64,000 bases of DNA from Bdellovibrio sp. (GTDB taxonomy: Bacteria; Bdellovibrionota; Bdellovibrionia; Bdellovibrionales; Bdellovibrionaceae): contig JAKFCY010000002.1 of the NCBI GenBank assembly GCA_036676395.1, positions 1,696,001-1,760,000 on the forward strand. Direction: 5' to 3'. The notes under the pieces were generated by a model. That model made no database searches. It saw only the letters and a list, made by a program, of their open reading frames with translations, and was not told the origin of the DNA. Position numbers and translations under genes: made by a program. How positions within the stretch are numbered: position 1 is the stretch's first letter; each line of letters begins with the position of its first letter. Of the stretch, positions 1 through 64,000 are shown in pieces.

Positions 1-1169
1 CCTGCTTTTTGAGTTCCACCAGCGGCACTGTGTTCGCGCCAAGTGTTGTCTTCAGCAAGTCCTGGAATACCTAAAGAAATTCTTTTCATTTCAAATAAAA
101 CTTCATCTACTGAAACTGGGAATATATCGCCTTTTTTCTTACTTTCATAAGTGGCAGCATCTGCAGAGTCACGCCATTTGGCACGTGGTAGTAAACCTGT
201 GATACCCGGAGCAATTTGCACGAATAAACCGTACTGCTCTTTTTTCTCAACGATACCTGTGTGCACTGATCCAATTTTGAATTTTTCTGGAACCATATTC
301 CAAGGGTCACCGTCGCCACCAGCTTGTTTAACTGATAAAGAAATTTTCACGCGACCATCTACTTCTTCAACTTTTAAAACCTTAACCTGAACCGTTTGGT
401 TTAAAGTTAAAACTTCAGACGGATCTTGAATACGAGACCAGCCGATTTCAGAAATATGACAAAGACCTTCAACACCGCCACCTAGTTCAATGAACGCCCC
501 GAATTTTTCAAAACGCTTAACTGTACCGTTTACGATATCACCCGGTTTTGTGTTCGAAAGAAATTCTCCTTCGTTTTCAGCTTTTTGTAGATCTAATAAT
601 TTACGACGAGATACCACTAAGTTACGACCGCGCGGATCAAACTGAGTAATTAAGAAATCAAATTTCTTACCGATGTAAGAAGGCTGATCGATCACTTTGT
701 AATCCATTTGGCTTAATGGGCAAAACGCTGTCTTTTTCATGATCTCTACGCGAAAACCACCGTTACAAACTTCTAAGACACGGCCTTCAACAGGTAATTC
801 CATATCATGAGCGTCTTCTAATGAATCCATGTCTGGATTAGATTTTTTCTGACCTGCACGAGTAACGCGAATTTCTGAACCGCGAACTGAAGTCACAACA
901 ACGTCAATGCGATCGCCGACTTTATATTTTAATTCTTTATTTTCATCTAAAAGATCATTACGCATAATCATCGCATCTTGATGAGATGGCGTTGATACGA
1001 AAGCTTCTTCTTTGCTGATTGATAAAATTTCAGCTGTGTAAGCAAGACCTGTAGTTAACTTTTTACCGACGCCGCCAACGCTATCTTCAAACAATGAAGC
1101 AAAATCTTGCGATTTTGTGTTGTTCGTTGTCGTTGTAATTTCATCACCAAAAACATCTTTTTTAGACAT
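1..1169 (-). CDS. S1 RNA-binding domain protein (short ribosomal protein S1-like), runs off the window start
   Basis: Not in ORF track (no stop in window). Manual translation from ATG 1169: MSKKDVFGDE...VEGRVLEVCNGGFRV...GTVKRFEKFGAFIELGGGVEGLCHISEIGWSRI...GIVEKKEQYGLFVQIAPGITGLLP, i.e. tandem S1 repeats; AAGGA SD-like element upstream. Confidence 0.88.
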   Translation of the reverse strand, partial: MSKKDVFGDEITTTTNNTKSQDFASLFEDSVGGVGKKLTTGLAYTAEILSISKEEAFVSTPSHQDAMIMRNDLLDENKELKYKVGDRIDVVVTSVRGSEIRVTRAGQKKSNPDMDSLEDAHDMELPVEGRVLEVCNGGFRVEIMKKTAFCPLSQMDYKVIDQPSYIGKKFDFLITQFDPRGRNLVVSRRKLLDLQKAENEGEFLSNTKPGDIVNGTVKRFEKFGAFIELGGGVEGLCHISEIGWSRIQDPSEVLTLNQTVQVKVLKVEEVDGRVKISLSVKQAGGDGDPWNMVPEKFKIGSVHTGIVEKKEQYGLFVQIAPGITGLLPRAKWRDSADAATYESKKKGDIFPVSVDEVLFEMKRISLGIPGLAEDNTWREHSAAGGTQKA

Positions 1170-1224
1170 AGAAAATCCTTACCTTTTACGAAAGGCATTA
1201 CTTTACTTGAATATTTTTAATTAC

Positions 1225-1716
1225 TTAAGATTTTTTCTTAACTCGACGCTTAACTGACAGCGTCAACTCAAATTCTGCCACTCTTTCAGTCTGGCTTACC
1301 GAAGGAACGATCGCATAGGCCTTCATCGTCCGGTTTATGCGCTCTTCAGAGGTTTTAGCCTCATTGATCTGATCAACTACGACCTGGGCCTCTTCACAGA
1401 TAAAATGCACATCACCTTCGGCGCGTTTTAAGAAATTGGCCTTATAATCTTTAAATAAAAAATCAATACGTTCGCCAGAGGCTTGAATTTGTTTAACTGC
1501 AAGCATAGCAATGCAAAGCTCAGAACCCACAGCCAGTGCGCCAAAGTACATAGCCCCTAAGTGGTTTTTAGTTCTAAAGTTTAACGGAACCTTTAATATA
1601 GTTCTTTGATTGTTGGCTTCTAAGACTTTTGGTCCAACAAAGCCAATTAACGGGATTTTAGACCAAGCGTACAAAGTTAAAAATAGATTCTCTTTAAAGT
1701 TTTTCATAGTGCTCAT
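1225..1716 (-). CDS. DUF4442 / PaaI-like hotdog-fold thioesterase
   Basis: RTKNHLGAMYFGAL hotdog motif, ANFLKRAEGDV. Confidence 0.8.
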   Translation of the reverse strand: MSTMKNFKENLFLTLYAWSKIPLIGFVGPKVLEANNQRTILKVPLNFRTKNHLGAMYFGALAVGSELCIAMLAVKQIQASGERIDFLFKDYKANFLKRAEGDVHFICEEAQVVVDQINEAKTSEERINRTMKAYAIVPSVSQTERVAEFELTLSVKRRVKKKS

Positions 1717-1762
1717 TCACTAAATTCTAGCTTCATCTCAATAAATAAGCCAAACTTTTAAT

Positions 1763-2773
1763 ATGACAACACAACAAAGCGCGCTGACAAAGATCGAAAC
1801 TCCTTTAACCAAGATGTTAGGTATCCGTTACCCGATCATCCAAGCCCCCATGTTTTTAGTCTCAAATGTCGACATGGTCGTGGCAGCTTCTGAAGCCGGA
1901 GCCATCGGAACATTTCCCGCATTGAATTACCGCCCTGTTGAAAAATACATCGAGGCTTTAAAGGAAATGAAAGCCCGTACGAAAAAACCTATTGGTTTAA
2001 ATATTATCGTAAACAAATCAAACACTCGCGCCAAAGAAGATTTAAAACATGCTCTTGATGCCGGGGTAAATTTATTTATCACTTCGCTTGGTTCACCCAA
2101 AGAAGTGATCGCTGAAGCCCACAAAAATGGAGCAAAAGTAGTGTGTGATGTCGTAAATCTGGAGCACGCCAAAAAAGTTCAGGATTTAGGAGCTGACGGA
2201 GTGATCGCGGTTGGCACTGGCGCTGGTGGGCACGCAGGCCCGCTATCACCCATCGTTTTAGTTAACTGGTTAAAACACGAATTAGAAATTCCAATTATCG
2301 CAGCCGGCGGAATCGCCAACGGCGCAACCATGGCTTCGATGATGGCCGTTGGTGCCGCAGGCGTAAGCATCGGCACAAGATTTATCGCCAGCACTGAAGC
2401 TAAAGTCGAACAAGCCTACAAAGATGCGATCGTGAATTCATCACCAGAAGATATCGTACTCACAACAAGAATCTCGGGCACACCTGCTGCTGTGATCAGA
2501 ACTCCCTACGTCGACAAAATGGGTTTAGATTTACCGTGGTACCTAAAAATGGCCAAAGACCAAAAGACTCTAAAAAAATACATCGTTCCATTAATCCATT
2601 ATTTAGGATCAAAATCCCTAGAACAAGCAGCCGTCGGCCCGACATGGAAAACAGTTTGGTCAGCAGGACAATCTGTAGGCTTGGTCGATGACATCATTCC
2701 CTGTGAACAAATCATAAAAAATCTAGTCAGTGAATACGAAGAAACATTAGCTAGCTTACCAAAAGTACAATAA
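1763..2773 (+). CDS. Nitronate monooxygenase / FabK-like FMN-dependent oxidoreductase
   Basis: YPIIQAPM, GAGGHAG, PIIAAGGI, GTRFIAS, WSAGQSVG motifs. Confidence 0.88.
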   Translation: MTTQQSALTKIETPLTKMLGIRYPIIQAPMFLVSNVDMVVAASEAGAIGTFPALNYRPVEKYIEALKEMKARTKKPIGLNIIVNKSNTRAKEDLKHALDAGVNLFITSLGSPKEVIAEAHKNGAKVVCDVVNLEHAKKVQDLGADGVIAVGTGAGGHAGPLSPIVLVNWLKHELEIPIIAAGGIANGATMASMMAVGAAGVSIGTRFIASTEAKVEQAYKDAIVNSSPEDIVLTTRISGTPAAVIRTPYVDKMGLDLPWYLKMAKDQKTLKKYIVPLIHYLGSKSLEQAAVGPTWKTVWSAGQSVGLVDDIIPCEQIIKNLVSEYEETLASLPKVQ

Positions 2774-2788
2774 AGAATTTCAATGCAC

Positions 2789-2841
2789 GCTCTGTATTTG
2801 GGTTTACACTAATTTTAAAAGTGTAAACCCAAATACAGAGC
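2789..2841. repeat. Perfect 22-bp inverted repeat with 9-nt loop
   Basis: gctctgtatttgggtttacact (2789-2810) / agtgtaaacccaaatacagagc (2820-2841). Confidence 0.95.
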
Positions 2842-2895
2842 AAATACGAATCCCGATCTAAAAATTCAATAACCAAACTCCGCCATCCCAAATGA

Positions 2896-2934
2896 TCTGA
2901 CGGCAGGAAGCCGTCAGAAGCATCAGCAGGATGC
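2896..2934. repeat. Two adjacent GC-rich hairpins (REP-like)
   Basis: tctgacggc-aggaa-gccgtcaga (2896-2918) and gcatc-agcag-gatgc (2920-2934). Confidence 0.6.
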
Positions 2935-2982
2935 GAGCTCCGTAAAAACGCTACTCCAGCAAAAACTACGAAGCGCAAAAAT

Positions 2983-3012
2983 AAAAAAACCGTTAGCTAA
3001 TCAGCTAACGGT
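2983..3012 (-). terminator. Intrinsic terminator of the HNH-like gene
   Basis: Stem accgttagct/agctaacggt with 4-nt loop; A-run 2983-2989 gives a U-tract on the minus strand. Confidence 0.8.
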
Positions 3013-3046
3013 CATGCCCCTCGAGAGAATCTTAAAATTTAAATAA

Positions 3047-3709
3047 TTATTGCATTAAATCAGAAACGAAGTCTTCTAAGCCAGCGCATTTAGGTAAATC
3101 TAATTTGCACTCTTTCATCACTTCGATAGCTTTTGCCTGAGCGATTTTATCAGCTTCCATAGCTTGGAATAAAAGTAATTCTAAGCGATCAGTATACGCG
3201 TACACAGATTTATGTTGTGGCCAAAGGTTTTCAACATCGTTCGATCCACCGATGCTTAACGGGATGAAGTGATCGATCTTGAAATCACCGCGATTCATTG
3301 AACGGATTTTAAAACCTAATTCTTGATCATAATCAGCAATGATTGCGTTTTTTTCGCCTGAAGAAACATTGCGTTCACAGTAAGTGATTTGCTGAGCGTA
3401 GCGTTTTGTGCCGCGTTCACACAATTTACCTGGAGTCATTTCTGCATCTGGGTGAATAGGATATTTGTCAGATGGATTTAGCCCAGTAGTCGGAGCTTTA
3501 TCTGGTTCTGGAAAACTTGGTTTATTAGGTTCGCTTGGTTTAGCAGGAGCCGGTTTTTTCTTTTTTTCAGAGTAATCTTGGCGAGAAACTTGTTTCGCTT
3601 GATCATCAGCACAAGTTTGCGCAGTTGCGAAAGAAGCCGTTAAAGTAAAAGAGATAGCAGCGATAAGGTTTAAGATTACCTTAGTGTTTAGTCCTTTAGA
3701 ACAGTTCAT
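3047..3709 (-). CDS. Exported protein with HNH-like nuclease motif
   Basis: Start at ATG 3709 (GGAGG SD); signal-like N-terminus, Pro/Lys-rich linker, IDHFIPLSIGGSNDVENLWPQ. Confidence 0.7.
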   Translation of the reverse strand: MNCSKGLNTKVILNLIAAISFTLTASFATAQTCADDQAKQVSRQDYSEKKKKPAPAKPSEPNKPSFPEPDKAPTTGLNPSDKYPIHPDAEMTPGKLCERGTKRYAQQITYCERNVSSGEKNAIIADYDQELGFKIRSMNRGDFKIDHFIPLSIGGSNDVENLWPQHKSVYAYTDRLELLLFQAMEADKIAQAKAIEVMKECKLDLPKCAGLEDFVSDLMQ

Positions 3710-3874
3710 AGATCCTCCATAGAAAAGCATTACGGTGCTTTGTAGAAACGTCGGGCCAATCCCCAACTTATACGTGGTAGTTGTTGTGGCTAGAGATAAT
3801 CAAATTACCCCCAGCTCTGGCAACTGTTAAAAAACGAATATTTCGCGAAGTGTCTAAACACTGCTAAGCAGAGC

Positions 3875-4348
3875 TTAAGGTGCCGAAGTTTTAAGCCAAG
3901 TTTGGGTGCGACCTAGTAGGCTGAAACCTATAAATCCTCGCACCTCTAATTTTTCACCGTTTTCGATCAGGGTCATTTTCGCTTTGTAAGTTTTACCGTT
4001 CTTAGGATCAAGGATGTGCCCGCCAGTGTATTTATCGCCGTCTTTTTTTAGATCCCAAATAATTTCTAATCCAACAATTGGCTTATCTTTTTTATCGCCA
4101 GAACATTCTGTACAGATAGTTTTATCACCCTCTTTAGGAAAAGTTTTGATGATGTTACCAAAAAGTTTTCCGTCAACTTCTTTAATTTCAACGATGGCAC
4201 GTGGCTCATTTGTTGAATCATCAATTGTTTTCCAAAAGCCAACCGGTGACGAAGTTGTCACCACATCAGCCGAACCAGTTTCAGCAGCAAATGCCGAAAA
4301 ACAGATAAAAAAAGTCGTCGCTACAAATGAAAAGAAATTATGTTTCAT
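3875..4348 (-). CDS. DUF2147 domain exported protein
   Basis: Signal peptide; PVGFWKTIDD, GGHILDPKNGKTYKA, LEVRGFIGFSLLGRTQTW. Confidence 0.88.
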   Translation of the reverse strand: MKHNFFSFVATTFFICFSAFAAETGSADVVTTSSPVGFWKTIDDSTNEPRAIVEIKEVDGKLFGNIIKTFPKEGDKTICTECSGDKKDKPIVGLEIIWDLKKDGDKYTGGHILDPKNGKTYKAKMTLIENGEKLEVRGFIGFSLLGRTQTWLKTSAP

Positions 4349-4456
4349 ATTGGTTCATCCTTGTTCGTTATATATATTACCGTTTAACTAGACCTTTAGA
4401 TTGTCCATAGAGAAGCCCTAGTGGTCAACTACTTCAAAACACGGTATAATTTCATT

Positions 4457-5926
4457 ATGGGACGTTATCTTATTGTTGATCGTGAAGATAAGTCTGTAGA
4501 GCAAATAATCGAGGCTCTTAAATCGGTTGATGCGCAGGCACAAATCGAAAACTTTCCGAATATGGAAGCTTTTGAAGCGCACGCCAATGCTCTAAGCCCT
4601 GAAGCTGTTGCGCCGTTCTGGGTGTTTGATCTGATGATTCTAGATTACAGCCTTCACACTCCTGCCACTTGGCCAGAAAAAATTGCAAAACTTAAATCGC
4701 AAAACTCAAAAGAATTTTCATTTATTTTAACTAGTTACGAGAATAACTTAACGATCGCTAAAAATATTCGCCCACTTGAAATTTATAATTTCGTTTTTAA
4801 ACCTTTTGATTCTTTAATCTTAAAAGAGAGTTTAAATCTAGCTTTAAAAATTAAGAAAAAAGCAGCGCCGCTAGAAATGAAATCACAAAGCGCTACGGCC
4901 TTTATCGCCCTGTTAAAAGCGGTTGAATTACAAACTATTTCTGAGCTGGGTTTTGTAACTTTAAGCGATTCGCAAATCGAAACCGGCAGCATTTCAAAAT
5001 ATTTTTCGACGATGTTTACTTATGGTAAAAAACAAAGTGTGTGGGCCCAGTGTTTGGTCAGCATCCCGCACCCGCAAAAACCGGGAAACTTTATTAACAA
5101 GTTTCAATTCTTTGGCGCCGAACAACCTTTATTAAGTGCAATTCGTAAATACATCGCAGCTCACAAGGCTGATAGCGCATCAAGTGCTCTATGGAATTTA
5201 AATCCGCCCAAATCGACAGTGCCGTTAAAATTAGCTTTCATCGGGTTAGACAACGATGAAAATAAAAATTTTATCTCTGAAATCCAAAACCGTTACAACA
5301 ATGTAACTCCTGAAATCGTAAAACTTGATCCTTCTAAAAAATCGGCTGATAAAGCAGTCTATGATCATGATTTTTGCATCAACACCACAGACATTAAACA
5401 TGAAAACTTTAAAGAGATGTTTAAAGCAGAATGTGTGCATTTTTGGTATGCGCCAAATCTTCCTAAAGAAGATGATTTAAAAATTCATGCAACTGAATAC
5501 CGTGATATCTTTTTACGCCCGTTAGATCGCTCTTATTTTTACAAAAAAATGAAAATTCACATAAATGCGTTAAGTGAAAAAGAACCAAGCCATTTATTAA
5601 ACATCACTTCGCGCGAAGTGATGAAAGTGGCTAACAAGGTTAAAATTTCTGAAATTTCTGAATTGTATGTGAATCTTGTCTACAGTCGCGAATTGCAATT
5701 TAAAGAATTTCGTGAATTTGTATTCTTAAGTGATGACGAGACACAAACAGTAGAACTACCCGCCTTTTGCCATTACACTGAAAAAGCAGCCAGCACCGGT
5801 GGTAAAGATGATCCCGCGGGTTTTTTACACCAATTTGTGTTCTTCGGCATGACAGATCATTTGTTAAAACAAATTCGCCTATGGTTATTGCATAACTATA
5901 TCGTTTCGAATCAAAAGAACGATTAA
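4457..5926 (+). CDS. Receiver-like signalling protein with internal duplication
   Basis: ATG 4457 preferred; receiver-like YLIVD...ILDY...FKPF; two copies of ISEL...FFG...L..IR. Confidence 0.6.
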   Translation: MGRYLIVDREDKSVEQIIEALKSVDAQAQIENFPNMEAFEAHANALSPEAVAPFWVFDLMILDYSLHTPATWPEKIAKLKSQNSKEFSFILTSYENNLTIAKNIRPLEIYNFVFKPFDSLILKESLNLALKIKKKAAPLEMKSQSATAFIALLKAVELQTISELGFVTLSDSQIETGSISKYFSTMFTYGKKQSVWAQCLVSIPHPQKPGNFINKFQFFGAEQPLLSAIRKYIAAHKADSASSALWNLNPPKSTVPLKLAFIGLDNDENKNFISEIQNRYNNVTPEIVKLDPSKKSADKAVYDHDFCINTTDIKHENFKEMFKAECVHFWYAPNLPKEDDLKIHATEYRDIFLRPLDRSYFYKKMKIHINALSEKEPSHLLNITSREVMKVANKVKISEISELYVNLVYSRELQFKEFREFVFLSDDETQTVELPAFCHYTEKAASTGGKDDPAGFLHQFVFFGMTDHLLKQIRLWLLHNYIVSNQKND

Positions 5927-5962
5927 CAATTTAGTCAAATCGAAGATTTGCCAATGAATAAT

Positions 5963-6742
5963 TTAATTATGAACTTGTGACTGTACGCCGTATTTTTCGC
6001 CAGGCCCGATTGTGGTCTTTGGCAAGACTGCAGAATTTGGCAGAATCGTGGCTCTTTCTTCGATGGTCACACCACCTAAAAGTTTTGCCCCCAGACCAAC
6101 CATCACGCCTTTTTTAAGATGCAATTTATCAATGACTAAATAACCCTTCATTCCGTAATGGGCCATCATAAATGCCGAGCCCCCGATAGTTACGTAATCA
6201 TCTAATTGAATCAGACATGGATCAGAAATATTTGATGTGTTAATGACGACGTTTTTACCGATCTTCATACCCATCATTTTAAAAAATAAAATATTTAATG
6301 GCGACGGCGTTAAAAATTCTAAGATCGTGTAACGAACAAGATAAGTTAAAGCATTGTGATAATACCAAGGAATCGATTCTAACGAATACCAAGCCCCACG
6401 GTACGGACGCACAAATGGAAGCAGCGGCAAATTAAAAAGTGGTACGATAAAGATTAACGACAAAATAAATGAAATAAAACCTGCACCGGCACACATGCCG
6501 TAGCACAGTGATTTAACAAAAAGCGAATAACCTTCTACCCAAATATTAACCTGCTGAAATAGATAAATAGCTGGTGTGATCGAGAAACCTAAAATCATCA
6601 CATACAGCACAACTAACGGTAATAAAAACAGAATAAAGGCGACGGTTGAAAACTGACGAATCAGGTTCTCTAGTAAGGCCATGGGGCCCTTTTTGATAGA
6701 TCGTGAAGAATTTATATCGGTATCGGCCGCTTTATTACTCAT
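5963..6742 (-). CDS. Membrane protein with hexapeptide (left-handed beta-helix) acyltransferase-like C-terminus
   Basis: Hydrophobic helices then MGMKIGKNVVI...VTIGG...VTIEERATILPNSAV; start at 6742 or 6682, not 6904. Confidence 0.7.
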   Translation of the reverse strand: MSNKAADTDINSSRSIKKGPMALLENLIRQFSTVAFILFLLPLVVLYVMILGFSITPAIYLFQQVNIWVEGYSLFVKSLCYGMCAGAGFISFILSLIFIVPLFNLPLLPFVRPYRGAWYSLESIPWYYHNALTYLVRYTILEFLTPSPLNILFFKMMGMKIGKNVVINTSNISDPCLIQLDDYVTIGGSAFMMAHYGMKGYLVIDKLHLKKGVMVGLGAKLLGGVTIEERATILPNSAVLPKTTIGPGEKYGVQSQVHN

Positions 6743-6802
6743 ACAACAATGATCGGTTGATCCCTTGCATAAGTAAACACAAAAATGATACCTATTTCTC
6801 CT

Positions 6803-7372
6803 ATGAAAACTGATACAAATTCTTCTGATTCTGAAGCTCAAACAAATTCTGGTTGTACAACGGCTGGGTGTGCACACTGTGGCAAATCTAAATCGCCTTA
6901 CCAATGTGGAGTTTGTAACGATGCTTTATGTAAATCGTGTGTTCAGTTTATGCCAGACGGTGCTTTTCAATATTTAACTATCAGGCCACCAGAAATCAGC
7001 CACAACTGGTACTGCAGCGTGTGTTTTGATAACAACGTAGGCACTGCGCTTGCGACTTACGAAGATATCGCGGCTCGTGCCAGAACTATTTCGGTTTTCG
7101 ATATTAGCCAAGGCAAAGAAACCCGTTTTATTAAACGCTTAGAAAAGCCTATCGTAATTCCATCAGGCTTAGATGAGTTCGACATCACGATGCGCCTGGC
7201 TTACATAGCTGCAGAAAAAAACTGTAATGCGCTTGTTGACGTAAATATCAAAGCCGTTAAAGTGCGCGATGGTTCATACCAAACTACAGCTTACTCAGGC
7301 ACCGGAATCCCAACGATTGTTGATGATCGCAAGCTTATGAAAGATCGTTCTCTTTGGACTGACCCTAACTAG
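6803..7372 (+). CDS. Cys-rich (zinc-finger-like) hypothetical protein with YbjQ-like C-terminus
   Basis: CAHC, CGVC, CKSC, CSVC pairs; C-terminal AAEKNCNALVDV; start 6803 or 6785. Confidence 0.55.
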   Translation: MKTDTNSSDSEAQTNSGCTTAGCAHCGKSKSPYQCGVCNDALCKSCVQFMPDGAFQYLTIRPPEISHNWYCSVCFDNNVGTALATYEDIAARARTISVFDISQGKETRFIKRLEKPIVIPSGLDEFDITMRLAYIAAEKNCNALVDVNIKAVKVRDGSYQTTAYSGTGIPTIVDDRKLMKDRSLWTDPN

Positions 7373-8529
7373 GTCAGTTTAGATAAATCAATGTGCGCTT
7401 CTTGGTATAACCCAAAACCAAAGCGCCAGCGAGCTCCGCGATAATCCGTTTGAATCCCCGCTTTATTAAATTCATCATGCAAGTTTTTAGTGATTTCAGA
7501 ATTACCTGTATCAAACGTTAAAAAATGCCCGTGATGATTCAAATCATGAACTAACAGATTTTTTTCGTTTAACCACTGGCTATGTTTAGGATGCGAAAAA
7601 CTTTGGATATCGTTTAAAAAGTTTTTCTGTAAATTTTGAACATGGCGGTGAATTTTTGCGACAGACAAATCGGCTTTTGCAAAAAGTGATAACGAAGCTT
7701 CAAGTCTATAAAGAGCTGAAAAATCCATTGTACTGCCCGCAAAACGGTAACCATCATCTGAATACACAACACGCGAACCAACATGGGCTAGCCCTGAAAA
7801 GCCCGCAAACCAGCCCGTGTTAGAGGGCTTAAGCTGAGTACCCTTGGGTACGGTCATAAAACAGCAGCCTTCACCGCCTTGGGCGTATTTGTACGAACCA
7901 GCGATATAAAAAATGCGATCTTCAATGCCTTGCAGGTCTGTCGGCAGTGCCATAAAAGCGTGATAACCATCAATGGCTATGACGGTCTCAGGATTTGTCA
8001 CTGCGCCAACTATTGAAATTAAGTCTTTAATCGCCACACCTGAATTAAAAAATACCTGACTGATAAAAACTAAATCCCATTGCTCAGTTTTTAAATGGTC
8101 TTTAAAGCGGGCTTCAAAAGTTGCAAAAGGATAAGTCGCAACTTTAACCACTTCAACAAATTCATCTTCGATCAAACGGTTAATTTGACGGTCGAAACTA
8201 TAAAACTCTGAATCGGTCGTTAAGATTCTGATTTTTTTATTCGGCTTAAAACAGCTTAAAAGTCTGGTCACAAATTCATGGGTGTTTGGGGCAAAAACGA
8301 TTTGTTCTGCGTGGGATAAATTTAACACATCAGCAATCAGTCTTTGCACGCTTGGTATTTTAACGCCAAATATATGCGCCCATTTATCATCAACAAATTT
8401 CGCCGAATCATCCCAATAATCTAACATCGCTTTGCGAGTCACATCGGGCCAATAGTGATGGCTGTGACTTGCGTAGTGTTGTACACCCTTATTAGCTTCT
8501 AAAAAAAGTTGATAATGCTTTTTATACAT
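7369..8529 (-). CDS. Kynureninase-like PLP-dependent class V aminotransferase
   Basis: DGYHA and GSYKY PLP motifs, TGWFA; overlaps the 3' end of the TDO gene. Confidence 0.75.
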   Translation of the reverse strand: MYKKHYQLFLEANKGVQHYASHSHHYWPDVTRKAMLDYWDDSAKFVDDKWAHIFGVKIPSVQRLIADVLNLSHAEQIVFAPNTHEFVTRLLSCFKPNKKIRILTTDSEFYSFDRQINRLIEDEFVEVVKVATYPFATFEARFKDHLKTEQWDLVFISQVFFNSGVAIKDLISIVGAVTNPETVIAIDGYHAFMALPTDLQGIEDRIFYIAGSYKYAQGGEGCCFMTVPKGTQLKPSNTGWFAGFSGLAHVGSRVVYSDDGYRFAGSTMDFSALYRLEASLSLFAKADLSVAKIHRHVQNLQKNFLNDIQSFSHPKHSQWLNEKNLLVHDLNHHGHFLTFDTGNSEITKNLHDEFNKAGIQTDYRGARWRFGFGLYQEAHIDLSKLT

Positions 8530-9622
8530 TAAAGTTTAATTGTTTTTTAATTTCTGACGGAATTTTTGGTAAACGTGAACGCGGAATTAAATATGTCGAT
8601 AAATTAAAAAGATCGACGAATACGCGGTTATTATCGGCAGCTTTTTTTAAGTACGTGTGACCTGATGAGCCACCCGTTCCAATTTTAGAGCCCAACATAC
8701 GCTGTGCTAAAAGCATGTGACGGTAACGCCAAGTTGTGAAATTTTCGTCGATATCCATTAAGATAGTCATCATTTGAAACGGCATAGATAACATCGGCTC
8801 ATCACGGTAAAGCATAATGAATAAAGCGTTTAACATCGCTTTTTGCGAAAGTTTACGTTGGCCCGCTTCAACCACTTTTTTGTGCGCTTCTTCGTTAAAT
8901 AAATTATCAAAAGAGGCTTGTGTCGTTTTTAGATTTTCTAACTGACCTTGTTTATCTTTATCAGAAAGCCCAGCAGCATTGGCCTCGATGGTCGCTTTAT
9001 CTTCAGCTAACATATTGGTAATCGTATTTTGGTATTCAGTCCAAAAATTGAAATTCTCTTTATTAGTAAATGGAGTACGCTCTAACCACTTCTCTAAAAG
9101 GCGAAGCATTGAAGGGACTGATTCCAGATTTGATAGACGTTTACGGTCGGCTTCGTTTAAACGGCCCAAGAAGAATTCACGATCGATGCCTTCACGGTCT
9201 ACGGTATTTAAGCCTAACTTAATTTCGATTTCACGAAACTGTGTACTTTGAAAACCTGAAGCCGGAGATAACAAACTACGAAATTCAAGAAAATCCATCG
9301 GTGTCATAGTTTCTAAGATTTCGAAGTTGTTTTGAAAGCCAGCTTGGATTTTGCGGATACGATCTAAGCGTTGATTGATGTAACTAAAGTCACCCTCTTC
9401 AACAGCTGGTTTTTTGAAAGTGGCAATGACAGCATCTAGATCATGAAGGATTTGTTTGAACCATAACTCATAGGCTTGGTGAACAACAATAAAAAGTGTC
9501 TCGTCATGCGCTTCAGGATCTTCTTTTGTAGCAAATTTTTTACTTAAAGGTTCCTGGCAAGACAGAAATTTTTCTAACATTAAATAATCGTTGTAGTACA
9601 CCGGGCCTTGGTTCTTATGCAT
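8522..9622 (-). CDS. kynA: Tryptophan 2,3-dioxygenase
   Basis: YNDYL, HDETLFIVVHQAYELWFKQ, PASGFQSTQFR, RMLGSKIGTGGSSG. Confidence 0.95.
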   Translation of the reverse strand: MHKNQGPVYYNDYLMLEKFLSCQEPLSKKFATKEDPEAHDETLFIVVHQAYELWFKQILHDLDAVIATFKKPAVEEGDFSYINQRLDRIRKIQAGFQNNFEILETMTPMDFLEFRSLLSPASGFQSTQFREIEIKLGLNTVDREGIDREFFLGRLNEADRKRLSNLESVPSMLRLLEKWLERTPFTNKENFNFWTEYQNTITNMLAEDKATIEANAAGLSDKDKQGQLENLKTTQASFDNLFNEEAHKKVVEAGQRKLSQKAMLNALFIMLYRDEPMLSMPFQMMTILMDIDENFTTWRYRHMLLAQRMLGSKIGTGGSSGHTYLKKAADNNRVFVDLFNLSTYLIPRSRLPKIPSEIKKQLNFNV

Positions 9623-9645
9623 AGAGTATCCTTTTTTAAAAAATT

Positions 9646-10629
9646 CTAGGGTATTTCATTTAATAAGGCCATCTGAAACTTGGTGCGTCCTTTAAGCGCC
9701 GGGCTATAAACTGCCTGTTTAAATAGACTCTCAATAGCTAACTTGTAGGTTGCTGGCTTTTTATCAGCAATCACTGCGGCCAAATGCCCTGTGACGAAGG
9801 CCGTGGCTTGCGAAGTGCCACTTTGAAAACCGTAGCGATTTTTAGGCAGTGTTGAATAAATTAATTTTCCCGGCGCTGCAATATCAACAGTGTTCTTTCC
9901 GTAATTACTAAAGCTGGTTAAACCACCATCTTTTTGCAACGCCGCAACCGAGATCATATTATCTAATCTATAGCTTGCGGGGTAATACCTGACCACATCG
10001 GTGTCTTCTTGTTCATTACCCGCAGCAACCACCATCATGATTCCAAGTTTCCTGGCATTTTGAATGGCTTGTAGTTCGTAAAATTCTGGCAGCGCCCCGC
10101 CGGCAGAGTAATTCACGATATGCGCCTTCATACGTGTCGCATAATGAATGGCCTTAATGGTGTTGATGATATTAATTTGATTGCTGACTTTCGGGCTATA
10201 ATATTTAACGGCCATCATTTGCAACCCAGTTTCGCCATGCTTTTTTTGCGAATACTGAGTGTTAATGATTCCCGCGATATGAGTTCCGTGCCCCTCAAGA
10301 TCCATAACCTGGTTATTATTATCGACGAAGTTCCATCCGTGGATGTCATCGGCATATCCGTTACCATCATCGTCAATTCCATTAGTTGATTTATTTTTAC
10401 CGTATTTATCTGTTCCGGTTTCGCCGGCATTTATCCAGATCGATTTTTTTAAGTCTTTGTGTTCAGTATCAATCCCCGTATCGATAACTGCGACAATGAC
10501 ATTTTCATTTAATGCTTTTGCGCTGGTAGTGAGTAAACACACCATCATAAAGCTTGTGCTGATAAAAAGTGACTTAGATAAAGCTCTGCCCGTAATGAAT
10601 TTTGCGTTCATTAATTCCCCCTTGTACAA
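9646..10629 (-). CDS. Exported S8 subtilisin-like serine protease
   Basis: VAVIDTG, HGTHIAG, AAGN, SGTSQA catalytic motifs; signal-like N-terminus (start may be 10611). Confidence 0.92.
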   Translation of the reverse strand: MYKGELMNAKFITGRALSKSLFISTSFMMVCLLTTSAKALNENVIVAVIDTGIDTEHKDLKKSIWINAGETGTDKYGKNKSTNGIDDDGNGYADDIHGWNFVDNNNQVMDLEGHGTHIAGIINTQYSQKKHGETGLQMMAVKYYSPKVSNQINIINTIKAIHYATRMKAHIVNYSAGGALPEFYELQAIQNARKLGIMMVVAAGNEQEDTDVVRYYPASYRLDNMISVAALQKDGGLTSFSNYGKNTVDIAAPGKLIYSTLPKNRYGFQSGTSQATAFVTGHLAAVIADKKPATYKLAIESLFKQAVYSPALKGRTKFQMALLNEIP

Positions 10630-10677
10630 TTTGTTTTGTTTGTTTTTTTAGACAGTTACGTCTTAAGAATATAACAA

Positions 10678-10693
10678 AGCAATGCGGGGGCCA
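10678..10693 (-). promoter_or_regulatory. Sigma54-type -24/-12 promoter of the subtilase
   Basis: Minus strand TGGCCCCCGCATTGCT (GG-N10-GC). Confidence 0.65.
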
Positions 10694-10801
10694 GCGCGGC
10701 TATAGCGTATAAGAGAGCTTACAACTGTCTAAGGTGTAACCTGTATAGAAATCTTTAGACAGTGTTATGGAATGTACTGTTAGAAAGCTAACACGTGTGC
10801 T

Positions 10802-11941
10802 TTACGCTACACGTGCGGGTTTGACTGAATTAGATGGCGCAACCGTGTATTGATTGCGGCCAGAGTTTTTAGACTTATATAAAGCAGTGTCTGAGCGCTT
10901 AACCCAGTCAGAGGCGCTTTCACCCTGTAAGAGCTGGGCTATGCCCATAGACACAGTAAAGCGCACGACTGATTCACCGTGCACGAACACTTCAGAACGA
11001 ATACGCTTTTGTACCTCTTCAGCGCGAATCAAAGCATGCTCGATGGCATGGTTTGGCAGAATCACAACGAATTCTTCGCCGCCAATGCGCGACACCATTT
11101 CTGAGTCTTTATGAAATACTGATTTTAAAATACGAACACATTCTTTTAAAACGAAATCACCAATATCATGGCCATAAGTATCATTAATCTTTTTGAAAAA
11201 ATCGATATCCATGATGATAAGACTTACCTGCAGTGGATTCATGTTATTTAGATGCACGTACTTTCTAACAGTGTCATCAAAGCTCTTACGGTTGTGGGCT
11301 CCAGTTAAGTGATCCAGATTCAATGAAGTATTGGCTTCTAACAATTGCTTTTTGACCGTGTCTAAATTCTTTTTCACCGATGTCAGACGTCTTTGACGTG
11401 TTTCGTTTTTGGCGTTTTGGTGTTCAACGTATAAATTAATAAACTGACGCGATTTTTTACGAAGTGTCTCAAGCGAGTTGGCTTCAACTGCTTCTTTTAA
11501 ATCTTGCAGATGCACGGCTAACTGATCATCTTTAGCAGAGTCATCGTGTATGTCTTCAGACAACTGATCAGCTAAATCCCAAACAATACGTTTAAAGTCA
11601 TCGAAGGTATGCTGAATATAAGTTGATTCATCAACGCGGTAACTGGCAAAGAATAATCTGATTTCAGATAAAGTTTTTTCTACATTTTTTGAATCGGCAT
11701 CGACAAGGCCTTTTGCCATCATGTCTAATTTTTCGCGCACTTTTCTGACCGAGTGTTTTTCCATATCGAAAAGATGTTTATTAAAGACATCCATGATGTA
11801 AAGTAGCGTAGCTTTTTCTTCGGTGATGACCGGCATTTTTTTCGTCGGCGCAGAATCAACGCTAATCGAATCTGAATCTGCAAATGAGATATCCAACTGC
11901 TGTAATAATTTAACAACCCATTGTTTCAATGAAGCCTCCAC
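10802..11941 (-). CDS. Diguanylate cyclase (GGEEF) with coiled-coil N-terminus
   Basis: DHLTGAHNR, DIDFFKKINDTYGHDIGD, RIGGEEF, ALYKSKNSGRN. Confidence 0.93.
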   Translation of the reverse strand: MEASLKQWVVKLLQQLDISFADSDSISVDSAPTKKMPVITEEKATLLYIMDVFNKHLFDMEKHSVRKVREKLDMMAKGLVDADSKNVEKTLSEIRLFFASYRVDESTYIQHTFDDFKRIVWDLADQLSEDIHDDSAKDDQLAVHLQDLKEAVEANSLETLRKKSRQFINLYVEHQNAKNETRQRRLTSVKKNLDTVKKQLLEANTSLNLDHLTGAHNRKSFDDTVRKYVHLNNMNPLQVSLIIMDIDFFKKINDTYGHDIGDFVLKECVRILKSVFHKDSEMVSRIGGEEFVVILPNHAIEHALIRAEEVQKRIRSEVFVHGESVVRFTVSMGIAQLLQGESASDWVKRSDTALYKSKNSGRNQYTVAPSNSVKPARVA

Positions 11942-11952
11942 TATCAGTATTC

Positions 11953-11980
11953 TTTTCGGCTTTTTGCTTTCGAATTTTTA
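11953..11980 (-). promoter_or_regulatory. Sigma28 (FliA)-like promoter of the diguanylate cyclase
   Basis: Minus strand TAAA-N16-GCCGAAAA just upstream of the start codon. Confidence 0.5.
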
Positions 11981-12046
11981 TGTTTTTTTTAAGCTTACGC
12001 GTCCCAATATGAAACAAGACTAGGCGTTTATGTTGTTTACTAACAA

Positions 12047-13288
12047 CTAGTTAAACAATAGTTTGCAAGATCCAGCACCGCCGTGGACAGCTTCGTCGCC
12101 ACCACGCAGGCGCGTCGTAACTTCGTTAACCAGAGTTTCAAGCTTACGTTGATTTTTAAAAAGGATATTTGTCGCACGATTTGCTTCAAGCCACTGAATA
12201 ACCTTATTAGATTTAATTAACGCCAATAACCCTATCGCTCCGCTTGCCACAATTGCAACAATCGGAGAATATCCATACACACCAGGCTGAAGCACCATTC
12301 CCATGCTGGCAAGCTGGCTCATCACAATATTTCTGACGTCAGATAATCGTTTTAAAGCATTTTTAGCCACCGGGTTTTTTTCAGCATCGGCAGCAGCTAA
12401 TAGCTCACCCCAGGCAAAACTTGCCAGAGTCGTGATCACTGCCACTTTGAGCGATGTTGCCCAGAAAGGGGCACTCATCATATTCGTAGCTAAGTCATGA
12501 AAAGACATAATCGAACCGCGCAAAACTTGAAAGCCTACACTGAAAGTTAGATTTGCTAAAAATTGTGAAGCTAAAACTTTACGTGCATACGTTGCTGATG
12601 TTTCTGTAACGTTAAAAACTCTATTCGATAATTTATCCAACGTTTTCATGATGCGGTGACGAAGAGGCACCGTCATCTTTGTCCACATATCGCGGTCTAA
12701 TGCGAAAGCGGCGGCAAAAATCACATTCATCATCACCATCGCTGATTTTTGATAAACATCCATCGATCCAGAGTTGATCCAAATAAATGAATCAAAAGAA
12801 GTTGTGATGATCACAATCGAAAGCCCAAGTTTATCATACTTAACCGAATGCGTAACATTATGTTTATAATCCGCCCAGCCCGATGCTAATTTTTCTCGGC
12901 TAGAGGCTAATTTTCCGGTCGGCATAAAACGAAACATACGGTCAGAACTTTTTTCAGTTTTCTGAATAGTCTCGGCTACAGTTTCATAAATTTCTGGCGT
13001 GTCTGTAGATAAAAGAATGTCAGCATTGCGTGTTTCTTCGCGCTGAAGTATTTCACTGATTTGCGAGGGATGTTCGATCGGAACTTCGGTGTATGAAAAT
13101 TGAGATTTACCTTGCGGGCCGTTGATATCCATCACTAAAGTTGCGGCATCTTTTGATTTTGAATCTAGATCTTCGGCGGCAGCTACGGCGCGGTGATGGT
13201 ACGGCAAATCCTGTGGTGTCGCTAATAGCGATACCACTTGGAAATAGACTAATATAAATGCCAAGACCGACTTTTTAAAACTCATCAA
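12047..13288 (-). CDS. Exported/membrane hypothetical protein with C-terminal CxxLF
   Basis: Signal peptide, several hydrophobic helices, ends GGAGSCKLLFN. Confidence 0.7.
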   Translation of the reverse strand: MMSFKKSVLAFILVYFQVVSLLATPQDLPYHHRAVAAAEDLDSKSKDAATLVMDINGPQGKSQFSYTEVPIEHPSQISEILQREETRNADILLSTDTPEIYETVAETIQKTEKSSDRMFRFMPTGKLASSREKLASGWADYKHNVTHSVKYDKLGLSIVIITTSFDSFIWINSGSMDVYQKSAMVMMNVIFAAAFALDRDMWTKMTVPLRHRIMKTLDKLSNRVFNVTETSATYARKVLASQFLANLTFSVGFQVLRGSIMSFHDLATNMMSAPFWATSLKVAVITTLASFAWGELLAAADAEKNPVAKNALKRLSDVRNIVMSQLASMGMVLQPGVYGYSPIVAIVASGAIGLLALIKSNKVIQWLEANRATNILFKNQRKLETLVNEVTTRLRGGDEAVHGGAGSCKLLFN

Positions 13289-13318
13289 CGTTCCTTCGCC
13301 TTTCCAGTTTTTTGAAAG

Positions 13319-13334
13319 TGCAGGGCTTGGACCG
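13319..13334 (-). promoter_or_regulatory. Sigma54-type promoter
   Basis: Minus strand CGGTCCAAGCCCTGCA, 30 nt upstream of 13288. Confidence 0.5.
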
Positions 13335-13518
13335 CTTTTTAACAGCTCTAAACCAATCTATTGCTTTTAATCGCGAGTTTTTCGTTAATGGCCGCAAATT
13401 AGCCGACGCCGTCTAATTATAAGACACTGTCGCTAAAATAAAATTTATAAGTGCGAAATTGCCACTGGCTCTTTTCAGTCGGCCTTGATAAAACCCTCCT
13501 CAATCAGGGGAGTTTTTT

Positions 13519-13833
13519 ATGAAACAAATCTTAGTTATCTTATCGACGGTATTATTATCATCTTTTGCGTTCTCGGCTGAAGAGCCACCTATCCAAGTGG
13601 TTTGCGTAGCTGAAGCAGTTAAAGCTGCAGAAGCGTTATTTACCTTAAACAACAAAACAACTGAATTCACTTCGACAGTTGAACTTGTTGATATTGCTCA
13701 TGTTCAAGAAGGTGGCTACGAAGTCTATGACGTGATCTTTACTTCTAAAGGAGTGCAACACTCACCTTACCGCGTGACTACAAACATCGACGCCTGTCTT
13801 ATTATTAATTTCGAAATGCCATTTTCTGGTTAA
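13519..13833 (+). CDS. Small exported hypothetical protein
   Basis: GGGGAG SD, signal peptide ending AFS/A, two Cys. Confidence 0.75.
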   Translation: MKQILVILSTVLLSSFAFSAEEPPIQVVCVAEAVKAAEALFTLNNKTTEFTSTVELVDIAHVQEGGYEVYDVIFTSKGVQHSPYRVTTNIDACLIINFEMPFSG

Positions 13834-13845
13834 TTTTATTTTTAG

Positions 13846-13877
13846 ATTAATAGCTCTAATTTTTTAGAGCTATTAAT
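13846..13877. terminator. Perfect 14-bp AT-rich hairpin after the 13519 gene
   Basis: attaatagctctaa-tttt-ttagagctattaat. Confidence 0.55.
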
Positions 13878-13917
13878 TGTTCTCGACATCTCTTGCGCCC
13901 CGCTTCAAAATATATCT

Positions 13918-14436
13918 ATGGCGCTTTCAACTTTAAAAGAATCATTTAAATCTAAAAGTTTTCGTATCGGTATGAACTGGTACCCGATGTTTTTCGCAAC
14001 GGGAGCTAAAGTTTTATTTTGGTCAGGCGACTGGAGCGAAGTTAAACTTCGCCTGACTTTAAATATCTGGACACGCAATTATGTAAAAACGATTTTTGGC
14101 GGCAGCATGTTTTCAGCGACTGATCCGTTTTATGTGATTATGTTTATGCACATGTTAGGTAAAGACTATGTTGTCTGGGATAAATCAGCTTCGATCAAAT
14201 TTAAGCGCCCAGCAAAAGATCCGCTGTATGCCCTGTTTAAAATTACTCCTGAAATTTTAGAAAAAGTAAAAGCCGAAGTTAAAGCCGGCTATGAAACAAC
14301 TTATATTGCGCATATTCAATGGCTTGATAAAAAACAAAATGTATACGCAGAGCTTGAACGCACAATTTATATAGCCGATAAAAAATTCTATAAAGAAAAA
14401 TTAGAAAAAAGAAAACTGGCCAAAAAGGGCTCTTAA
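13918..14436 (+). CDS. DUF4442 / YiiD-like hotdog-fold protein
   Basis: TRNYVKTIFGGSMFSATDPFY, YVVWDKSASIKFKRP. Confidence 0.85.
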   Translation: MALSTLKESFKSKSFRIGMNWYPMFFATGAKVLFWSGDWSEVKLRLTLNIWTRNYVKTIFGGSMFSATDPFYVIMFMHMLGKDYVVWDKSASIKFKRPAKDPLYALFKITPEILEKVKAEVKAGYETTYIAHIQWLDKKQNVYAELERTIYIADKKFYKEKLEKRKLAKKGS

Positions 14437-14894
14437 AGCCCTTTGGCGAAATCCACATTCGTTAGATCGATACTGCAACTTGTAACATTCAAATAAAAAT
14501 ACTTTTCAACCCACTTATCAGCTTGCGGGTCATAGTATTTTTTAAAGCGACGAAGATAACCAACCCCTGATTCGCGGTGCCATTTCATCATACCCATGCC
14601 TTTTTTACCGTTACGGTATTTCAGCCACTGAATGCCTTCATCTGACCACGGCCAAATATATGTTCTAACCATATCAATTTGCGATTCGGTTTGTTCAGTT
14701 ACTTTCTTACAAGACTCGCTGAAGAATTCAAAACTCAGTAAACGGTCATCACCTGTTACATTCGTATTTTGATAAACGCTTACAATACCTGGCTGCTTTG
14801 ACTCTTCGCTCTGATAGCGACAAGAGCCTAGGTATTCATGTGTGGTTGGGCTTTGAGAAAAACATTGAAACAAGATTGGTAATAAAATATTCAT
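14433..14894 (-). CDS. Hypothetical protein
   Basis: ATGA overlap with the rhomboid stop; no recognisable motif. Confidence 0.65.
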   Translation of the reverse strand: MNILLPILFQCFSQSPTTHEYLGSCRYQSEESKQPGIVSVYQNTNVTGDDRLLSFEFFSESCKKVTEQTESQIDMVRTYIWPWSDEGIQWLKYRNGKKGMGMMKWHRESGVGYLRRFKKYYDPQADKWVEKYFYLNVTSCSIDLTNVDFAKGL

Positions 14895-15556
14895 GCATCG
14901 AATTCTAGTTCCTGTTCAATAACTTCTGCAGCTAAAAAGTTTTTTCGATGAAGCGCATAATAAATCAACCCAGTGATGATTCCTAAGCCAAAACCGATCA
15001 CATGACTGATGTAACTAATACCCTCTTTGTACTCTTGCGGCGCGAATAAAACAAAGCTTGAAAGTATGCTTACCGCAAACCGTTTACGTAAACTTGATCG
15101 GCGATCGATTAAGAAAAAAAGTGTTAACCACAGTGAACCCATCCAGTTCACCAAACCAGAAATGCCTAAAAGTTGAGTCTGCATGGGCATCGTCAGTAAC
15201 GTTAGAGCATTAATAACTCCACCTAATAAAAATCCCAACATTGGAAAAAGTGAAACACTAAAATAGCCGGTCAGCAAAAATGCAAACGGCACAAATAAAA
15301 ATAAATTTCCGAAAAGATGACCAAGATCACCGTGAGCAAAAAGTGCTGACCATAACCGCCAATACTCTTTTTGCGAAAAGACTAATTCGCGTGAAGCAGA
15401 AAAACTTAACTGACTTGAGCTCCAGTCGATCAGACACAGCCCTAAAACTAAGATCAGTAAAAGCCCCGTCGCCATAAAGCTAAGGGGGTGTACTTTACGA
15501 GTGTACCAATTAGCAATTATGCGGGGAGGTTCAACCTTGTAGGCTGCGTTTTCCAT
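14891..15556 (-). CDS. Rhomboid intramembrane serine protease
   Basis: YWRLWSALFAH, HLFGN, GISG (catalytic Ser), SHVIG (catalytic His). Confidence 0.9.
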   Translation of the reverse strand: MENAAYKVEPPRIIANWYTRKVHPLSFMATGLLLILVLGLCLIDWSSSQLSFSASRELVFSQKEYWRLWSALFAHGDLGHLFGNLFLFVPFAFLLTGYFSVSLFPMLGFLLGGVINALTLLTMPMQTQLLGISGLVNWMGSLWLTLFFLIDRRSSLRKRFAVSILSSFVLFAPQEYKEGISYISHVIGFGLGIITGLIYYALHRKNFLAAEVIEQELEFDA

Positions 15557-15600
15557 AGTTTAAAGATGAGACGTTTTAAACTCTTGGCAAGGCTTGATGT

Positions 15601-15616
15601 TGGCGCCCAGGTTGCT
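15601..15616 (+). promoter_or_regulatory. Sigma54-type promoter of the exported kinase-like gene
   Basis: TGGCGCCCAGGTTGCT, followed by AAGGAG SD and ATG 15670. Confidence 0.7.
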
Positions 15617-15669
15617 TTTATCTAAAAGCAGCGGCACAGAAGAATTAAAGCCCTATAAGGAGTTATGCT

Positions 15670-17106
15670 ATGAACGCAAAATTGTCAGTCTTGGCCTTAA
15701 TAGTACTTGTCGTATCTTTACCAGCTTTATCTGGCCAGCCCCGTGGACAGGTTTTTTCATTTAAAAGCCCCTTAGGACAAACTGAACAATGTATCAATTT
15801 AGATCACATTCCTGAAGGCACTTTTTCTAAAAAAGACTTAAAAAAAGAATCTGAATTGTGCGCCATAGATTTTTACGCATCAGCAATTGCTCTATGCCCT
15901 AAAACTTGGGGCACATCTCCAGCCCTTATTCTTTACCCTAACGATTCAGGTTTAAGCTCTGAAAATTTTGAAGCTAAAAACTGTCTTAAAGGTGATGAAC
16001 CAAAAGGAACAGAAATTCCTATCGAAAAAATCGCTAAGATTAAATTTTCTATGAACGATGCTTCGACAAGTGCTACTTATTCACGGGCATCCTTTTTATA
16101 TTACCAGCTGGCACGCTATTTTGATGTGTCGGTGGATGTACCTGTAGCAGTTTACCGCTCAATGGACAAAACGGTTCATTACAATAGAATTACTTCAAAA
16201 GTAAAAGATAACGGCAAAAAAAATGGAGCCGCCTGGAAAATTTTTGCCCAAGCTGAAAAAAATCCTTCCAGCTATAAATTTACTGATGAGTTATTTACTG
16301 ATGATCGTCAGCAAATTTTTGGTGCGCTACTTGATGGGGGTGGCGATAAATATACGACTGACTTTAATGGTCTGCGCAGCAAGTGGGGTTTGGTGCAAAC
16401 TCAGGAATTTATGAACACGGCGCCATTTCAGGCTTTACGTTCTGAATTGAATCTGCAACAAGCCATCACTCAAGGCGAAAAACTAGCGCGCGCAAATTCA
16501 AGAATGAACACAGACTTAGGCAGCTCTCTTTCTCCCGCGCAAATGATCACATGGATGAAAGAAATTTCTGAAATTACTTTATTAGATCACTTATTAGGTC
16601 AACAGGACCGCGTCGGCAATATTCATTACAAATGGCACTGGGTTTGGGTGCAAAACGGCCTTGTTGAATCTAAAAAAGCTGATCTCAAAGATCAACCGCG
16701 CCCAAATGTGATTGGTAAAATCAAGCCGCCGGCAGAGCTTGCGGCATTTAACCCGATCTTAATTCAAAAAACTAAAATTGTTGATAACGATGCGGCCCTA
16801 AAAACAAATTATAAAAGTTTTGGCAAAGTGGCTGGGCATTTAGTTTCGTTACGCCATTACAATGCTAAAATTTATCAAAAACTAATGGCACTTGATCATG
16901 ATTTTAAAGCCAAAGGCCCAATCTACAGTTATATTGCCAACACCTTTAACTTAACAGCTTCTGAAGTTGCGCAGCTGGTAGCTAACACTCAAGATGCCGC
17001 TAACATCTTAAGATCAACGTGCAAAGCCGGTAAATTACAATTTGATTTAAAACCAGAAAAATTTATTCTGGGCCAACCAACGACGGACACGGTTTCTTGC
17101 GATTAG
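15670..17106 (+). CDS. Exported atypical kinase-like protein (FAM20/Four-jointed-like motifs)
   Basis: Signal peptide; [13 protein letters not shown]...[23 protein letters not shown]. Confidence 0.6.
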
Positions 17107-17149
17107 GCCAAGACTTGACTTAAGCGGGCCTGGCAAGCCACGCTTAGTT

Positions 17150-18616
17150 ATGAGCGATTTTTATCAAAACGGACCAGAACTTTCGAACACATTTACCTCT
17201 GATAATTACTTAAAAACATTTTTCGAAAAAAATGTTCCCAAAGAGTATCATAAATCTATTTTTGAACATTTAACTCATGTGGGGAACGAAGCCAGCAGCA
17301 CCTGGCTTGAGTGGGCTGCAAATGCAGAAAGTCATCCACCAAAACATGTGCCTTATTCACCCTGGGGTAAACGCATTGATGTGATTGAAACTTCTGACGG
17401 CTGGAAAAATTTAGAAAAAGCTGCAGCCACTGAAGGTATCGTAGCTACAGCATATGAACGTAAACAAAAAGAATTTTCGCGCTATTATCAGATGGCTTTA
17501 TTATACCTTTATTCACCATCGAGTGCTTTTTATTCTTGTCCGCTGGCGATGACTGATGGTGCAGCCCGTGCGCTTGAACTTTATGGCGACCCGGATTTAA
17601 AAGATAAAGCTTTTAAAAATTTAATATCACGCGACCCGAAAACTTTTTGGACATCAGGCCAATGGATGACCGAACGCACTGGCGGTTCTGATGTCAGCAT
17701 GACCAGCACCGTAGCTAAAAAACTGGATGCGAAAAATTTTACGTTATCAGGAACTAAGTGGTTCACATCGGCTACAACTTCACAAATGACTTTAACTTTA
17801 GCCCGTCCTGAAGGAGCCGCTGAAGGCAATAAAGGTTTATCGTTATTTTATTTAGAATTACGTGACCAAAAAAATCAGTTAAATAATATCGAAGTGCACA
17901 GACTCAAAGATAAACTTGGAACAAAAGCCCTACCGACGGCTGAATTAACATTGCACGCAACTCCGGCACGTCTTATTGGCGGTGAAGGTGACGGCGTAAA
18001 AAAAATTGCCAGCGTTTTAAATATCACGCGCGTTTACAATTCAATCTGCGCGCTTGGCCATTCACGCCGCGCTTTAGATTTAGCCTGGGATTACGCAAAA
18101 AAACGTAAAGCTTTTGGCGCCGCTATTCTTGATCACCCGCTACATAAATTAACTTTGCAGCGTTTAGAAGATGATTTTAAAAAATGTTTTGATCTGACAT
18201 TTTTTGTTGTTGGCCTGCTTGGTAAAGAAGAATGTGGCACCGCCGTTGAGTTAGATAAAAAATTACTACGCGCTTTAACTCCGATTTTAAAACTATATAC
18301 CGCAAAAAAATCTATTCTGATTTCAAGTGAAGTTTTAGAATCTTTTGGCGGAGCCGGCTATATTGAAGACACAGGACTTCCGCGTTTGCTGCGTGATGCC
18401 CAGGTGTTTGCTATCTGGGAAGGCACGACAAATGTGCTTGCGATGGATTTCTTACGCGTTTGTGAAAAAGAAGACGGAGTTGCGGCGTTAGGTGAATTTT
18501 TGAAGAAAAAAGGTTCAACTAAAGTCGGCCTTTTAATGGATCCAAAATGGAAAGACACGGCTAATGCACGTGATTTAGTTTTTTTAGTCGCAGAGCTAGT
18601 GGCCGAAGTTTTATAA
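17150..18616 (+). CDS. AidB-like acyl-CoA dehydrogenase
   Basis: [44 protein letters not shown]. Confidence 0.88.
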
Positions 18617-18617
18617 A

Positions 18618-19655
18618 TTAATCAATCACGAGCACAATTTTACCAACGGTCGCGCCTGATTCAAGGGCTTTGTGGGCTAAGCCCACTTCACTAAATTTAA
18701 ACGTTGTGGTTTTTAGCGGTTTAATTTTTTTCTCGAGAGCTAAGCGCATAAGATCAGTCATGGCTTCGATAGCTAAATCTTGGCGCGCAAATAAGAACGA
18801 TAAATTAAAGCCAATTACCGCTTTATTATCAGTGATCAATTGCAGCGGACTAAATCGCGGCGATTTGATTAATCCAACTAAGGCTTTGAAATAATTAACT
18901 CGGCCAGATCCGCCTTTGGGCATCAATGAATGAGCACCGTAAGTTATAATTTTTCCGACCGCACGCAAATGGTTGTAGCCATCTTTTAGTGTCGTATACC
19001 CGTTCGCATCAAAAATAACATCATAACCATCAGGACAAACTTTTTTAGCCTCAATCCACAAATCTTGGTTAGATTTATCAATCACAAAATCAGCTCCAAG
19101 ATTTTTCACATCCTGGACTTTATGCGAAGACCCCACAACGCCTGTTACTTTAAAATTAAAAGCTTTTGCGAGTTGCACGAGCGCTGAACCTACACCGCCG
19201 GCTGCCGAATGCACTAACACATGCGAAGCGGGATATATTTTTACTAGTTGAAAAAGGGCATGATAGGCGGTGAAAAAAACTGTGGGAAAACCAGCCGCCT
19301 CGATTAAAGAAAATCCGGCTGGTATGTGGAATAATTGATTTTCTTTCACTTTAACTTCTGAAGCGTAAGCGTTGAATAAAGTGATACCGACGACTTCATC
19401 ACCGACTTTAAAACGAGATACGTTTTTACCGATTGATTTAACAATGCCAGAAAATTCAAATCCAGGTGTAATTGGCCAACCAACATATTTTTTTGCCGAT
19501 TCATAAACACCAAAACGAACTAAACAATCCGCATAATTCACACCAACAGCTTTCACATCTACGATAATTGAATTATCGCTTGCTGATAAATCCGGAAAAT
19601 TTTGAATCGTTAATTTGTCGTAACCACCAGGGCTTGAAATAACTACTTTTTTCAA
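18618..19655 (-). CDS. MDR-family NADPH:quinone oxidoreductase (VAT-1-like)
   Basis: GVNYAD, TPGFEFSG, VLVHSAAGGVG, GKIVL; TTG start. Confidence 0.88.
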   Translation of the reverse strand: MKKVVISSPGGYDKLTIQNFPDLSASDNSIIVDVKAVGVNYADCLVRFGVYESAKKYVGWPITPGFEFSGIVKSIGKNVSRFKVGDEVVGITLFNAYASEVKVKENQLFHIPAGFSLIEAAGFPTVFFTAYHALFQLVKIYPASHVLVHSAAGGVGSALVQLAKAFNFKVTGVVGSSHKVQDVKNLGADFVIDKSNQDLWIEAKKVCPDGYDVIFDANGYTTLKDGYNHLRAVGKIITYGAHSLMPKGGSGRVNYFKALVGLIKSPRFSPLQLITDNKAVIGFNLSFLFARQDLAIEAMTDLMRLALEKKIKPLKTTTFKFSEVGLAHKALESGATVGKIVLVID

Positions 19656-19657
19656 TT

Positions 19658-20176
19658 TTAAAACGCAATCCAGATAACAAAATAAGGATCAATGCGATCA
19701 TCAACGTAAGCAGGATCTAAATCTATGCCGTTCACTTTAGTGTATTTAAAAGTTTTTTTACTTAACTGCGGTGCGATTGAGATTTTATCTAAGGCGAAAC
19801 GAAAACCTACGTCTAATTGGGTGCCTGTTCCTTCGAAGCCACCAGTCATTGTCGGATTAATAAAGTATGTTCCTAAAAAGTAAAACCCTTGGGTTTTACT
19901 TTTCATGTAACCTATCGTTGGACCAATGCCTGTTCGACTTAAAGTTTGGGTAGACTGATCATATTTTTCTGAACCGTACATGCCACCTAAAGAAAATCCA
20001 TTATTAAATAAGTGCCCTGCTCCAAAATCAATTAAAGTTCGAGACGTTTCAACTGCTGAACCTTCAGAACCAATTTTATCACTCATGTACATGAAGGCGA
20101 TGCGGGTATAGCCGCCAGCTAAAGCATTAACCGGAATTAAGAATAAAACGACTAGTATTAAATTTTTAAAAGACAT
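19658..20176 (-). CDS. Small outer-membrane beta-barrel-like protein
   Basis: Signal peptide, alternating aromatic/Gly strands, C-terminal Phe. Confidence 0.65.
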   Translation of the reverse strand: MSFKNLILVVLFLIPVNALAGGYTRIAFMYMSDKIGSEGSAVETSRTLIDFGAGHLFNNGFSLGGMYGSEKYDQSTQTLSRTGIGPTIGYMKSKTQGFYFLGTYFINPTMTGGFEGTGTQLDVGFRFALDKISIAPQLSKKTFKYTKVNGIDLDPAYVDDRIDPYFVIWIAF

Positions 20177-20195
20177 TTAAAAATTGTATGCAGTT

Positions 20196-20930
20196 TTATT
20201 TAATAAACAAGCTGTAAATGGCCATTAATATCATCAATACGTTTTCAGCCACTGTGACCCACGATAATGGCAGGTTAAAGCCAGCCCCTAAACAGGCACA
20301 TTGAATCTGATTTTTAGCGGTAATAGTCTTGATCACTCCAAGAGTCGTAGCACTTAAGACCAAAATAGTTAAAAAATTAGCCCAAGCTATACCAAGTCCA
20401 GATATAAACATCAGCCCTAAAGCTAATTCAATAAAGGGATATAATTTTCCATATCCCCGCAACGTTTTTGCGATGGGGTCATACTGAGAAAAAGCTGTGC
20501 TGAAAGCTTGCAGATTTAAAAATTTAAAAAAGGATAAACCAATAAAAAAACCAGCCATCAAATGGCGCATAAAAAGAGTGCCGGAAAACCGAGGCTGACT
20601 GACTTGATACGCCAAACTGACAAGTAAGATAAAGATAAAAACCACAATCAGGGGCTGATAAGTTTTTACAAACGAGTCTTTAATCTGAACTTCTGAAGAA
20701 CCATCACTTTGATTTTCATCATAGTAATCGGCAGAATACTTCGGCAGATCTTCTAAGGCCATGCGAAGCTGTAATAATGAAACAGGCTCGACAGAATCGA
20801 TATCAATTTTTTTAGTGTTAAGATCAACTTTGACCGAAGCGACACCAGGAAGCTGAGCCACTTTTTGCGTGATTTTTTCTACGCAAGAATTACAAGTCAT
20901 GCCGTTGATTTTATAGGTTTGCATCATCAT
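20196..20930 (-). CDS. HMA domain + MauE/DoxX-like membrane protein
   Basis: GMTCNSC; YPFIELALG, CACLG, TVAEN. Confidence 0.85.
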   Translation of the reverse strand: MMMQTYKINGMTCNSCVEKITQKVAQLPGVASVKVDLNTKKIDIDSVEPVSLLQLRMALEDLPKYSADYYDENQSDGSSEVQIKDSFVKTYQPLIVVFIFILLVSLAYQVSQPRFSGTLFMRHLMAGFFIGLSFFKFLNLQAFSTAFSQYDPIAKTLRGYGKLYPFIELALGLMFISGLGIAWANFLTILVLSATTLGVIKTITAKNQIQCACLGAGFNLPLSWVTVAENVLMILMAIYSLFIK

Positions 20931-21045
20931 ACCTTAATACTAGGATACCTAAAGCAAATCTGTGACTAAATAATTTAATTTAAACAGGACATCGTTTTTT
21001 TCATTTGATTGACAACTTATTAGGCGATCTTATACAAGGGGTCCT

Positions 21046-21930
21046 ATGTCAGCGCTTGCACCCTATTTGCATCAATGGATCGATCGTTTTCTTGTGCCCA
21101 TTGATGATCCGACTTCAAGACTATTTCACTTGAATCTATTATTCTGCGTGGGCTTTGTTTTTTTATGGGCTTTGCTGATCAAAAAAAGAGCCCTAAAAAA
21201 AGTGCTTCGCTGGAATTACGTTCGTTTACTATTTTTCTCTAAAAACTACTGGTGGAACAAATCCAGCAAAACTGATTATAAGATCTACACCTTAAATTCG
21301 TTATTAAAAATTTTTATTTTTATTCCTTTTTTAGATGGCACCTTCCATATCTCGATGTTTCTGATACGCAGGTTACAAGATATTTTTTCGGATTATTCAG
21401 CCTTAGCCGTCACCACGCAGAGTCTGTTTTTTTTCACACTGGCATTTTTTATTTTCGACGACTTTATTCGTTTTATTCATCACTATTTTATGCATCGTAT
21501 TCCCTGGTTATGGAAATTTCACGCCATTCACCATTCAGCAACAACACTGACACCCATTACTCTTTACCGCACGCACCCCGTTGAGTCTGCCATCGCCACG
21601 GTTCGTAACAGCTTGAGCTTAGGCTTGGCCACGGGTGTTTTTGTATTTTTATTTCAATCACAGTTAACCATGACGACACTTTTGGGTGTTAATTTTTTTG
21701 GTTTTGCTTTTAACCTGCTTGGAAGCAATTTGCGCCATAGCCATATTGATTTTTCTTTTGGCCCGCTTGAAAGAATTTTTGTTAGCCCCAAACAACATCA
21801 AATACATCACTCAGATAACCCTATCCACTTTGACAGTAACTTTGGTGTTTCACTGTCTATTTGGGATCAGTGGTTTAAAACATACATCTCGTCTAATAAG
21901 GTGAAAAAAATACGCTTTGGCCTAGGCTAA
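21046..21930 (+). CDS. Sterol desaturase / fatty-acid hydroxylase family membrane di-metal enzyme
   Basis: His boxes HYFMH, HAIHH, LRHSH, HQIHH; NFG...WD. Confidence 0.88.
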   Translation: MSALAPYLHQWIDRFLVPIDDPTSRLFHLNLLFCVGFVFLWALLIKKRALKKVLRWNYVRLLFFSKNYWWNKSSKTDYKIYTLNSLLKIFIFIPFLDGTFHISMFLIRRLQDIFSDYSALAVTTQSLFFFTLAFFIFDDFIRFIHHYFMHRIPWLWKFHAIHHSATTLTPITLYRTHPVESAIATVRNSLSLGLATGVFVFLFQSQLTMTTLLGVNFFGFAFNLLGSNLRHSHIDFSFGPLERIFVSPKQHQIHHSDNPIHFDSNFGVSLSIWDQWFKTYISSNKVKKIRFGLG

Positions 21931-22062
21931 GTTTCATTTCATTTTCATCTAGCTATCAGAATGCTTTCAAACACCTGATAAATGCAGTTAATGGTGTCGC
22001 TTTTTACATTCTCCCTCTAATAGAAGAGCGTCCATTCAAACAACGACTAAACAGGAGACTCT

Positions 22063-23043
22063 ATGAAAAAGGCTTTCTTAATCGCCGCATTACTTTGCAC
22101 GCAATCAGCTTTCGCTGATTTAACAATCTACACTGACCGTGTAACAGCTAACTTACAACCGATTGCCAACGCATTCACAGCTCGCACTGGCGAGAAAGTG
22201 ACTATCGTTGAATTAGCCTACCCAGCATTAAAAGCCCGCATCGAAAGCGAAAAAGAAACTTCTCCTGCTGATTTGATCTTCGTAAAAGATTTAATCTACT
22301 TAAACGAACTTTCTAATTTAGGTCATTTCAAACCTTTCGCAGCAGATCTTGCAGCTTCGGTTCCAGAACAAATGCGCAGCAGCTCTAATCTTTGGACGGC
22401 AATTTCTTTTCGCGTAAGATCGCTTGTTTACAACGCGACTTCTGTAAACCCGAACGAAATCCAATCGTACGAAGATTTAGCGACGGCTAAATGGGCTGGC
22501 CGAGTTTGTGTAAGATCTGGAAGCCATGCTTACAACCAAGCTTTAGTTTCTTCATTTGTTCACAATATGGGTGCAGAAAAAACTACTTCGTTTTTAACTT
22601 CATTATTAGAAAATTTATCGGTTGATCCGATGTCTAGCGACCGTGCGGTTATTGATGCGATCGCATCAGGTGTATGTGATGTTGGTTTTGTGAATCACTA
22701 CTATTTAGCTCCATATGTTGCTGCAAACCCAGCCTTCGTTGTTAAAATGGCTTTCTTAAACCAGGGTTCAACGGGCGTACACACAAACGGAGCCGGAATC
22801 GGTATCTACAAAGCTTCAAAAAACCAGGCTTCAGCTGAACAATTTATTTCGTTGTTATTAGAAGACCAAACACAATTAGACTGGTCTGCCAATCATTACG
22901 ACTACCCAGCTAAAGCTAACTTAATCCCGTCTACTTTAATCAAAGACTGGGGTATGTTTAAAACTGAACAAGCTTCTTGGGAGACTTTAGGAAAAAGCTT
23001 ACCCGCTGCTTTAAAAATTATTTCTGATGTTCAGTACAAATAA
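22063..23043 (+). CDS. Fe(III) ABC substrate-binding protein (FutA/FbpA-like)
   Basis: Signal peptide; LTIYTDR, SPADL, YNQAL, VNHYY di-Tyr motif. Confidence 0.85.
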   Translation: MKKAFLIAALLCTQSAFADLTIYTDRVTANLQPIANAFTARTGEKVTIVELAYPALKARIESEKETSPADLIFVKDLIYLNELSNLGHFKPFAADLAASVPEQMRSSSNLWTAISFRVRSLVYNATSVNPNEIQSYEDLATAKWAGRVCVRSGSHAYNQALVSSFVHNMGAEKTTSFLTSLLENLSVDPMSSDRAVIDAIASGVCDVGFVNHYYLAPYVAANPAFVVKMAFLNQGSTGVHTNGAGIGIYKASKNQASAEQFISLLLEDQTQLDWSANHYDYPAKANLIPSTLIKDWGMFKTEQASWETLGKSLPAALKIISDVQYK

Positions 23044-23626
23044 GTTTAATTTATACATTCTGACTTCCCTGACGGCGCACATAATCTGTGCGTCGTTTTT
23101 GCTTTTGCAAAAAGGCGGTTTTCAGCAAGTAAATAATGATATTACTGAAATGGTGAATATTGTTATTCATCAATCAAGCAAACCATTTACGAATCCACAC
23201 CGTCCCGAAAAAGTAAAACCACAACCTGCGATTGCAAACACAGATAAAAACTCAATCGCCACCGAAGAAAAGACTGTGGCAACAAGCATGGCATCTGCGC
23301 CATCCAGCGACGGCGGCCAAATCGGCCGTTTAGCTAAAACTACTGAAGAAATTTACATCGCAGAGCTAAAATACGATCTTGAAAAAAGAAAAAAATATCC
23401 CGTTATGGCTAGAAAAATGGGTCACACTGGCCGCGTGACTATTAAATTTATTATCGATCGCCAGGGCAAAATTATTCAAAGCGAAATTTTAGAACCCTCG
23501 CAACATGTTAGCCTAAATGATTCTGTTAAAAAATTACTCAGTGAAACTAAAAACTTTAAACCCTTACCTGAAGAAATTCAGCGCGCGACCTGGCAATTTA
23601 TTTTGCCCGTTGAATTTAAACTATAG
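23027..23626 (+). CDS. tonB: TonB family energy transducer
   Basis: N-terminal TM with SLTAH, C-terminal YPVMAR..GHTGRVTIKFII...LPVEFKL. Confidence 0.85.
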   Translation: MFSTNKFNLYILTSLTAHIICASFLLLQKGGFQQVNNDITEMVNIVIHQSSKPFTNPHRPEKVKPQPAIANTDKNSIATEEKTVATSMASAPSSDGGQIGRLAKTTEEIYIAELKYDLEKRKKYPVMARKMGHTGRVTIKFIIDRQGKIIQSEILEPSQHVSLNDSVKKLLSETKNFKPLPEEIQRATWQFILPVEFKL

Positions 23627-23647
23627 CGATTTACAAAAGGAGATTTT

Positions 23648-24949
23648 ATGCCTGTTAAAAAATCAATGATTATTCTGTTAGCGCTAGCACTTACTCTTAC
23701 CGCTTGCAGTGATTTTTTTAATAAAAAAACTCAAGCTATAGCAAAAGCACAAGATCAAACCGGGCAAAATGAAAAACCTGACATTAATCCTTTTCCTGGT
23801 GCTTTTGAAGAGCCTACTGTCGGTCTGTTTTCAGAAGAAAAATTACTTCTTAATACGGGCCTGAATGTCATTGCTCCAATCACCGAAAACTTTGCCCAAG
23901 AAATGCAGATTTTTTCTCTTCGTTTGCAACAGGCTTGCCGCACGACCGGAACACTTACCCCGGCGCTTGTTCAGCAATGGGAACAGGTCGTCATCAGTTT
24001 TCACAAAGTGGATGCTTTATCACTAGGGCCAATCCTTGAAATCAATCCAGACACAAAACTAGATATTAAATCAAGACTCTACAGCTGGCCGGTGACAAAC
24101 TTATGCCGCACCGACAAGGCCGTTTACGATATTTCAATGACTGGTCAAATTTCTGAAGCTCTACCTTACAATTCGCAAGGCCTAGATGCTCTTGAATATT
24201 TGCTGTTTGCTAGCACTGATTCAGTAAAATGTAATTTAAAAGCCAACCCGCAGCTTAAAGACTGGCTGGCTTTACCACAAGCTACAAAAATTAAAAATCG
24301 CTGTGACATGGCCGCACTTTTAGCTTCAGACTTATCAGAATTATCTTTAACTTTAAAAAATAGATGGGATCGCCAAAAAGGCAATTACTCTAAAACTTTG
24401 GTGGATGGCTCTAAATACGCAAACCATAAAGTAGCTATCAACGAAATTACAAATGCCTTATATGCTTTAGAAACTGTGAAAGATATCCGTCTAGGCGTGC
24501 CTACTGGCAAAAATAAAAAAGAATGTACAACTGGTAAATGCCCTGAACGCACTGAACATGTTTATTCGAATCAGGCTTTTACGGCTATTCAAGCCCGCCT
24601 TGAAATATTTAAATTAGGATTTTTTGGTGGCGCTCCTGAATCCCTAAATTCATTTGGTATTGATGATTACTTAAAATTAGCTGGCCATGCTGAAATTGCA
24701 GAAAAAATTAATCGTTACATCATTCGGGCTGAAGTTAATTTAGCGGCGCTTAAAGCACAGGGTGACTTACAAACACTTGCGGCCAATATTGACCCCGCAC
24801 AATGCAGTGCTTCGACCGCAGATAACCGCGGTGAAGAGCTTTGCAGCCTATACGAAGATATTCGCGCGATCACAACGACTATGAAAACCGAAGTACTTGT
24901 TGCGCTATCGCTAAATGCTCCACCGATTTACCAAGGTGATAACGACTAA
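23648..24949 (+). CDS. Imelysin family lipoprotein
   Basis: Lipobox LTAC; YSWP, QGLDALEYLLF, C-terminal GDND. Confidence 0.85.
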   Translation: MPVKKSMIILLALALTLTACSDFFNKKTQAIAKAQDQTGQNEKPDINPFPGAFEEPTVGLFSEEKLLLNTGLNVIAPITENFAQEMQIFSLRLQQACRTTGTLTPALVQQWEQVVISFHKVDALSLGPILEINPDTKLDIKSRLYSWPVTNLCRTDKAVYDISMTGQISEALPYNSQGLDALEYLLFASTDSVKCNLKANPQLKDWLALPQATKIKNRCDMAALLASDLSELSLTLKNRWDRQKGNYSKTLVDGSKYANHKVAINEITNALYALETVKDIRLGVPTGKNKKECTTGKCPERTEHVYSNQAFTAIQARLEIFKLGFFGGAPESLNSFGIDDYLKLAGHAEIAEKINRYIIRAEVNLAALKAQGDLQTLAANIDPAQCSASTADNRGEELCSLYEDIRAITTTMKTEVLVALSLNAPPIYQGDND

Positions 24950-27123
24950 TGAAAAAGATTTTCTTTTGTCTGTTATTCGGATTTTACAGTAGCCTTGGGT
25001 TTTCGCAAGAAGCGACCAAGCTTTCAACTTTAGAAATTAGCGATGTGATGGTTGATGATATCGATAATGGTTTTTCTTCGAAGAAAATTTCTAAAAGCCG
25101 TTTAAAAAACATCTCAACAACCGATGTCGCACGCGCCTTAAAAGAGTCTCCGGGGGTCTACGTTCGTGAAGAAGACGGTTTAGGTCTTAGACCAAATATC
25201 GGTCTGCGCGGAACAAATCCCGATCGAAGTAAAAAAGTTGTTATTCTGGAAGACAATGTCTTAATTGGCCCAGCCCCCTATTCAGCACCTGCAGCTTATT
25301 ACACACCTTCAATGCTAACCACAGAGTCTTTAGAAGTTTTCAAAGGTTTTACCGCACTTCCGTACGGGCCAAATTCAATTGGTGGTGCTGTTAATTATAA
25401 AACACCAGACTACATCGACATCAATAAAACAACCGCCGATGTCACATTCGGAAGTTATTCAACGCGTGTATTAAAACTTGGCTTAAATCACAAAGTTTCT
25501 GATTACGGCGTGGTTCTTATCTATGGCCGCTCGCAATCTGATGGTTTTAAAGAATTAGATTCAGGCAAAGCAACTGGTTTTAACCAGAATCATGTTCTTT
25601 TAAAAGTTCAGCGCCCTTTTGACATTTCAGGACACACTCATCTTTTTGAAATGCGCTTAGGTTATGGCAATGAAGATTCGCATGAAACTTATTTAGGCCT
25701 GACTGAAACAGATTTTTTAAACAAACCCTACCGTCGCTACAATGCTTCTGAATTAGACCAGATGAAGTGGAATCATAAAAAAATCCAACTTGAACATCTT
25801 ACTGAAATCGGAACAGCTGCAAATATTAAGACTACATTTTACCATCATGAGTTTGCGCGAACTTGGTATCGTTTAGATGGTTTTCGCGACGCTACTAAAA
25901 TTATTCGTAATATTTTAAAAGACCCATCAGGCACAAACCAACCCTTTTATGATGTGCTATCTGCGCGCGAAGATTCAAGCAATGTTGGCGCCAATGCTGA
26001 CTTGTTGATGGCTAATAATGACCGTGAATACTTAAGCCAAGGTTTACAAAGTCAGATCGAAATTAATAATATTTGGTCTGCAGAAATTGAATCTATAACC
26101 CATATTAAGTTTTTGCTTCACCGTGATCAAATTAATCGTCAGCACGATGCAGACTATTATTCAATGACTGGTGGTTCGATGGTTCGCACAGCCGATCAAC
26201 GCATAGCTACAGCCCGCAATAAAGAAAGTGCGCAAGCGATTGCAGTCAGTGCGCAAGATAAAACTCGTCTTGGCCAATTTACTTTACTGCCGCAGTTTCG
26301 TTATGAATCAGTCACTTTTGATTTTGACGATAGTTTAAATAGCCGCAGTAAAAAAAGAACCGATTCGATTTTTATACCAGGTTTTGGTTTAGCTTATGCG
26401 ATCAACGAATCACTGATCACGCGTGTGTCAGCCAATAAAGCCGCTACACTATCAGGCCTTGATTCATTAGGTAAAGAATCTCGCGAAGAAAGTTTAAACA
26501 AAGAAATCTCGGTAGCTTGGCAATCAAAACTACGCCAAGAGCAATTTGAAATTTTATACTTTCATAATGACTATGACAATATTACCGGAACCTGTACGGC
26601 ATCGACTGGGTGTTCAAGCCTGCAACTTGACCAGCAGTATGATGGTGGCCAAGCCCTTATCTCTGGAGTCGAAGCGCGAGCTTCTAAAGGGCTGCAATGG
26701 AACAAGTTTTGGATTCCGTTACAGCTTAACTACACTGTTATTGATAGCCATTTTGCTGATAGTTTTAATTCAACAAATACTGAATGGGGTGTGGGCCAGG
26801 TGAACTCTGGCGACCCTCTGCCTTATGTTCCGCAAACACAAATGACAGCTATTGTTGGCCTTGAAGCTGGGCGCTTAAAACAAAGTTTGATCATCAATCA
26901 TTTCGGAAAAATGTATGATCAAGCCGCAGAAGCAGGTCGTTTAGAAATACCAAGTTATGGGTTAGTCGACTACACCGCTCAATACGCCGCAAGCCAAAAA
27001 CTTAGTTTACGTTTAAAGTTAGATAATATCTTTAATAAACAATATACAGCGGCCATAAAACCTTTTGGCTACCGCCCTGGCAAGCCGTTCACGGCAGCAT
27101 TAGGCTTAACTTACGATTTCTGA
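24949..27123 (+). CDS. TonB-dependent receptor (FecA-like)
   Basis: PGVYVREEDGLGLRPNIGLRG plug, GGAVNY, NIFNKQY, C-terminal YDF; TAATG coupling to imelysin. Confidence 0.93.
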   Translation: MKKIFFCLLFGFYSSLGFSQEATKLSTLEISDVMVDDIDNGFSSKKISKSRLKNISTTDVARALKESPGVYVREEDGLGLRPNIGLRGTNPDRSKKVVILEDNVLIGPAPYSAPAAYYTPSMLTTESLEVFKGFTALPYGPNSIGGAVNYKTPDYIDINKTTADVTFGSYSTRVLKLGLNHKVSDYGVVLIYGRSQSDGFKELDSGKATGFNQNHVLLKVQRPFDISGHTHLFEMRLGYGNEDSHETYLGLTETDFLNKPYRRYNASELDQMKWNHKKIQLEHLTEIGTAANIKTTFYHHEFARTWYRLDGFRDATKIIRNILKDPSGTNQPFYDVLSAREDSSNVGANADLLMANNDREYLSQGLQSQIEINNIWSAEIESITHIKFLLHRDQINRQHDADYYSMTGGSMVRTADQRIATARNKESAQAIAVSAQDKTRLGQFTLLPQFRYESVTFDFDDSLNSRSKKRTDSIFIPGFGLAYAINESLITRVSANKAATLSGLDSLGKESREESLNKEISVAWQSKLRQEQFEILYFHNDYDNITGTCTASTGCSSLQLDQQYDGGQALISGVEARASKGLQWNKFWIPLQLNYTVIDSHFADSFNSTNTEWGVGQVNSGDPLPYVPQTQMTAIVGLEAGRLKQSLIINHFGKMYDQAAEAGRLEIPSYGLVDYTAQYAASQKLSLRLKLDNIFNKQYTAAIKPFGYRPGKPFTAALGLTYDF

Positions 27124-27131
27124 ATGAAGGC

Positions 27132-27527
27132 TTAAACTGTCAATGATTTGTCATCAGACATTACTTTTTTAATAATACGATATGCAGCCGCCCCTGAGAT
27201 AGGAGGGCAAATTGCATATTTAAAATTAAATTGGCCTAATTTTATCGCAGAAGAAACTAAACTTTTTTCTACATAACCTACTATCGAAACTTTGCTTTGC
27301 ATTTTGAGAAGTTGCATACTGAACATGTCTTCAGAAGCAGATTCTGAGCTTACAAAGATGCAAATAGGCATCTCTTCATACACTCGCGCCACAACTTCAC
27401 CCACACTCTGATAAACAAACACTTCCAGATCGTGCTTTTGCAAAGAAAGTATCACAGTTTCGAGACTCTTTGGATTCGAAGCTATAATAAATACTTTTTC
27501 CTTTTTCGTTTTAATATTCTTTCGCAA
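27132..27527 (-). CDS. Degenerate receiver-like protein
   Basis: Receiver-like alpha/beta pattern without the phospho-Asp or Lys; AGGAG SD, TTG start. Confidence 0.5.
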   Translation of the reverse strand: MRKNIKTKKEKVFIIASNPKSLETVILSLQKHDLEVFVYQSVGEVVARVYEEMPICIFVSSESASEDMFSMQLLKMQSKVSIVGYVEKSLVSSAIKLGQFNFKYAICPPISGAAAYRIIKKVMSDDKSLTV

Positions 27528-27528
27528 A

Positions 27529-27669
27529 CTAACTCCTTGTCTTTGAATTAACTACCAAACGCTTTTCCGTAATCGTCGGCACATCAGATAAAATTGCATC
27601 TTCTAAAATGTCTAACATCCCTTCGACATCAATAAGCTCTGTCGCTCTGGGTTGGCGCCTGTTTGCCAT
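27529..27669 (-). CDS. 46-aa small ORF
   Basis: MANRRQPRATELIDVEGMLDILEDAILSDVPTITEKRLVVNSKTRS*; ends 1 nt before the next TTG start; TATATT 6 nt upstream. Confidence 0.4.
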   Translation of the reverse strand: MANRRQPRATELIDVEGMLDILEDAILSDVPTITEKRLVVNSKTRS

Positions 27670-27934
27670 TGCGCAAATATAGTCTGAAACTCAGCAATAA
27701 TTTAATGTTTAGATCTTTTAGAATTAACCATAATATTTTTCTCACCTACGTACTGCGTTATTATCAACACAGTACTTATCGAGAAGATCCTCAGAATCTT
27801 TAGATATTTAAGAATGTTTGAGCAAATCTACACAACCCTACATGAAAAATCTCATTCCGGATCGAAACTCAAAGACTCGTTTTGCGAATTAAAGACAATT
27901 TATGGCCAAGGTTATGGCCTTATGATAAAGTACA

Positions 27935-29221
27935 CTACTCACATTTAAATTCGATTTTTTTACAGCGATACATCGGCTGATAGGTGGGAATCGAGTCAGA
28001 AACTTTTTTAGTGTTATCTTCGAAGGTCACTTGCACCTTTACATACTTACTATCTTCAAGTTCTGCTTGCCCGGCCTTAGTGTTATAGTAAGGCTTTAAT
28101 ACTTCTTTGCCATTTTTCATTTCATAGACACAGGCGCCAGTTGTGCCATCACCGTTTGCGCCGGCTGCATTAATGTCAACTTTTGCAGTGCTAATATCAA
28201 AGTCTGCTTGCCCAGCTTGCGAAAATAGCGCCGGTAGGATTTTGGTTTTTGCTGTTTCGGCTCTGGCTTGTGATAAACCCAGAAATCCCTTTTTACAAAA
28301 ACGACTTGCCGCTTCGCCGGTATTATTTAAAGAAGAAGCTGATGAGTTAATACTGACATGATGAAGCTTTGCACCTTTGGCTAAGCGGTCTTTTATACAC
28401 TCAGAAACTTCTTTAGCTTCTGGAGTTGCTAATAACTTACCTAATTCAGCAGTGCTGACATCAAATTTATTGTTGGCGAAATTTTTCTTAAAATTACCTG
28501 CACAAGGCTGGATACGATTTGCAACAATAGTGCGAGCCTCTAATTCAGGTTTTGTGCTGCAAATGTAAAATGCGTTTGGAGATTCGTCGGCTATTTTTTG
28601 TAAACGCTCTTTCAAGGCCTGAACATTTTTAGGATCAGCCATGTCTTTTCTCATATTGCGTAATTTGAATTCACGCTGCTCACGCCCCATTTTATCGGCG
28701 CGAAATTCTTCAATCGTTGGATGTGATTCAATATAATTTGAACTCGCTTTAAAAGTCGGTGTACAATCCATTTTTTCTGCGAAAGATGCGTATTTTTCAA
28801 TGAAGCCTTTTTTATATTCGTCTGGAGTTTTTGCTAATTCAGCAAAAACTGGATCCGCAAACCAATCAAGAATAGGAACAGGAGCGGTTCTTCTTTCGCG
28901 GTCATAATTATTTCTTGGCGCGTAAAACTTCTCGGCCCAAGGATTCGATTTTAGGTATTGGTCGAAGGCTGTTTTTAAACCATGCATGCGGGCTGGGTCT
29001 GTTGTAAAATTTAATAGGCCTTCGATTTTCTTTTTCATGGCCTCTTTATCAACCGGAGGCGCTTCTTTACACTGCCCGTTTTTATTGATTTCTTCGCAGT
29101 TCACATCTTGAATGTTTTGCACATTATCGCTTAAATCATTAAGCGGGCTGCAATTTAGCACGGCTTCGGCCAAAACCATTTGTGAACTGAAAATCAGACT
29201 GAATAAAATTATTTTTTTCAT
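27935..29221 (-). CDS. Exported Cys-rich hypothetical protein
   Basis: Signal peptide, multiple Cys, LSQARA motif reminiscent of OmpA-C. Confidence 0.72.
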   Translation of the reverse strand: MKKIILFSLIFSSQMVLAEAVLNCSPLNDLSDNVQNIQDVNCEEINKNGQCKEAPPVDKEAMKKKIEGLLNFTTDPARMHGLKTAFDQYLKSNPWAEKFYAPRNNYDRERRTAPVPILDWFADPVFAELAKTPDEYKKGFIEKYASFAEKMDCTPTFKASSNYIESHPTIEEFRADKMGREQREFKLRNMRKDMADPKNVQALKERLQKIADESPNAFYICSTKPELEARTIVANRIQPCAGNFKKNFANNKFDVSTAELGKLLATPEAKEVSECIKDRLAKGAKLHHVSINSSASSLNNTGEAASRFCKKGFLGLSQARAETAKTKILPALFSQAGQADFDISTAKVDINAAGANGDGTTGACVYEMKNGKEVLKPYYNTKAGQAELEDSKYVKVQVTFEDNTKKVSDSIPTYQPMYRCKKIEFKCE

Positions 29222-29365
29222 ACAGACCTATGTCGGAACCTTGAATGTCAAAATGTAATAATTCTTAAAATGAGACAGTTTCGCAAACTCTAGCTTAATA
29301 AACAGTTAAGTATCTATAACTTTAATGACATTTTGCCTAGGCCAAGTATCTGTTATTGGTTTAGC

Positions 29366-30427
29366 ATGAGAAGCTTTGACCACATAGCAGAACAAACCCT
29401 AAAACACATGCAGCATGGTACAACTGATTGTGGTGATGCGACCACGTCAAACTTGATCACTTCTTATTTAAACCAGTCACAGCACCAACAAGAAATAAAT
29501 TTACTGCGCCACAGACCCATCCCCACCATCGCAGCTTCTGATATTCCTAATCCCGGAGACTATGTCACAAAAGTAATTCGTGATGTGCCGTTAATTATTT
29601 ACCGCAATTCAGAAAAGCAGATCAAAGTTTTTTTAAATGTTTGCCGTCACCGTGGCGCAAAACTGACGGCACAAACTAACAGCCCGAATTGTAAAACGTT
29701 CACCTGCCCTTTTCATGGCTGGAAATACCAGGAAGGTAAAAATCTGGCAGAACTAAAAGCTTATGAGTTTGTCGGTATGATTTGGGTTTTGTTAAGCCCA
29801 CAGTCAGAGTTTTCAATTTTAAAATCGCTATCACCTTTTGAAAATGATTTAAATAACCTTGCGATGGTTCCCCGCTTTGCCATGCCCGAATCTATTTTTC
29901 ACAAGAATTTTAACTGGAAGATCGGCGTTGAAGCTTTTTTAGAAGTGGACCACTTTCCGTTTGCGCATGCGCCACATTTAGAAAATATTCAATATCCGGG
30001 GTTAAGTTTAGCCGATCAATCAGACGAGAACTTTCGCCTCGTAGTCCCCTTAAAAAAACCTGCACCACTTGAATTTATTTTAAACTGGGCCCAGGTCATG
30101 TATTTTGTTTTTCCGAGCAGCTTTTTATTGGTTTACACCGATCATATAGCTCTATTAAGTTTAATTCCGACAAGTATTGATACGACAGAATTTCGCTATG
30201 TTCCTCTGGTGCAACAAGAATCTGATTTAACCTCGTACGCCATTCAAAACAAAGTTGATTTTTTAAAAATTATTTTACAACAGGATTTCGATATTCTTGA
30301 GGACGTGCAAAACGGATTAACTTCCGGTGCGAATACCGAAATGACATTTACCCGCAGTGAACATCTCTTAAATAGTTTTCACAATTCTATATCAAAAACG
30401 TGTGGGGTGATAAACAGCACGTTGTAA
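29366..30427 (+). CDS. Rieske 2Fe-2S oxygenase alpha subunit-like
   Basis: CRHRG and CPFHGW Rieske ligands; NWKIGVEAFLEVDHFPFAH; QQD..I.EDVQ.G. Confidence 0.87.
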   Translation: MRSFDHIAEQTLKHMQHGTTDCGDATTSNLITSYLNQSQHQQEINLLRHRPIPTIAASDIPNPGDYVTKVIRDVPLIIYRNSEKQIKVFLNVCRHRGAKLTAQTNSPNCKTFTCPFHGWKYQEGKNLAELKAYEFVGMIWVLLSPQSEFSILKSLSPFENDLNNLAMVPRFAMPESIFHKNFNWKIGVEAFLEVDHFPFAHAPHLENIQYPGLSLADQSDENFRLVVPLKKPAPLEFILNWAQVMYFVFPSSFLLVYTDHIALLSLIPTSIDTTEFRYVPLVQQESDLTSYAIQNKVDFLKIILQQDFDILEDVQNGLTSGANTEMTFTRSEHLLNSFHNSISKTCGVINSTL

Positions 30428-31642
30428 TTCAGATTTTCCTGAAACGATGAGGTCACTGACTAACTGACCCGTACCTAAACCCGATTGCAGCCCTAACATT
30501 TGATGACCACACGCAAGCATTAGATTATGATAGTTCTTGGCCCACCCGATGATTGGTACGCCATCCGGCGTACAGGGGCGTAAGCCACGCCAAGTTTCGT
30601 GAACTTTGATGCTATCTGGAATATGTAAAAACTCTTTAGCACCATCAAAGATCGCTTTTACCCTGCGATCAGTGATTGAAAAATCCTGATTCACTAATTC
30701 TAAGGTTCCCGCAATGCGTAGAGAATCTTGTCTTGGCGTGATGGCGATTTTTCGATCGACAATCATAATTGGAATTTGTGGTTGTGATTTCAAACGATCT
30801 ACAATCAAGGCATAACCTTTGCCCCCTAATATAGGAACATCTAATGCTAAATCCGAGGCTAAACTTTGTGACCAACTGCCTGCGGCCAGCACAAAAACAT
30901 CGGCATGCATCTCGCCTTTAGAGGTTTGAATAGATTTAATTTTTTTCTTTTGACCATCGGTTGAAAAATTTGCTTTTTTAAATTCAGTGTTCTCTAAAAT
31001 TTTTACACCAAGCTTTTGTGCTTTTTTAGCTAAGGCTTGAACAACTTTTAATGGTTCAGCATGAGCCTCATCAGAAAAATAAACTCCGCCTAATAAATTT
31101 CCTTTTAGAGCTGGTTCAAGTTCTTTGATTTGGTCTGCATTTAGTTTGCGGCCAGGGATATTATATTTTTCAACAAGGTTCATTTCATCAACAGCAGCTT
31201 TTACTCCTACAGGTGTCGCGCTGACCATGAGTAAGCCCTTTTGCTGCATTTCAATTTCTGGATATTCTTGGGCTAATTTTTTATAATCGTTTAAACTTTT
31301 AAGAGAAAGTGTAACTAACGCCTCGATCGCCATTTGTGATTTTTTTTCAGTCATTGATAATAAAAATCGAGTCAACCACTGAGTTAATAAAACACTGGGA
31401 ACAGGTTTGATATACAACGGCCCACTTGGATTCAACATCCACTTCATGGATTTAAGTAGCATCCCGGGCATTGGTAACGGCATCGAAAAACACGGGGTCA
31501 TCCATCCGGCATTACCGTAAGAGCAACCGTAACCCACTTGCTCTTTTTCAATAACGACAACATCAGCTCCAGCCTCTGCTAATTTCACAGCACAAGATAG
31601 ACCAATGATTCCACCGCCAATAACCGTAACACTTTTCTTCAT
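30392..31642 (-). CDS. D-amino acid dehydrogenase (DadA/DAO family)
   Basis: VIGGGIIG, CSYGNAG, GKGY, WRGLRPCTPDG. Confidence 0.85.
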   Translation of the reverse strand: MKKSVTVIGGGIIGLSCAVKLAEAGADVVVIEKEQVGYGCSYGNAGWMTPCFSMPLPMPGMLLKSMKWMLNPSGPLYIKPVPSVLLTQWLTRFLLSMTEKKSQMAIEALVTLSLKSLNDYKKLAQEYPEIEMQQKGLLMVSATPVGVKAAVDEMNLVEKYNIPGRKLNADQIKELEPALKGNLLGGVYFSDEAHAEPLKVVQALAKKAQKLGVKILENTEFKKANFSTDGQKKKIKSIQTSKGEMHADVFVLAAGSWSQSLASDLALDVPILGGKGYALIVDRLKSQPQIPIMIVDRKIAITPRQDSLRIAGTLELVNQDFSITDRRVKAIFDGAKEFLHIPDSIKVHETWRGLRPCTPDGVPIIGWAKNYHNLMLACGHQMLGLQSGLGTGQLVSDLIVSGKSELQRAVYHPTRF

Positions 31643-31699
31643 AAGTCTATATTACGGCTATTGTTTAAATTTGAATATTGAAAAAATAAGATCCTGGCC

Positions 31700-32395
31700 T
31701 TAAAGAGCCCTGCCACCAAAACTTTGTGTATCTAGGCTTAACAAAAACTGATCTAGCTCTTTTTTACGGGGTTCAGCCATTTCTTTGCAGGCTTGTAAGC
31801 TGCATTTATCAGGTAAGGCTTTGGTAAAACTCTTTAAGATATTCACAGTCGGCGTCAAAGTCCCATCTGTTCGCCCAGGCTCTTGGGTAAGAGCTAAAAT
31901 TCTAGCGACTCCGATGGCTCCTAAAAAATCTAGGATATCCGCATCACGAAAAGCTTGGGCTTGCTGAGATTCTGGTTTTGGTCCGTAGTAAGTGTGGCCT
32001 AAAATCATTTCTTTAACTTGCGCAAACTTCTGCATCGGGAACTCCCACTGAGTTAAAAGCGGCTCGATAAGTTCAACTGATTTTACCGCATGATCCACAT
32101 CCGGGCTATCATGCGGGGCAATGCCCCCTAAATCATGCAGAAATGAAGCTACAAATAAGACATCCAGATCAATCACAAAATCTTCTTTGTCAGCTAGCGC
32201 TAGTGAAACTTGGTAGCCTCTTTCAGAATGCGCAAGCCCCCATGAGGGGTGTTTCACGTTAGCTTTTGCATAAGCATAAACTTGCTGTTTCCATTCAGTG
32301 TTTAGAGCAATGCCCGTCGCTGTTTGCGATACGGTATTAGCCATTGCTGCAATTGAGACATTTAACATTAATAGTGTAAAAATAATTTTTCTCAT
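31700..32395 (-). CDS. Exported HD-domain protein
   Basis: Signal peptide; H...HSER, LHDLG, DHA, GH, DADILD; AGGAG SD. Confidence 0.82.
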   Translation of the reverse strand: MRKIIFTLLMLNVSIAAMANTVSQTATGIALNTEWKQQVYAYAKANVKHPSWGLAHSERGYQVSLALADKEDFVIDLDVLFVASFLHDLGGIAPHDSPDVDHAVKSVELIEPLLTQWEFPMQKFAQVKEMILGHTYYGPKPESQQAQAFRDADILDFLGAIGVARILALTQEPGRTDGTLTPTVNILKSFTKALPDKCSLQACKEMAEPRKKELDQFLLSLDTQSFGGRAL

Positions 32396-32489
32396 GGTTA
32401 TTTCTCCTGTAGCCCAATTTACACATAAGAAAAAACCTGCCGTTATACAAAAGATGATCGGGTCAGATAGTGACCCTAATTGTGATCAT

Positions 32490-33164
32490 CTATTCTAAAT
32501 CGTTAAACAGTCTTTTTGTTTTCGGCAAATAATTTATAAACCAATCGCCAGCAAGCTTTGAGACCTGTTCTAATGTACCGGCCTCTTCAAAAAGATGAGT
32601 AGCTCCGGGAATAAGTGTTAATTTTGCATTTTTTAATTCTTGGCGTGCTTCTTCGTTATAAGTAATGACTTGATAATCCCGATCACCAACAAGCAGAAGC
32701 GTAGGCGCCGTGACATCTTTTAAATGCTGCATAGCTAAGTCGGGTCTTCCGCCCCGAGAAACAACGGCGAAAATTTGATCTTTAAGATCTGCAGCGGCCG
32801 ATAACGCAGCACCTGCACCAGTACTGGCTCCGAAGTAGCCGATCGAAAGATTTTTAGCGAAATCTTGTCGCTGTACCCACTTTGTTGCAGCAATAAGTCT
32901 TTTTGCCAAAAATGGAATATCAAATACATTCGTGCGATTTTGCGATTCTTGCTCTGTCAATAAATCAAACAGAAGAGTACCTATGCCAATCTCATTTAAG
33001 CTAGTTGCCACTTGTTGATTACGAGTACTGAAGCGACTGCTTCCGCTTCCGTGCGCAAAGATCACAAAACCATTCAGCGTACTGGAAAGATTTAAAAACC
33101 CTTTTGTTTCAATTCCCTGTTCATTAGGAATTATTACTTTTTTACTCTCAAATTTTTGATTCAC
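32490..33164 (-). CDS. Dienelactone hydrolase-like alpha/beta hydrolase (PRTase-associated type)
   Basis: FAHGSGSSRFS, GYFGASTG, VSRGGRPD, HLFEE; GTG start with GAGG SD. Confidence 0.88.
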   Translation of the reverse strand: MNQKFESKKVIIPNEQGIETKGFLNLSSTLNGFVIFAHGSGSSRFSTRNQQVATSLNEIGIGTLLFDLLTEQESQNRTNVFDIPFLAKRLIAATKWVQRQDFAKNLSIGYFGASTGAGAALSAAADLKDQIFAVVSRGGRPDLAMQHLKDVTAPTLLLVGDRDYQVITYNEEARQELKNAKLTLIPGATHLFEEAGTLEQVSKLAGDWFINYLPKTKRLFNDLE

Positions 33165-33201
33165 TGCACACCTCGGTTAAGAAAATATCAAACAAAAAAA
33201 G

Positions 33202-33263
33202 AGCAGATAACGTGCCATTGCTTAATGGAAAATCTGACTCAAAGTTTTGGTTTTGGTTTTGCA
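33202..33263. promoter_or_regulatory. Back-to-back sigma54-type promoters
   Basis: Minus TGGCACGTTATCTGCT (33202-33217); plus TGGTTTTGGTTTTGCA (33248-33263). Confidence 0.6.
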
Positions 33264-33310
33264 TGGAAAAATCCATTCAGATCGAAAAACATTTTAACCA
33301 GGAGCAACAC

Positions 33311-33817
33311 ATGTTTCGCAGAAATAAAGATTCAGAAAGATTACCAGTAACACGCAGATCAAACCTTTCACCATTTTCAACCTTTTCACCGGACTTTTGG
33401 GAGCCAGCACGCTGGTTCGATGACGTCTTTAGCCGAGACTTATTTCCGAGCACGCAAGAATCCCAATTTTTATCACCAGCTATTGACATTGAAGAATCCG
33501 ATACCGAATATTTAGTAAGCGCAGACTTACCAGGCGTTAAAAAAGAAGACATCAATGTCGAATCATCCGGCAATCAATTAACAATTTCAGCAGAAAGAAA
33601 ATACGAAAAAACCGAAGGTCGCAAACGCGATCGCCAGGAAAGATACTTTGGCGCTTACCAAAGAACCTTCACTCTTCCGTCAGGTGTTAAAGCTGATGAA
33701 ATTCGTGCCGATTTTTCTAATGGCGAGTTAATGGTGCATATTCCAAAAGGCGAACAAAATCGCGCCAAAAAAATTGAGATTGCTGATCAAAAATCATCAG
33801 AACAAGCCAAACATTAA
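33311..33817 (+). CDS. Hsp20 / alpha-crystallin small heat-shock protein
   Basis: ATG 33311 with AGGAG SD; PAIDIEE, ADLPGV, ERYFGAYQRTFTLP, FSNGEL. Confidence 0.92.
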   Translation: MFRRNKDSERLPVTRRSNLSPFSTFSPDFWEPARWFDDVFSRDLFPSTQESQFLSPAIDIEESDTEYLVSADLPGVKKEDINVESSGNQLTISAERKYEKTEGRKRDRQERYFGAYQRTFTLPSGVKADEIRADFSNGELMVHIPKGEQNRAKKIEIADQKSSEQAKH

Positions 33818-33879
33818 AAACTAAATGCGACATACCAGGTAGGTCGAATACAAAGACCTACCCTATTCGAGAGTAATTT

Positions 33880-34446
33880 ATGAAATACTTTATTAAAAGC
33901 AAACCTGTTATTGCTATATTTTTCTTTATTATTGGCGTTGCCGTAACCAGCGCTTACTGGAAACAAAAACCGTTCAGAAATATGCACACAGAAGCTCAGC
34001 TTGGCCCTTCGTTCAATTCAAGTTTTTTTGACGGTTTATTTAACGACGATTTTTTCGGTAAGTCGAAAAATCCGTTCGCAGAAATGCAACGTATGCAAAG
34101 ACAGATGCTTAAAGAATTCAATGAGCCCGATGTTTTTCAAAATTCATTTAATGATTGGTACAAAAATAAATTTGGCGGCGGCAATATTTACGAGTTAACA
34201 CAGCGAGAAGATGCTCACTATATTTATTATGAAATCCAACTCGAAGGTTTACATCCACAAAAAGTAGATATCGATGTAAAAGACGGACAAGTCTTTATTT
34301 CGGGAAGTGCTGAAGCCACAACTAAAGACAGCTTAGTAGAATCTACTTTTCAAAGATCATTTCCTGTTCCACCCAACGTAGATGCTAATAAACTTAATAT
34401 GGAACAGCTAGAAAGCAAGATTATCATAAAATTTCCGAAACTTTAA
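33880..34446 (+). CDS. Hsp20-family protein with N-terminal membrane anchor/signal
   Basis: Hydrophobic residues ~10-27; C-terminal crystallin-like VDIDVKDGQVFISG, FQRSFPVP, IKFPK. Confidence 0.75.
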   Translation: MKYFIKSKPVIAIFFFIIGVAVTSAYWKQKPFRNMHTEAQLGPSFNSSFFDGLFNDDFFGKSKNPFAEMQRMQRQMLKEFNEPDVFQNSFNDWYKNKFGGGNIYELTQREDAHYIYYEIQLEGLHPQKVDIDVKDGQVFISGSAEATTKDSLVESTFQRSFPVPPNVDANKLNMEQLESKIIIKFPKL

Positions 34447-35762
34447 ACCCCTTGCGGCCAAGTTTCAGGAATATCTTCACGTTTAAATTCTTGTGCAAAA
34501 GGAATTAGTGCCGAAGTGCGGTCTATAAAAATAAATCCGTCGTAGCGTCTGCTTAGCGATGTCGGCACGTAATTACCCAGCCGCTCATAAGCGGGATTAT
34601 AAACAACCCCGATGGCTCTGTGCCCTAGCACTTGAGACAGTGCACCGACTTTGTCGTCATCGTGAAGCCAAACATAAAAAGCATTCTCATGTATTTTTTG
34701 GGCAGCTGCATGAAAGTGAGCTTCATAACTTGCGGGCCGCCCTGGAGGTACAGCCATCTTCTGAGTAGGCCCATCCCAGGCATTTGAAGCAATCACTTCG
34801 CCTTGGTAAGTTCCAAAACCAACAAGTGACACGCGTTCGGCGCCCCACTTTTCGCGCGCAAGACCACCGATATTAACTAGGTTTTCTTTGACCATGTCAG
34901 TCGCCCGGTAATCCCCGATATGAGTGTTATGGGCCCAGACAATGCCTTTGGACTCTGGCCCGAAGCGCTTAAATAATATTTCAAGAGTTTCAATCATGTG
35001 GCGGTCTCTGACATTCCAAGAATCTTCTACACCCAGAATCATAGTGCGGTAATAGTCTTCAGCATTTTTAACAATTCTTGCGTTTTGCTCGGCATCGAAA
35101 AGCTCTTCAAAGTGATCTTTAATATTTTCAACGCGAATTTTTAACATATCGGTAAGAACTTTTACAACTTGCGCTTCACAACCTGCTGGCGAAAATTTTA
35201 AATGGCGTGCATACGCGCGTTCATCTCGCTGAAAGGGCGAAAAACATGCGTAATGCTCACGCGCTTGCCGGGCCAGGCCGGGGTTAACCTTTCGCAGTTG
35301 TTTTATAACTTCGTCGATGGATTCAAATAACGAATACACATCCAGACCGAAAAAACTGGCTTTGTTATCTTTGGATCTTGATTCATTATATGTTTTCATC
35401 CACTGCGCTAATTTCATGACTTCGGTATTAGCCCACATCCAAGTCGGCCAGCGCTTAAAATACCCTAGGGCTTCACGCGCCGTTTCTTTTTTTAACTCAG
35501 AATGAAGAAAACGATTAAGCTCGGCACAGGGCGGCCAATCCCCTTCAACAGCAATAAAATTAAAACCATATTGCGAAATAAGTTCTTCAGAAATCAGACG
35601 TCGCCACTCATAGAATTCTTGGGTGCCGTGACTTGCTTCGCCAAGCATCACCACTTTTGACTGAGAAAATTTAGAAACTAACGCCGACAAATCTCTACGT
35701 TCGTGTAAGGGCTGTGCATTTTCTATGATGACATCTTCAATTGAAGTTATAATTTTATTCAT
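34443..35762 (-). CDS. Erythromycin esterase family protein (Rv2030c-like subgroup)
   Basis: GEASHGT.EFY, IAVEGDWP, WPTWMWAN, WAHNTHIGD, HRAIGVVY; start 35762 because 35780 lies inside the promoter motif. Confidence 0.9.
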   Translation of the reverse strand: MNKIITSIEDVIIENAQPLHERRDLSALVSKFSQSKVVMLGEASHGTQEFYEWRRLISEELISQYGFNFIAVEGDWPPCAELNRFLHSELKKETAREALGYFKRWPTWMWANTEVMKLAQWMKTYNESRSKDNKASFFGLDVYSLFESIDEVIKQLRKVNPGLARQAREHYACFSPFQRDERAYARHLKFSPAGCEAQVVKVLTDMLKIRVENIKDHFEELFDAEQNARIVKNAEDYYRTMILGVEDSWNVRDRHMIETLEILFKRFGPESKGIVWAHNTHIGDYRATDMVKENLVNIGGLAREKWGAERVSLVGFGTYQGEVIASNAWDGPTQKMAVPPGRPASYEAHFHAAAQKIHENAFYVWLHDDDKVGALSQVLGHRAIGVVYNPAYERLGNYVPTSLSRRYDGFIFIDRTSALIPFAQEFKREDIPETWPQGV

Positions 35763-35775
35763 AACGACACTAAAA

Positions 35776-35791
35776 AGCATACCCTATGCCA
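35776..35791 (-). promoter_or_regulatory. Sigma54-type promoter
   Basis: Minus strand TGGCATAGGGTATGCT. Confidence 0.6.
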
Positions 35792-35827
35792 TTACAAAAA
35801 TGGGACAGTTTGACTCAAATGAGTGTC

Positions 35828-35857
35828 TTGAATTTTCTTACTCCTTATTGTTAAAAT
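35828..35857 (+). promoter_or_regulatory. Sigma70-type promoter, probably leaderless
   Basis: TTGAAT-N18-TAAAAT with TGn extension; ATG 35864 is 6 nt after the -10. Confidence 0.55.
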
Positions 35858-35863
35858 GTAATC

Positions 35864-36388
35864 ATGAAAACAATTTATTTTGCTGCCGCCAGCATGGATG
35901 GATATATTGCCGATGAAAACAATTCTTTAGAATGGCTTTTTAAAAATGGCCCAAGCGACACTAGCTTTATTGACCAATTTCTAGAAACTGTGGGTGCCAT
36001 CGCCATGGGAGCTTCAACGTATCAGTGGTTACTTGATAACCTTAAAGGACCTTGGCCCTATAAAGTTCCTTGCCTTGTGTTTACCTATCGAAATTTTAAA
36101 ATGATAGATAATGCTGATGTACGTTTTGCTTCAGGAGAAGTTTTAGCCCAGCATGAAGAACTTAAAAAATTAGCCGGTGATAAAAATATTTGGCTTATGG
36201 GTGGCGGCGACCTGGTTGGCCAATTTTATGACTATGGCCTACTGGACGAAATGCACATACAGACTGTCGCCGTTTTCTTAAATGACGGCAAAAAGCTGTT
36301 CAATCGCAAAACTGAGAATGCTTTTAAGATAAAAGAAATTCGCCAACGAGGCGATACTTGCATTGAAGTCATATATTTAGTTAAATAA
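35864..36388 (+). CDS. Dihydrofolate reductase-like (RibD C-terminal) protein
   Basis: ASMDGYIAD, MGASTY, NIWLMGGG, LLDE. Confidence 0.88.
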   Translation: MKTIYFAAASMDGYIADENNSLEWLFKNGPSDTSFIDQFLETVGAIAMGASTYQWLLDNLKGPWPYKVPCLVFTYRNFKMIDNADVRFASGEVLAQHEELKKLAGDKNIWLMGGGDLVGQFYDYGLLDEMHIQTVAVFLNDGKKLFNRKTENAFKIKEIRQRGDTCIEVIYLVK

Positions 36389-36392
36389 TCTA

Positions 36393-36806
36393 ATGAAAAC
36401 TTACATTGTAATTTTAGTGACGATGATGGGCTCTTTGACTTTTGCAAAACCAACTGAAAATGTAGAAGGTTTTTTAAAAAGCTGTTATCAGAACTATGTA
36501 ATAGCATTTGCATCCACAGCTAAAGATAGCGAAGAAACAGGCGCCAAAATCAGAGAAAAATGTCTTTCAAAAGAATTTAGAAAGTTTTGGTTTAAAACTA
36601 TTTCTAAATCTAACGCAGATGGCCTGTTGATCGCTCAAGAGGCGCCAAAATCTTGGAAAACAAATATCGAGATTAAAGGTTTAGATACAGAAAAAAAATC
36701 AGCTAAAGTCATTTTAGGCAAAAAATCCGAGCAACATTGTTTAGTGATCAACTATATCAACGAACCTGATTTAAAAATTGATTTTGTTTCTAAATGCAAA
36801 CCTTAA
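36393..36806 (+). CDS. Exported hypothetical protein (possibly YbjP/DUF3828-like)
   Basis: Signal peptide; LS..F...ADGLLIAQE...W pattern; four Cys. Confidence 0.6.
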   Translation: MKTYIVILVTMMGSLTFAKPTENVEGFLKSCYQNYVIAFASTAKDSEETGAKIREKCLSKEFRKFWFKTISKSNADGLLIAQEAPKSWKTNIEIKGLDTEKKSAKVILGKKSEQHCLVINYINEPDLKIDFVSKCKP

Positions 36807-37084
36807 TGCGGCTGCTGGTGGCGGTCGCGTGACATTTTTTTATGTAATTTTTTTTGCACCTTAAGCTCGTTTTTTACATCATTTACCCCAACCACATAAT
36901 CTAAGGTTTCGCCGGTCATCTTTTTAACGACATCTTCTTCAACGGCTCCGCTTAAGGTGACCACACCGTCTTTAACTGAAACTTTAATTTCAGAACAATC
37001 GACGTGGGGTGTTTGAGATAAAATATCACAGACATCTTCTTTAATTTTTTTATCGGAGGGATGATGATTTGTTTTAACTTTCAT
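36803..37084 (-). CDS. Single BON-domain protein
   Basis: IKVSVKDGVVTLSGAV, VVGVNDVKNELKV; ATGA coupling to the upstream gene. Confidence 0.88.
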   Translation of the reverse strand: MKVKTNHHPSDKKIKEDVCDILSQTPHVDCSEIKVSVKDGVVTLSGAVEEDVVKKMTGETLDYVVGVNDVKNELKVQKKLHKKMSRDRHQQPH

Positions 37085-39522
37085 GACGGCACTTCCTTTT
37101 GTTTAGAAAAAATATCGAACACAGACCACCTGGCCAGCTTGTCATAGCTGCCAAAGTGTTTAAAAAATTGTCCTTTAGGTAGACTTAATAAAATAACCAG
37201 TAGCGAACTTAAAATAATTTCCCATTTTAATGAAAGCTCTAATTCGCCCGAAACCCCGATCGCAACAGCCAGTATGAACCCCACGATGATATTTAAAATC
37301 CTTACTGGACGTGCAATTTCAGATAAAGCAATAATTGAAAAAGTAACTAAAAGTGCTGAACACATATGAATTATGTCTGATGCAGATTTCGGTAACTGCA
37401 AATATGTCGGCACCGCCATTAAAAGAAAACTTATAAAGCAACAACCGACAAGCCCCCACGGAATTGCCGATTTAATTTTCTGTGTTTTTTCGTTAAATTT
37501 TTCTGCCGGCAGTTCGACAATTTCTTCTGTCGTTAACGGGATGCCCCGCAAAAAAGTTCTCCAGAAGGGTTTACCTTCTCGGTGACTTTGTCGTAAAAAT
37601 TGAACTGTGGCTACGACCTCATCTAATGCCGGTGATACCATAACCAGCATGATAAATGCTGTTAACAGACAAAGAAAACACCACGCCCCGACACCAACGG
37701 GTTGAAGAATAACCAGCACGATGCTGGTGACTCCGGGCGGAATAATCATAAAGCCAAATAAAATAACCATCCAAGGCATCGTGCGCCAGCGGCGCTTATC
37801 GCCTATCATGCCAGAAACAGCGTCTAACAAATAAGAAAAGGCTCCTAATCCCGCATCCGAAACCGGAAAAGCTTTAGATATATCTGATTTTAAAATAGTG
37901 GCCGTCTGTTGATCAAATACTGGATCCCAAACTGTGTTGGTATGACCTAACTGATAAGCGGCCATATACCTTGCAATGAAAAAACCCAAAAAAGCCAAAG
38001 TAATAATAGGAATTCTTTGGCTCCAGGCCGAAGGGTTATAATCCCAGTTTTGCGGTGTATTTAAAACTTCTGGAACAGCATAGTAATGTTTTGCCGGCTG
38101 ATAACAACTACAGAGTATAATCAGCAGGCCTAATAAATTTCCTAGCGAATATGAAGTGCTTGAAGGTGTCCAAAATGCCAGTGGGGCAAATAAAATCCAA
38201 ACACCAGCGATGGCTGACAGCCAACGCGGCCAAGCCCATAGCGTCCAAAATGTAAGGCCTGAAAGCAGTATCACAAGCAGACCTGAAACCACTTCACTTC
38301 GTAAAACCGCTGCGTTTGATAAATGGGTAACGCTATCAGAAATTAACCAAAGGCCCCACAAAATATTCATAAAGTTAAGGGCATTGAGCTGGCGTATATA
38401 AATTTGCGAGGGCACTTCAAAACCTGAACCTTCTCCCTGCATTCGGCCTAGGGCCCGAGCTAACCGGTTTGGAATTTCCAGTTTATTTTCTTTATACCAT
38501 CTAACAGGATCAGCTTTTAAAGCGTCTAACATCAATGGAATTGTTTTTTTCAATTGATGATTCGGGTGCCAATTTAGCAACCGCTGGGCCTGGGTAATAT
38601 CCAAATCATAATGATCATCGGCAAAATCAATCATCCAGTGTTTTACAAACGGTTTACGTATAAAGGGAGTGTGATGTTGCAGCCAAGCTCCGGTTTTGGC
38701 AAACCACGTTGGCACTTTGAGTGAATCCCACTCATGACTGTAAAGCAGTTGCCCGATTTTTTCTTGCAGCTGGTTGTAAGACACCACCTCGGGTTCGCCC
38801 AAAAGTAAATCCAGCTGCTTCGGTAATTGTTTTCTTTTTTGCACGACTTTATCAATCGCATCAACTAGATCATTTAGATGGATAAAAGCTTGCCCTTTAG
38901 ACGAATCGCCCGGAAAAAAGTGACTGGATAAATGTTTTTCATAGATACGCACAATTTGATTTGAAATCGGAATTGAATGGCAACGATCATCGTAAACACC
39001 CGCTATTCTTAAACTCACAATCGGAATATCGCTGCTTGATCCTTTTAAGATTTTTTCGGCGGCGACCTTTGAGGCCGGATAAGCCCAAGAGGGTTCAACC
39101 GGCGAAGTCTCTTTGATCTTTTCGCCTTTTTGAGCCGGTTTATGAACTAGCATCGTGCTTGAAAATACAAACTGCTCAACAGTATAATTATTTAAAGCTG
39201 TTAATAAATTTTCTGTGCCTTTGACAGTGATTTTTTCATATTGCGGGCTTTCTTCTTCGGCAAAACTGTAATAGGCCGCTAAATGCACAACTGATGCAAT
39301 ATGATTTCCGTGTTTAACTTTAACCAGCTCTAAAGCCTGAGAAATACTGTTCAAAGATGAAATATCAACTTCGTAGTTTTCGCTATCTTTTGAACTGCCG
39401 GATATTTTTTGGTCAAATCCGATCACGGTAAATTGCGGCGATAATCTTGCTGCTATGGCTTTGCCGATGAAGCCACTGCTTCCGGTAATTATAACTGTAG
39501 GTTTCTGCGTTGAATTATCCAT
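37081..39522 (-). CDS. NAD-dependent epimerase + SPW-like + vitamin K epoxide reductase fusion
   Basis: ITGSSGFIG, HLAAYY, YPASK; YNPSAWSQR, SDAGLGA, RWRTMPW, WCFLC. Confidence 0.88.
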   Translation of the reverse strand: MDNSTQKPTVIITGSSGFIGKAIAARLSPQFTVIGFDQKISGSSKDSENYEVDISSLNSISQALELVKVKHGNHIASVVHLAAYYSFAEEESPQYEKITVKGTENLLTALNNYTVEQFVFSSTMLVHKPAQKGEKIKETSPVEPSWAYPASKVAAEKILKGSSSDIPIVSLRIAGVYDDRCHSIPISNQIVRIYEKHLSSHFFPGDSSKGQAFIHLNDLVDAIDKVVQKRKQLPKQLDLLLGEPEVVSYNQLQEKIGQLLYSHEWDSLKVPTWFAKTGAWLQHHTPFIRKPFVKHWMIDFADDHYDLDITQAQRLLNWHPNHQLKKTIPLMLDALKADPVRWYKENKLEIPNRLARALGRMQGEGSGFEVPSQIYIRQLNALNFMNILWGLWLISDSVTHLSNAAVLRSEVVSGLLVILLSGLTFWTLWAWPRWLSAIAGVWILFAPLAFWTPSSTSYSLGNLLGLLIILCSCYQPAKHYYAVPEVLNTPQNWDYNPSAWSQRIPIITLAFLGFFIARYMAAYQLGHTNTVWDPVFDQQTATILKSDISKAFPVSDAGLGAFSYLLDAVSGMIGDKRRWRTMPWMVILFGFMIIPPGVTSIVLVILQPVGVGAWCFLCLLTAFIMLVMVSPALDEVVATVQFLRQSHREGKPFWRTFLRGIPLTTEEIVELPAEKFNEKTQKIKSAIPWGLVGCCFISFLLMAVPTYLQLPKSASDIIHMCSALLVTFSIIALSEIARPVRILNIIVGFILAVAIGVSGELELSLKWEIILSSLLVILLSLPKGQFFKHFGSYDKLARWSVFDIFSKQKEVPS

Positions 39523-39534
39523 ATAGGCCAGAAT

Positions 39535-39550
39535 TGCAAAACACAGACCC
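39535..39550 (-). promoter_or_regulatory. Sigma54-type promoter
   Basis: Minus strand GGGTCTGTGTTTTGCA, 12 nt upstream of ATG 39522. Confidence 0.5.
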
Positions 39551-39641
39551 TAGCTAATGAATAAGTGTGAGGTGCATAGCCGCGAAAGTCAGAACTCTTG
39601 CCCCGTTGTTTTTTGGGGCGTTTGATTCAAATTGGCACGTT

Positions 39642-39683
39642 AATACATAGGCAAATACATAGGTAAATGCATAGGCAAATGCA
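39642..39683. repeat. 12-bp tandem repeat, 3.5 copies
   Basis: aatacataggca aatacataggta aatgcataggca aatgca. Confidence 0.85.
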
Positions 39684-39731
39684 GCGCTGATAAACAGATT
39701 TTCAGCTAAAAGAAGGTGTATACTCATACAT

Positions 39732-41669
39732 ATGAATGACATACTAAGAATTCTTATTGTCGAAGACAATAAGGTAGATCAAATCATCATCCGGAAGACG
39801 TTGGAAAAGTCTAAACTTAATCACGTCTCTGCTCTGGCTGATAATCATGTAGACTTTTTAAATCAACTTGAAAAATTCAAACCAAATTTAATTCTGTGTG
39901 ATTATTCAATGCCAAATTACGGGGCTCTGTATGTATTACGGTATTTAAAACAAAATAAAATCGATATTCCACTCATTATCGTCACTGGCACCTTAACTGA
40001 CGAGATGGCCGTCGAGAGTTTAAAAAATGGGGCTTCAGATTATGTTTTAAAAGATAAACTTGTCAGGCTTCCCACGACGATCAAAAATGCCATGAAAACC
40101 ACCCAGTACCTAAAAGAAAAGGCCGAAGTTGAAGACCGACTGGAAGTCATTTCTAATACAGTACCAGCTTCGCTATCTTATATATCAGCTGATCTGATTT
40201 TTTTATTCTGTAATAAGTTAAATTACGAATGGTTTCAAAAAATAATTGTCGGGTCTACAGTCAAAAATATTTTAGGGCCCGAGGTTCACCATAAAATTTT
40301 AAAAAACAAAGCCACCCTACGAAAAGGTTTGCAAGTTAACTTCGAAAGCTGCGTCGATCTTAAATCACGCCCAAGATATGTGAGTATTACACTGACCCCT
40401 GAATTAAATGGTCATGTCATTAAAGGTTATGTCTGCCTTATTACCGACATCACAGAACGAATTATTTTTGAAGAAACTTTAAAAAAATCAAAACAAGACG
40501 CCGAAGCTGCCAACAAAGCCAAAAGTCAGTTTCTTGCAAATATGAGCCATGAAATACGAACGCCCTTAAATGCAATTTTAGGTTTATCAGAGATGCTTTT
40601 AACTAATCACAATAGTATTAATCAAAGAACTTTATGGTTAAATAAAATTATTAAAAATAGCGAGCATCTTAAAAACGTCATTGATTCAGTGCTGGACTTA
40701 TCTAAAATCGAAGCTGGCAAAATGAGTGTTTATATACAAAAAACTTCAATTGCTGCAATCATTGCTCAGGTAAGATCTCTTTTACAGCCGCTAGCCTCTG
40801 AAAAAAAAATAAATTTGAAATTTGAAGTTCTCGGTGAAATTCCCGCTTATATTTTTTCTGATATGTCGAAAGTCATTCATATATTACTTAACATAGTCGG
40901 CAATTCTATAAAGTTCACTCCGCATGGAAGCGTTACAATTCAAGTGAGTGGCTTCAAAAATAAAGATAAATACTTTATTAAGTTCTTAATCAAAGATACA
41001 GGAGTTGGTATATCACAAGAAACCTGCAAAAATTTATTTTTGCCATTTTCGCAAGCTGACAACTCAATGACCCGAAGATTTGGCGGCACAGGATTAGGTT
41101 TAGTACTTTCAAAACAATTGGCCCTGGTGCTGGGTGGCGATATTGCACTTGAAGAATCGCTTCCTGGACTTGGATCTATATTTTCTGCAATCATTGAAGC
41201 TGGTGTTGTTGATTTCAGCCATACAATTACAAACTTTGAAAATTTGATTTCTGATCCTCATGAAAAAATCGACGAAATCATTAAATCAGCACAGCTTACA
41301 GATTTCAAAGTCTTGCTTGTTGAAGATTCTCCTGAAAACCAATTAGTCGTTCAAAATTTTTTAGAAACCGCAGGAGCCAAAGTCGATGTCGCCTCTGATG
41401 GCCAACAGGGCGTTGAGATGGCCGAGAATGGTAACCACGCCCTCATTATCATGGACATTCAAATGCCGATCATGGATGGCTATACCGCCGCTTCATTACT
41501 TCGCAATAATGGCTATGATAAGCCGATCATTGCTTTTACCGCGCATGCTTTTGAAGAAGAAAAACAAAAGTGCTTACAACTCGGATTTACAGATTTTCTT
41601 TCAAAGCCGATTCGAAAAACAGATTTACTTCAATGTGTTTCAAAATATAAAACATACAAGCACATCTAA
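39732..41669 (+). CDS. Hybrid histidine kinase (REC-PAS-HisKA-HATPase-REC)
   Basis: [48 protein letters not shown]. Confidence 0.94.
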
Positions 41670-42826
41670 AAAAAAGAACAGTTCACTGAATCTTCGTCTG
41701 GAACAGAAACAGCTGAAGCCCAATCTTTTTCAAAAATATTCAACATTTCTTTAATAGGTGCTGCTTCTGAAAACAAAATCCCCAGCTCGCGCGCATAGGC
41801 CATCGAATTACGAGAAAAATTAACTGAACCTATATAAGATGTTATTCCGTCGGCGATCATCATTTTAGAATGCATATACGGATGGGTCACGCTTTCAGGT
41901 TCTGGCATGACTTTGGTTTTTACTCCGCCAGCAGCCAGTTCTTTTAAATGGGGATAATTTAATTTCGCACTGCCACCTTTACTGCACATGGGCACTACAA
42001 TCCTAACAGCGACGCCCCTTTTTACAGCCGCAATTAAAGCGGTTTGAATTTCTACCGCACCAAGGTTTTCGACTTGCACAACCAGTGATTTTTTTGCTGA
42101 TGAAATTAAACTGACAAGCTTAGTTAAAGAATTGACAGGACTCCATACAAGGTGAATAGCGCTCACCGCAGGCGTCAGACCCTGTTGGGCACTTGCATTT
42201 TGCCAATCTTGCTCAAAAACATTTATCACTTCATTTACGACGACAGGGTCGTGAACGATCAAACCAAAATCGCGAGTGGTCTCGGTCAACTTTGTTAGAT
42301 TAATAGCTGTAATAAATGCTTCTGAATGATCAATGACCATAGATTTCTGATGCGAAATCGTAAATGCAGATGTGCTTGCACGCACGTCAACGCCACCGGC
42401 TTTTAATTGCTGATAGCCAAAATTAAAATTGGGCAGATTAAGGCTTATAGCATCGACAATAACTTTAACTGTTACTCCCCGTTTATGCGCTGACACTAAA
42501 GCATTGATAACATCGTTATCAGTTATATGAAACATCGCCATACGAATAATGCCGCCACTGACTGTTTTATTAATGCTTTGTAAAAACTCGACATGGCCTT
42601 TTGCATTCGGAGTTACAATTAACTGAACCGCTCCACTCAGTGCTGGTATCGCTGAGCTCACAACCGGCGAACTTGTCGGTGGAATTACCGGAGAAATCAC
42701 TGGTGGTTCTTCGGAATTTGGAGTTTCAGTTGAAGTATAAGTCGGTAAGATAGAACTGTCTGTACCTTGGGTGCAATTGAGTAGTAAAAAACAAACAAAC
42801 AAGATTGATAAAAACTGATTTTTCAT
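41666..42826 (-). CDS. Phospholipase D superfamily protein, probable lipoprotein
   Basis: Two HKD motifs ([20 protein letters not shown]); LLLNC lipobox-like; Pro/Ser/Thr linker. Confidence 0.87.
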
Positions 42827-42874
42827 CTTTTAGTTGTAGTCGATTTTTTCAGATAAAGTAATAAACAAACGTAT

Positions 42875-43474
42875 TTATTTGGTTTTTTCGATAAACAAAT
42901 AAAACTGTGAATCCAAATATCTTCTCATAAAAAAATACGGAGCTGGCGTTTTCATTTTTTTTCTGACTTCACGCACACTGACCGGGCGCACACATTTAAA
43001 CTCAAGAATTTTTTCAGCTTCACAAAGTTCAGAAACTTCTTCGCCGCGTTCAAAATATTGAATGTAAATTTCGACACTTGGTTCGGTTTTTATTTTTTGC
43101 GCTAGCTCTGCAGGCAGCGGCGTATTTAGAACTTGAATATACCAACAGTTTTCAGTGCAATTTGTTTGTGGAGCTATGCGAAGATCAAAAAACGAAGGCT
43201 TGCTGTTAGTTTGATAATAAGAAAGTGTACTTTCAGGAATATGCGTAAAAGGCTCATCTTCTATACCCATATACCAAATTACATTTTTAGCTGTTTGAAA
43301 ATCCGGAAACAAACGAAGTGCGATTGACTTTGCAATAAGTTCTGGCGCCGTGCCGATCTCTGTTGGGGCGATGACTCCCGCAGGGCGAAGTGCTGCACCT
43401 TGCTTCACTAGATAAAGCATTACACCAGAACCAATTAGAACAGCTGCCACAAGTAGAGAGATAACTATTTTCAT
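42875..43474 (-). CDS. Membrane-anchored hypothetical protein
   Basis: N-terminal TM helix, two Cys pairs. Confidence 0.7.
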   Translation of the reverse strand: MKIVISLLVAAVLIGSGVMLYLVKQGAALRPAGVIAPTEIGTAPELIAKSIALRLFPDFQTAKNVIWYMGIEDEPFTHIPESTLSYYQTNSKPSFFDLRIAPQTNCTENCWYIQVLNTPLPAELAQKIKTEPSVEIYIQYFERGEEVSELCEAEKILEFKCVRPVSVREVRKKMKTPAPYFFMRRYLDSQFYLFIEKTK

Positions 43475-43611
43475 ACAAAATTAAATCTACAGTACTTTTT
43501 CTCAGAATAAATGCCGCTCCTTGCTAAACAACTTTCTAAGTAGAGTTGCTGATTTTTTAGAGCGCTCATATTAGCTGACATCATACCTATGACAGATTAT
43601 CCTGAATTTCT

Positions 43612-44730
43612 ATGGAGAATTCATCTAATACAGAACAAGCAAAGTTTGAGGCCGTTTTTTACGGCACCGAAGCTCCATTAGTCATCTTCACCGGCCCTGA
43701 GATGGCCTATGAAATGCTGAACGACACTTATCAATCGATTTATCCGGGCCGCGAGCTTTTAGGCAAACCACTTCTTGAGGCCGTTCCTGAACTCGCCCAC
43801 TCACCTTTTCCGGGTATCTTAAAAAAAGTTTATGAAACCGGAGAAAATTTCATTTCGCATGAAGGTGTTGTTTATCTCAAAAATGAAATGACCGGCAAAA
43901 CAGAAGAGCGCTACTTCGACACCACATTTTCGCGTATTGATTACGGCGACGGGCAATTTCGCATCCTTGCAACACCCAAAGAAGTCACAGAAAAAGTTTT
44001 TGCCCGCAAAAAACTTGAACAAAGTTTAGTTGAATTAGAAGTTGAAAAAGAATTACGTGAAAAATTTGTTTCAGCACTGACTCACGACTTGCGAACACCA
44101 CTTGCAGTGATAAAATTGAGTGCGCAAGTTTTAAAAATGAAAAACGTTGATGCGCAAGCTCTTAATAAGAGCGTTCATCGCATATTGAGCAACACTGACC
44201 GGGCCGATCGCATGATTCATAATCTACTTGATGCCAATCGCTTAAAAGCCAACGAAGGCTTATCAGTCGTTGCTCAGGAATGCCAGCTTGAAGAAGTCAT
44301 CGAGTACGCTATCAATGACCTCGAAGATCTTTATGGCAAAAGATTTGTGATAGATAATTCTATCGGTAAAATCAAAGTCTACTGGGATAACATGGCTGTC
44401 CATCGATTGATTGAAAACCTGGCCAGCAATGCCATTAAATACGGTTCAGAAAACACCCCCGTCACGATCAGAATCAAACGCGACGGCGATTGGCTGGAAG
44501 TCAGAGTCCACAATTTGGGTAATCCAATTTCTGCTGAAGACCAAAAACTACTTTTTCACACCTATCAAAGAACTGAATGCGCCAAGGCCAGCAAACAAAA
44601 AGGCTGGGGCATCGGGCTGTCGCTTGTTCAGGGATTAGCGCAAGCCCATAGCGGCTCGATTTCACTTGAAAGCTGTGCCGATCACGGGACCTCGTTCATC
44701 GTTCGTCTTCCGATAGATGCGCGAAAATAA
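43612..44730 (+). CDS. Cytoplasmic PAS-domain histidine kinase
   Basis: PAS_4-like N-terminus; THDLRTPL, SNAIKYG, GWGIGLSLV. Confidence 0.92.
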   Translation: MENSSNTEQAKFEAVFYGTEAPLVIFTGPEMAYEMLNDTYQSIYPGRELLGKPLLEAVPELAHSPFPGILKKVYETGENFISHEGVVYLKNEMTGKTEERYFDTTFSRIDYGDGQFRILATPKEVTEKVFARKKLEQSLVELEVEKELREKFVSALTHDLRTPLAVIKLSAQVLKMKNVDAQALNKSVHRILSNTDRADRMIHNLLDANRLKANEGLSVVAQECQLEEVIEYAINDLEDLYGKRFVIDNSIGKIKVYWDNMAVHRLIENLASNAIKYGSENTPVTIRIKRDGDWLEVRVHNLGNPISAEDQKLLFHTYQRTECAKASKQKGWGIGLSLVQGLAQAHSGSISLESCADHGTSFIVRLPIDARK

Positions 44731-44742
44731 TTTATTATAAAA

Positions 44743-45894
44743 TTAAGTGAGCCCTAAATAGCCCATGACTGCTGCGGCAAGAATCAACCACGCTGAATTT
44801 AATTTGAACCGCACAAGCAAAACTAAACTTACAGCAAGCATAAGACCGAAATACATTGAAATATCGCTTGATCGAAATAGTAAAATCGAAGCTCCCAGCA
44901 TTAAGCTTAAAGAAGAAATATTCAATCCATCAAGAACATATGAAATTTTTTTTGATTTTCTAAGCCTTGGTAAAAATGGTGCGCTTAACGCCACGAATAC
45001 GAAGGCTGGTAGAAATATACCTAAAGTTGCCATGACTGCACCTAAATTTCCGGCAATGACATAACCAATAAAGGTAGCGGTCGTGAATACCGGGCCAGGA
45101 GTAAACTGGCCAACTGCGATGGCATCAACAAGTTGCTGCTGATTAATCCATTGATACTTCATAACTAAATCACTTTGAAGAAAAGCGACAAGCACATATC
45201 CACTACCGAATAAGACTGAACCAATTTTAGCAAAATAAAAAAAGAGTTGGTTTATGGATGCATTATTTAGTGACGCCACGAAGCTAGCGGCTTTTGCCCC
45301 TGGTTGATGTAGAAAAGTTCCCAACATCAAAACACTGTACCCAGAAAAACTGTTTCGTTCGCGCCATATTAAATTCAATACGGCCGCAGAAAACAAAATA
45401 ACTAACTCATTTACACCAAACACATAAGCTACTAACGAACCAGCTGCCAAAACAAAATGGCCAATATCTTTAACGGCTGATTTTGAAAGGTTATAGACCG
45501 CATGAAATATAATTGCGATGATCACGGGAACAGTAGCTGCAAAGATAGCTTTAAAGGCTGGTAATGAGCCAAACTTCATATAGAACCAGGCTATCGCCCA
45601 TACAATTAAAAAGGCCGGTAAAATAAAACACACCCCCGCAGCGACAAGTCCACGCCACCCTGCTTTTTTGTGCCCGATATGAATCGCTAATTCTGTCGAA
45701 TTCGGACCAGGAATAAGATTTGTTGCTCCCAGCAAATCCAAAAACTCTTCTTTAGAAAGCCATTTTTTCTTTTGCACAAGATCGCTTTCCATCATCGCAA
45801 TATGAGCCGCCGGGCCACCGAATGCAGTGGTTCCAAGTTTTAAAAAACTGAGCGCTATTTCTTTAATTGAAACTGGCTTGTCGTTAGCATTCAT
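44743..45894 (-). CDS. chrA: Chromate transporter (long-chain CHR)
   Basis: FLKLGTTAFGG, IPGPNSTE, FGSGY, GQFTPGPVF; start 45894 preferred. Confidence 0.92.
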   Translation of the reverse strand: MNANDKPVSIKEIALSFLKLGTTAFGGPAAHIAMMESDLVQKKKWLSKEEFLDLLGATNLIPGPNSTELAIHIGHKKAGWRGLVAAGVCFILPAFLIVWAIAWFYMKFGSLPAFKAIFAATVPVIIAIIFHAVYNLSKSAVKDIGHFVLAAGSLVAYVFGVNELVILFSAAVLNLIWRERNSFSGYSVLMLGTFLHQPGAKAASFVASLNNASINQLFFYFAKIGSVLFGSGYVLVAFLQSDLVMKYQWINQQQLVDAIAVGQFTPGPVFTTATFIGYVIAGNLGAVMATLGIFLPAFVFVALSAPFLPRLRKSKKISYVLDGLNISSLSLMLGASILLFRSSDISMYFGLMLAVSLVLLVRFKLNSAWLILAAAVMGYLGLT

Positions 45895-46387
45895 AAAGTA
45901 ATTTAGACTTCTGTACGTTAATTGACTTATTTTTTGGTATTTCAGCAAAAAACTCCAGCTGCCAAGTTTGGGTCTTGCCGGCCTGCTTACTTTCAGCTTT
46001 ATCCCAAGGCGGATAAACTCTTAAGGCGCGCTTACCGCCTTTTCCGTTAACTGAAATCACGCCCTGCTTAATTAAAGCAGCTTTTGGAAAAACAAACTGA
46101 CCGAAATTATTTTTTTCTTTAACAATCACGATCAACAAATCGATATCGTCAGAACTATCATAGGGCTGAATACTTTTTGCAGATGGTCGCTTCCAAAAAG
46201 TAACAAATTGTCCGACTTTAGTTGGAGTAATCTTAGCATGCCGGTAATGCACAGATTTTTTATTAAGCTTAAAGGTGTGCGCGCAATACTCTGAACTTTC
46301 ATCTTCTTTTTGCAACTTAGAAACTTTGAATTTACAAACTTCAAAGACTTGTTTTCGTAAAATATTAAAAGTAGCCGAAAAATCCAT
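45884..46387 (-). CDS. MepB family protein
   Basis: AKITPTKVGQFVTFWKR, GQFVFPK, GKRALRVYPPW, TQ.WQ. Confidence 0.87.
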   Translation of the reverse strand: MDFSATFNILRKQVFEVCKFKVSKLQKEDESSEYCAHTFKLNKKSVHYRHAKITPTKVGQFVTFWKRPSAKSIQPYDSSDDIDLLIVIVKEKNNFGQFVFPKAALIKQGVISVNGKGGKRALRVYPPWDKAESKQAGKTQTWQLEFFAEIPKNKSINVQKSKLLYEC

Positions 46388-46615
46388 AATCTAACCTTAT
46401 TAGGAATTTAAAGTTTTGAGAACAGTTGAATTTTATCTGGAAGAAAAAAAGGCGTGTTCTTAACAGCTGGGCTGAATTGCTGGCTTTTTGCACAATATTG
46501 AACTATCGCAAACTGCTTATGAAATTAATAAGAAATTACAATTTTTGCAGATCGATCACATTTTTCGATATGACTGTCGTAAAGCTAATCTCCATCGCTT
46601 ATAACCTTAAAGTTC

Positions 46616-46631
46616 TGGAATTAATCTTGCA
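46616..46631 (+). promoter_or_regulatory. Sigma54-type promoter
   Basis: TGGAATTAATCTTGCA, 38 nt upstream of 46670. Confidence 0.5.
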
Positions 46632-46669
46632 CAACTCTTTATAACAACTTTCTAGCTTGGGAACTGACA

Positions 46670-47272
46670 TTGTATCAATTTAAGACGATTTTAACCGCAT
46701 TTATATTTCTATTTGTAGGATTTATTCTATCGCCCTCTCGCGTTCTGGCTAAGCCAGCTGGCCAATGCATTCAGCTTTTTGCTGCGGTCAACGTGTCGGA
46801 AAGTGCTGTGTTTGTGCTTGGACTAGATACAAATCTGAATTCATTTACTGAATATATAAAGGGTCAAACAGAGCTTGGCGTTTTTAACTACCGCACGATG
46901 AAAAATTTTATCAGTGAACGTGAATCATTAACTCAGCAGCTACTTAAAGATGTTTCGCTGCAAGATAAATACAGAACTGCCGAAGAATGGGCGCCCGTGT
47001 TTCAAAAAATAGTGCTAAATTTGATTCGCTTACCAAATCCAGAAAAGCCAATACTGTTCAATTTAGATGGTTACAATCTGCGCGAGCTTGTACATTTTCA
47101 ACAAGGAATCGTGCATCGAAAAACGAACTTCACTAATGTAGAGCTTATATTCATACTTTCAAACCCAGATGTCTTTAAACAAGTACGTTGGTTTTTATAT
47201 GACCGTGAACTTTCAAAAGCTGAAACCGAAAAGTTATTTAAAGATATAAATCCAAATCTATTCTTAGATTAA
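46670..47272 (+). CDS. Exported hypothetical protein with CxxLF after the signal peptide
   Basis: TTG start, signal ending VLA, then KPAGQCIQLF. Confidence 0.65.
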   Translation: MYQFKTILTAFIFLFVGFILSPSRVLAKPAGQCIQLFAAVNVSESAVFVLGLDTNLNSFTEYIKGQTELGVFNYRTMKNFISERESLTQQLLKDVSLQDKYRTAEEWAPVFQKIVLNLIRLPNPEKPILFNLDGYNLRELVHFQQGIVHRKTNFTNVELIFILSNPDVFKQVRWFLYDRELSKAETEKLFKDINPNLFLD

Positions 47273-47277
47273 GAGTG

Positions 47278-47805
47278 TCAAAGGCGATAGGCCTTTTCAA
47301 GGCTTAAAGCCGCTGCAGAGGCATGGGCTGAGGTCAAAAATGGTGCTGTCACCAGCCCATGAATAAAAGCGTGAATAACAATGATGTCTTCTTCTGGTAA
47401 GTTTGAAAATATTTGTTTAAGCAAGGCTTGAAATTTCTTTTCGGTTTGTATCAATTCTAATTTTATCCACGAATCTTGGGTGCGCCACTTTTGATAAAAT
47501 AAAACAATCTCAAAGTTTTTTATTAAAAAATTACGCGTAAATTCAATGCGTTGATGAAATGGCATTGGCTTTTCTTCATCTCTGAAGCCGTAAAATTCAA
47601 AAGTAAAAATCTGTAACGAGTTTTTTAGTATTTCTTCTTTTGTGCTTCCCAAATAGCGATAAATCAATGAACGACTTACTTTTGATTTTGCCTCTAGCTC
47701 TGTGACTTTCCACTTTAAGTGCCCCTTGCTGGATTCAAGCTTTAAAACACTGACCGATAACTTTAGCAAAGTGGCTTCTTTTTTTGGTAATACGGTGGCT
47801 TTCAT
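47278..47805 (-). CDS. TetR/AcrR-like HTH regulator
   Basis: VTELEAKSKVSRSLIYRYLGSTKEEIL. Confidence 0.7.
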   Translation of the reverse strand: MKATVLPKKEATLLKLSVSVLKLESSKGHLKWKVTELEAKSKVSRSLIYRYLGSTKEEILKNSLQIFTFEFYGFRDEEKPMPFHQRIEFTRNFLIKNFEIVLFYQKWRTQDSWIKLELIQTEKKFQALLKQIFSNLPEEDIIVIHAFIHGLVTAPFLTSAHASAAALSLEKAYRL

Positions 47806-47924
47806 GATCCTATGATATGAAGCTCTGAGCCAAAAGAATAGGTCAAAAATCGCGAAAAGTGTAGACTCTATATTCTCGCAAAAAAAGCGTAAAATGCTAA
47901 CGTCTTAAAAAAAAGGAAGTTCCT

Positions 47925-48404
47925 ATGAAAAACATTTTAATCAGTTCAGTTGTACTAACATTTATCAGCATCAATGCTGCTGCCGCAGTGAGTGATAATC
48001 TTACACCTTTTGTAAGCTATTCAGGTAATTACACCGTGTTTGTTGAAACTGGCTCATATTGCTCGCAGGCTTATCAGTCTTTACAATTAGAAATTAAGCC
48101 AAATCAACAAACTGTTACCGAAACTTTCATAGGCGAGGGCGCTATGCACGGCCAACCGACAGCCGGCGTACAAGATTTTTCAGTCAGTGTAAATGACACC
48201 TACGAACTGCCAAGTTCTACAGGCCGCAGACTTCAGCGCGTCGTTGTAAAAAAACAAGCTATCATCGTTCAAGAGTCTACATTTGCTCCGCTTTTTGGCC
48301 TATTTGGAAAATGGAAAGACAACCAAGCTTTATTAACATTTCATAAAGATGGAGCTATCTCTGTTTACCGTGGTGGCTATAACTGTAAATTTATCAGAGA
48401 CTAA
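47925..48404 (+). CDS. Exported hypothetical protein
   Basis: AAGGA SD, signal peptide, two Cys. Confidence 0.72.
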   Translation: MKNILISSVVLTFISINAAAAVSDNLTPFVSYSGNYTVFVETGSYCSQAYQSLQLEIKPNQQTVTETFIGEGAMHGQPTAGVQDFSVSVNDTYELPSSTGRRLQRVVVKKQAIIVQESTFAPLFGLFGKWKDNQALLTFHKDGAISVYRGGYNCKFIRD

Positions 48405-49817
48405 TCACTTCATATAAGAGGCTTTATATTTACGACCCTTGATTTTATTTGTGGTGAGTTTTTGCAAGGCCTTGCCTGCGACAGAAAAAGAAACCGCCAC
48501 ATACGTAAATGTATCGTGAAGTTCGATTTTTCCGATATCAACAGCGGCGATGGCCTGGGGCTGCGAAGTCAGGGTGCCGATAATATCTCCGGGACGAAGT
48601 TTATCTTTACGGCCACCAGAAATATAAATCATTTTCATTTTTGGTTGCTGTAAGGTTTTTGCGATAACGGCTTTACCTTTTAAATTCAGTTCAAAACGAT
48701 TAAATGGTTTTCCGATCACCCGTTCAAGTTCTTCTACTTTAGTTGCCTCAAAAGCATCGGCAATTGAAACAGCAACACCTTTTTTACCAGCGCGGCCAGT
48801 GCGGCCAATACGATGAAGATAAATATCGGTCGTCGACGGTAAATCAAAATTAATTACTAATTCTAAATGATCGATATCAATTCCGCGGGCTGCTACATCT
48901 GTTGCAACCAATACACGCAAACTGCCACTGCGAAAACGAGCCATCGTCTGATCACGTTGCACCTGCTCAAGATCGCCATGCAATGCACTTGTTGCGACAT
49001 CAGCCTCACGCAAAAGTTCGTTGATTTCAGCAACAGAAGCTTTGGTGCGACAAAAAATCAAAACGCTGTTCGCTGGATGTTGTTGAAGAATTCGCATAAG
49101 AGTATCGATTTTTTCAGATTTTTCTGCAGTGTAAAGAAATTGTTCGATCAGCGGGGTAGATTTTGTTTCTTGCAAAACACTGACGGTCTCTGGATTTTTT
49201 TGATATTTCAAGCTCAGCTGTTCAATGCTTTCAGGAAAGGTCGCAGAAAAAAAGACAGTCTGTCTTTTTGAAGGTAATAGTTCAATAATTTGCGTGACCT
49301 CTTCAGTGAAGCCTTCATCTAACATTCGATCAGCTTCATCTAAGACCAAAGTTTTTAAATCTGACTGATCAAAAAGTCTATTTTTTAAAAACTCTAAAGT
49401 ACGCCCTGGAGTACCTACAATAATTTGTGCCCCCATTTCTAAAGACTTAATTTGTGCTGCCGAAGATTGGCCGCCAACTAAAGCCATTACTTGAATATTT
49501 TTAAGGCCTTTAGAAAATTTACGAATCTCTTGCAGAATTTGTTCACACAGTTCGCGGGTCGGAGCTAAAATTAAAGCTTGTGGGGTTTTATCGTCTTTAC
49601 GTATTTTTTGTAAAATCGGAAGCGCAAAAGCTGCAGTCTTGCCGCTTCCGGTTTGTGATCTTCCAACCAGATCATGGCCTTCTAATAAAAGAGGAATACT
49701 TGCCGCTTGAATCGGGGTCATTTGCACATAGCCCAAATTTTGGATCGAGGCTAAAATCTCTGCAGATAATTTTAAACGTTTGAAGCTGTTTGAATCCATT
49801 TCATTAATGTAATTCAA
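48405..49817 (-). CDS. dbpA: DEAD-box RNA helicase DbpA
   Basis: Q motif, QTGSGKT, PTREL, DEAD, SAT, HRIGRTGR; C-terminal GGRKDKLRPGDI RNA-binding domain. Confidence 0.9.
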   Translation of the reverse strand: MNYINEMDSNSFKRLKLSAEILASIQNLGYVQMTPIQAASIPLLLEGHDLVGRSQTGSGKTAAFALPILQKIRKDDKTPQALILAPTRELCEQILQEIRKFSKGLKNIQVMALVGGQSSAAQIKSLEMGAQIIVGTPGRTLEFLKNRLFDQSDLKTLVLDEADRMLDEGFTEEVTQIIELLPSKRQTVFFSATFPESIEQLSLKYQKNPETVSVLQETKSTPLIEQFLYTAEKSEKIDTLMRILQQHPANSVLIFCRTKASVAEINELLREADVATSALHGDLEQVQRDQTMARFRSGSLRVLVATDVAARGIDIDHLELVINFDLPSTTDIYLHRIGRTGRAGKKGVAVSIADAFEATKVEELERVIGKPFNRFELNLKGKAVIAKTLQQPKMKMIYISGGRKDKLRPGDIIGTLTSQPQAIAAVDIGKIELHDTFTYVAVSFSVAGKALQKLTTNKIKGRKYKASYMK

Positions 49818-49918
49818 ATAATGCAGTATAGATAATGTTTTTACCCTAAATCTGTGGTTTTTTGGGACAAATTTCTGGTTAAAAGCCTACACTAATAATT
49901 GCAGTTTAAAGTCGCTAA

Positions 49919-50425
49919 ATGTCAGAAATAAACATACGACAACTTACAGAAAATGATTGGCCCTTGTACCGCGAAATTCGCTTAGAAGCCCTTGCGCACG
50001 AGCCTGAGTTTTTTACGACCTGCGAAAATGAAGCAAACTTTATTTCAGAAAACTGGATTGAACATATAACCAATAAAAATGGGGCTATATTTGGGTTATT
50101 TCACAAAGGCCAGATTATTGGGGTTACCAGTATTCATCGCGAAAACGATGACCCCAAAAGCTACCGCGCCTGGATGGGATCAAGCTACATTAAACCCGAA
50201 TTTCGTGGCAATCATTTATCCGATTTACTTTTTGAGACCCGAATCGAATGGGCAAAAAAACAAGGCAACATCATTGCCTTAGTCGTAGCTCATCGTGAAA
50301 ACAATCAGGTTTCGAAAAAAGCTATTCAACATAATGGGTTTAAGTTTATTGGTTCACGCACAAAAACTTACTTAGACGGAAAACCCGCAGCATCTTTAGT
50401 TTACGAACGTGATTTAACTAAGTAA
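49919..50425 (+). CDS. GNAT family N-acetyltransferase
   Basis: REIRLEAL, YIKPEFRGNHLS, N...K...HNGF. Confidence 0.85.
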   Translation: MSEINIRQLTENDWPLYREIRLEALAHEPEFFTTCENEANFISENWIEHITNKNGAIFGLFHKGQIIGVTSIHRENDDPKSYRAWMGSSYIKPEFRGNHLSDLLFETRIEWAKKQGNIIALVVAHRENNQVSKKAIQHNGFKFIGSRTKTYLDGKPAASLVYERDLTK

Positions 50426-50431
50426 GAATCC

Positions 50432-52759
50432 TTATAAGCCTGTCTTTTTCAATCTCAATGCATTTGCAATAACTGAAACAGAACTTAAACTCATGGCCGC
50501 TGCAGCTATCATCGGACTTAAAAGAACTCCGAAGTAGGGATAAAGAACACCTGCTGCGACAGGAACTCCTAAAGCATTATAAAAAAATGCAAAAAATAAA
50601 TTTTGCCTGATATTTCTGATAGTTCCTTCACTTAAAGCGCGCGCCCGCACGAGGCCAACCAGATCGCCCTTGATCAAAGTAATTCCGGCGCTTTGTATGG
50701 CCACATCTGTACCTGTACCCATAGCAATTCCCACCTGGGCTTGAGCTAATGCGGGAGCATCGTTAATTCCGTCGCCGGCCATTCCTACAAATCTTCCTTC
50801 AGCCTGCAATTTTTTAACAATGTCGGCTTTGCCTTGCGGCAAAACGTCTGCGAAATAACCATTAAGACCAACTTTATCTGCCACGACCTTAGCTGTCTTT
50901 TCGTTATCACCAGTAATCATTACAACTTTAACTCCAGCTTTACGTAATTGCTGAATAGCTGCGATCGTCGTCTCTTTGATGGGGTCGATGACTCCTAATA
51001 GCCCTGCGATCTTTCCATCGATCGCGACATACATGACTGTTTGCCCATCGCTGCGCAGTGAATTTGCTTCTGTTTCACTGTTGTCTAATGAAATTCCTAA
51101 ACCAGTAATTAGAGCTTTATTACCAATGGCTATTTTTTTACCTGAGATTACAGCAGTTGCACCCTTACCCGTAACCGATTTAAAATCTTCAACCGGCAAT
51201 AGAGAAATTTGTTTTTCTTTTGCTCCGTTTACTATCGCTGCGGCCAAGGGGTGTTCGCTGGCTCGTTCAAGACTTGCTGATAGCGAGAGAAGTTCTGTAT
51301 CAGTTAAAGAAAATGATCTTACAGTTACAAGTTTTGGTTTTCCTAAAGTTAAAGTTCCAGTTTTATCAATTACAAGCGTATCCACTTTTCTCATCAGTTC
51401 GATAGCTTCTGCATTTTTGAATAACACGCCCATCGTGGCGCCTCTGCCTGTGGCAACCATGATCGACATCGGAGTAGCCAACCCTAGCGCACACGGGCAG
51501 GCAATGATTAAAACAGCTACTGCATTGATGATCGCATGGGCGATCTTTGGTTCAGGCCCCCAAAAAGACCACACGGCAAAGGTAATCACTGCAGAAAAAA
51601 TAACCGCCGGCACAAAATACGCCGAGACCTGATCCACTAATTTTTGAATTGGTGCTCTTGATCTCTGCGCTTCTGCGACCATGTGAACTATTTGCGACAG
51701 TAAAGTATCTTTTCCAACTTTTTCGGCGCCGATAACTATTGATCCGGTGCCATTGATAGTTGCACCGATAACTTTGGTGTTGATCGTTTTTGCAACCGGA
51801 AAAGATTCTCCGGTAACCATTGATTCATCAATCGAAGTTTCTCCAACTAGAACGACTCCATCGACCGGAACTTTCTCTCCGGGCCTTACTCTTAGTTTAT
51901 CTCCAACTTGAATCAATTCAAGTGGTACATCTTTTTCAGTACCATCAGCAAATATTTTTCGTGCTTCTTTCGGAGCAAGTTGAAGCAGAGATTTTATTGC
52001 GGCACTGGTTTGGCCGCGGGCTTTTAGCTCTAAGACCTGACCTAAAAGAACCAGAGCCACAATCACTGATGCAGCTTCAAAATACAAACCTACTTCGCCA
52101 GACATCGGATCCAAAAAAGAATCCGGAAAAATATTCGGAAATAAAACCGCCACAAAACTATAAAGATAAGCCACGGCAACTCCGAGGCCAATCAAAGTAA
52201 ACATATTCAAGGATTTATTTTTTAGCGACTGCCAAAATTTTTCAAAAAAGGGCCAGCCACACCAAAGCACGACAGGAGTCGCAAGTGCTAATTCAACATA
52301 TTTAAAAAAACCGTGCGCGTTAGAAAAAAAATGTTTTCCGCCCATAGCTAAAAACACAAGTGGAAGACTGAGTAAAGCGCTTATCCAAAACCGCTTTTTC
52401 ATAATAAGATATTCAGAATTATCATCTTCTTGATTTGCCGATAACTCTGCAGGCTCTAAGGCCATTCCGCAAATGGGGCAACTGCCAGGGCCCTTTTGTC
52501 TAATCTCGGGATGCATAGGACAGGTATATTCAACATCGCTTTGAGCTGGTTTTTGCTTTTCTTCAGACGATAAATATCTCTGCGGTTCTTGTTCAAACTT
52601 GCTCTTACATTTAATGCTGCAAAAGTGATAGTCGTGGCCTTGAAAAACAACGTGACCGCCTTTTGCATTTTGCGGATTAACTTTCATACCACAAACAGGA
52701 TCAGTAACAGTTCCAGACTGAGCATAATTTGAATGTTGATGAGACGCGTGTTCGTTCAT
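50432..52759 (-). CDS. copA: Cu(I)-translocating P1B-ATPase with YHS and heavy-metal-binding domains
   Basis: DPVCGM, YTCPMHP, TGES, CPCALGLATP, DKTGT, SEHP, GDGIND, YN and MxxSS TM ligands. Confidence 0.93.
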   Translation of the reverse strand: MNEHASHQHSNYAQSGTVTDPVCGMKVNPQNAKGGHVVFQGHDYHFCSIKCKSKFEQEPQRYLSSEEKQKPAQSDVEYTCPMHPEIRQKGPGSCPICGMALEPAELSANQEDDNSEYLIMKKRFWISALLSLPLVFLAMGGKHFFSNAHGFFKYVELALATPVVLWCGWPFFEKFWQSLKNKSLNMFTLIGLGVAVAYLYSFVAVLFPNIFPDSFLDPMSGEVGLYFEAASVIVALVLLGQVLELKARGQTSAAIKSLLQLAPKEARKIFADGTEKDVPLELIQVGDKLRVRPGEKVPVDGVVLVGETSIDESMVTGESFPVAKTINTKVIGATINGTGSIVIGAEKVGKDTLLSQIVHMVAEAQRSRAPIQKLVDQVSAYFVPAVIFSAVITFAVWSFWGPEPKIAHAIINAVAVLIIACPCALGLATPMSIMVATGRGATMGVLFKNAEAIELMRKVDTLVIDKTGTLTLGKPKLVTVRSFSLTDTELLSLSASLERASEHPLAAAIVNGAKEKQISLLPVEDFKSVTGKGATAVISGKKIAIGNKALITGLGISLDNSETEANSLRSDGQTVMYVAIDGKIAGLLGVIDPIKETTIAAIQQLRKAGVKVVMITGDNEKTAKVVADKVGLNGYFADVLPQGKADIVKKLQAEGRFVGMAGDGINDAPALAQAQVGIAMGTGTDVAIQSAGITLIKGDLVGLVRARALSEGTIRNIRQNLFFAFFYNALGVPVAAGVLYPYFGVLLSPMIAAAAMSLSSVSVIANALRLKKTGL

Positions 52760-52790
52760 ATTTTTCCTTTATCGAGATAATATTATTGGT

Positions 52791-52812
52791 AGCAAGTGGC
52801 ATACCGCGTGCA
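52791..52812. promoter_or_regulatory. Overlapping divergent sigma54-type motifs
   Basis: Minus CGGTATGCCACTTGCT (52791-52806); plus TGGCATACCGCGTGCA (52797-52812). Confidence 0.45.
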
Positions 52813-52865
52813 AGTAGAGCTATAAACGAACTCATGAATTGTTAAAGATCATCTCATGAAAAACT

Positions 52866-52903
52866 TGTGACGATTTGTCATTTTTAACCGACAAATCGTC
52901 ACA
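52866..52903. promoter_or_regulatory. Perfect 14-bp inverted repeat, CusR/CopR-box-like operator
   Basis: tgtgacgatttgtc-N10-gacaaatcgtcaca; left arm continues as TTGTCATTTT. Confidence 0.6.
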
Positions 52904-52923
52904 TAAAATATAAAGGAAAAACC

Positions 52924-53193
52924 ATGAATCAAACAATAAAATCAGCTCTAGCGGCTTTTGCATTAACTGGACTACTGACTGTTGTAAGCAGCGCCGACGA
53001 AGTAAAAAAAGACGACAAGTCTGAAATGGGTATGATGCAAAAAATGGATATGAAACACATGCACAGCATGATGGACGAATGCATGAATACGCAGAAAGAT
53101 AAAAAAATGTGTAAACACGACATGATGGAAAAATGCGAAAAACAAATGTCTAAAGACGAATGCACTAAAATGATGAAAAAAGTTAAAAAATAA
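52924..53193 (+). CDS. Small exported Met/Cys/His-rich protein (candidate copper binder)
   Basis: AAGGA SD, signal peptide, 15 Met, 4 Cys, 3 His in the mature part. Confidence 0.78.
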   Translation: MNQTIKSALAAFALTGLLTVVSSADEVKKDDKSEMGMMQKMDMKHMHSMMDECMNTQKDKKMCKHDMMEKCEKQMSKDECTKMMKKVKK

Positions 53194-53216
53194 ATTCTCG
53201 TGGTTGATGTTATAAA

Positions 53217-53717
53217 CTAAATCAGCGTTTTAAGAATTTTATCAACTGAAGGGCCCACGCGCTCACAAAGACGCGTAAGCTCTTTAGCTAATTGAGTTTC
53301 AAATTTTTCATCTGTAGCATCCAGATACTTTGTAAACGGCTGTTGACCGTATTTACCCGTTCTGAACTCATAACCTTCCCATGACGAAACTTCATCATAG
53401 ATTTGATCCACCAAGGGTTTGGCGAATTCTTTACGTGAAATTTTCGTTCCAGGAATTTCATCAGCATGAAGCGCATGTAACGTTACATAGGTCTTTTTTT
53501 GTTTTTTAGGGTTTAAATCAAAATAAGATTCAAAGTGAATCCCCTGACGTTCGTCATTAAACCAATTCTTTTTAAAAACCTGTAAAGTTACTCCATCTGG
53601 ATTTTTTGCCGGAAATGGATGAACTGAAACGATCCAACGATCTTTTTTAAACCAAGGTTTGGCTTGAAGTAATTTTTCGACTTTTTTAAAACGCGAGATT
53701 AAATCGTCTATTTGCAT
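53217..53717 (-). CDS. Hypothetical protein
   Basis: 166-aa ORF with W.N...GIHFE; no family recognised. Confidence 0.7.
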   Translation of the reverse strand: MQIDDLISRFKKVEKLLQAKPWFKKDRWIVSVHPFPAKNPDGVTLQVFKKNWFNDERQGIHFESYFDLNPKKQKKTYVTLHALHADEIPGTKISRKEFAKPLVDQIYDEVSSWEGYEFRTGKYGQQPFTKYLDATDEKFETQLAKELTRLCERVGPSVDKILKTLI

Positions 53718-53729
53718 GAGCTTGATGTA

Positions 53730-54080
53730 TCAGTATTCGCTATCATTTGCCAGCAACTGCTGAGGTAAATTCTTAAACGACTTAACTTTTACACCTTTAA
53801 ACTCTAAAACCCAGTAACGGTCAAAATTCTTACCCCATGCGATAGGAGCATTAGCTGCCCCAAACTGATGTGCAATATCAGCCAGCGTCTCATGCTGCCA
53901 GGCAACCAGAACCACTTGGCCATCGTATCTATCGTCATGCGATAACATCTGCACTAAATCTGTAACTTCGTCTCGAGTAAAAGGTGTCTGAATCTGCAAA
54001 CCGAGCGCACTAGATAGCGGTTGCAAAGTTTGAATAGAACGAATAGATCCCTTTTTTTTATGCGGCTTTAATGTGGCTGT
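53730..54080 (-). pseudogene. 5'-truncated histidine phosphatase (PGM-like) gene fragment
   Basis: Frame continues upstream as ...KKGSIRSIQTLQPL and contains VLVAWQH, but meets in-frame TAG at 54081-54083 with no RHG-type N-terminus. Confidence 0.6.
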
Positions 54081-54293
54081 CTATTCATTTGACGGTCTAC
54101 AGTTTTATGTCTTTTTTTAGTGTTTTCTCGAGATAACAGGCATGAAAAATCAGACACAATTTGTGAGTTAAACCATGAATAAATTGCTATTAATTTCATT
54201 TATCATAATCCAATAGTTTATGAATTATCTTAATTATTTTGTAAGGGGTATTTCATCATTTAAGAACAACCTTAACTGACAAAGGAAAACAAA

Positions 54294-54734
54294 ATGAAAA
54301 AATTATTAGTTATCTTAACAGGTACCCTATTAACACTAACATCAACTGCGCAAGCTAGAAACTCAGTACACACAGTTACTCTTGAAAGCAAAGCGATCGA
54401 TTTAGCGATCAACAGCGAGTCAGCTCACTTCAGAGTTAACTACCCTGGCCTTGGAAATCGTGCTGTTTGCTCTCTTGAACTTCAGGTAAGCCCGTTCAAC
54501 TATGTATCATCAGCAGGTCTTAATGACATTTTAGTTGTTGAAGAAACTTTCGCTCACCAAGTGACCCCGTTAACAATCGTTGATTCAAAATCAGCAAGCA
54601 TTGAATTAGAACGTAATTTGTACGTAACCCAAGTTTCTATTTCAACTCGCGATGGCCGCACATTGCGCGAAGCTTTAAAAGATCTTGGAATCTACAAAGG
54701 TTACTTAAAATTAGTTGGCCGCGGTTGCCAGTAA
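54294..54734 (+). CDS. Exported hypothetical protein
   Basis: AAGGA SD, signal ending AQA, two Cys. Confidence 0.75.
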   Translation: MKKLLVILTGTLLTLTSTAQARNSVHTVTLESKAIDLAINSESAHFRVNYPGLGNRAVCSLELQVSPFNYVSSAGLNDILVVEETFAHQVTPLTIVDSKSASIELERNLYVTQVSISTRDGRTLREALKDLGIYKGYLKLVGRGCQ

Positions 54735-54739
54735 ACAAG

Positions 54740-55774
54740 TCATTGCGAATGTATCGCTCTCTCACTCATATCATGTAATACATCTTTGAGTGTTTCGATC
54801 ACAGGACGAAACTGAAGCGAGAGTTCATTTTGACTTTTTGAATGATCGAAGGTTGATTTACCCGCTTCTTTGTTAAGTAACTTGACCGACCCTAAGCCAA
54901 GCAACACCGGGCGACCCGTAAGGCGCGCGTAGGCTTCGCTTAATAACGCTATTACATAGAGCAAGCGAAATGGAATTGGCTTGGATGGTCCACGAACCCC
55001 AGAAACATTTTGCAACTCCAGTATCAGTTCCTTCATATTCATATTGCGACCAGCGGCAAGATAACGCTCGCCAGGTCTACCAAGCTTAGCAACTTGAATC
55101 TGTGCCCAGGCGACATCGCGAGCATCGACGACACTGAATGTGCCCGGAGGAATTCCAGGAAGCTTTTTATTTAAAAAATCTTGAACAAACTGACCTGATG
55201 ACGTGGGTCCTAAATCGCCTGGCCCAAACATCCATCCCGGCAGCACGAAACTAATACGCATGTCAGGGTGAGTCTTTAAGAAATCACGAACGGTGTTTTC
55301 TGATAAAATTTTACTTCTATAGTAGTCATCCGCGTCTTCAACTTTTCTACTCATGGTCTCGTCAATGGGAAAACCAGAAGGCCCGTCAAGAACTGCTATT
55401 GAAGAAGTATGAACCACTCGGTGAATTCCCGCTTTATAAGAAGCCTCGAGAAGCTGCTTTGTGCCCTCGACATTGATTTTATATAACTCGTCCCAGTGTT
55501 TGCCGCCCTTATAGTTGTCGCGAAAAAAAGCGGCGGTGTGAAATAGCACATCCGATCCTTGAAGATGTTTTGCAAAGCTATTGATATCGGTCATATCGCC
55601 AACGATGATTTCAACATCGAGGCCCTTGAACTGAGCCTTTGCTTTGGACTCAGATCGTGCCAGTGCTTTCACCCGAACTCCCTGCTTTAAAAGCAGACGT
55701 ACCAGGTTATTGCCCAAAAGGCCTGTAGCGCCAGTGACGAAAGCCGTATTAAAATCTTGCATTTTGCTCTCCAT
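54740..55774 (-). CDS. NAD-dependent epimerase/dehydratase (dihydroflavonol reductase-like extended SDR)
   Basis: VTGATGLLG, FHTAA, HTSS, YYRSK, VVDARDVA. Confidence 0.9.
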   Translation of the reverse strand: MESKMQDFNTAFVTGATGLLGNNLVRLLLKQGVRVKALARSESKAKAQFKGLDVEIIVGDMTDINSFAKHLQGSDVLFHTAAFFRDNYKGGKHWDELYKINVEGTKQLLEASYKAGIHRVVHTSSIAVLDGPSGFPIDETMSRKVEDADDYYRSKILSENTVRDFLKTHPDMRISFVLPGWMFGPGDLGPTSSGQFVQDFLNKKLPGIPPGTFSVVDARDVAWAQIQVAKLGRPGERYLAAGRNMNMKELILELQNVSGVRGPSKPIPFRLLYVIALLSEAYARLTGRPVLLGLGSVKLLNKEAGKSTFDHSKSQNELSLQFRPVIETLKDVLHDMSERAIHSQ

Positions 55775-55789
55775 TCATACTAATATGTA

Positions 55790-55832
55790 TTCAGATACCT
55801 TTAGGTATATTAAATACCAAAAGGTATCTGAA
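55790..55832. promoter_or_regulatory. Twin palindromic operator between the SDR and TetR genes
   Basis: ttcagATACCtttaGGTAT-attaa-ATACCaaaaGGTATctgaa. Confidence 0.75.
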
Positions 55833-55869
55833 ATGCAAGTTTTTATTTTATGACTGCGAGGTGTGTTTC

Positions 55870-56478
55870 ATGGCGAGATTAACAAGAGAAGAAAGTAAGC
55901 TTAAAACACGTCAGATGCTACTGGCGGCGGCTAAAGCAGAGTTTGCCAATGTGGGTTTTGGTGGTGCATCGGCTGATGTCATCGCAGAGAACGCAGGATT
56001 TTCAAAGGGTGCCTTTTATGCAAACTTTGAATCTAAGGAAGACGTTTTTCTGGAGCTTTTAAAAAGTCATATGGACCTGGAAGCTCAGGCCATCCATCAA
56101 TTGATTCAAGTCAGTTCAACAACCAAGCAAATTTATAGTGGTATTGAATCTTGGTTTTTGGCGATGCAAAAAGATGCTGATTGGAAGCTTTTGTCTGTCG
56201 AGCTAGCTCTGCACGCAAAACGGAATGCTGAATTTGGAAAGAAATTCGATGAAGCTCAAGATCATCATCGTAAAGAACTAGGAAAGCTCATTAAATTATT
56301 CTTTGACGGCGAAAAAAAGAAATCCCCTGAAAAGCCCGAACGCTTAGCCGGTGCACTGATGGGATTATCACATGGCCTGGGCTTGGTGAAAACATCCAAG
56401 GATGATTCTGATAATATTGCAGGAAAAATCACCGTCTTATTTCTTAAAGGTTTGCTGGAGATAGCCGAGAACAAATGA
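55870..56478 (+). CDS. TetR/AcrR family regulator
   Basis: IAENAGFSKGAFYANFESKEDVF; GAGGTG SD before ATG 55870. Confidence 0.92.
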   Translation: MARLTREESKLKTRQMLLAAAKAEFANVGFGGASADVIAENAGFSKGAFYANFESKEDVFLELLKSHMDLEAQAIHQLIQVSSTTKQIYSGIESWFLAMQKDADWKLLSVELALHAKRNAEFGKKFDEAQDHHRKELGKLIKLFFDGEKKKSPEKPERLAGALMGLSHGLGLVKTSKDDSDNIAGKITVLFLKGLLEIAENK

Positions 56479-56515
56479 GCGGATCCCTGCTTGTTGTAAA
56501 TAATTAATTTCAGAC

Positions 56516-56548
56516 AAAAAAAATCCCAAGTTTTAAGGCTTGGGATTT
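56516..56548 (-). terminator. Intrinsic terminator after tRNA-Leu (possibly bidirectional)
   Basis: aaatcccaag/cttgggattt stem with A-run 56516-56523. Confidence 0.75.
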
Positions 56549-56566
56549 AAGATTCAGAATTAAAAA

Positions 56567-56658
56567 TGGTGCCCCGGGCCGGACTTGAACCGGCACGCCC
56601 GTGTTAACGAAGCTCAGGATTTTAAGTCCTGTGTGTCTACCAATTTCACCACCGGGGC
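56567..56658 (-). tRNA. tRNA-Leu (anticodon TAA)
   Basis: GCCCCGG acceptor stem, D-loop AATTGGTAG, CAGGA-CTTAAAA-TCCTG anticodon arm, long variable arm, GGTTCAAGTCC, encoded ACCA end. Confidence 0.96.
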
Positions 56659-56739
56659 ACTAGAAATGTGAAGTTAGAATCTAGATATTTGTAAAAGCTT
56701 TGTCACGCCTTTTCATATTTTTTTTCATGGGACTTTTTA

Positions 56740-57519
56740 TTGACTAGTAAGCTGTATGCGCCAATGATGAATCATGTTGTGTCTAATGAACAAAATTTAA
56801 GAACATTCAACATATTCCACACCCTGAAAATTGCATTTCTGCCGATTTTTTTAGCGTTATTAGTATCCGGAACCCTAGATCAGTTCATAAACACTAAAAT
56901 TGAAGCAATTTTACGTTCGCCCCAAGGCTTATCCCAAACTATTTGGTTTTACGGTGCAGTCTCTATTTTTTCATCACTTCTGTTTCCGCTGATTATTACT
57001 TTTTTTGCAAGCTACGCCCTGGCTCGCTCGATTCAAGATGTCGACTATGCCGCGTTTATGCCGAAAAGCTTTGATGGCTTTTTTAAAGATAACTTTGAAT
57101 TATCGTTCTTAGAAACGATCCGCTCTTGGGGAAAAACCTTTTTATGGACGTTTTTATTTATCCTCCCCGGCATTATCAAATTCTTCTTATATATTCCGGT
57201 GCCGTTTGTGGTGTTTTTTTCGAAACGTTACCAGGCTGGCGAAGTCGATGCTTTAAAGCTGTCGCAAAAAATTGCCAAGAAGCATTGGTTTTGGCTTTTG
57301 ATCTACATGACGATGTTTACTTTCGTGTTACCGATGACTTTGTCTTTAGGCATGGACCAATACCGCGTATTTCGCGAGTACATTGTTTATGCTTCGCTAT
57401 TAACTGCAATTGATGCGGTGATCGTTATTGTTTTTCACTACTATATTTTAAAATTGATTCTAAAATTTATTAAAGACGACGATTTAAAAGGAGTTACTGC
57501 AAATGGCATTAATGTTTAA
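56740..57519 (+). CDS. Integral membrane hypothetical protein
   Basis: About five TM helices, FLFILPGII motif; true start may be 56764/56767. Confidence 0.72.
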   Translation: MTSKLYAPMMNHVVSNEQNLRTFNIFHTLKIAFLPIFLALLVSGTLDQFINTKIEAILRSPQGLSQTIWFYGAVSIFSSLLFPLIITFFASYALARSIQDVDYAAFMPKSFDGFFKDNFELSFLETIRSWGKTFLWTFLFILPGIIKFFLYIPVPFVVFFSKRYQAGEVDALKLSQKIAKKHWFWLLIYMTMFTFVLPMTLSLGMDQYRVFREYIVYASLLTAIDAVIVIVFHYYILKLILKFIKDDDLKGVTANGINV

Positions 57520-58552
57520 CTGGAAAGATATTAAAAATCGCGATCACGGCTTAACGTTTGATGACGTTTTAATTATGCCTAAAAAATCTGAAATGAAATC
57601 GCGCAAAGACCCGTCATTAAAATCTCGCATTACTAAAACTAAATTTTTAGAAACTCCTATTATTTCTGCCAATATGGATATGGTGACTGAAGCACGTATG
57701 GCGATTGCTATGCACCAGTTCGGTGGTTTAGGAATCCTTCATAGATTCATGGACACAGATAAACAAGTGGCGATGATTGAAGAAGTTAAAGCTTCAGGTG
57801 CGGGAATCATTTCTGCAAGTATCGGTGTGAACGCCGATTTTAAAGAACGCGCGCATGCAATCGTTAAAGCTGGTGTGAATTTAATGACGATCGATATCGC
57901 TCACGGCCATTCAGTTTCGATGATGGATACTTTAAAATGGTTAAAAGATACATTTCCTGGTTTAGAAGTTATCGCTGGTAATTTAGCTACGCCTGATGCT
58001 GCGATTGATTTAATCGAAGCAGGTGCTGACGCCATTAAAGTTGGTATCGGCCCGGGCTCAATGTGTACAACTCGTATTATTACTGGTTGCGGAGTTCCGC
58101 AATTAACAGCGATCGCATTATGTGCTGAAGCTGCTGAAAGTTACAATGTGCCGGTAATCGCTGATGGTGGTATCAGAACAAGTGGCGACATGGTTAAAGC
58201 TTTCGGTGCAGGCGCATCGGTGATCATGCTTGGTTCGATGTTATCTGGAACCATTGAAACTCCGGGAGACATCGTTAATGGTAAAAAACAATACCGCGGA
58301 ATGGCTTCGAAAAAAGCGCAAGTTTCTTGGCGCGGTGATATGCCAAAAGGCATGGCTCCAGAAGGTGAATCAACTTTTGTAACTGTTAAGGGTCACGTTG
58401 AAGATGTGTTACACGAACTGTGCGGCGGCATCCGTTCTGGTATGACTTACATGAATGCGCAGACAATATCAGAGATGCGTGATAAAACTCATTTTATGGA
58501 AATGTCTTCTAACGGAATTTCAGAATCACGCGCGCATGGAGTGAGAACTTAA
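57503..58552 (+). CDS. IMP dehydrogenase / GMP reductase family protein, CBS-less
   Basis: [46 protein letters not shown]. Confidence 0.9.
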
Positions 58553-58554
58553 GA

Positions 58555-59364
58555 ATGTCATTTGATCATCGCCCTATCGGAGTTTTTGATTCAGGAATCG
58601 GAGGACTAACAGTTCTTCGTGAACTCTTAAAAAACTTTCCGGAAGAAAATTTTATTTATCTTGGTGATACTGCACGTTTACCGTATGGCAGCAAGTCTGC
58701 AAATACGGTTCGCAAGTACACTGAACAAAATATGAATTTTCTAAAAAATCGCGATGTGAAAGCGATCGTTGTTGCGTGCAATACCGCTTCAACACAAGTT
58801 TTCGAAACAGAGTATGAAGGTTTACCCGTTTATAATGTGATTGATCCAGGTTCTGAATTAGCCGCTAAGATCACAGAAAATAATCGCGTGGCAGTTATCG
58901 CCACTCGCGCGACTATAAAGGCTGAAACTTACACAAAAAAAATTAAAAATCATAAACCAGAAATTGAAGTCTTCAGCACCGCGTGCCCTTTGTTCGTGCC
59001 TCTTGCTGAAGAAGGCTGGCATGATGACCCGATTACAAATCTAATTGCCTTTAGATATTTACAAGGTTTAAAAGCTCACGAAGTAGATACTGTGGTCTTA
59101 GGCTGCACTCATTACCCACTCTTAAAAATTGCGATTCAAAAAGTATTTGGCAATCACGTAAACCTTGTTGATTCAGGTGAAGCGATCGCTAAATTGTTAG
59201 CCGAAGATATGACTAAAAATCGTGTGGTTGCTAACAACCAAGCTGAAGATAAATTGTTAATTTGTCTGACTGATGCCGGAGCCCAATTTGAAAAACTGGC
59301 GCTTTCTTTAGTAGGTAATTTTACCGAACAAAAGATTGTTTTCGAAACAGTTTCTGTCATTTGA
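58555..59364 (+). CDS. murI: Glutamate racemase
   Basis: FDSGIGGLTV, PYGSKS, ACNTAS, LGCTHYP. Confidence 0.96.
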   Translation: MSFDHRPIGVFDSGIGGLTVLRELLKNFPEENFIYLGDTARLPYGSKSANTVRKYTEQNMNFLKNRDVKAIVVACNTASTQVFETEYEGLPVYNVIDPGSELAAKITENNRVAVIATRATIKAETYTKKIKNHKPEIEVFSTACPLFVPLAEEGWHDDPITNLIAFRYLQGLKAHEVDTVVLGCTHYPLLKIAIQKVFGNHVNLVDSGEAIAKLLAEDMTKNRVVANNQAEDKLLICLTDAGAQFEKLALSLVGNFTEQKIVFETVSVI

Positions 59365-59523
59365 CGAACCTTTTTACGCTCTAATCCCCCCTAATGCCAT
59401 TTAATATTGGCAAGCATTGGCTTGGTCTCTGCATAGTTATTCTTTTGCATGAAAACCATTAATGCCAAAATTTTGCTTCTACTACCCGCTTTACTTCTGG
59501 CGTTTTCGGCCTGTGCACCTAGC
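59338..59523 (+). repeat. Copy 1 of a diverged direct repeat (murI end, promoter, lipoprotein signal)
   Basis: gaaacagtttctgtcat 59344-59360, ggtctctgc 59424-59432 and gcctgtgcacctagc 59509-59523 all recur in copy 2. Confidence 0.8.
59418..59433 (+). promoter_or_regulatory. Sigma54-type promoter
   Basis: TGGCTTGGTCTCTGCA. Confidence 0.6.
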
Positions 59524-60099
59524 TCACGATCTAACAAAAATGACGTGGTTACCGCTGACCAAGCTATGCAAGTCGGCGATATTATCTTTCACAAAAGCCA
59601 GTCTCAGCAATCTAAAGCCATTCATGAAGCTGCAGAATCGGAGTGGACACACGTTGGAATCATCGTCTCTAAAAATGATGAATGGTACGTAGCTGAAGCT
59701 ATCGGCCCAGTGGTATCAACTAAGCTTCAAGATTTCATTAACCGCGGTAAAGATAAAGAGTACAAAATCTATCGCTTCAAGCATTTTAATCCAGAGACGA
59801 TGGAAGATAAGCTGATCAGAGCTATCAAAAAACAGAACAAAAAATATGACATATACTTCGAGTTTTCAGATGAGAAAACTTATTGTTCTGAGTTAGTTTA
59901 CAAAGTCATGCTTGCCGTGACTGGCCATGAGCTTGGTAAAGTTCAGCAGTTTAAAGACTTAAAACTGGATGGCCCTCATATGAAAGATTTAATTAAGCGC
60001 CGTTTGACTGATAAAGGCCGCGAATTAAACCCGGATGAAGAGATTATTACTCCAGTTTCGCAAATGATTGATTCCAATTTAGTTCTAATTAAAGACTAG
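59449..60099 (+). CDS. YiiX/YebB-like permuted NlpC/P60 amidase lipoprotein
   Basis: Lipobox FSAC; GDIIFH, THVGI, YDIYFEFSD, YCSELV. Confidence 0.88.
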   Translation: MKTINAKILLLLPALLLAFSACAPSSRSNKNDVVTADQAMQVGDIIFHKSQSQQSKAIHEAAESEWTHVGIIVSKNDEWYVAEAIGPVVSTKLQDFINRGKDKEYKIYRFKHFNPETMEDKLIRAIKKQNKKYDIYFEFSDEKTYCSELVYKVMLAVTGHELGKVQQFKDLKLDGPHMKDLIKRRLTDKGRELNPDEEIITPVSQMIDSNLVLIKD

Positions 60100-60303
60100 T
60101 TTTGAAACAGTTTCTGTCATCTGACGATCTTTTTTACACCCAAAAAGGTCTCTAATGTGTCAAATTGCAGCTAAGATATGGCGCGGTCTCTGCTTTAAAT
60201 CTTTGGTAACTCTAAGGAAGCAGTACGTATGAAACAGTCCATTTCTAAAATTCCAGTTATTTTACTAAGCCTAATTATGGCCTTATCAGCCTGTGCACCT
60301 AGC
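60099..60303 (+). repeat. Copy 2 of the diverged direct repeat
   Basis: gaaacagtttctgtcat 60104-60120, ggtctctgc 60185-60193, gcctgtgcacctagc 60289-60303. Confidence 0.8.
60179..60194 (+). promoter_or_regulatory. Sigma54-type promoter
   Basis: TGGCGCGGTCTCTGCT. Confidence 0.65.
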
Positions 60304-61911
60304 ACTCAGCGCGCAAGCAATACGGGTAAAAACCAAGAAGCCGGCGTCATCAACGGCGAAGATGAGCTTCCACCAGTTGTTGAACAAGATCTAGTTTCTA
60401 ACACTGATAACTTTCAAAAACTTTTAGAAGAACAGGGTAAAACGGCCGCTGATTACGAAGCCCCTACCCAATCGATTACCAATGGCGAAGACATCATGTA
60501 TGTCGGCTACACTAATTTAAAGAACATCAAATCAGTTTTTAACCGCAACAGTAAAGAGTTAGAAGTATCTGGTCTTGCAGAAATTATGAACGCGGATAAA
60601 AAAACAATCCGCGTAAGCCAAGCTTTTAAAATCAAAGGCAAATACAAAGCTAAAACTGGAACAATTAATTTACGCCCAGTCGACGAAGAAAAAAATGAAA
60701 ATGGCGTGCAAGTTCGCGCTGTTGTTACCTGTTTAAAAAGTGATTTAGATGATAAATATGACTGCGCTCGTGCCATCATTGATTTATTCATTAAACATCA
60801 AAATAACTACTACACTGAACAGTTAGAATCGACGGCTTTTGAAAAACCAAAAATGGTTGGCGGCAAAGACTCTAGCAAGCCCGCACCAGAAGTTAAAGTT
60901 GAAATCACAGAACCTGATATTGTAAATCCAGTGAAAGTGACACCTGATCAAGAACCAGCAAAACCAGTTATTGATACAAAAATTAAAGATGCACCAGCGG
61001 CTTCAGCAGCGGTTGTGGTTAAAGTGATCGATGAAACTAAAGAAGAAGCTGACGGCGAAGCTGTTGCTGAAGTTGAAGAAGGCGATGATGGCGCTATCCA
61101 AGGCCGTTACGAAGGTAAAGCAGCATTAGTAAAATTAGCTAAATTATTCTTAACTCCTAAGGCTGGCAAAGAAGATTCTGAGGATGAAGACGACGAAGAC
61201 CAAAGTGATGATAAAAAACAAGCGGTCACTCCAGAAGTAAAAAAAGACACTAAAGGTCGCCTGATGTTAACAAACCAAGCTATCGGAAGCCCTGATCAAG
61301 GCAGACTTCGCAATGCTTCGTTTTTAAAAACGCATTTAGATACTTACAACTTAGCAAATAAAATCGTGATCGCGAATTCTTCGACAAAGAATTATTATGG
61401 TACACAAGAAATGATGAATGTCTTAGAAGCTGTTGGCGATAAGGCTTATTCATTTCAACAAAATAAAATTCATATCAGCCGTATTTCTGCAAAACAAGGC
61501 GGACGTTTACCTCCATCAGTAAGCCATCAAAACGGAATGGATGTGGATATGGGATACCCTACGGTTCAGGGCCGAGTTGGCTTTCCGATCGTGGCCTCTG
61601 GCGGTTCGATGAAAAAATCTGATTTTTCGATCGCAAAAACTTTAGAGTTATTTAAATTTATCATGACTCAAACAGTTTCTCCGGTGGATCGTTTATTCGT
61701 AGACCAGTCGATCATTAATAGACTTTGTAAAGAAGCTAAAGAAACAGGTCGTTTTAAAGGATCTGAGCGCGCGGCGATGGTAAAATTATTTGAAAACTTA
61801 CAACACGTCGATGGCCACGGAAATCATTTTCACATGCGCCTACGTTGTACGCCGAACCAACCTGATTGCCGTCACAAAGTTTATAGAAAAATGAATAACT
61901 GCGCTGGGTAG
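60229..61911 (+). CDS. Lipoprotein with C-terminal MepA-like (M74/LAS) murein endopeptidase domain
   Basis: Lipobox LSAC; acidic/Pro linker; AIG...GRL.NA, YYGT, SHQNGMDVD, HGNHFHMRL.C. Confidence 0.85.
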   Translation: MKQSISKIPVILLSLIMALSACAPSTQRASNTGKNQEAGVINGEDELPPVVEQDLVSNTDNFQKLLEEQGKTAADYEAPTQSITNGEDIMYVGYTNLKNIKSVFNRNSKELEVSGLAEIMNADKKTIRVSQAFKIKGKYKAKTGTINLRPVDEEKNENGVQVRAVVTCLKSDLDDKYDCARAIIDLFIKHQNNYYTEQLESTAFEKPKMVGGKDSSKPAPEVKVEITEPDIVNPVKVTPDQEPAKPVIDTKIKDAPAASAAVVVKVIDETKEEADGEAVAEVEEGDDGAIQGRYEGKAALVKLAKLFLTPKAGKEDSEDEDDEDQSDDKKQAVTPEVKKDTKGRLMLTNQAIGSPDQGRLRNASFLKTHLDTYNLANKIVIANSSTKNYYGTQEMMNVLEAVGDKAYSFQQNKIHISRISAKQGGRLPPSVSHQNGMDVDMGYPTVQGRVGFPIVASGGSMKKSDFSIAKTLELFKFIMTQTVSPVDRLFVDQSIINRLCKEAKETGRFKGSERAAMVKLFENLQHVDGHGNHFHMRLRCTPNQPDCRHKVYRKMNNCAG

Positions 61912-61942
61912 TTTGGTTGCGCGGCCTACTGGCCGCCAGCGT

Positions 61943-63124
61943 TTAAATAAATATTTCGGCTGCGATATTTTTTAGATTATAATTGCTTGCCATACTGCGA
62001 ACGTAAGCACCGCAATCTGCCATCACTAATAAATCCATCTCTTTAGTTTCAAATAACTCGAAATTTTTGTGAAACACATCTGATGATTCACAAATCGGCC
62101 CGACTAAAGAGTAATTTAACTTCGCATCAGAATGTTTTTTTAAATTATAAAAATGGTGATGCGCCTGGTACAATGATGGGCGTAAATTATTATTCATCCC
62201 AAGATCAAGAACTAACATATTTTTATTTTTAATATACTGCACCTGACAGATAAACACCGCAGACCTTGCCACGATAAAACGGCCAAGTTCTGATAAAATA
62301 TCAGCGTTGAAATCTTTTAATGAATCTTCGTACGCTGATTTTAATAAATTCCAGCGGTCAAAATCCAGATCTAAATCATGTGATTTATAATCAATACCTA
62401 ATCCCCCGCCGACATCAAAACGATCTAAGCTTGGAAATTGTTTTTTTAATTCTAAAAAATAAACTTTCATCTTTTCGACAGATTCTTTAAACACCATTGG
62501 ATCAAGAATTTGCGAGCCGATATGAAAAGATAAACATTTAAATTCAACTAATGGATTTTTCTTAATCACATCTAAACATTCAGGCACATCATTTAAATCA
62601 ATGCCGAATTTAGAATCTTTAAGTGCCGTTGAAATATAAGGATGAGTTGGTGTGTCGATTAAGGGATTTACACGCAAGCCCACGCTGGTTTTTTTATTTT
62701 TTCGAGTTGCGATTTCACTGATACGGCGAAGTTCTGCCGCAGATTCTACGTTGATCTGATAAATTTGTTGATCAATCGCAAATTCAATCTCAGCAATGGT
62801 TTTACCAACGCCTGAAAAAATAAAATCTTTCGGGCTAAAACCACAGTCAAGGCCATGCTTAATTTCGCCAAGGCTAACCACATCAAGGCCGCAGCCCCCG
62901 TCTTTAAAGAGTTTTAATATTTCAGGGTTATAATTCGATTTCATCGCAAAATGCAGCTGTTTAAGCTTTGTCCAAGATTTAACCCAGGCAATACGTTCAC
63001 TGATCAGTGATTTTTGATACACCAAGACAGGCTCTTGGTAGTTAAAGACCACTGGCAAAGCGCTTAAATTGCTGCCTGCAAAGTGTAATTCGTTATTCTG
63101 ATAGTGAAATAGTTCGCGTGACAT
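61943..63124 (-). CDS. lysA: Diaminopimelate decarboxylase
   Basis: FAMKSN, DVVSLGE, FSGVGK, SKFGI, HIGSQ, DVGGG, RPSLY, GPICESSD, GAY..SMASNYN. Confidence 0.93.
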   Translation of the reverse strand: MSRELFHYQNNELHFAGSNLSALPVVFNYQEPVLVYQKSLISERIAWVKSWTKLKQLHFAMKSNYNPEILKLFKDGGCGLDVVSLGEIKHGLDCGFSPKDFIFSGVGKTIAEIEFAIDQQIYQINVESAAELRRISEIATRKNKKTSVGLRVNPLIDTPTHPYISTALKDSKFGIDLNDVPECLDVIKKNPLVEFKCLSFHIGSQILDPMVFKESVEKMKVYFLELKKQFPSLDRFDVGGGLGIDYKSHDLDLDFDRWNLLKSAYEDSLKDFNADILSELGRFIVARSAVFICQVQYIKNKNMLVLDLGMNNNLRPSLYQAHHHFYNLKKHSDAKLNYSLVGPICESSDVFHKNFELFETKEMDLLVMADCGAYVRSMASNYNLKNIAAEIFI

Positions 63125-63141
63125 TTCAGCTATCTTAGCTA

Positions 63142-63816
63142 ATGATCTTAAGAATGAAAATGATTAATTTAGGTTACACAAAATTAGGTCTTCCGCTTCA
63201 TGGATATCATTTTACTCCTGTAAAGGGCGTAGCCAAAAACCGCGCTCTTGTTATCGGCGGCATTCACGGTGATGAGCCAGAAGGCGTTGTCGCAACGCGC
63301 GGCTTACTAGATGCTTTTCTAAAAAACTACACTTTGGATTTAGAATTAGTGTTAGTTCCTGAAATGAACCCTGAAGGTGTGTTACTTAAAACTCGTGGTA
63401 ATTCAAATAAAGTAGATCTTAATCGCAATATGGCGACAAAAGATTGGTCTCCGGTTGCGGCCAGCGAACGCTATCACCCAGGTCCTGCTCCGATGAGCGA
63501 ACTTGAAAACCAACTGTTAGCTAAATTTATCGAAGACTTCAAACCTACAGTTATTTTTTCGCTGCACTCATGGAAGCCGATGTTAAACACCAACGGTGTT
63601 TTACCTGAAGCTGACGCTATCGCCAAAATCACAGGATACGAAATTCACCCCGATATCGGCTACCCGACCCCCGGATCACTTGGCACCTGGGCAGGCTTTG
63701 AAAGAAACATTCCTACATTAACTTACGAAGTCGAACGCGATATTTCATTTAAACCAATTATTGATATTCATGTGCCAGCGATCATCGAAGGCCTAAAAGT
63801 CACAGCCCAAAGGTAA
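63142..63816 (+). CDS. mpaA: Murein peptide amidase A-like M14 peptidase
   Basis: IHGDE, NPEG, TRGN..VDLNRN, SLHS, IGYPTPGSLGTW, TYE; start may be 63154. Confidence 0.82.
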   Translation: MILRMKMINLGYTKLGLPLHGYHFTPVKGVAKNRALVIGGIHGDEPEGVVATRGLLDAFLKNYTLDLELVLVPEMNPEGVLLKTRGNSNKVDLNRNMATKDWSPVAASERYHPGPAPMSELENQLLAKFIEDFKPTVIFSLHSWKPMLNTNGVLPEADAIAKITGYEIHPDIGYPTPGSLGTWAGFERNIPTLTYEVERDISFKPIIDIHVPAIIEGLKVTAQR

Positions 63817-63847
63817 ACAAGTCGTGTCGAAGACACGCGGAGAAACA

Positions 63848-64000
63848 ATGAAACAAGACATTCTTAAATTACACCAAACATTAGCCGACAATAAAGACTA
63901 CCAAATCTCAGCTTTCGATAAAGAATTAATCTTGAACGCGATGAATGATTTAGACACTGGTAAAATCCGCGTTTCAGAAAAAATAGATGGCCAATGGATC
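63848..64000 (+). CDS. dapD: Tetrahydrodipicolinate N-succinyltransferase, 5' fragment
   Basis: Manual translation MKQDILKL...LDTGKIRVSEKIDGQWI matches the DapD N-terminal LD.G..RV.EK..G.W pattern; DAP-pathway context. Confidence 0.75.
   Translation, partial: MKQDILKLHQTLADNKDYQISAFDKELILNAMNDLDTGKIRVSEKIDGQWI

Follow-up and report, generated by a model that had tools for sequence, protein, structure and literature searches.

What a protein with the fold of a secretory-pathway kinase might do outside the cytoplasm of a Gram-negative bacterium is the question raised by one gene in the DNA analysed here, a stretch of 64,000 nucleotides from a Bdellovibrio sp. (the window). How bacteria could carry out phosphorylation in the periplasm, generally held to lack ATP, is an open question. 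A preliminary description, made from the sequence alone, proposed an exported FAM20/Four-jointed-like kinase or pseudokinase that could act inside prey cells or on glycans or lipids. The predicted structure and the gene contexts of its relatives, analysed here, point to an envelope kinase that works alongside phosphatase-like proteins and draws on an exported phosphate donor as the likeliest role, to which we assign a probability of about one in two.

The features of the gene are collected in Table 1. Position 15601, previously taken as the start of the gene, is the start of a promoter-like site, and the start codon lies at 15670. The sigma-54 motif that had been noticed is present and may serve as a candidate promoter: TGGCGC-N5-TTGC occurs at 19 sites in the 3.4-Mb genome, against 7, 3 and 5 sites after shuffling, and it is retained with an altered spacer in the orthologue of genome G018. 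Sigma-54 control of the whole family was rejected, with matches at one mismatch or less in 2 of 79 other loci and 0.66 expected. That the gene stands alone is roughly true. The upstream rhomboid gene is divergent and no partner genes adjoin; downstream, an acyl-CoA dehydrogenase gene begins on the same strand after 43 bp, with only a weak terminator-like hairpin in the gap (4 found versus 3.4 in shuffles). The codon differences from the G018 orthologue, 65 synonymous and 20 non-synonymous, are as expected of a maintained gene.

Table 1 Features of the predicted kinase gene (positions are those of the window)
Feature	Position	Strand	Basis
Candidate sigma-54-type promoter-like site, TGGCGC-N5-TTGC	15601..15615	+	Sequence pattern
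Gene of the predicted exported atypical kinase (FAM20 fold, 478 aa; unnamed family)	15670..17106	+	ORF (ATG 15670 to TAG 17106, 478 aa), model, fold matches
Residues 1-21, a probable Sec signal peptide (presumed cleavage point)	15670..15732	+	Hydrophobicity heuristic; low-confidence helix 4-15 in model
CPKxxSTS/NP loop (C76-A85), likely counterpart of the FAM20 GGTQ loop (inferred)	15895..15924	+	Mapped by eye to ceFam20 GGTQVK
K125, equivalent of the beta3 ATP-binding Lys	16042..16044	+	204/209; strand E122-125 of model
AlphaC region; T136 and S141 where FAM20 has the loop Glu and the alphaC Glu	16069..16158	+	Register from H/Q-x-x-R and VP..R motifs
Catalytic loop D306-x4-Q311-x-D313-R314-x-G-N317	16585..16620	+	206-209/209; spacing as FAM20 D-F-L-M-G-N-M-D-R
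D372-N373-D374 metal-binding motif (by register)	16783..16791	+	207, 205 and 207 of 209; D374 is a family-specific acidic residue

The signal peptide proposed earlier is probable, and the Cys-containing N-terminal region is present. The hydrophobic leader extends over approximately residues 1-21 (KD9 3.83, a heuristic measure), and a hydrophobic stretch is found in 181 of the 187 family members with a leader of at least 22 residues, as compared to 56 of 1045 control windows. Six cysteines occur at positions 41, 64, 76, 105, 451 and 477, four of them within the N-terminal 105 residues. All four motifs follow each other in the kinase order that had been claimed, namely AKIK (with K125), the motifs at residues 140-163 and 302-317, and KIVDND (369-374), and they are conserved among 209 family sequences. 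A weak match of the C-terminal residues 406-472 to the phosphorylase-kinase motif HRDLKPEN (E 0.007) was lost with a more diverse profile and was taken as chance.

The fold was examined with an AlphaFold model (mean pLDDT 93.6, pTM 0.92), which is kinase-like, and FAM20 was the top structural match in three fold searches, in agreement with the fold originally suggested. With Foldseek, the top ten rows were all FAM20 chains (E 1.1e-4 to 5.6e-4), Fam20A being first (1.1e-4). In the VIA structure search, Hydra Fam20 was at the top (Z 16.8, rmsd 4.1, 283 residues aligned), with Z values of 15.8 for DrFam20C1, 15.6-16.0 for Fam20C, 14.5 for ceFam20 and 12.7-13.0 for Fam20A; the latter thus ranks below the active FAM20 proteins by VIA, yet first by Foldseek. 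The VIA score of PI4KIIa (Z 14.5, rmsd 4.7, 263 aligned) is 2.3 Z below that of Hydra Fam20, and the further values were 11.8 for CtkA, 11.0 for HipT, 10.4 for actin-fragmin kinase and 9.0-9.4 for CotH. Sequence identity to FAM20 is 11-16%. The FAM20 model PF06702 gave no Pfam match for the window protein and a match at E 0.041 for 1 of 85 members; a PF06702 search of the window's genome gave no match at E<=10, its controls also being blank. Judged from the model, the protein is a member of the FAM20/Four-jointed/PI4K-II structural group and not of FAM20 as defined, because a PF06702 score and the acidic loop residue are both absent. Legionella families that cluster with FAM20 and CotH are described in PMC9758233, so bacterial members of this structural group are not new in themselves.

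Searches of NCBIfam, the PDB sequences and Pfam gave no family match for the window protein. Homologue searches yielded 348 proteins in one case and 434 representatives at 50% clustering in another, whose names are hypothetical or uncharacterised only, apart from one UniRef label 'periplasmic protein'. These proteins form an unnamed family of several hundred members, of which no description was found in the open-licence PMC and bioRxiv literature. The family alignment used here covers 209 of 266 proteins, those with a length of 400-560 aa. Fusions to a domain of the cell-wall-binding type, SH3_3, occur in some members (P0222, P0260) and indicate a target in the envelope; a search for fusions of 897-2560 aa found none, which is weak evidence.

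The family is present in 49 of the 301 genomes of the phylum and in 28 of the 39 genomes of the window's own taxonomic family, with up to 4 matches. One of the loci in the latter is identical to the Bdellovibrio sp. HCB337 row. The window's genome harbours three paralogues; the two besides the window copy, as well as the phosphatase and polyphosphate gene context of the family, had been missed in the preliminary description. The sample for the neighbourhood analysis consisted of the best 80 of 250 confirmed GTDB loci, among which the close relatives are found mostly in non-predators: by title, 10 belong to Bdellovibrionota, 2 are unassigned and 68 are from other bacteria (Roseobacter group, e.g. 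Ruegeria; Thiothrix; Chromatiales; Desulfobulbaceae; Acidobacteriota; Gemmatimonadota). The sample is not one of independent loci, since a single Rhodobacterales-dominated clade accounts for 36 of the 80. In a FastTree tree, which carried long-branch warnings, the window copy belongs to a clade of 15 rows that are mostly partner-less and include Nitrosospira and Acidobacteriota.

The active site bears on whether these proteins can be enzymes. Residue equivalences are by motif register and not by residue-level superposition, with the FAM20 sequences for the register taken from PDB chains to which L121, a bacterial protein with a PF06702 match, was aligned. By this register, equivalents of the catalytic Asp (D313) and the metal-binding Asp (D372) exist, as had been proposed, and they are kept in 206 and 207 of the 209 sequences. 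The conservation of the other residues is similar (K125 204, D306 208, Q311 208, R314 209, N317 207, N373 205 and D374 207 of 209), so that the DR and DN motifs are near-invariant, and the catalytic residues are conserved down to about 25% identity. K78 (205 of 209), which is family-specific, and T82 (200 of 209) are located in the loop that precedes K125. As read from the sequences, both ion-pair glutamates of FAM20 are absent throughout the family: position 136 is Thr in 161 and Ser in 35 of the 209 proteins, with Glu possible in at most 2, and position 141 is Ser in 124, Ala in 28, Ile in 27 and Pro in 15, with Glu possible in at most 1. The position of the FAM20 beta2 Lys is not conserved either. 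The earlier statement that the alphaC Glu aligns to Ser is thus borne out by S141, but the parallel drawn with FAM20A is not, since the Gln of Fam20A replaces loop Glu306, which is essential in FAM20C, rather than the alphaC Glu (PMC5865150). The missing glutamates may be compensated for by K78 and D374.

The absence of both glutamates and of the beta2 Lys could also mean that the protein is a pseudokinase, serving as a scaffold or sensor that binds nucleotides or polyphosphate, or that it catalyzes a transfer reaction other than that of a kinase. The degenerate PTP-fold partner described below, which has lost its Arg, would fit this, as would the periplasm, which is generally held to lack ATP. 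Nevertheless, we regard this explanation as improbable, in view of the presence of K125, D313, N317, D372 and D374 in at least 204 of the 209 sequences, even at the lowest identities, and of a Thiothrix lineage that retains the enzyme after loss of the leader. The glutamates are lost throughout the family while the remaining active-site residues are strictly conserved, so their absence does not mark out the window protein as a pseudokinase. Furthermore, other bacterial families without an identifiable E91 are still classed as kinases, according to PMC9758233.

Neighbouring genes were counted by ORF clustering and subsequent six-frame profile searches within about 6 kb, using profiles derived from the same loci. 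Among the best 80 loci, a metallophosphoesterase was found in 58, a PTP-like protein in 41, a DUF4956-like protein in 31, an SdiA-regulated propeller in 29, an exported PPDK-like protein in 5 and a TLC-like carrier in 4, and 64 loci have at least one such partner. Partner identities are given by Pfam models PF00149, PF06977, PF01326 and PF03219, and for the DUF4956 assignment in the Roseobacter loci, 16 of 18 members score under the Pfam cut-off, with 1.3e-4 as the best E value. The link to the phosphoesterase is found in five phyla. The PTP-like partner has the fold of a dual-specificity phosphatase, with VHZ (Z 13.0) and Siw14 (Z 12.7) tied as matches; its loop reads HCxxGxH-S/A-S and lacks the Arg of the CX5R motif, so it may not be a phosphatase. 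A loose test detected hydrophobic leaders on all members of three partner sets (39/39, 37/37 and 27/27), and the combination of a leader, six cysteines and a partner gene occurs in 62 of the best 80 loci. In the Thiothrix/Thiolinea clade, a single lineage, all 8 members lack the leader, at least one Cys and a partner gene, a pattern that fits partners being required only outside the cytoplasm.

A partner set of this composition, with a phosphoesterase, a phytase-like propeller, PPDK-like and TLC-like proteins and VTC genes, could equally belong to an enzyme of phosphate or nucleotide turnover, which in the periplasm would shuttle phosphate between polyphosphate or nucleotides and small molecules, or hydrolyse them, while the phosphoesterase frees phosphate for uptake during starvation. 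The resemblance of the PTP-like partner to Siw14 agrees with such a role, as does the expression of B. bacteriovorus homologues, which is higher when attack-phase cells starve than when growth is host-independent (PMC2797640). However, the proteins with the nearest folds are kinases of proteins, glycans and lipids, and the SH3_3 fusions also argue against turnover, as does the upstream DNA: a match to the Pho-box consensus was found within 3 mismatches at 2 of 79 loci versus 2.4 expected, and Pho-box regulation was rejected for this lack of enrichment. A function in turnover is therefore considered rather unlikely.

The envelope-kinase reading requires a phosphate donor, and a candidate emerged from the Bdellovibrionota. 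Of 55 loci from this phylum (two duplicate named loci and one locus without the kinase in its ORF list included), 33 have a core partner, the counts being 21 for PTP-like, 16 for VTC, 16 for HlyD-propeller, 15 for DUF4956, 11 for phosphoesterase and 3 for DUF2252 genes. The kinase gene adjoins an operon for a VTC polyphosphate polymerase, DUF4956 and exporter proteins in 16 of the 55. In the FastTree tree this link is seen in four different parts, and the gene orders differ: co-directional in L153 and L175, convergent in L122 and mixed in L147. VTC as a universal partner was rejected, as it was found in 0 of 5 genomes outside the Bdellovibrionota that carry the kinase; a supply of polyphosphate is thus not universal. 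In the window's genome, an operon for DUF4956, HlyD/propeller, outer-membrane and VTC proteins is located at C2:1417-1422 kb, about 290 kb from the window copy, and there are two PTP-like genes, one of them beside paralogue L001. The same genome, 99% complete, has no close homologue of the partner phosphoesterase and no TLC match.

From these contexts one can envisage a Gram-negative system of reversible extracytoplasmic phosphorylation that is powered by exported polyphosphate, in which the FAM20-like kinase would use polyphosphate and not ATP and exported phosphatases would act as erasers. The VTC polymerase would feed polyphosphate to the kinase through a channel of DUF4956, HlyD and outer-membrane proteins, and the remodelled active site, with its extra Lys78 and Asp374 and without the ion-pair Glu, may suit polyphosphate better than ATP. 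It is gene context alone that suggests this polyphosphate-driven version, which we put forward tentatively and hold to be unlikely as it stands.

The window copy itself could be a kinase that is delivered as an effector into prey or competitor cells, in which it would find ATP. It is solitary, has its own sigma-54-like site and belongs to a mostly partner-less clade, while the family as such is common and multi-copy in the window's taxonomic family, as described above, with three paralogues in the window's genome, and CtkA is among the fold neighbours. Its clade, on the other hand, contains Nitrosospira and Acidobacteriota rows, the six conserved cysteines suit an oxidising compartment, and 68 of the best 80 loci come from outside the Bdellovibrionota.

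Expression data on two homologues from the predator B. bacteriovorus HD100 also bear on this possibility. The protein CAE78771.1, which is 27% identical to the window protein, belongs to the family. Comparison with the gene order of close-matching loci, and with Bd0816 and Bd0823 as annotated flanking genes (PMC12546842), places it next to the VTC operon, most likely as Bd0822, though Bd0821 is possible. Its assignment as Bd0821, with Bd0822 as the PTP-like gene, was dropped because the matching locus has no PTP-like gene. The gene order of locus L124 (sugE, lplA, phosphoesterase, kinase, DUF1304, citrate synthase) is that of Bd2506-2511, which makes Bd2509 probably a second family member. According to PMC2797640, the expression ratios of Bd0817-0822 are 0.94-1.06 on prey entry and 0.22-0.44 in host-independent growth, and for Bd2508 and Bd2509 the corresponding ranges are 0.81-1.01 and 0.30-0.38. 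The homologues are outside the prey-entry gene set of that source, whereas flanking Bd0816 goes up about 5-fold on prey entry and Bd0823/0824 stay nearly constant. That about three transcription units are co-regulated, which would occur by chance in roughly 1 in 20 cases, is suggestive only, since host-independent growth lowers the expression of 36.7% of all genes, flanking Bd0815, Bd2506 and Bd2510 among them (PMC2797640); more weight attaches to the absence of induction on prey entry. Attack-phase expression could still mean that an effector is pre-loaded. None of Bd0817-0822, Bd2508 and Bd2509 occurs in the HD100 proteome of supplement file 3 of PMC12546842.

Action inside prey, as first suggested, is not supported at the level of the family, where relatives are mostly in non-predators and prey entry does not induce the homologues of B. 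bacteriovorus, and for the window copy a function as effector appears quite unlikely. As the relatives mostly occur in non-predators, beside phosphatase-like and often polyphosphate-export-like genes, a target in the bacterium's own envelope is likely, and not one in prey.

An envelope kinase could operate as follows. After Sec export the protein would acquire its disulfides. K125 and K78 would then hold the donor phosphates, with D372 and D374 binding metal and D313 acting as the base, and the invariant D374, together with K78, would substitute for the missing glutamates. The substrate may be a protein, glycan or lipid in the periplasm or at the cell surface of the bacterium itself. In Bdellovibrio-type loci, polyphosphate made by VTC might exit via the DUF4956, HlyD-propeller and outer-membrane proteins, whereas some proteobacterial loci could supply ATP, through TLC-like carriers or through PPDK-like proteins that are exported. 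Removal or reading of the mark would fall to the metallophosphoesterase and the PTP-fold protein without Arg. The window copy would have to rely on a module encoded elsewhere in its genome, with the VTC operon and the two PTP-like genes as its likely components.

Clusters of CotH, VTC and DUF4956 have been noted before but were left unexplained, and the family would represent a second, independent exported kinase in a VTC-DUF4956 context, this time from Gram-negative bacteria and accompanied by phosphatase-like genes. The question of the donor thereby becomes testable in hosts that are harmless and open to genetics, namely B. bacteriovorus (probably with Bd0822 and Bd2509) and Ruegeria. With this family, the FAM20/Four-jointed group also gains a well-conserved bacterial branch, in which the catalytic core is kept and the glutamate essential in FAM20C is lost, and this bears on the calling of pseudokinases from sequence. 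If true, the polyphosphate-driven system would be a bacterial counterpart of the secretory kinases of the Golgi type, and possibly their source group, and it would be much more novel than the kinase family itself.

Known systems resemble the window protein to different degrees. The type II PI4-kinases, CtkA, HipA/HipT and actin-fragmin kinase belong to the same structural group and have the DR.GN catalytic loop in common with it, but their sites of action are the cytoplasm or host membranes, and they score below FAM20; no sequence match to these kinases was obtained, PF00454 (PI4-kinase) included. For Four-jointed/FJX1, a Pfam match is lacking, and an Atlas search with homologue P0079 placed an FJX1 cluster at 0.86, behind unnamed clusters, which were nearest, and a bacterial PF06702 cluster at 0.91, the named clusters being leads only. 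The acidic third residue after DN presumably resembles the DNE motif of Four-jointed. Bacterial PF06702-positive proteins, mostly from Myxococcota, are FAM20-like kinases with shorter kinase domains, and one of them, L121 from the window's genus, retains the alphaC Glu. It is the only PF06702 case in the 301 genomes of the phylum and is a different protein; membership of the family described here was rejected, as it has no significant match to the family profile. Myxococcota have been reported as a possible sister group of FAM20B (10.64898/2026.05.08.723234).

The best structural match is FAM20 itself (PF06702), which comprises the xylose kinase Fam20B, the casein kinase Fam20C and the pseudokinase Fam20A. 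FAM20 kinases use Mn and ATP to phosphorylate secreted proteins or xylose, and activation of Fam20C depends on dimers. The window protein is exported like FAM20, as judged from the leader heuristic, and its motifs in the alphaC, catalytic-loop and DN regions follow the order and spacing of those of FAM20. It differs in the absence of equivalents of Glu306 and Glu311, the loop acid of Hydra Fam20 being Asp152; the pseudokinase Fam20A, whose loop Glu is replaced, binds ATP in an inverted and non-productive way, and here the loop position is Thr or Ser. Where FAM20 has Asn-x-Asp-Arg-His-His and DNG (also DNA or DHG), the family has Gln-x-Asp-Arg-x-Gly-Asn and DND, together with the extra invariant Lys78. 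The present family is also bacterial and has operon partners. FAM20 has four conserved disulfides in the C-lobe; of the six cysteines of the window protein, four are in the first 105 residues.

With respect to genetic context, CotH comes closest, as an exported atypical kinase of the same fold group that is encoded with VTC and DUF4956. Such sets lie beside Gram-positive pel operons, with no function shown (10.1101/768473; 10.1101/2024.04.20.589940), and a pel operon is not among the recurring neighbours found here. The window protein is not PF08757: a search of its genome with this model matched other loci, the genome having two separate CotH genes, and did not match the window gene at E<=1. 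The CotH-like adjacency of kinase, VTC and DUF4956 genes is a property of the 16 Bdellovibrionota loci mentioned above and not of the window copy, and the module to which they belong differs from the CotH clusters by the addition of phosphatase-like genes and a HlyD/outer-membrane exporter.

The operon at locus L119 in the window's genome looks like a polyphosphate export apparatus, and no description of it was found in the open-licence PMC and bioRxiv literature. VTC/CYTH-like motifs were also recognized by eye in the 476-aa protein encoded beside paralogue 2; Pfam gave no match for this protein, and the PF09359 search for VTC polymerase genes did not pick up its gene. The protein is conserved at loci L093, L103, L163 and L164.

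Coordinates of the features discussed
Feature	Coordinates	Strand	Remarks
Operon: DUF4956, HlyD-like adaptor/beta-propeller fusion, outer-membrane-type protein, VTC polymerase	L119:7403-11754 = G000:C2:1417.4-1421.8 kb	-	
Exported-looking 476-aa protein	L001:7521-8951	-	immediately 5' of paralogue 2
Exported 483-aa protein with kinase-like motifs	L002:5276-6727 = G000:C2 about 1621.3-1622.7 kb	-	divergent from paralogue 3
Exported dual-specificity-phosphatase-fold family	L053:5265-5909 and relatives		
Compact PF06702-positive kinase	L121:910-2334	+	genome of the window's genus
Gene cluster	window 21046-27123		judged from translations

The 483-aa protein matched nothing in Pfam or NCBIfam, and it may represent another unnamed atypical kinase family. 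Its gene carries a sigma-54-type site (TGGCAY-N5-TTGC) that is conserved at L106, L107, L111 (in its own genome) and L112, and its pairing with paralogue 3 is maintained at L106, L107, L112, L165, L166 and L169. The phosphatase-fold proteins, with two gene copies in the window's genome, retain the catalytic Cys, the Arg of the CX5R motif being replaced by Ser or Ala.

Within the kinase family, fusions occur to DUF2252 (protein P0223) and to bacterial SH3_3 domains (P0222, P0260), and exported DUF2252-like proteins adjoin family kinases (L087, L090, L131, L154, L162). At the Nitrosospira-type loci L043 and L048, two members of different subfamilies stand in tandem behind DUF1800-DUF1501 genes. 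The Thiothrix/Thiolinea members (L011, L012, L017, L028, L030, L031, L049, L059) have lost the signal-peptide-like leader, at least one cysteine and every partner gene; they are probably a cytoplasmic version of the kinase, which makes a convenient target for assays.

Elsewhere in the window, the cluster listed in the table putatively encodes a sterol-desaturase-like protein, an iron-type ABC binding protein, TonB, an imelysin-like protein and a TonB-dependent receptor.

The compact kinase at L121 has an intact alphaC Glu, and a plain phmmer comparison matches it to human Fam20A (E 7e-7).
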